Shown: positions 1-64,000 of the stretch, one piece after another | How the letters are laid out: each line of letters begins with the position of its first letter | How positions within the stretch are numbered: position 1 is the first letter of the stretch | Source of the DNA: Eledone cirrhosa | Lineage: Eukaryota | DNA length: 64,000 nucleotides | NCBI GenBank assembly: GCA_964016885.1 | Contig: OZ024765.1 | Coordinates: 12,648,001-12,712,000, forward strand | Direction: 5' to 3' | Notes under the pieces: model-generated | The model's input: only the letters and a program-made list of their open reading frames with translations | What the model was told of the DNA's origin: nothing | Databases searched by the model: none | Program-made: the position numbers and the translations under genes

Positions 1-72
1 CCCCGTCCAAACCCATGCAAGCGTGGAACACGGACGTTAAACGTTGATGATGATGATGATGATGATGATGAT
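1..72 (+). mobile_element. 3' tail of RTE-type LINE/SINE ending in (GAT)n
   Basis: cccatgcaagcgtggaacacggacgttaaacg+(gat)n; near-identical tail at 2880-2955, related at 4130-4180. Confidence 0.7.
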
Positions 73-82
73 GTTGTTGTTG

Positions 83-114
<32 letters not shown>

Positions 115-230
115 GGTGGTGGTCCTGATATATATATATATATATATATATATGCCTATCAGTTTCACAATTTGTCACATAATATTATAACACTGTTATC
201 TGATTACACACATCCTTGTTGATACAACCA

Positions 231-280
231 CAACCACCACCAGCACCACCACCACCACCAGCACCACCACCACCACCACC

Positions 281-311
<31 letters not shown>

Positions 312-325
312 CCACCACCACCACC

Positions 326-356
<31 letters not shown>

Positions 357-376
357 CCAGCACCACCACCACCACC

Positions 377-407
<31 letters not shown>

Positions 408-491
408 CCACCACCACCACCACCACCACCACCACCACCATCACTGACACCACCCCCACCACCACCACCACCACCACCACCACCACCACCA
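231..491. repeat. (CCA)n microsatellite with CAG interruptions
   Basis: Direct reading; source of poly-P/poly-V ORFs. Confidence 0.95.
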
Positions 492-809
492 CTAAAATAA
501 AGTACCAGTAATGTACTGGATAATTGCTGGTTGTATCAACAAGGATGTGTGTAATCATTTGTACATTATTCTATGTACTATACATGCACCTTTGATGAGT
601 TGTAGTGTACCTGAGCACTGTACACAATAATTTCATTATTATTATTATTATAAAGTAGAAACAATTAATATCATTGATATATATATATGAATGTATATAC
701 AGTGTATTTTGCAATACACTGTATGCTTAATTAAAAGCATTTTGAAGACCTTACGCTATTGTTTTAAAGTAGTGACTAAGTCACTTACTTCTATTTTATA
801 TATATATAT

Positions 810-965
810 ATAAATGAAGTAATTCCATCGGAAAAGTCCAGGAAAAAAGAGTGCTCTATGTATGCAACAGAGCTTAATTATTATTATTATGTAATAAACA
901 ACATAAGGCAATTATTCCATTTAAATGGAATAATTGCCTTATGTTGTTTATTACATAATAATAAT
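810..965. mobile_element. Fold-back fragment of the hammerhead-bearing family seen at 62660-62932 and 40875-40966
   Basis: Perfect palindrome 880-965; flank taaatgaagtaattcc..ggaaaaaaga shared with 62660-62720. Confidence 0.75.
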
Positions 966-1040
966 ATATATATATATATATATGATGATATATGTATATA
1001 TGTATGTATATAGGTATATATATATATGTTTATGTGTATT

Positions 1041-1133
<93 letters not shown>

Positions 1134-1153
1134 ATATATAAAAATATATATGT

Positions 1154-1201
<48 letters not shown>

Positions 1202-1220
1202 GTATATGTATATGTATATA

Positions 1221-1276
<56 letters not shown>

Positions 1277-1279
<3 letters not shown>

Positions 1280-1575
1280 AAGTATGACCCCGATGGCAGA
1301 GCTCAAGCCGTTTCGACGGCTATTTCTGGACTAAATTAATTTTTAGCCTGGTGAATAAATAGCTGAACTTGTAAAGGAGGTACTTCCTTATATGGGAAGA
1401 TTGTAGTTTATTCACCAGGCTAAAAAGTCTAATTTAGTCCAGAAATAGCCGTCAAAACAGCTTGAGCTCTGCCGTCGGGGTCATACTTTTTCCTATTTCC
1501 CACTCTACTACTCTAAGTATTGAGTACTCTGGTGCGTTATGGTCCATCTGGTTCCTTACCACATTTCCTTTGTTA
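1277..1575. mobile_element. Fold-back repeat family A (gagctcaagccgtttcgacggct) between (TA)n tracts
   Basis: Inverted arms ~1278-1360/1407-1491; related copies at 5362-5425, 24265-24425, 30696-30884, 32467-32632, 41590-41785, 43322-43516, 45229-45446, 63385-63496. Confidence 0.8.
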
Positions 1576-1661
1576 TATATGTATGTTTGTTATATATGTA
1601 TGTATATACAGAGATGTTATATATGTATGTATATATAGAGATGTTATATATGTATGTATAT

Positions 1662-2072
1662 ACAGAGATGACCCCTTAGCCTTTGTCAAGGCAGAATTCT
1701 AGGAGAAGGAAAACTCTGATATAACACCTGCAACCCTGATGGTATCCAATGATGTTGACTTGTTCTTCTTTTTGGTAAATATCATCTTGGTTAAGAGAGT
1801 GGGACTGGCTTTGTGCAGTGCCTTTGCTCACTATAAAAGCTTCACGGCACAGGCATTGCTTTATATCTGGAGATCTCTCTGCACTTGTCGTTACATGGTA
1901 CCATGGGCCCAGCACTGTGTGTCAATAATTGTCACAAGTGTAGTGTTTGTACCAGAGTTTTCAAGTCGCCGGCTGGACTAAAATGTCACACTCGTTCAGC
2001 GCATCGGTAGGGGTTCTCCTACATGGATATGAAGTAGTGGCCGTACTCGAAAACGAGTTGGCAGCCACAACC
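1662..2072 (+). mobile_element. 5'-truncated copy of the ~610-bp repeat at 8350-8961
   Basis: Near-identical reverse complement of ~8350-8765. Confidence 0.8.
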
Positions 2073-2704
2073 ATATATATATATGTATTCACAATCTTAC
2101 AATCTTACAATCTTACAATCCCATAATCCCACAAAGAGACAGACAGATAGACAGACATACTGACAGATCTTATTTCATCTTAATACATGTAGTATATTCT
2201 GGAGGTAGACCTTTTGTCTGGTCTTAACTGTGTCAAGGTAAAGACTCTTTCAGCAAGACCAGTTCTACTGTGTTGTTTAACTACAGTTGGTGAGACTTCA
2301 TCCAACATGGCTTCTGCTCCCACATATAGAATTTGTCTCAGACACAAACAATTACATGGTATATAGCTATTTTACATAACCTATATACACAATAGAATAC
2401 AATTGATGACTATACATTACAAACATGTTTTTCATACAACAATACAAACAAGCATACATATAATTCATACATATATATACATACATACGTACGTACGTAT
2501 GTACATACATACTAACATACATGCATACCAACAGACATATAATTCATACATATATACATACATACATACATACATACTAAGATACATGCATACCAACATA
2601 CATAAATGCATACATACATATATATATCCCAGCATGACCTCAGCCGGATGGCTGAAACAGGTAAAAGAGTAAAAGAATATATGTATACATATATATATAT
2701 ATAC

Positions 2705-2955
2705 ACACGACAAAAAAACACACAGTCCACGCTGTAATGTGGCCGTGTAGGCAACACGGTAAAAACCTCCCAGCCCCACACTGTAAATGTGGTTGGTGTT
2801 AGGAAGGGCATCCAGCTGTAGAAAACCCGCCAGACAGTCCTATGCGAGCAAGACAACCACTCTTGCCTCAAGTGGGAAAACCCCCGTCCAAACCCATGCA
2901 AGCGTGGAACACGGACGTTAAACGAAGATGATGATGATGATGATGATGATGATGA
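2705..2955 (+). mobile_element. SINE/RTE-derived repeat with (GAT)n tail
   Basis: gttggtgttaggaagggcatccagctgtagaaa core shared with 3950-4180, 4730-4780, 63570-63610. Confidence 0.7.
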
Positions 2956-2970
2956 CGTACACATTCACAG

Positions 2971-3001
<31 letters not shown>

Positions 3002-3107
3002 AAATAGATATTCATTTTATTAAGGCAAAATAGTGAATCTTATCACTATGGAATTTCGCCTGCTTCTCACGGGGTGGGTGGGGGTGGGGTGGGGGTGGTC
3101 ATCAACC

Positions 3108-3156
3108 TCTTATCTGAGATCCTGTGAGAAGCAGGCGAAACTCCAGAGTAACAAGA
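3108..3156 (+). ncRNA. Degenerate minimal hammerhead ribozyme (CUGA-GA, one core nt missing) in an inverted repeat
   Basis: tcttat CTGAGA t cctg..cagg c GAAA ctccagag TA acaaga; inverted arm 3020-3070. Confidence 0.45.
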
Positions 3157-3365
3157 CTCACTAATTAGCCTCAATATAATGAATATTTAAACTGTACTGC
3201 AGTATTGAGTACTCTTTTATCTTGGCTGTCAACTACATACTAATATATATATATATATATATGAGGGCGACTGGCCAAGGTGAAAGCAGCTAGTTGGTCA
3301 GTCGTCCTCTCTGTCTCTGATTTTTTGGATCCATGGTTTTTACATATTCCTTTGTTATATTTCGA

Positions 3366-3423
3366 ATACCTGATGATATCACCGGATTCACACGGAACCC
3401 GGTCATTGAGATGATCATAGTAT
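3366..3423 (+). ncRNA. Minimal hammerhead ribozyme motif (GAAA->GAGA variant)
   Basis: atac CTGATGA tatcaccgg..ccggtcatt GAGA tgatca TA gtat; palindromic ATGATCAT stem III. Confidence 0.6.
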
Positions 3424-3491
3424 AATAAACCTTTCAAGGATATACACCAGTCCAGCCCCCTGTTACTTTATTTATTTATATATATATATAT

Positions 3492-3559
<68 letters not shown>

Positions 3560-3590
3560 ATGTGTATATATATATATATATGTGTATGTG

Positions 3591-3645
<55 letters not shown>

Positions 3646-3721
3646 GTATATATATATGTGTGTACGTACATATATATATATATGTGTGTCTGTACATATA
3701 TATATATATATGTGTCTGTAC

Positions 3722-3782
<61 letters not shown>

Positions 3783-3784
<2 letters not shown>

Positions 3785-4180
3785 CCTTACCCAATTACAC
3801 CTCTCAAAGGCGATGACACACGACCGTGACCTCTGGCGTCACGCAGTAATACAGAGTACCCGACCTCCCATGGGTACAAGCTGAAGCATATAGACAATAT
3901 GCCCCCACACCCTCCCACTGCAAGATGGTCGTGGAGGTGCCACGGCAAAAAAGGACCCAGCCCACACTGTAAAGTGGACGTGTAGGCGCCACGAAAAAGG
4001 ACCCAGCACTCACTGTAAATGAGGTTGGTGTTAGGAAGGGCATCCAACTGTAGAAATCAAGCCAGAATCAGTTCCTGTATGAGCAAGGCATGGTCAGCCG
4101 ACCAGACACTGCCCACAACAGGACAACCCGTCTAACCCATGCTAGCGTAGAAGAACGGACGTAAAACGGTGATGATGATA
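3783..4180 (+). mobile_element. RTE 3' fragment plus SINE-like repeat with (GAT)n tail
   Basis: Encodes [12 protein letters not shown] (RTE C-terminal motif); tail like 1-72. Confidence 0.65.
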
Positions 4181-4216
4181 TATATCATCTTTTCATTTTC
4201 AAAAAAAATGAAGAAA

Positions 4217-4281
<65 letters not shown>

Positions 4282-4839
4282 TTTTCTCGTATGTGAGTGT
4301 ATATCATTAACTTGAAACTCTATACTCTGTCTGTAGGTGTTGCGGTGAATGTTGAATTGTCTCAGTGAGGTTAAAGTCCTCATTGTTGCTCTAAATACAG
4401 AACAGGTTATTATAATTTGAATAAGACTGGCCACCTCCATCTGACCCCCCCAGTTACTTCTACTATACATTAGTATATTAAATTTCTTTAGACATAACTC
4501 TGCAGTAAAATTCAGATAAATACGATACCTGGTGAAAACCTGACAAAATTTTCCAGCACATTGATAGAAGAAATGCCACCACACCCACTGAATATTTTTA
4601 TTTTTGGCATTTTAAAAAGAGATATATCGTTTATTAATAGATTATTAATAGATTGTAAAATGGAGGGGTAGAGAAGGCCCTTGAGTCTAGTAAGACATCC
4701 TTTCTAGTGCTGGTGGCACAAATAAAAGCACCCAGTCCATGCTGTAAAGTGGCGCTGGTGTTAGGAAGGGCATCCAACCAGTGTATCAATGCCAAAACGC
4801 TTATCAGTACAGCAACAAATAGGAACAACAACAAAATAT

Positions 4840-5040
4840 GAAGACGTCGAAGATGTCGTAGAGGTAGACCACGAAAAACGTGGGCAGAGGTGGTGAGAAC
4901 AGACCGCAGATCGCCGAAGCTCATGGTGGAGATGACGAAGGACCGTGACAAGTGGAGAGATGCGGAATAAGACCCGTCCCACCCTTGCAAGCAGGGCAAA
5001 GTGGACGTAAAATGATGATGATGATGATGATGATGATGAT
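4840..5040 (+). mobile_element. RTE LINE 3' end fragment
   Basis: RGRPRKTW..DRDKWR C-terminal motif, (gat)n tail; same family as 5590-6063. Confidence 0.75.
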
Positions 5041-5589
5041 ATAGTATGGTATGGTATGGTCCCATAACTTCTGATAGAGTCGTAGAGGCACTGTATTGAC
5101 ATACATCATTTCTAAGGCATTTTTTAAAACTTGGTGGAACCCATCTCCTCTCCAGGCCTGAATACAGCAGATTTCTTCCAGAGAAGGATAGAGAAAGGAA
5201 GTGAGAAAGATATATATAGAGGAAGGATCGACCCCCAGTATTTGACTGGTACGTTTTTTATCGACCATGAATGGATGAAAGGCAAAGTTGACCTCAGCAG
5301 GATTGAACTCAGAGAGGAGAGAGCTGAAATGAATACTACAAAGCATTCTATCCTGCTGGCTTAGTTAGGGTCTAGCTGTCGAAACAGCCAGAGCTCAGCC
5401 GTCGGGGTCCTGACTCTTTTCCTATAAATAATAGATTAAAGTTTACGCAAAGAATCGCTGCTTTCACCATTAATGGGATCTTCTGTTATTTTGATAAATA
5501 TTTGTTCTATGGTTTCTATATATTTGATATATATATTATCCTTATCGAGCCCTCTTCGGATTTTAGTCTTCACATTTATTATTATTACA

Positions 5590-6063
5590 TGTGATGCGCA
5601 TGGAGGATGACCGATGGATGAAGAGGTACCAAGAAATGCCAGTAGAAGGAAGACGTAGTAGAGGAAGACCACGAAAAACATGAGCGGAGGTGGTGAGAGC
5701 AGACCTCAGATCGCTGAAGCTCACAGAGGAGATGACGAAGGACCGTGACAAGTGGAGAGATGCTGTGCTGAATAGGACCCGTCCCACCCTTGCAAAAGGT
5801 TTGATTGGACTTGTGATGCGCTTGGAGGATGACCGATGGGTGAAGAAGTGCCAAGAAATGCCAGTAGAAGGAAGACGTAGTAGAGGTAGACCACGAAAAA
5901 CATGAGCGGAGGTGGTGAGGGCAGACCTCAGATCGCTGAAGCTCACAGAGGAGATGACGAAGGACCGTGACAACTGGAGAGATGCTGTACTGAATAGGAC
6001 CCGTCCCACCTTTGCAAGCAGGGAAAAGCAGACGTAAAATGATGATGATGATGATGATGATGA
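5590..6063 (+). mobile_element. RTE LINE 3' end, tandemly duplicated
   Basis: Two copies of VMRLEDDRWVKKCQEMPVEGRRSRGRPRKT..MTKDRDKWRDAVLNRTRP; (gat)n tail; another fragment at 45710-45815 (-). Confidence 0.8.
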
Positions 6064-6074
6064 TATATATATAT

Positions 6075-6351
6075 CAGTGGCGAAGGGTAACCTGGAAGGC
6101 AGGGCATGCAGTCCAATCGCCATGGCGGAAAGTGGGGCTGTGCAGCCTTATCCCCCCCCCCCCCCAATTCTCTCTAAATGACCCTCCCGGTCAAAGCCGC
6201 ATCTAGTGTTATCTAGTGTGTATGTGTGTGTTATCTTTTTATCTGTCTACGATTTAGTAAGCAGCCAAAATTCTGCTTGCTTCAACCGATGCAATTGATC
6301 AACACAAGATTCTATAACGCATGCGTTGCATGCACGGACCCTTCGCCCCTG
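6075..6351. mobile_element. hAT-like MITE (277 bp)
   Basis: TIRs cagtggcgaagggt / acccttcgcccctg; atatatat on both sides (possible 8-bp TSD). Confidence 0.7.
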
Positions 6352-6633
6352 ATATATATATATACTATTTTGAGGTTTAATCAAATATATAAAATGTATA
6401 TCAACAATGTTTCTCAATATTAAGGTCCATAAACTTCAGGTTCGAACATCAATCATATAACTTTAAATGATATATAACAAGAATAAGATATATATATATT
6501 GGGAAACAGTATTTTGTACATTTATTCAGAACAAATGTATTTTTGTTTACATACTATTTGTTCTGTGTATACGTACAAAATACAAGGCGTTTCTCAATTG
6601 ATATATCCTGTTATATATCATTTAAACCTATAT

Positions 6634-6749
<116 letters not shown>

Positions 6750-6973
6750 TAATATAACAGATTAAAGTTTAAGCAAAGAATCTCTGCTTTCACCCTTAAC
6801 GGGATCTTCTGAAACTAACAGAGTCAATCTGTAAACGCAGAACTGGATATTTCAAAAAACGTTGCAACCGGAGGAAGACAGGAAGACGATACTTTGGTTC
6901 ATGGTGACGTTCGCTGGCAAAGAACGGGAAAAAACGTGTGTTTCTTATTGGCAACATGACCCTCCCAAAGTAT

Positions 6974-7039
<66 letters not shown>

Positions 7040-7047
<8 letters not shown>

Positions 7048-8026
7048 AGAGGATGTCTGTCTGTCTGTGTAAATCCCTAATACTCGAGAAGTACCCGACC
7101 GATATTTTTCAAACTTTACACATGCGTTACTTATATTTCTTGAAGTGCAATGGGCTAAAAAATGTTTAACTTTTTCAGCCCTAGGGTCTGCATTAGGCGA
7201 AAAACCGCATTTTAAAGGCATTTTAAAGCTTTTTTGAGGCGTAACCTAAAGATAATCCAGTTGATTTCCTCGAAATTTGCAGCACATATTAGTTAGTCCC
7301 CTCGCATTACTATGGACAAAAAAATTTCCGATTCCATAAATGGTTTCTAGGAAATTTACGAATTACCATTTGGCATTACATGCCATTTTAATTTTCAATA
7401 TAAACGCTACTGAAACATCGTAAGTAGTGTATAATATTTCGTTAAAAATTTGGTTTATTTAACAGAGGACACAACACTTACATACTTTTAAGCAGGACCA
7501 TTTTCAGGGGATTGAGGAAATGAGGAGGACCTTCAAAACTTTTGTCGGCGCCCTGTTGACGCTTCGTGCTTTCATCACGCGCAAATCCGAGCCCTGTGTA
7601 CGTTGCCGTATTATTGACACCGTAAAACTCACGTCTGTGCTATTTCTACTAAGACCCCTTTTTGTTGCAGCTACACCGCAGTATGAACGCCCTGCGCAAG
7701 TACGCCGAACAGCGGTTGTGCTAATCCCTTTTGTCGCACCTTTGTTGCTGTGTAAACACAGTGCAACTTGTGCTGCCCAGCGTTTGTGCTAATTGCACTA
7801 TGATCCCTTCTGCTGCAGCTGCGTTGCCACACTGATTTCGTCATCTCAATATCCCTACTTAAACATACATCCCTACTTGGTTTTCATACAATTGACTACG
7901 TCGCACTTTAATCATTCCCTGAGAATAAGGGAATCCAAAAAGTACACAACTACATTCCTCAATCTTTGTATATGCGTGTTGCTATTTGACGTTTCCTACC
8001 CCGTGAAACGCCGGGTCCTGCTGCTA

Positions 8027-8027
<1 letters not shown>
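7040..8027 (+). mobile_element. Non-autonomous Helitron-like element
   Basis: 5' (gtct)n tract; 3' hairpin cccgtgaaacgccggg then CTAG|T; similar end fragments at 15990-16036 (-), 23248-23297, 59330-59361. Confidence 0.7.
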
Positions 8028-8099
<72 letters not shown>

Positions 8100-8349
8100 T
8101 AAAATATTAAACAAATAATGAATAAAACAATGAAACAGTTCCTTATATTAAACAAAAAAAGTTCATTATTTAACGATCGTTTCTAGGATATATATGTGTT
8201 AGAATTGGCATGCATATTCAACAGATCTATGTACAAAATTATACAAAATTATACAAACTACCGTAAACTCTTGGTAGATTTATCTACATATATATATATA
8301 TATATATATACACATACAAATATATACATATATATATATACATACATAT

Positions 8350-8961
8350 GGTGGCTGCCAACTCGTTTTCGAATACGGCCACTACTTTATATCCATGTAG
8401 GAGAATCCCTACCGATGCGCTGAACAAGTGTGACTTTTTAGTCCAGCCAGCGACTTGAAAACTCTGGTACAAACACTACACTCTTGACAATTATTGACAC
8501 ATAGTGCTGGGCCCATGGTACCATGAGACGACAAGTGCAGAGAGATCTCCAGATATAAAGCAATGCCTGTGCCGTGAAGCTTTTATAGTTTTATAGTGAG
8601 CAAAGGCACTGCACAAAGCCAGTCCCACTCTCTTAACCAAGATGATATTTACCAAAAAGAAGAACAAGTCAACATCATTGGATACCATCAGGGTTGCAGG
8701 TGTTATATCAGAGTTTTCCTTCTCCTAGAATTCTGCCTTGACAAAGGCTAAGGGGTCATCTCTCCCGGTGATTTTGGATGGCCATTGACTCTTAAGAGCT
8801 CCTTTGCCCATTGACAGGTTTTGTTTTTAGTCCTGCAGGATGTCCAAAGTCACCCTCCTCACCAAGAAACCTTGGTGGGGTTGCCAGTTTAGTCGCCAAC
8901 GACACGACCATGAGACAGGTTGTACTGGGATACATGTTACCAGTAGCACCAACTGGTGACC
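8350..8961 (-). mobile_element. ~610-bp non-autonomous repeat, RTE-5'-UTR-like, with candidate HDV-like ribozyme at its 5' end
   Basis: Second copy at 1662-2072; 5' region has gtcgttggcgactaa followed by actgg complementary to upstream ccagt. Confidence 0.6.
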
Positions 8962-9147
8962 TGACATATATACATACATACATATACATACATATACATA
9001 CATATATATATACATACATTTATATATATATACATACATTTTTATATATATATATACATATACATACGTATACATACATATACACATACATACACACACA
9101 AATACATACATTTATATATATATAGTAATAATAACAAATGTGAAGAC

Positions 9148-9232
<85 letters not shown>

Positions 9233-9659
9233 GAATAATCGAGTATCGGAAAATCAGCTCACGAATTTACGATAAACAAATCCGACATGAGTGGCAGAGG
9301 GCTCAATAATTCAGATAAATCAGAGCTATAACTATCGTTATGATACCAACACACAAAGAATATGCCTAAAAACACCCGTGCAGCCGAAAAATAACGACCA
9401 GGAAGATTCGGGTCACTCATATATATATATAAGTATGTTTATATATATATATATATATATAAACAAATAACGAAACGAAATTAAATTTTGTTTCGTTTGT
9501 AACTCACTTTTGTATGACTGACGCTTAAACAATTAAGTTAAAGATGTACATCCATATATGTATACTGAAATACTAGTATGTATATGAATACACACACGTA
9601 TACATATGTAGATGTACCAAGTTTTTTTCAGTATACATATATGGATGTACATCTTTAAC

Positions 9660-9732
<73 letters not shown>

Positions 9733-9810
9733 TACACATACGAATTAGCATTTGGCATTACATACCATTTTAATTTTCAAGTATGTTTATATATATATAT
9801 TTTCAAGTAT

Positions 9811-9861
<51 letters not shown>

Positions 9862-9867
9862 TACACA

Positions 9868-10410
9868 TACGAGGTGGTATCAAAAAGTTTCCAGGCTTGT
9901 TCTGTAGCCAGCCAACGAACCACAACACAGGGTGTGTACACTGCGAGAACCATCACTAACCTTCATGCACCAGTGTACCGAGTGACATCGCAGTGTTGAC
10001 TTCACAAGTTGTGAAATCTGTGACTATGTGTATGCTGTAGTCTTGAAACAAAGAGATAACATGAAATTTTGTCGTTCAACTTCTGCTACAGAGACATTGA
10101 GTACGGTTGTACGAAATGTTTCAAGTGGCACGGGTGCTTCAAAATCAGAAGAACGCCACTGGAGATGACAACCGAGCTGAAAAATCTGCCATGAGCCTCA
10201 TTCTCAGAAATGTGGAGAAAATTAATCACCTTGTGAATGAAGATCGTCGGAGGACAATCACACACACACACACACACACATATATACAACACACAGACAC
10301 ACATGACGCATTTCAAAAGAGCTAAATAAATTCCTTATGAAATTTGTGTAGGAGTCGTTTTCTTTCTTTTGTTATTTTTCTTCCTCGATGAAAGAGGGTT
10401 GGGTGTGCGC

Positions 10411-10484
<74 letters not shown>

Positions 10485-10680
10485 GAGAGAGAGGAAGAAG
10501 AAGAAGAAGAAGAAGAGTCGTTGATGACAACCGAGCTGAAAAATCTGCCATGAGCCTCATTCCCAGAAATGTGGAGAAAATTAATCACCTTGTGAATAAG
10601 GATCGTCGGAGGACAATGAACGATATTGCTGATGTTTTGGGCGTTATAACGGCGGCGAAGATTCGAAACCGAATCTGAGC
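9868..10680 (+). mobile_element. Degenerate mariner-like transposon remnant
   Basis: TIR-like tacgaggtggtatcaaaaagttt; duplicated transposase HTH remnant DDNRAEKS..NVEKINHLVNEDRRRT..DIADVLG. Confidence 0.7.
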
Positions 10681-10750
10681 TTTCCTGCCTCTGGGAGAGG
10701 CATACATATATATACATATATATATATAAACCTATACATATATATACATA

Positions 10751-11078
10751 TATATGTGAAGACAAACATAGAATATTCGAAAATATTCTGTATGTTTATA
10801 ATAAACATTTTGAAGACCCAATAGCTATAGAATAGAATACGTCACGTATTACAATTTGAGAAGTCTCTAGCTGTGTCGTTCTCGATAAAAGCATTGGATA
10901 TGTAATCCTGATGATTTCTAATAAGAATGAAACGCGTAGATTACTTCCCTTGCTTTTATCGAGAATCTCAAATTGTAATACGTGACGTATTCTATTCTAT
11001 AGCGATTGGGTCTTCAAAATGTTTATTATAAACATACAGAATATTTTCGAATATTCTATGTTTGTCTTCACATATATA
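10751..11078. mobile_element. Fold-back element (~110-bp arms) with central hammerhead
   Basis: Arms ~10751-10862/10965-11078 near-perfect; inner stem ttctcgataaaagca/tgcttttatcgagaa. Confidence 0.85.
10902..10944 (+). ncRNA. Minimal type I hammerhead ribozyme
   Basis: gtaatc CTGATGA tttct aata agaat GAAA cgcg TA gattac: 6-bp stem I, palindromic ACGCGT, GUA site. Confidence 0.9.
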
Positions 11079-11127
11079 TCGCTATTTCAGAGCATTAAAT
11101 ACATATATATATACATACATATATATA

Positions 11128-11420
11128 CATCATCATCATCATTAGGTCGAGCATGCTCGGCCTTCTACGACACGTTTCCTCCATCCATCTCTGTCTCTCA
11201 TAGCGTTTGCCAGTTCTTCCGCAGTGCATCCAGTATCGACCTCAAGTTGCTTGACGTATGTTGATGGTTGATGGTTGATGGTGGTTCTTCCACCTGTGTC
11301 TTTTGTCCTTGAGGGTGGCCTCTTGTCTGTTTTCGGAGGAAGAGACAGCATGGTTGATGGTGAAACACCAGGTGTCACGGTTCTCAGCTATGGTGGACCA
11401 CCAGCGATGGCTGATGTAAC
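11128..11420 (-). mobile_element. RTE LINE 3' fragment
   Basis: ORF TYVKQLEVDTGC..ELANAMRDRDGWRKRV; (gat)n tail. Confidence 0.75.
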
Positions 11421-11423
11421 AGT

Positions 11424-11975
11424 AATCCTAGTATATATGACATACCAATCCTGGTATATATGACATACAAATCTTGGTATATATTATACACTGATCCTAG
11501 TATGTATGACATACCAACCTTGGTATATATGACATACCAATCCTGGTATATATGACATACAAATCTTGGTATATATTATACACTGATCCTAGTATGTATG
11601 ACATACCAACCTTGGTATATATGACATACCAATCCTGATGTATATAACATACCAATACTGGTATATATTATATACCAGGATTGGTATATATATGACATAC
11701 CAACCCTGGTACATATGACATAATAATCTTGGTATATATGATATACCAGGAATGGTATGTATGGCTTACGAATCCTATACCAATTCTGGTATATGATATA
11801 CCAATCTTGGTATATATGATATACCAGGAATGGTATGTATGGCTTACGAATCCTATACCAATTCTGGTATATGATATACCAATCTTGGTATATATGATTT
11901 ACCAGAAATGGTATCTATCGCATACGAATCCTATTCCAATTCTGGTATATGATATACCAATCTTGGTATATATCA
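11424..11975. repeat. Minisatellite, ~21-22-bp unit tggtatatatgacataccaatc with higher-order repeats
   Basis: Direct reading. Confidence 0.85.
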
Positions 11976-12392
11976 CATAACAAACCTGGACGTCAAACAT
12001 TGAATACTTTCAATGTTCCAGAATTGTCGTCCTCATTATTGACGACACGGGTTCACTAGTGTAGTATTTATTCTAACCTGCAGCGACATGTTCGCATTAT
12101 TTTTCTCGGAAATTTTAAGCACGATCTTCCTTCAGAGAGATGGAAGGCAGTTGACGTCATGTGACGTCATGCGACACGGGACCACCTCATGATATGAGTG
12201 GAAGGGTGAGGGGATGGGTCGAAAGGAATTTCAAGACAATCTGTCTGTGTGCCGTTGTCCGTCATCGTTTCAGCAGCCCCCCCCTTCCTCCTGATGACGA
12301 CGGGAAAACCTTTGAATATGGCGCCGCAATTCCATTTACGACACACTCTCACATTCTTAAATATACATATATATTCCTGTGTGTGACTGTGT

Positions 12393-12427
<35 letters not shown>

Positions 12428-12562
12428 TATATACGTATTTATATACATACATACACACACACACACATATATATATACATACACGTATATATACACATAT
12501 ATATATATATGTATCTATAGACATATACACACACACACACACATACATATATACGTATTTAT

Positions 12563-12603
<41 letters not shown>

Positions 12604-12692
12604 CATACACGTATATATACACATATATATATATATGTATCTATAGACATATACACACACACACACATATACATACATATATACGTATTTAT

Positions 12693-12741
<49 letters not shown>

Positions 12742-27379: not shown

Positions 27380-29206
27380 TCCACCACCACTATCACCACC
27401 ACCAATACCCCTGTCACTAACACTACCACTACCAACACCACCATCACTACCACCACCAACACTACCACCACCACCACAACTGCCACCACCAATAACACCA
27501 ACACCACCAACACCACACCCACCACCATCACCACACCCACCACCACCAATACCCCTGTCACTAACACTACCACCACGAACACCACCAACAACACGACCAA
27601 TACCACCAACACTACCACCACCACCACAAATACCACCACCAATACCACCAACACCAACACTACCACTTCCACCAGCACTAGACTTACCACTAACACCACA
27701 CCCACCAACAATACCACACCCACCAACAGCAACTCCACCACCAACACCACTACTACCACCGACACCACACCCACCACTACCACCAATACCACCAACCACC
27801 AACTTCACCACCACCGCCACAACCCATTATTATCTCGACCACCACCCACACTAGTACCCTCGTATACCAGAGTTAGCACCAACAACAACAACAAGACCAC
27901 CACCACCACCACTACCACCATCACCACCACCACCAACACAACTACCACCACCACCACTACCACCACCACCACCACCAACAACACAACTACCACCACCACC
28001 ACCACTACCAACACCAACACCACCACCACCATCACCACCACCACCAACACAACTACCACCACCACCACTACCACCACCACCACCACCAACAACACAACTA
28101 CCACCACCACCACCACTACCAACACCAGCACCACCACCACCATCACCACCAACACAACTACCACCAACAACACAACTACCACCACCACCACCAACAACAA
28201 CACAACTACCACCACCACCACTACCAACACCAACACCACCACCACCATCACCACCACCACCACCACAACTACCACCACCACCACTACCACCACCACCACC
28301 ACCACCAACAACACAACTACCACCACCACCACTACCAACACCAACACCACCACCATCACCACCACCACCAATACAACTACCACCACCACCACTACCAACA
28401 CCAACACCACCACCACCACCAACAACACAACTACCACCACCACCACTACCAACACCACTACCACCACCACCACTACTACCACCACCACCAACAACACAAC
28501 TACCACCACCACCGCTACCAACACCAACACCACCACCACCACCACCACCATCACCACCACCACCAACACAACTACCACCACCACCACTACCACCACCACC
28601 ACCACCACCACCACCAACAACAACACTACCACCACCACCACCACCAACAACAACACAACTACCACCACCACCACCAACACCAACACCACCACCACCATCA
28701 CCACCACTACCACCACCACCACCAACAACACAACTGCCACCACCACCACTACCACCACCAACAACACAACTACCACCACCACCACTACCACCACCACCAC
28801 CACCACCACCACCAACAACAACACTACCACCACCACCAACACCAACACCACCACCACCATCACCACCACTACCACCACCACCACCAACAACACAACTACC
28901 ACCACCACCACTACCAACACCAACACTACCACCACCAACAACACAACTACCACCACCACCACTACCACCACCACCAACACCAACACCACCACCACCATCA
29001 CCACCACTACCACCACCACCACCAACAACACAACTACCACCACCACCACTACCAACACCAACACCACCACCACCACCAACACAACTACCACCACCACCAC
29101 CACCAACAACAACAAGAATCACACCACTACCACCACCACCACCACCACCACCACCACCACCACCACCACCACCACCACCACCACCAGCACCACCACTACC
29201 ACCACC

Positions 29207-29237
<31 letters not shown>

Positions 29238-29635
29238 CAACTACCACCACCACCACCACCACCACCACCAGCACCACCACTACCACCACCACCACCACCC
29301 CTACCACCACCACCACCACCACCACCAGCACCACCACTACCACCACCACCACCACAACTGCCGCCGCCGCTACTATCAACACCAACACCACCACCACCAC
29401 CAACACAACTACCACCACCACCACCACCAACAACAACAAGAATCACACCACCACCACCACCACCACCACCACCACCACCACCACCACCACCACCACCAGC
29501 ACCACCACTACCACCACCACCACCACCACCACCACCACCACCATCACCACCACCCCTACCACCACCACCACCACCACCACCAGCACCACCACTACCACCA
29601 CCACCACCACAACTGCCGCCGCCGCTACTATCAAC
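27380..29635. repeat. Degenerate (CCA/CAA/CTA)n low-complexity array
   Basis: Direct reading; generates poly-V/G/P/T ORFs. Confidence 0.95.
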
Positions 29636-29830
29636 CGAATTCTTCCTATTGTTATCATTAAGTGAATTTTTTCTTTCTCCCAGACATATGTCAGAGTAAG
29701 GGCTGGTTTACATTATGATAAATGGTCTTAGAGTGTATGTGTGTGTATATATATATATATATTATATATATATATACACACACACATTATATATATATAT
29801 ATATACATATATATATAATGTTTTTTTTTC

Positions 29831-29869
<39 letters not shown>

Positions 29870-29927
29870 AGAATATGTATATATGTACATGAATATGTAT
29901 ATATGTACATGAATATGTATATATGTA

Positions 29928-30005
<78 letters not shown>

Positions 30006-30088
30006 TGTGTGTATATATATGTATATATATATATATATGTATATATATATGTATATATATGTATATATATATTATATATAATGTTTTT

Positions 30089-30122
<34 letters not shown>

Positions 30123-30166
30123 CCAGAATATGTATATATATGTACATGAATATGTATATATGTGTA

Positions 30167-30223
<57 letters not shown>

Positions 30224-30232
30224 ATATATATG

Positions 30233-30306
<74 letters not shown>

Positions 30307-30307
30307 G

Positions 30308-30344
<37 letters not shown>

Positions 30345-30632
30345 AGCCTTTTCCTCTCTCCATGTCACTCATCGTTGCCTTAAGTCTAACTGACCCTCTT
30401 CCTCACATTAAACACTTAACTCTTTATATATATGTATTTGACTTCGCCATGTTATTTCACCTAACTTTTGTTTTGTTACCGTCTGGTAAAATATACCAGG
30501 AGCAGTGACTGATTACATTGGTAGACACTGTGACCCCGGATGCACCAGAAGTACCGTCTGTAGGGGTCGAAACTGCGTACGTCCATTCGACGGCTGATGA
30601 CTGCGTTTTGTTTTTTTGTAGCTGTTGTCAAT

Positions 30633-30695
<63 letters not shown>

Positions 30696-30699
<4 letters not shown>

Positions 30700-30881
30700 A
30701 ACCAGTAAGACCCCGACAGCTGAGCTCAAGTCGTTTCGACGGCTAATTCTGAATTAGCCGTCGAAACGACTTGAGCTCAGCTGTCGGGGTCTTACTGGTT
30801 CCTATTACCCACTCTACTACCCCAAGTATTGAGTACTTTGGTGCGTTATGGTCCACCTGGTTCCTTACCACATTTCCTTCG

Positions 30882-30884
<3 letters not shown>
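30696..30884. mobile_element. Family A fold-back copy (perfect hairpin)
   Basis: Arms 30696-30748/30750-30804 centred on aattc-t-gaatt. Confidence 0.85.
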
Positions 30885-30940
<56 letters not shown>

Positions 30941-31106
30941 TAGATAGATAAATATACACGGGTGTGTATGATTGTGTATAGAAGATTATATTAATAAGAG
31001 GAATTCCAACTTTGTCTGATTTACTCGTTTTATTTACAATCCTTTAAAATTTATAATGGTATTATAATGAAATAGTATGATAGAATATTAAATTCTAAGT
31101 GTTAAT

Positions 31107-31145
31107 TGAACAAGTACTTTCATGCTTTCGCAATCTTCAGGTTCA
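31107..31145 (-). ncRNA. Minimal hammerhead ribozyme
   Basis: tgaac CTGAAGA t tgc gaaa gca t GAAA gtac TT gttca; AGTACT palindrome. Confidence 0.85.
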
Positions 31146-31238
31146 TAATATGTGGTGACAGTCAAGTTTGCAATTTTCAATTGTTGAAAATTGTTGAAAA
31201 TTGTTGAAAATTGCAAACTTGACTGTCACCACATATTA

Positions 31239-31277
31239 TGAATCTGAAGATTGCGAAAGCATGAAAGTACTTGTTCA
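31239..31277 (+). ncRNA. Minimal hammerhead ribozyme (second arm)
   Basis: tgaat CTGAAGA ttgcgaaagcat GAAA gtac TT gttca. Confidence 0.8.
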
Positions 31278-31390
31278 ATTAACACTTAGAATTTAATATT
31301 CTATCATACTATTTCATTATAATACCATTATAAATTTTAAAGGATTGTTAATAAAACGAGTAAATCAGACAAAGTTGGAATTCCTCTTAT

Positions 31391-31429
<39 letters not shown>

Positions 31430-31877
31430 ATGTGTGTGTGTGTGTGTGTGTGTGTATTTGGGGAGGGTCATTTGTTTCAACACATGATTTCATATCAAAA
31501 ACCTTGCAAAACAAATTCCTATATATATATATATATCTCCTTAATGTTGAGAAAAAAATGTATCATTCTACTATTTCTAGTAACATGAGATATCAACTAG
31601 TCTATTTTTCCCGCTCTTTCTAACGGCCCATTTGGGTGGTGGTCATTTTAACGGGTTGATTCATTCACCGGGCAGAAAGCGACACATGCACATCTACGTG
31701 GATTTATATCTAGTAGGTTTGGAAAAGCTATCTGAAGAGCTATATCTTTCCATTGGAAATTCTCTGAATTTCCAATCTTTTGATTAGCGAAACCGTCGGT
31801 CATGTCACTAGAAGAGGTTAATGTTTAAATCGTATTTTAATTTATTTAAAAAGATTGTTTAATCTTTACTTGTTCCG

Positions 31878-31958
<81 letters not shown>

Positions 31959-32003
31959 ATTTATATATATATTTATATATTTATATATATTTATATATAT
32001 ATT

Positions 32004-32036
<33 letters not shown>

Positions 32037-32081
32037 TTATATATATATTTATATATATATTTATATATATATTTATATATA

Positions 32082-32172
<91 letters not shown>

Positions 32173-32175
32173 ATT

Positions 32176-32210
<35 letters not shown>

Positions 32211-32364
32211 ATATTTATATATATAATATATATATATATTTTATATATATATATATTTTTTTTTATATATATAATATATATATATATATATAATATATAT
32301 ATATATCTATATTATATATATAAATATATATATATCTATATTATATATATAAATATATATATAA

Positions 32365-32471
<107 letters not shown>

Positions 32472-32630
32472 AGACAGCTAGATCCCAACTTAGTTCAGAT
32501 CTAACTGTCGAAACGGCCGCAGCTCAGCCGTCGGGGTCCTGACTGTTTTCCTATAACCCACTCTACTACCCTAAGTATTGAGTACTCTGGTGCGATATGC
32601 TCCACCTGGTATCTTACCACACCTTCTTTG

Positions 32631-32679
<49 letters not shown>

Positions 32680-32704
<25 letters not shown>

Positions 32705-32797
32705 GAGGGGGGACATTTTATATATATATATGTATATATACAGAGAGAGAGAGAGAGAGAGAGGGGGGACGGACATTTTATATATATATATCTATAT

Positions 32798-32836
<39 letters not shown>

Positions 32837-33498
32837 ACGGACATTTTATATATATATATGTATATATACAGAGAGAGAGAGAGAGAGAGAGGGGGGGGCG
32901 GACATTTTATATATATATATGTATATATACAGAGAGAGAGAGAGAGAGAGAGGGGGGGTGGCATTTTATATATATATATGTATATATACAGAGAGAGAGA
33001 GAGAGAGAGAGGGGGGACGGACATTTTATATATATATATGTATATATACAGAGAGAGAGAGAGAGAGAGGGGGGGTGGCATTTTATATATATATATGTAT
33101 ATATACAGAGAGATAGAGAGAGAGAGAGGGGGACGGACATTTTATATATATATATGTATATATACAGAGAGAGAGAGAGAGGGGGGGGGGCATTTTATAT
33201 ATATATATGTATATATACAGAGAGAGAGAGAGAGAGAGAGGAGGGGGACATTTTATATATATATATCTATATATACAGAGAGAGAGAGAGAGAGAGAGGG
33301 GGGACGGACATTTTATATATATATATGTATATATACAGAGAGAGAGAGGGGGGAGAGAGGAGGGGGGACATTTTATATATATATATCTATATATACAGAG
33401 AGAGAGAGAGAGAGGGGGGGGGCGGACATTTTATATATATATATGTATATATACAGAGAGAGAGAGAGGGGGGGGGGGAGAGAGAGGGGGGGAGAGAG
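32680..33498. repeat. Composite minisatellite ~60-bp unit: (GA)n-G run-gacggacatttt-(AT)n
   Basis: About 13 units read directly. Confidence 0.9.
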
Positions 33499-34180
33499 GT
33501 GTTTCAAAATATAAAGATATAACAAAGAGTTTAAAACTTGTTTTGCCATTGTTGTGGAAGCGAATGAAGACGGGGGTAAAAACTATTAAAGTTTCACATG
33601 GGGAATAGGAGGAGGAAGGAGAGGTAAAAGACGAGGATGGAGTGAAGTCAAAGACACTGTAAGATGGTGGTGGTGGGAGGGTTGTGTGATAAATAATGTT
33701 ACGGGGGTGGAGGAAGGGGTTGAGAGGAGATTTAAAAAAAAATGAAGTAAACCAGATATTGTCATACATCTCTTTTGTGTACAAATTAAAATACCTTTCG
33801 ATGTAAACACACACGTATGTGTGTGTATATATATATGTATATATATATGTATGTATGTAGTATATATATGTTTGTCTATATATATATATATATATATGTT
33901 TGTCTATATATATATATATATATATGTTTGTATATATATATATATATATATGTTTGTATATATATATATATATATATGTTTGTATATATATATATGTTTG
34001 TATATATATATGTTTGTATATATATATATATATATATATATATGTTTGAATATATATATATATGTTTTTATATATATATATATATATGTATGTTTGTATA
34101 TATATATATATATACACACACATATGTATATATATGTATATACATATATATATATATGTATATATATATATATGTGTATG

Positions 34181-34219
<39 letters not shown>

Positions 34220-34402
34220 ATGCATATATATATATATGTGTGTGTGTGTGTATGCATATATGTATATACATATACATATATATAGATATATATAGATATA
34301 TAAATGTATGCATATATATATATATATATGTGTGTATGAATATATGTATATATATATACATATATACACACATATATATACACATATATAGATAGATAGA
34401 TA

Positions 34403-34446
<44 letters not shown>

Positions 34447-35231
34447 CCTCTTCCCTTCAGTCATTACTTTGCTCAAACATCTGACATCATCCATCTCATA
34501 TATCTTCCCATGATTCAGCTGACAGAATACACTTCCGGTTCTTAATCTGCGTGACTATGTGTGCGCATGAGTCAATATATATGTATGCGTGTGTGTATTC
34601 GTGCAAGTAAATATGGATATGTGTGTTTCTCTGCATATGAGGATATATGTAAACATTCCCGCTCATTTCTCTCTTCACCCTCTCTCTGTCTCTCCTCTTC
34701 TCGCTCGTTCCTCCTCTTTGCCTCTCTTTACCAATCCCCCTTTCTCTCCCTCTTCTCTACTCTCCCATCCATTCCTTCTCCTGCACTTCCCGCTCTTCCC
34801 CCTCTTTGCCTCTCTCTCTATCTCCCACTTTCTCACCCCCCCCCCCCTCACGACTACACCCTTTATATATAACACCCATTAAAATATATCATAAAACGAT
34901 GACAGAATATATGTGACAAGGCTGAACCTTTGAAATACGTGTACAGTGCAGCTTTCGGGCTTCCACACAGTTTCCATCTACCAAATTTCATTTACAAGAT
35001 TTGATTCGACTGGAAGCTCTAGTAACAATGTATTGGTATTGACAGACCTGCGAACCTCTAAAAAGCCAAAAGGGGAATACCAATACTGTGAAAAAAGGTG
35101 CCCCAAAACGGGGAGAAATGAGTCAAAATAAGGAAATTTTACATGTATGTATGTGTGTGTATATACATAAAGATAAATATATAGATAGATAGAAATTTCG
35201 TACATAAATTATGTAATATTCATTCATTATT

Positions 35232-35420
35232 TGGTGGATTGGCAGTATCGGTAGAGAGTCGGACACCATGCTTTGAAGCATAGAGTTACGTCCCTTTATG
35301 ATCTGAGTTCAAATCCCGCCGAGGTTAACTTTGCCTTTCATCCTTACGGGGTCGATAAAATAAAGTACCAGTAATGTACTGAGTAATTGCTGGCCTTGTG
35401 CCTAAAATAGAAACAATTAT
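35232..35420 (+). mobile_element. tRNA-derived SINE family B
   Basis: A/B boxes and shared body. Confidence 0.85.
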
Positions 35421-35814
35421 TTATTCAAAGTAATCCAACTTATTCAAAGTAATCCAACGGGATAAAAAAAAATATTTTCTGGACGCAGTCCCACGCTCCT
35501 CCGTATATTATAGTTAAGATTGAAACCAAAGGGTTAATAATTTATTAAACCACTCCGACTTCTAACGTCAATTTTTTAAGACCTCCCCCTTCCTTGTAGT
35601 ATATATTATTTCCCTCCCCCCACTTCTAGTGTTACGTTAACAACCTTCTTACAAGTGATCTGTTTATAGTACGACAGATGAAAGCGAAGTTAGACGCCAT
35701 AAACCTGAGCCAAGCTTTGGTGTTTCGAGGAAGAAGGTAAAGTTTTTTAAACGACTTAGAAAAAGAAATCGGGTGTGGAGCAAGTAGTAAATGATTCGTT
35801 GTAGGTATGGTAGA

Positions 35815-36800
35815 GGAGGCATGTGGCCTAGTGGTAAGGGTGTTGGACTTACGATCATAATGCCGTGGGTTCGATTCCTGTTCTTGAGCAAAACACTTCA
35901 TTTCACGTTGCTCCAGTATACTCAGCTGAAAATGAGTACCAGCAATATCTGGGGGTTGAAACAACCCTGCGATGTACAGGGTGGTCCGAAAGTCTTGTCA
36001 CCCCTTGTCACATATTGTTTTAACTTTCATTATTTTTTGTTTTAATAATATAATATATAATTGTTTCTACTTTTTGGCACAAGGCCAGCAATTATCCCAG
36101 TGTATTACTGGTACTTTATTTTATCGACCCCGTAAGGATGAAAGGCAAAGTTAACCTCGGCGGGATTTGAACTCAGTCCGTAAAGGGACGTAACTGTGCT
36201 GCAAAGCATGGCGTCCGACCTTCCACCGATACTGCCAATCCAAATATCATTAATTATAATATATAATGGGCGGTGAATTGGCAGTATCGGTAGAGGCTCG
36301 GACGCCATGCTTTGACACATAGAGTTACGGCCCTTGCCATTCTGAGTTCAAATCCCGCCGAGGTTAACTTTGCCTTTCATCCTTACGGGGTCGATAAAAT
36401 AAAGTACCAGTAATGTACTGGGTAATTGCTGGCCTTGTGCCAATAGTCGAAACAATTAATTATAATATATAATAATAATAATATAATTTTCTATTTCAGA
36501 GCTCCTACAGTTTGGAAGAGAGGCTGCTTACAAGTGTATGGACACATGATCGTGTGTATTCTGGTAAGAGCATGGAGGATGTGCGACATGACCTCACTGC
36601 AAGATTCGGCAAACCAGCCCCTCCGAAGAGGACGATACTGCGATGGGAACATAAACTTGTTCTCATTACTTTTTGGTAGGGGGTGACAAGATTTTCGGAC
36701 CACCCTGTACTGGCGTCCTGTCCAATGTGAGAGCGTCTTCTACTCTCAGTCGTTTTACGCAATGAAACCGGGACAAGCACTGACATAACCAACCTTCTCA
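35815..36800 (+). mobile_element. tRNA-derived SINE family C interrupted by a MITE
   Basis: Head tggcctagtggtaagg..gggttcgattcc; body resumes ctggcgtcctgtcc after 36709. Confidence 0.75.
35977..36707. mobile_element. Tc1/mariner-type MITE carrying two SINE-B copies
   Basis: TIRs cagggtggtccgaaagtcttgtcacccc / ggggtgacaagattttcggaccaccctg, TA TSD; SINEs at 36058-36241 (-) and 36267-36458 (+). Confidence 0.85.
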
Positions 36801-37912
36801 CTTAAGACAGACTTTAGATATGGTAGAAGTTGAAAGAAAGCCTACTGCTGAGAAAAGAGAAGAAATTATTCGCGAATAGTAAACAATTGTTCCTAAAAAG
36901 GCGGCGAAATGACAGAGTCGTTAGAACGTCGGATAGAATGCTTTGTAGCATTCTTTCCAGCTCTCTGCTCTCTGCGTTCAAATCCCGTCGAGGCCAGCTT
37001 TGCATTTGATCTATTCGAGATTAATAAAAAAATATATATACCTGTCTAACTAGGCTCGGTTGTTCTTCTATATCTCTTTCTCACTTTCTATCGTTCTCTG
37101 GAAGAAGTCTGCTGTACTCAGGCTTGGAAGGAGATGGGCTCCGCCAGGTTTAAAATGCCCAAGAAACGCCGTGCGTCAATACGACGCCTCTACAATTCTG
37201 TCAAAAGTTACGGGTCCATACTATACCATTCCATAAAAGCGGTGGTTTAAAAATGCTCCCGATTATAATTTGAACACATAAGTCAATTTTCTAAATATTT
37301 AACATTCGATCTTCAAATCCGAAATTCATTGCTTACTAATTACAATATTTCAAAGCTCTCTAATGTCAGGAGTTACGTTTAACGACTTTGAAAACGTTTG
37401 GCTGTTTATGTTTACCCAAACATTTTATGAACTAACAACAACTAAGTCATGTACCTTCACATAATCCTGTAACTTCCGAGGAAGGCTTAGGGGCACCATA
37501 TCGACATACGGCGTTTTTTAGGGCATTCTTTTTAACCTGGTAGAACACATCTTCTCTCCAAGTCTGAATACAACAAATTTCTTCCAGAGAAGACAGAGAA
37601 AGTGAGAGAAGTTATAGAGGAAGAATCGACTCCAATACTAGACAGGTACATTTTTTATCGACAACAGAAAACCCCAGTTGATGGATGCGAAATCCGAAAT
37701 ATAGGGACTATTAAGTCACTTCCAAGGTAACTCTATCTCGTGTTATTATTTTTTTACACTTTTCCTACGTTCCTTTACGCTCTCTACGTCGCTTTCTACG
37801 CTTCTTCTTACATCTCTCTCTCATTACCACATGATTCTGTTACCCAGAGATTTATCTATCTGCATTGTTGAGGCTTCCAAAACGACATTTTTATATCTAT
37901 CTATCTATCTAT

Positions 37913-38088
37913 CGGGGGTATGTGTTACCCATATGAACTGTCTCCCCCTATTGGGGAAAATCGACTAACTTTTTAAATTGCATTTGTGATAACATTTTAC
38001 ACGTTTTTATTGTATGTAAACTTCCCCCTTTGTATTTGTCCCCTTCTTTTGTGCCCCTGTGGCTAATAAAGAAACATATCTATCTATC
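37913..38088 (+). mobile_element. Isolated 3' UTR of Tx1/L1-like LINE in (TATC)n
   Basis: Near-identical to 39115-39285. Confidence 0.85.
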
Positions 38089-39285
38089 TATATCTTTGGA
38101 AGAGGCGGGCTCCTTTGGTGAGAAGATCCATCTGCTGCCAACACCCTTCTAACGGAGGACTGACGATGCCGTGGCTGACGATGCGCAAACACGCGCTTAG
38201 GCTGCGGCATCTCTATGTATTCCTCACCGGACAACCGGTGTGGGCCCCGTTCGTGAGGCGAGCCTTCCCACGACTCATCTCGCTGACCGAGCTGCAGTCC
38301 TTGGTCAAGCAAAGACCGAGGAAAATGGGCGACTGGCACATCGAATGTGCTCAGGCGCTCACAGCCCTCTGGCAAGCGGACCCGGCGATCAGTGGAGACT
38401 CCACTTCGTCATTCTATAGAGGGTTGATCCGCAGCAAGTGCGACGACGCGCTCGGTGAAACTCTAGGCGTAGAGGAAGATGAACTGGCCAGTCTGTTCGG
38501 TACCTTCCGCCCGGGTCCGATGGACAACTTCCAAAAGTCCCTGGCCTGGCAGTGCTACCGAGGAGCTCTACCAGTTCGAGACAAGCTCTACAGACATGGG
38601 CGCCCGGGCAGGGACCCTTCAAAAAAGATCTGTCCGAGGTGCGTGCGAGACGAAGAAACCGTCGCGCACGCATTCATACACTGCTCGGGCGTCACTGACC
38701 TGTGGGGCTATGTAGAACGACTATTGTCGCGGGTGGGACCAATGCGGTTGACCACCGAGTCCATTGTCATGATCAAACCGCCACCCTCCTTCAAAAACGA
38801 AGGAGAGGCGGTTTTCCTTTGTGTGATAGCTATGGCGAAAGAGGTGGACAAGGTTGAAAGGGCTGAGGTCTGACACCTTTCTCTCCGGCCAACAACTGAT
38901 TCTTTTTTTCAAATACCACTTTGGAAGAAGAATCAGGATGGAGAGAGAGGTGCTGTACCCCAGCAAGTTTTATGAAAGGTGGGTGAAAGTGGCAAGAATG
39001 GCCCGAGTGAATGGGCCTTCTCTCTATATCAGCCTGTAGGTTGAGGAAAAAGAGGAGGAGAGGAAAGGGGTACAAACTCTTCGTACTCCTGGAGATGAGG
39101 GTTGCACATTTTTTCGGGGGTATGTGTTACCCATATGAACTGTCTCCCCCTATTGGGGAAAATCGGCTAATTTTTTAAATTGCATTTGTGATAATATTTT
39201 ACACGTTTTTATTGTATGTAAACTTCCCCCTTTGTATTTGTCCCCTTCTTTTGTGCCCCTGTGGCTAATAAAGAAACATATCTAT
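38089..39285 (+). mobile_element. Tx1/L1-clade LINE ORF2 C-terminus (CCHC zinc finger) and 3' UTR, 5'-truncated, frameshifted
   Basis: GGLTMPWL..; LPVRDKL..CPRCVRDEETVAHAFIHC..LW; aataaa then tatc tail. Confidence 0.9.
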
Positions 39286-39860
39286 ATATATATACAGGGA
39301 CTGTGGAACTGGGGAGGGTCATGGTGCCATTATCAACCCCCCCCCCCCCATAATTATATTTTTCTCCCCAAACTAGGGCTGTGAAATCTTGCATGCATTA
39401 ATTTCAACTCTTCTTATTAATAACTGCATTGTTTCTTTCCAGGGACTATGTTGAAAAGTAAACTTCATTTGGTCTTTTATTTAAATGTGTCTTATTTTAT
39501 CGGCGATGTTTTAGAACAACATGACCCCCCCCCCCCCCCTCACCTCCCTAAATATAACAATATTTTATTTCATCGTCATTTCATTCAAATTTTTATCAAT
39601 TCTGAGCTGTCTCTAACCATTTTGCAGACCTGTCAACTCTCTCCGTCCGACGGGGAGATCTCTCACCCACTTTGGGGTGGGTGAGAGATGTCTTCTCTTG
39701 TGAAAACCTTTCACTATGTAAAATCTCCTCATTTTGCCTCATTTCTTCCGGTTTTTTCGGCACCTTTTTTTCATGGTACTCCCCGTTTGGGTTTTTAGAG
39801 GTTGGCATGTCTGTTTTTTTTTTATTATTATCAAACTGCCTAAAACCACCCTTGGTTCTC

Positions 39861-39893
<33 letters not shown>

Positions 39894-40217
39894 GGAAGAT
39901 CTCTCTCTCTCTCTCTCTCTGGAAGAACACGACTGCGTTCCAACTGGAAGAGGAACGGGCTCCACCTAAATGCCCCAAGCAGGCTTTTGTATGCTAGGAA
40001 GGCGTCCCTACGTCTCAACCAGTAGTTAATGGCATCTTCCCGCTTCTATTTACGTAATAAATACGCTTAAATTAAACAGAAAGACACATTTCCTACACAA
40101 TGGAAAATTCTCGTTAACAGCATTTTGAAAATTGACCTTAACATTATTTAGGAGATTTACAGTATTCATGAGAGAGAGAGAGTGGTAGTGTGTATGTGTC
40201 AGAGAGAGGGGGGTGAT

Positions 40218-40255
<38 letters not shown>

Positions 40256-40423
40256 AGATTGATAGTGTGTGTGTGTGTGTGTGAGAGAGAGAGGGGGAGT
40301 GATAATGTGTGTGGGTGTGTGTGTGTAAGAGAGAGAGAGAGTGGTAGTGCGTGTGTGTGTCAGAGAGAGAGGGGGAGGGATGATAGTGTGTGTGTGAGAG
40401 AAAGAGAGTGGGGGGAGTGATAA

Positions 40424-40455
<32 letters not shown>

Positions 40456-40904
40456 ATTGTAAGGGAGGGAGAGAGTGTGAGATTGAGAGAGAGTGGAAGT
40501 GTTATAGAGGGTATGAGAGAGAAAGTGAGAGAGAGGAAGTTTGTGAAGGAGAGGGACAGTGTGGGAGAGGGTGGCTGGAAGAGGGTGATGGAGAGAGAGA
40601 GAGAGAGAGAGTGCGTGCGTGTGTGTCTGAAGAATGAAAGAGTGTGATAGATAGATAGATAGATAGAGAGAGAGTTAAGAAGAATGAGTAATGGGGGGGG
40701 GGTAAACAGATTGTCCATTAGTTATGGTAGAATTATCAACACTTGATAAATATTTTCGTTTATACTGAGTCATAAAACTGAGGATAAGCAAGATTTTTTT
40801 TAGAATATACTTGGCCATTTATTTATGATTGTATACAAACACGCCGCCCCCATATAATATATATAGCAATAATAGTTATGTAATAAACAACATAAGATAA
40901 TTAA

Positions 40905-40966
40905 TTCATTTACCAGTGGTTTCTTGAAGACAGATATTTATGTCTGTCTTCAGTCGTCAGAATGAA
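40905..40966 (-). ncRNA. Minimal hammerhead ribozyme
   Basis: ttcatt CTGACGA c tgaagacaga cataaata tctgtcttca a GAAA ccactgg TA aatgaa. Confidence 0.85.
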
Positions 40967-40987
40967 TAACATGGAATAATAGATAGA

Positions 40988-41494
40988 TTTCTTTATTAGC
41001 CACAAGGGCGCAACAAGAAAAGGGGACAATACAAAGACATGCTGGGGATTTTACATACAGTCGTGTAAAAAATATAAAAACAAACAATTTCAACAATCGA
41101 AATCCCCAATAGGGGGGAGGCGCCACAAATGGGTTGTTTAATACCCCGTCGATAGAACAACCCTCAACTCCAGGAGCGTGTTGTGCAAGTGCTCCTTTCT
41201 TCCTTTGCTCTCTTCCTCAACCTACAGGCTTATAAACAGAGAAGGCCCAATCACTCGGGCCATTTTCGCTTCATTCACCCACCTTTCAGTAAATTTACTG
41301 GGGTGCACTGCCTCTCTCTCATCCCTGATTCTCCTTCTAAAGTGATACTTAAAGAAGGGAATCAATTGTTGTCCGGAGAGAAAGGCATCTGTCCTCATTC
41401 CTCTCAACCTCGTCCACCATATAACTTCTTTCACCATAGCCACCGTACAGAGGAAAACCGCCTCTCTTTCGTTTTTGAAAGAGGCTGGCGGTTT
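40988..41494 (-). mobile_element. Tx1/L1-clade LINE 3' fragment with 25-bp TSD
   Basis: Homologous to 38775-39280; tgaataacatggaataatagataga at 40963-40987 and 41495-41519. Confidence 0.85.
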
Positions 41495-41550
41495 TGAATA
41501 ACATGGAATAATAGATAGAAAGACCAAAATCGAGAGAGCACTCGATCAAC

Positions 41551-41589
<39 letters not shown>

Positions 41590-41590
<1 letters not shown>

Positions 41591-41785
41591 GAGGAACCAG
41601 TAAGACCCCGACAGCTGAGCTCAAGCCGTTTCGACGGCTAATTCTGGACTCAGAATTAGCCGTCGAAACGGCTTGAGCTCAGCTGTCGGGGTCTTACTGG
41701 TTCCTATTACCCACTCTACTACCTCAAGTATTGAGTACTTTGGTGCGTTATGGTCCACCTGGTTCCTTACCACATTTCCTTCGTT
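41590..41785. mobile_element. Family A fold-back copy
   Basis: Hairpin ~41591-41705 plus shared 3' tail. Confidence 0.85.
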
Positions 41786-57003: not shown

Positions 57004-57398
57004 TAGATAAGATATATAATTGTTTCTACTTTAGGCACAAGGCCAGCAATTACCCAGTGCATTACTGGTACTTTATTTTATAGACCCCGTAAGGATGAAA
57101 GGCAAAGTCAACCTCGGCGGGATTTGAACTCAGACTGTAAAGGGACGTAACTATGCTAGAAAGCATGGCGTCCAACCCTCTAGATAAGATATATAATTGT
57201 TTCGACTTTAGGCACAAGGCCAGCAATTACCCAGTGCATTACTGGTACTTTATTTTATCGACCCCGTAAGGATGAAAGGCAAAGTCAACCTCGGCGGGAT
57301 TTGAACTCAGATCATAAAGGGACGTAACTATGCTGGAAAGCATGGCGTCCGACCCTCTACCGATACTGCCAATCCGCCGCCTTTCTAGATAAGATATA
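57004..57398 (-). mobile_element. Tandem pair of SINE-B copies
   Basis: 57017-57181 and 57194-57382; tagataagatata flanks each unit. Confidence 0.85.
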
Positions 57399-57700
57399 AA
57401 ATGAAGAAGAAATAGGAGTGTATAAGAAGACGTAGGCAAGCGATTTAGCAGAGTCTTTTACAGTGTTGGATAAAATGCTTTGCAGTATTCGTTCCGGCTC
57501 GCTGCTCTCTGAGTTCAAATCCCGTCGAGATTAACTTTGCGTTTCACCCTTACAATTACAAGGTCGTCTCACTCTCTCACACACACACATTCTCTCTCTG
57601 TCTCCCCCTCTCTCTCTCTCCGAAATCGGCTGCCAGGGTTAAGGTGCCCAAAACACCACTACTCACTTCAACACCCTTAAGGTTCTGCCAATTTACCAAT

Positions 57701-57789
<89 letters not shown>

Positions 57790-57985
57790 AAAGTAATTAT
57801 TTTTCAAATACGAAAACAGATAACTAGGCGTTTTTTTAATGTAAATAAAATGCTCTGGTACGATTTTGGACGAAATATTGTGGTTAAGGTAGTTATATCT
57901 TATTTAATTCTGAGGATTTCTAATATTGAGCTCTTAATATAAATGATGAAACATATGTAAATTAAAATATGATATAATTAGCAGT

Positions 57986-58022
<37 letters not shown>

Positions 58023-58108
58023 CAAAAAAAGAGGTGAAACAACAAAGCAAACGACACAATACAATGAAGAAATATATTAGTTTAACGCTTGACATCGTAG
58101 GAAGATAG

Positions 58109-58144
58109 TCTTAACGTTTCGGACACTAGTCCTTCATCAAAAGA
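58109..58144 (-). ncRNA. Minimal hammerhead with C3U substitution
   Basis: tctt TTGATGA a ggac tagt gtcc GAAA cg TT aaga. Confidence 0.6.
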
Positions 58145-58237
58145 TAGAATGAGAAATAAAGGTTGAAATAGAAAGATAGATAGTGAGAAGAGGAAGGAAC
58201 GAAAAATGAAAGAAAAAAAAAACACGTGTGTATTACG

Positions 58238-58302
<65 letters not shown>

Positions 58303-58441
58303 TTAGGTTAATAGGAGTTAGGTATTGTATACCCGTGTTCCATTAAGGTATTGGCAGCATAATAATTAGCTCTATGCTTTGGAGCAGAGCCGTATATATG
58401 ATAAAGAACACAAGAGCGTCTACAACATCAAACATTTTATA

Positions 58442-58486
58442 GTTCTGACGAATCCTACTGTTACGTAAGGAAGAAACATTGTAAGC
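58442..58486 (+). ncRNA. Minimal hammerhead motif inside an inverted repeat
   Basis: gtt CTGACGA a tcct..agga a GAAA cattg TA agc; arms ~58394-58431/58499-58537. Confidence 0.6.
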
Positions 58487-58528
58487 CAATAAAAATCTTT
58501 TGATGTTGTAGTCGCTCTTGTGTTCTTT

Positions 58529-58573
<45 letters not shown>

Positions 58574-58590
58574 GTTATTCACTCTTAATT

Positions 58591-58633
<43 letters not shown>

Positions 58634-58964
58634 CCCTGAGCACTTTACACACTAATTTCATTATTATTTATATACACAAAAAGAAAAACCGAAATACGTA
58701 TGGCGAACGAACAGAATCATCTGTATTCCTCATCAGCCACCAAAATTGTGTGCATAAGTGTGGTATTGCATAATATTCAGCCCAGGCTGCACGACTGTTT
58801 AGAACACGCCACCAGAAAGATGCGTATGAGATAATAATTCCCCTTCGATTTATATGAAATTTAAATCATAGGTAAATGACAAGATATGATGCCTATTCAC
58901 AAAAGCTTTGAATTGACATTTTGAAAAAAATTGTTTACAAGAAACAAAATAAGAATAAGATTTA

Positions 58965-59153
58965 ATAATTGTTTCTACCATTGGCACAAGGCCAGCAATC
59001 ATCCCAGTGCATTACTGGTACTTTATTTTATCGACTCCGTAAGGATGAAAGGCAAAGTTAACCTCGGCGGGATTCGAACTCAGAATGGCAAGGGCCATAA
59101 CTTTATGCGTCAAAGCATGGCGTCCGACCCTCTGCCGATACTGCCAATCCACC
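58965..59153 (-). mobile_element. tRNA-derived SINE family B
   Basis: Full-length copy. Confidence 0.85.
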
Positions 59154-59360
59154 ACACTGAATAAGATTTAATAATGTAATTTTGATTTGATATATTACAA
59201 AAAATAATGTTTTCTAATTTTTCATGCATTACATTTTACATTGAGTAATATTGAAATGCAGAGTTTTTCTCCATAAATTATATCACTGATTTAAAATCAA
59301 TCATCATTTTCTTACAAAAAAAAATGTGTGAAACGCAGCAAGGCGCGAGTAATTCGGCTA

Positions 59361-59403
<43 letters not shown>

Positions 59404-59675
59404 CATACATACACATGCAGGGCGGCATATTAGCAGGGTCTTTAGAAGGTCAGATAGAATGCTTTACAGTATTCATTCCAGCTCTCTGCACTGGTCAACT
59501 TTACCTTTCTCCCTTTCGAGATCAATAAAAATAGTAATACAGGTAGTTCTAGTACTGGGCTGGTTCTTCCTCTATATATTTTTCTCATTTCCTTTCTCAC
59601 ACGTTTTATCCTTCTCTGGGATAAGGATAAAAAGGATTCCTCATAGCGAACAATAAAAATTCTTTTTCCGTATTT

Positions 59676-60128
59676 TAACCCTTTAGCATTTAAACCGGCC
59701 GAATCCAGCCAGAATTCCCTGACCTCTTTCTGTTCAAACCGGCCATAACAAGCTATTCATACTGATGTCAAGGTATTGTTCTCAAAATAAATAATATCAA
59801 AATCTCGTAAATTCGATAATATGTGAGATAAAGGGCGGTGGATTGGCAGTATCGGTAGAGGGTCGGACGCCATGCTTTGCAGCATAGAGGTGCGGCCCTT
59901 TATGATCTGAGTTCAAATCCCGCCAAGGTTAACTTTGCCTTTTATCTTTATGGGGTCGATAAAATAAAGTACCAGTCACGCACTGGGGTCGATTTAATCG
60001 TCTTTCTTTCCCCTCATCCCAAATTACTGGCCTTGTGCCTATATAAGAAATTATAATTATGTGAGATAAAGCCTTTACAGTGAAAATACATTAGTAAATA
60101 TAGAGTAATCTAAATGCTAAAGGGTTAA
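59676..60128. mobile_element. piggyBac-like MITE with nested SINE-B (~59832-60055)
   Basis: TTAA-ccctttagcattta ... taaatgctaaaggg-TTAA. Confidence 0.8.
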
Positions 60129-60195
60129 CAGTTCTTCACCCTATTCTATATCCCTTTAGCATTTACATTGCTCTATATATACTATAATATTTACT

Positions 60196-61356
60196 CAGTG
60201 AATATCAAACACTGGGTTATGGGATCAGCCTCAGAGATTTGTGTAGTTCTAAAACTCCATTTACCCTTTAGTATTTACATTACTCTATATATACTATTAT
60301 ACTTTCATGGTAAAGGCTTTCCCTCACACAATTATCTCACATAATATTGAGTATAATACTTTAACGTTAGTATGAGTGGCCAGTTATGGCCAGTTTGAAC
60401 AGAAAGAGGTGAGAGAATTCTGGCTAGATACAGCTGGTTTAAATGCTAAAGGGTTAAAATATCACCATTTCATTTCAAATGCTTCTCAGTGAATATCAAA
60501 CACTGGGTTATGGGATCTGCCTCAGAGATTTGTGTAGTTCTAAAACTCCATTTACCCTTTAGTATTTACATTACTCTATATATACTATTATACTTTCATG
60601 GTAAAGGCTTCCCCTCACACAATTATCTCCCATAATATCGAATCTATGAGTGCAATACTTTAACGTTAGTATGAGTGGCCAGTTATGGCCGATTTGAACA
60701 GAAAGAGGAGAGAGAATTCTGGCTAGATACAGCTGGTTTAAATGCTAAAGGGTTAAAATATCACCATTTCATTTCAAATGCTTCTCAGTGAATATCAAAC
60801 ACTGGGTTATGGGATCTGCCTCAGAGATTTGTGTAGTTCTAAAACTCCATTTACCCTTTAGTATTTACATTACTCTATATATACTATTATACTTTCATGG
60901 TAAAGGCTTCCCCTCACACAATTATCTCCCATAATATCGAATCTATGAGTGCAATACTTTAACGTTAGTATGAGTGGCCAGTTATGGCCGATTTGAACAG
61001 AAAGAGGAGAGAGAATTCTGGCTAGATACAGCTGGTTTAAATGCTAAAGGGTTAAAATATCACCATTTCATTTCAAATGCTTCTCAGTGAATATCAAACA
61101 CTGGGTTATGGGATCTGCCTCAGAGATTTGTGTAGTTCTAAAACTCCATTTACCCTTTAGTATTTACATTACTCTATATATACTATTATACTTTCATGGT
61201 AAAGGCTTCCCCTCACACAATTATCTCCCATAATATCGAATCTATGAGTGCAATACTTTAACGTTAGTATGAGTGGCCAGTTATAGCCGATTTGAACAGA
61301 AAGAGGAGAGAGAATTCTGGCTGGATACAGCTGGTTTAAATGCTAAAGGGTTAAAA
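60196..61356. repeat. ~299-bp tandem array (4 units), each holding a piggyBac-like MITE plus flank
   Basis: cagtgaatatcaaacac at 60196, 60487, 60786, 61085; each unit contains aaatgctaaagggttaa. Confidence 0.9.
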
Positions 61357-61983
61357 TAAACTAAGCCACAAGTCTTTGGTTGTAGTAAAAAGACAAACCA
61401 CTCTGCCCGATATTTCTCAAGTCACCCAAATAAGAAAATTCTCCAAACCAAGTTAAGCGCTTTTTTTCTTCTTCTCTCTCAAAATGCTAAAGATTTTGAT
61501 ATTTATTTTGAAATCAATACCTTAACATCAGTATGAGTGGACAGTTATGGCCTGTTTGAACAGAACTTTCAATTTTGAGAGAATTTTGGCTGGATACAGC
61601 CTGTTTAAATGCTAAAGGGTTAAGCTATTTTATAGCATCGGCCTTTATAATTATATAACAATAAAATAAAGTCTTTACAACTGGAAACAATACAGGATAC
61701 AGTGTATGTAGGTCTGCGAATGGGGGCGGGTATGGCGACGGGGGGGGGGGGGGATATAAATAGACTTTCGTCAAAAAACAGATGGGAGGGAGTTGTCACG
61801 TTGATAGGTAAGTAGTTAATTAAAGGAGTGCATAGCGTTACAGTATTAATAAATAGCAATGTGTGTGTGTGTGTGTGTGTGTGTATGTCTATGCGCGCGT
61901 GAATATCTATCTATCTATCTACGTATCTCTCTCTAGACACACACACACATATATATATACACATACATATATATACATATATC

Positions 61984-62022
<39 letters not shown>

Positions 62023-62101
62023 CCAAGGGCATACATATAAAGAACCACACCCAGCCGTTACTTTATAAGGTCAGAGTACTAATAATAACAACAACAACAA
62101 C

Positions 62102-62135
<34 letters not shown>

Positions 62136-62528
62136 GTAATAATAAAACAATGAAATCGTAAATCAAAGAACTGCCCTCCCCCGCTATCCCACCATGCCCT
62201 GTAATAATGTGTTTTTCTTGTCTTACTTCCAAACAGCTACAAGATTTGGTTTAACACCTACATGTAAATATCTTTTTTATCACACCTGTGATGGTGGTGT
62301 TGTTGTTGCTGTTGATGATGTTGGTGGTGGTAGTTGTAGAGGTGGTGGTGGTGGTGGTGTTTGTGGTGGTGGTGTTGGTATTGTTGTTGATGGTAGTGGT
62401 TGCGGGGGTGGTGTATTTTGATATACACGTACATGCATACGTATGTACATCCAAATATAAATGCATACATACATAAATACAAAACGTAAGCACACATGCA
62501 TTTCTCCCTCTCTCCTCTTTCCTTGCCC

Positions 62529-62656
<128 letters not shown>

Positions 62657-62839
62657 TATAAATGAAGTAATTCCGTCGGAAAGTTCCAGGAAAAAAGAAT
62701 GCTCCATGTAGGTTTCAGAGCTTAATAGTTATGTAATAAACAACATAAGATAATTATTTCATTTACCAGTGGTTCCTCACTTTCATATAGATTATATTTT
62801 TTGCTTTTAAAATCCACTGTCAATAAATACACCAGGATT

Positions 62840-62900
62840 TTTCATTCTGATGACTGAAAGCAAATTTCGTTTGCTTTCAAGAAACCACTGGTAAATGAAA
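62840..62900 (+). ncRNA. Minimal hammerhead ribozyme inside an inverted repeat
   Basis: tttcatt CTGATGA c tgaaagcaaa tttcg tttgctttca a GAAA ccactgg TA aatgaaa; arms ~62726-62773/62883-62931. Confidence 0.9.
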
Positions 62901-62974
62901 TAATTATCTTATGTTGTTTATTACATAACTATATATACAGTATATATATATATTTAAGAGGGAGAGAGAGAGTC

Positions 62975-63168
62975 GATCGACTTTCGTCAAACAAAGTTTC
63001 CGTTGGTCTTTCCAATTGCTAATATTATCTATCGGTGGCAACTCCAGGTACAAGGAGCAACGTGAAATAAAGTATCTTGCTCAAGGACATAAATACCACC
63101 CGGTCTAGGAATCGAACTCACAGCCTCACGATTGCGAGTCCAATTCTCTAACGACTCAGCCACATGCC

Positions 63169-63170
<2 letters not shown>
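62975..63170 (-). mobile_element. tRNA-derived SINE family C
   Basis: Homolog of 20185-20400. Confidence 0.8.
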
Positions 63171-63230
<60 letters not shown>

Positions 63231-64000
63231 ATGTTTTCAATTATTGGGGATAGAGACCCATTAGTGTTTTCTTATCTATTATTCATTTTATTAAGTCTTA
63301 ATAAAATGAATATTTAAACTCTGCATCGGTATTGTGTTCTTTTTTCTCAGCCGTCAACAACATGCGTATATATATATATATATAAAACAAAGGAATTGTG
63401 GTAAGGAACCAGATGGACCATAAGGCACCAGAGTACTCAATACTTAGGGTAGTGGAAACGGCTTGAGCTCTGCCGTCGGGGTCATACTTTTTCCTATATA
63501 TATATATATGTGTGTGTGCAGAAGTAATGACGGTCTCACGAAAATGTACCTGGTACATTCCATAAGAGTGGTTGGCGACAGGAAGGGCACACCACTGTAG
63601 AAACCATGCCTAAAAGGGTTGAAAGGACCCTTCAGTTGTGTCAATGACACAACAACCTCTCTAGTATGTATATGTGTGTGTATGAGTGTATGTGTGAGTA
63701 TGTATATTTGCTTGTAAAAAAGCTGAGAAGGTTTGAAGATTGTGATGTGCGCCAGGCCATGACATATTTGTGAGGCTACTGTCTATATATTGTTACCGGC
63801 CTGCGTGCTTGCGTCTCAGCTGACCAGCATAGGGAGTGACTGAGGCTGAACTGAAAGGTGTGCATGTGTGTGAGTGTTTATATAGGCGCACAAGGGTGTG
63901 TAATCGTACAGGTGTGTGTAGGAATAATGGCATATGCACGCATATGAACTAGGAAGAGCTTTCGACGTGCATACGTCATGATATTTCGACAAAATTCCAC

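Follow-up and report, generated by a model that had tools for sequence, protein, structure and literature searches.

A hammerhead-bearing palindrome in Eledone cirrhosa as a probable insertion scar of a Penelope-type family

Penelope-like elements leave characteristic products in the genomes they enter: inverted 5'-truncated copies, partial tandems and a tail of 30-40 bp that is often one-sided have been described, together with a bias for microsatellites that hides target-site duplications and with hammerhead ribozymes in the pLTRs (PMC8557442; PMC8969392). These hammerheads are reported to have a palindromic helix III, to be poorly active and to work as dimers, and they include a U3-A8 variant (PMC4209133; reviewed in PMC6765202). 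A Penelope-like protein, purified and tested in vitro, was able to cut both DNA strands and to extend them; reverse transcription began at two adjacent sites that bound the tail and are not homologous to the cut DNA, and hammerhead cleavage was not needed for insertion (PMC11167929). Hammerheads are also found in animal retrozymes, which as published are head-to-tail repeats that need two cuts (PMC7229834; bioRxiv 10.64898/2026.07.22.740005). Their mobilizer has been proposed from shared features (PMC7229834) and is supported by co-occurrence and pLTR phylogeny in a study in which one of the nine dimers tested cleaved (bioRxiv 10.64898/2026.07.22.740005). Inverted copies or tails on retrozymes are not known from these two reports, and no title or abstract opening among the papers listed by literature searches describes them.

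Here, we analyze a palindrome built around a hammerhead in a 64-kb window (the whole stretch of 64,000 nucleotides, to which all coordinates refer). The window is AT-rich, with about 30% short tandem repeat and long (TA)n tracts throughout, it contains remnants of LINE-type elements and it looks like non-coding animal DNA. The palindrome is very likely a young, ORF-less insertion scar that a hammerhead-bearing Penelope-type family left in (TA)n; the source could be either a Penelope-like element, of which this would be the 3' tip, or a short derivative that is not autonomous. The link to Penelope would lie in the architecture and not in homology to an autonomous element. As in the 5'-truncated insertions of EN+ Penelope-like elements (described for Penelope/Poseidon, Neptune, Nematis and Hydra; PMC8557442, PMC4209133, PMC11167929), a type I hammerhead with a palindromic helix III lies near a fixed 3' end, the 5' end is truncated, an inverted 5'-truncated copy and a one-sided tail are present and the target is a microsatellite; a diverged relative at 14667-15343 adds a partial tandem and a U3-A8 core. 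There are also differences. The metazoan Penelope-like hammerhead is minimal whereas this one has a canonical 6-bp helix I, loop 1 and loop 2 and a 4-bp helix II; the tail, about 22 bp, is shorter than the 30-40 bp published (PMC8557442); and the locus has no ORF, in contrast to autonomous Penelope-like elements with their telomerase-like reverse transcriptase and GIY-YIG endonuclease.

Anatomy of the palindrome

The arms (10748-10861 and 10966-11079) pair over 114 bp with a single mismatch (A10823/G11004). They enclose an asymmetric center of 104 bp, which contains an inner helix (10879-10893 with 10951-10965, 15/15 pairs) and, on the 5' side between outer arm and inner helix, 17 unpaired bases (10862-10878). 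Near-perfect arms of about 110 bp and a 15-bp inner stem had been predicted, and both are borne out. So is the expected rod: as RNA, 10751-11078 folds at -201.7 kcal/mol (z = -34; none of 100 shuffles is equally stable), a structure that a read-through transcript would form. Inverted repeats were taken from masked searches; the output of the unmasked inverted-repeat finder was dominated by microsatellites.

The two ends of the palindrome are not equivalent. On the left, a degenerate (TA)/(CA) microsatellite (10702-10755, a period-2 array in TRF), the presumed insertion target, begins at once. By arm alignment, the left arm that directly adjoins it repeats the 3' end of the element in inverted and 5'-truncated form (10748-10861, minus strand), with neither hammerhead nor tail. 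On the right, the 3' body of the sense copy (10966-11079, plus strand, recognized by homology to the relative) ends in (TA)4 at 11072-79, and about 22 unique bases (11080-11101, plus strand), present at this end only, come before a second degenerate (TA)/(CA) microsatellite that passes into (CAT)n (11102-11130). (TA)n on both sides, as first described, is therefore true of the left; on the right there is an 8-bp TA tract, then unique sequence, then microsatellite. Because 14 of 14 bases are identical to the start of the relative's tail, the right-hand bases belong to the element, which does not stop at 11078 as had been supposed and runs on to about 11101 through this one-sided tail. One supplementary file of PMC8557442 contains the exact 14-base tail motif in neither orientation.

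The sense copy spans about 240 bp (10862-11101) and carries a closing helix, the hammerhead, three small hairpins, the TA tract and the tail; the inverted 114-bp copy joined to it starts at the TA tract, without the tail. The 17 unpaired bases (plus strand), seen as a gap in the arm alignment, could be the start of the sense copy or junction filler; elsewhere in the window they are matched in one place with 4 mismatches and in none more closely, and the window contains no close copy of the focal sequence. As to a target-site duplication, the longest shared 17-mer does not adjoin both ends, and the microsatellite flanks mask any duplication. Further out, 10520-10640 (plus strand) translates to what we take to be a mariner-like helix-turn-helix remnant and 11130-11290 (minus strand) is presumably the 3' end of an RTE-like LINE with a (CAT)n tail, both labels being our own and without database support.

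The inner stem closes the ribozyme domain, its strands (both read on plus) lying 29-15 nt upstream of the core and 13-27 nt after the cut. By comparison with the relative, we read this 15-bp stem as native to the domain and the 114-bp outer arm alone as the duplication, because each sense copy of the relative contains, in this register, a 14-bp helix whose sequence is unrelated (28-15 nt before the core and 14-27 nt after the cut). An alternative, in which the stem belongs to the inverted duplication and 17 bp are inserted, is rejected on the same ground.

The hammerhead and its relatives in the window

The type I hammerhead (10896-10948, plus strand) is a descriptor match and a sub-threshold match to Rfam HH9. 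It comprises a 3-bp helix Ib, a 3x1 internal loop, a 6-bp helix Ia (GTAATC/GATTAC, 10902-07/10939-44) and a UAAUAA loop on helix II. The conserved type I core is complete (C3 U4 G5 A6 N7 G8 A9, G12 A13 A14 A15.1, U16.1 and H17, the last two being T10937 and A10938), with CTGATGA at 10908-14, GAAA at 10929-32, the palindrome ACGCGT at 10932-37 and a GUA triplet. Cleavage is predicted after A10938, where the original prediction had placed it. The motif, with its 6-bp stem I, ACGCGT and GUA, had also been called canonical, a term that calls for qualification: the base of helix II is a U10.1·U11.1 mismatch with 3-4 bp on top, and helix III of the monomer is one A-U pair with a CGCG cap, extending to 6 bp in the dimer fold.

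At gathering score, Rfam gives no match across the whole 64 kb. The HH9 match (10893-10958) reaches 22.1 bits against a gathering score of 52 (E 0.0075) and is one of 29 at E up to 10 in the focal 801 bp, most of the others falling on flanking TA repeats. The antisense strand of the palindrome has no hammerhead core. Within the rod, helix I is likely to form (pair probabilities 0.85-1.0), and helix II (0.13-0.15) and helix III (0) are not, under an energy model that leaves tertiary contacts out of account. For the dimer, the minimum-energy fold is a strand-swapped double hammerhead about 6 kcal/mol below two monomers (-29.7 versus -23.6 kcal/mol for 10891-10953; -68.5 versus -62.4 kcal/mol for 10879-10965).

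Judged from its sequence, the hammerhead appears genuine, of the type I, dimer-prone kind known from retrozymes and Penelope-like elements. Given that helix II begins with U·U and that helix III has only one pair, the monomer is expected to cleave weakly and the dimer better, via ACGCGU. A U10.1·U11.1 start is known among natural hammerheads and is the mispair reported to be tolerated best (PMC3088659). For retrozyme motifs of the axolotl that have either a single-pair helix III or U·U at the helix II base, monomer cleavage in an hour is reported as 6% and 22%, with much better cleavage by dimers (PMC7229834). Since U10.1·U11.1 recurs in three distinct hammerhead sequences of the window (10908, 31140/31244 and 57910), it probably characterizes the family and did not arise newly here.

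The diverged relative (14667-15343) has two U3-A8 hammerheads, with cores at 14877 (minus) and 15157 (plus). It consists of a 324-bp unit with tail (14667-14990, minus strand), a partial second unit (14991-15090) and an inverted, tail-less copy (15089-15343); a solo 5'-truncated copy of the same family, without hammerhead or partner arm, lies at 676-799 (minus strand). A profile made from the relative's copies alone matches 10973-11097 (E 2.3e-5) and the focal sense copy, used as query, matches 14813-14675 (E 1.5e-5), a moderate and AT-biased homology in which the composition-bias score is close to the bit score. All six family segments share the TA-tract end, and their 5' extent varies. A covariance model of five family segments (R1), built without structure, recovers the known segments; its 8 other matches (E 0.03 or worse) are AT-rich stretches or the reverse strand of copies.

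In the relative, the hammerhead sits in the same place with a different sequence: C3-G8 becomes U3-A8, both partners differ in each of the three Watson-Crick helix II pairs and in the first three helix I pairs, the focal U·U is replaced by G-C, and loop 2 reads CAAUAA for UAAUAA, keeping YAAUAA. Its helix III is another palindrome, and its helix Ia has only 4 pairs plus two U·U. The three small hairpins of the 3' body (focal 10977-91, 11019-35 and 11038-57, plus strand) occupy the same places in both families, two of them with one and two both-sided pair changes, covariation that comes from two families only, too few for statistics. The MAFFT alignment shifts register after helix III, and the pairs were listed by coordinate.

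While 500 block-wise dinucleotide shuffles give a mean of 0.028 hammerheads (maximum 1), the window itself has 14 that fit the type I descriptor. Every one of them has a TA tract within 175 nt downstream, compared with 36% of background positions, and eight have one within 175 nt upstream as well; a tract means (TA)4, and both the 175-nt cut-off and the U3-A8 option of the descriptor were chosen post hoc. An inverted copy of the hammerhead's own downstream sequence lies upstream of 8 of the 14, corresponding to 6 of 12 loci, and is absent at the other six; one family has it at 44699 and lacks it at 46344. At all seven palindromic loci examined (these six and 62847) microsatellite lies beyond one arm and unique sequence beyond the other, and the arm ends in a TA-like motif (7/7). 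With only 0-2 differences between the arms at each of the five loci counted, the insertions are either young or homogenized. Tails at other hammerhead loci reach about 100 bp. A looser first scan had listed more candidates (for example 40960, 54151, 57910 and 62847), which the stricter descriptor drops; under that descriptor, the tandem arrays at 17.6, 52.4 and 60.2 kb have no hammerhead.

Several of these loci have features of their own. A palindrome of about 410 bp (30987-31397) carries a hammerhead in each arm (cores 31140 minus and 31244 plus), with U·U at the helix II base, a CUU triplet, a central 10-bp tandem and a tail on the left only; a CUU triplet should cleave poorly. Related tails of 90-100 bp are common to three hammerhead insertions (43726-43975, 44599-44930 and 45870-46175), and at the locus at 43.8 kb the tail alone is inverted at the far end, without an inverted body. 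Another hammerhead family (26040-26500 and 25176-25364) has a rearranged 157-bp tandem, whose junction truncates the core and which includes an inverted fragment of the tail. At 42030 (minus strand) lies a hammerhead of the minimal form described for Penelope-like elements, in which helix II is preceded by an additional A and the palindrome is 4 bases long; a related copy lies at 58037-58159.

How the palindrome may have arisen

That the inversion is optional, being found at 6 of 12 loci, both present and absent within one family and missing from the solo copy at 676-799, argues for insertion. We propose that a GIY-YIG endonuclease/reverse transcriptase, acting in trans, would cut both strands of a TA repeat, and that the two DNA ends would prime two cDNAs at neighboring start sites on the RNA, the end of the tail and the internal TA tract; both cDNAs would stop early and then be joined in the middle. 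This would produce a palindrome tailed at one end only. The rod would be a by-product of insertion, and the ribozyme the processing element of the family, one that at this locus, where it has no tandem partner, probably does nothing useful. The arm ends fall in a TA-like motif at all seven loci, which suggests that the inner start site was primed in a target-like manner, unlike the in vitro result (PMC11167929).

Could the palindrome itself be what is mobile or active? Long near-perfect terminal repeats, the lack of an ORF, TA at both arm ends and the presumed mariner-like coding remnant at about 10520-10640 would all suit a MITE with 114-bp terminal inverted repeats and a preference for TA that had captured a hammerhead. 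MITEs, as described in PMC8969392, are likewise short and non-coding with long terminal inverted repeats and TA flanks; the focal locus differs in its asymmetric ends, its ribozyme, the solo arms and the variable architecture among relatives. The tail extends about 22 bp past the right arm only and is conserved in the relative, so that the symmetric ends of a MITE are not what is found; moreover, no two of the three related loci share an architecture (a solo arm and a partial tandem are among them), 3' ends are fixed and 5' ends variable, and the same pattern occurs in many unrelated hammerhead families of the window. We therefore consider a MITE unlikely. A functional 330-nt rod, transcribed, self-cleaving and circularizing like a viroid or retrozyme as the original prediction had it, is highly improbable in spite of the very stable fold, the intact core and a helix I that forms within the rod (0.85-1.0). 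There is a single hammerhead, in one polarity, and no tandem second unit that would free a monomer; the 114-bp arm is optional in sister loci, the rod overwrites the small hairpins conserved with the relative, and the retrozymes in the literature are arrayed head to tail (PMC7229834). Viroids and viroid-like satellite RNAs share with the locus a hammerhead core, a rod-shaped predicted fold and a similar size, but this is chromosomal DNA, a perfect linear hairpin and not an irregular circular rod, with a ribozyme in one polarity and a single cut site; a viroid-like RNA would be expected either to carry a ribozyme in each polarity or to be processed into unit-length circles. The closed 114-bp stem should also hinder the strand exchange that the dimer requires. 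A cut in the loop would leave a nicked linear hairpin and religation would restore the hairpin, so that no circle is expected from this locus; the suggestion that it is the best experimental candidate is thus fair for a cleavage assay and poor for circles.

Two further explanations place the origin of the inverted arm elsewhere. Palindromes next to microsatellites are error-prone, and a fold-back chimera from assembly or library preparation could produce one; the asymmetric 104-bp center, the mismatch between the arms, the one-sided tail and the same anatomy at six other loci make such an artefact extremely improbable. An inverted arm added to a single-copy insertion later, by fold-back repair or replication template switching without reverse transcription, is very unlikely as well: the few shared junction bases at the focal locus and the relative are compatible with microhomology and the arms are nearly identical, but the inverted copies start at the element's TA tract or tail end and adjoin microsatellite at 7 of 7 loci, which is unexpected for general repair, and Penelope-like insertion has been described to yield this arrangement (PMC8557442).

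If the palindrome is a Penelope-type insertion scar, as we favor, it is a caution that such palindromes can mimic MITEs or viroid rods; the locus itself is most likely one stub among the very many that hammerhead-bearing retroelements leave in an animal genome. The window has a dozen independent loci that carry a hammerhead and this scar, and they offer material for testing the origin of the unexplained inverted copy and tail, and also whether Penelope-like enzymes move retrozymes. If introns across the genome contained palindromes of this kind and these were read through, long double-stranded RNA would also result.

The retrozyme question and other repeats of the window

Whether the family is itself a retrozyme is a separate question. 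A non-autonomous retrozyme with a monomer of about 324 nt, possibly circular, moved in trans by a TA-targeting Penelope-like reverse transcriptase/endonuclease, is a tentative and rather doubtful possibility. It is suggested by the canonical hammerhead layout of both families (6-bp helix Ia, internal loop, 4-bp helix II and YAAUAA, a non-minimal form) and by the relative, whose head-to-tail period is 324 bp (1.3 units with one hammerhead in the tandem part, hence a period known from one junction in the relative only), whose unit has no sense frame longer than 47 aa and, as a circle, folds with z = -5.2 against 100 shuffles. Against it, a template jump would also give the single junction, and local tandems do become rearranged in this window, as the locus at 26.1-26.5 kb illustrates. 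Like animal retrozymes, the focal locus has a canonical type I hammerhead, low GC and no ORF; its one-pair helix III with a palindromic tetraloop resembles Amex1 and its U·U helix II base Amex2, while the relative's period lies within 150-450 bp and folds well as a circle. Unlike them, the focal locus has less than one unit with one hammerhead, no hammerheads in tandem in at least two units, and an inverted instead of a head-to-tail arrangement. For monomer or circle testing of a retrozyme, the relative at 14667-15343 is a better candidate. If the retrozyme reading were true, the inverted truncated copy, the one-sided tail and the 1.3-unit tandem would be the scar left by the mobilizing enzyme; this would provide direct structural evidence for the mobilizer of animal retrozymes and would point to two-ended priming with the inner start determined by a TA tract resembling the target.

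In all 281 low-repeat frames of at least 45 aa in the window, Pfam yielded no Penelope-type protein; GIY-YIG matched 0 of 281. The two frames with matches are both LINE-like (an R2/L1-like reverse transcriptase at 22333 and a zf-RVT at 38070), and a smaller scan of 30 frames gave the same two matches plus one below threshold. The first of them, at 22333-22791, is a broken LINE-type reverse transcriptase whose closest solved relatives are R2 and L1, and it is not likely to be the partner of the hammerhead elements. Scans for bacterial promoters and terminators and for tRNAs gave nothing informative.

Other repeats touch on the hammerhead loci. A 3' piece of a zf-RVT LINE (40963-41519, matching 38775-39285) lies between perfect 25-bp direct repeats (40963-87 and 41495-519) and directly adjoins the hammerhead at 40960; we read this as a LINE inserted into a hammerhead element with a long target duplication, possibly by targeting. 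Near-perfect palindromes without a hammerhead occur at 882-966, 26947-27109, 30695-30805, 41592-41705, 44196-44510 and 54510-54905; most adjoin (TA)n at one end, and they are probably shorter products of the same process. The palindrome at 882-966 matches the hammerhead family at 62847. Finally, a young, SINE-like interspersed repeat of about 190 bp, which we take to be reminiscent of cephalopod SINEs, is present in many copies with 85-97% identity (17295-17484, 23711-23899, 35233-35421, 36062-36456, 42213-42394, 47965-48145, 57004-57383, 58955-59187 and 59834-59987).
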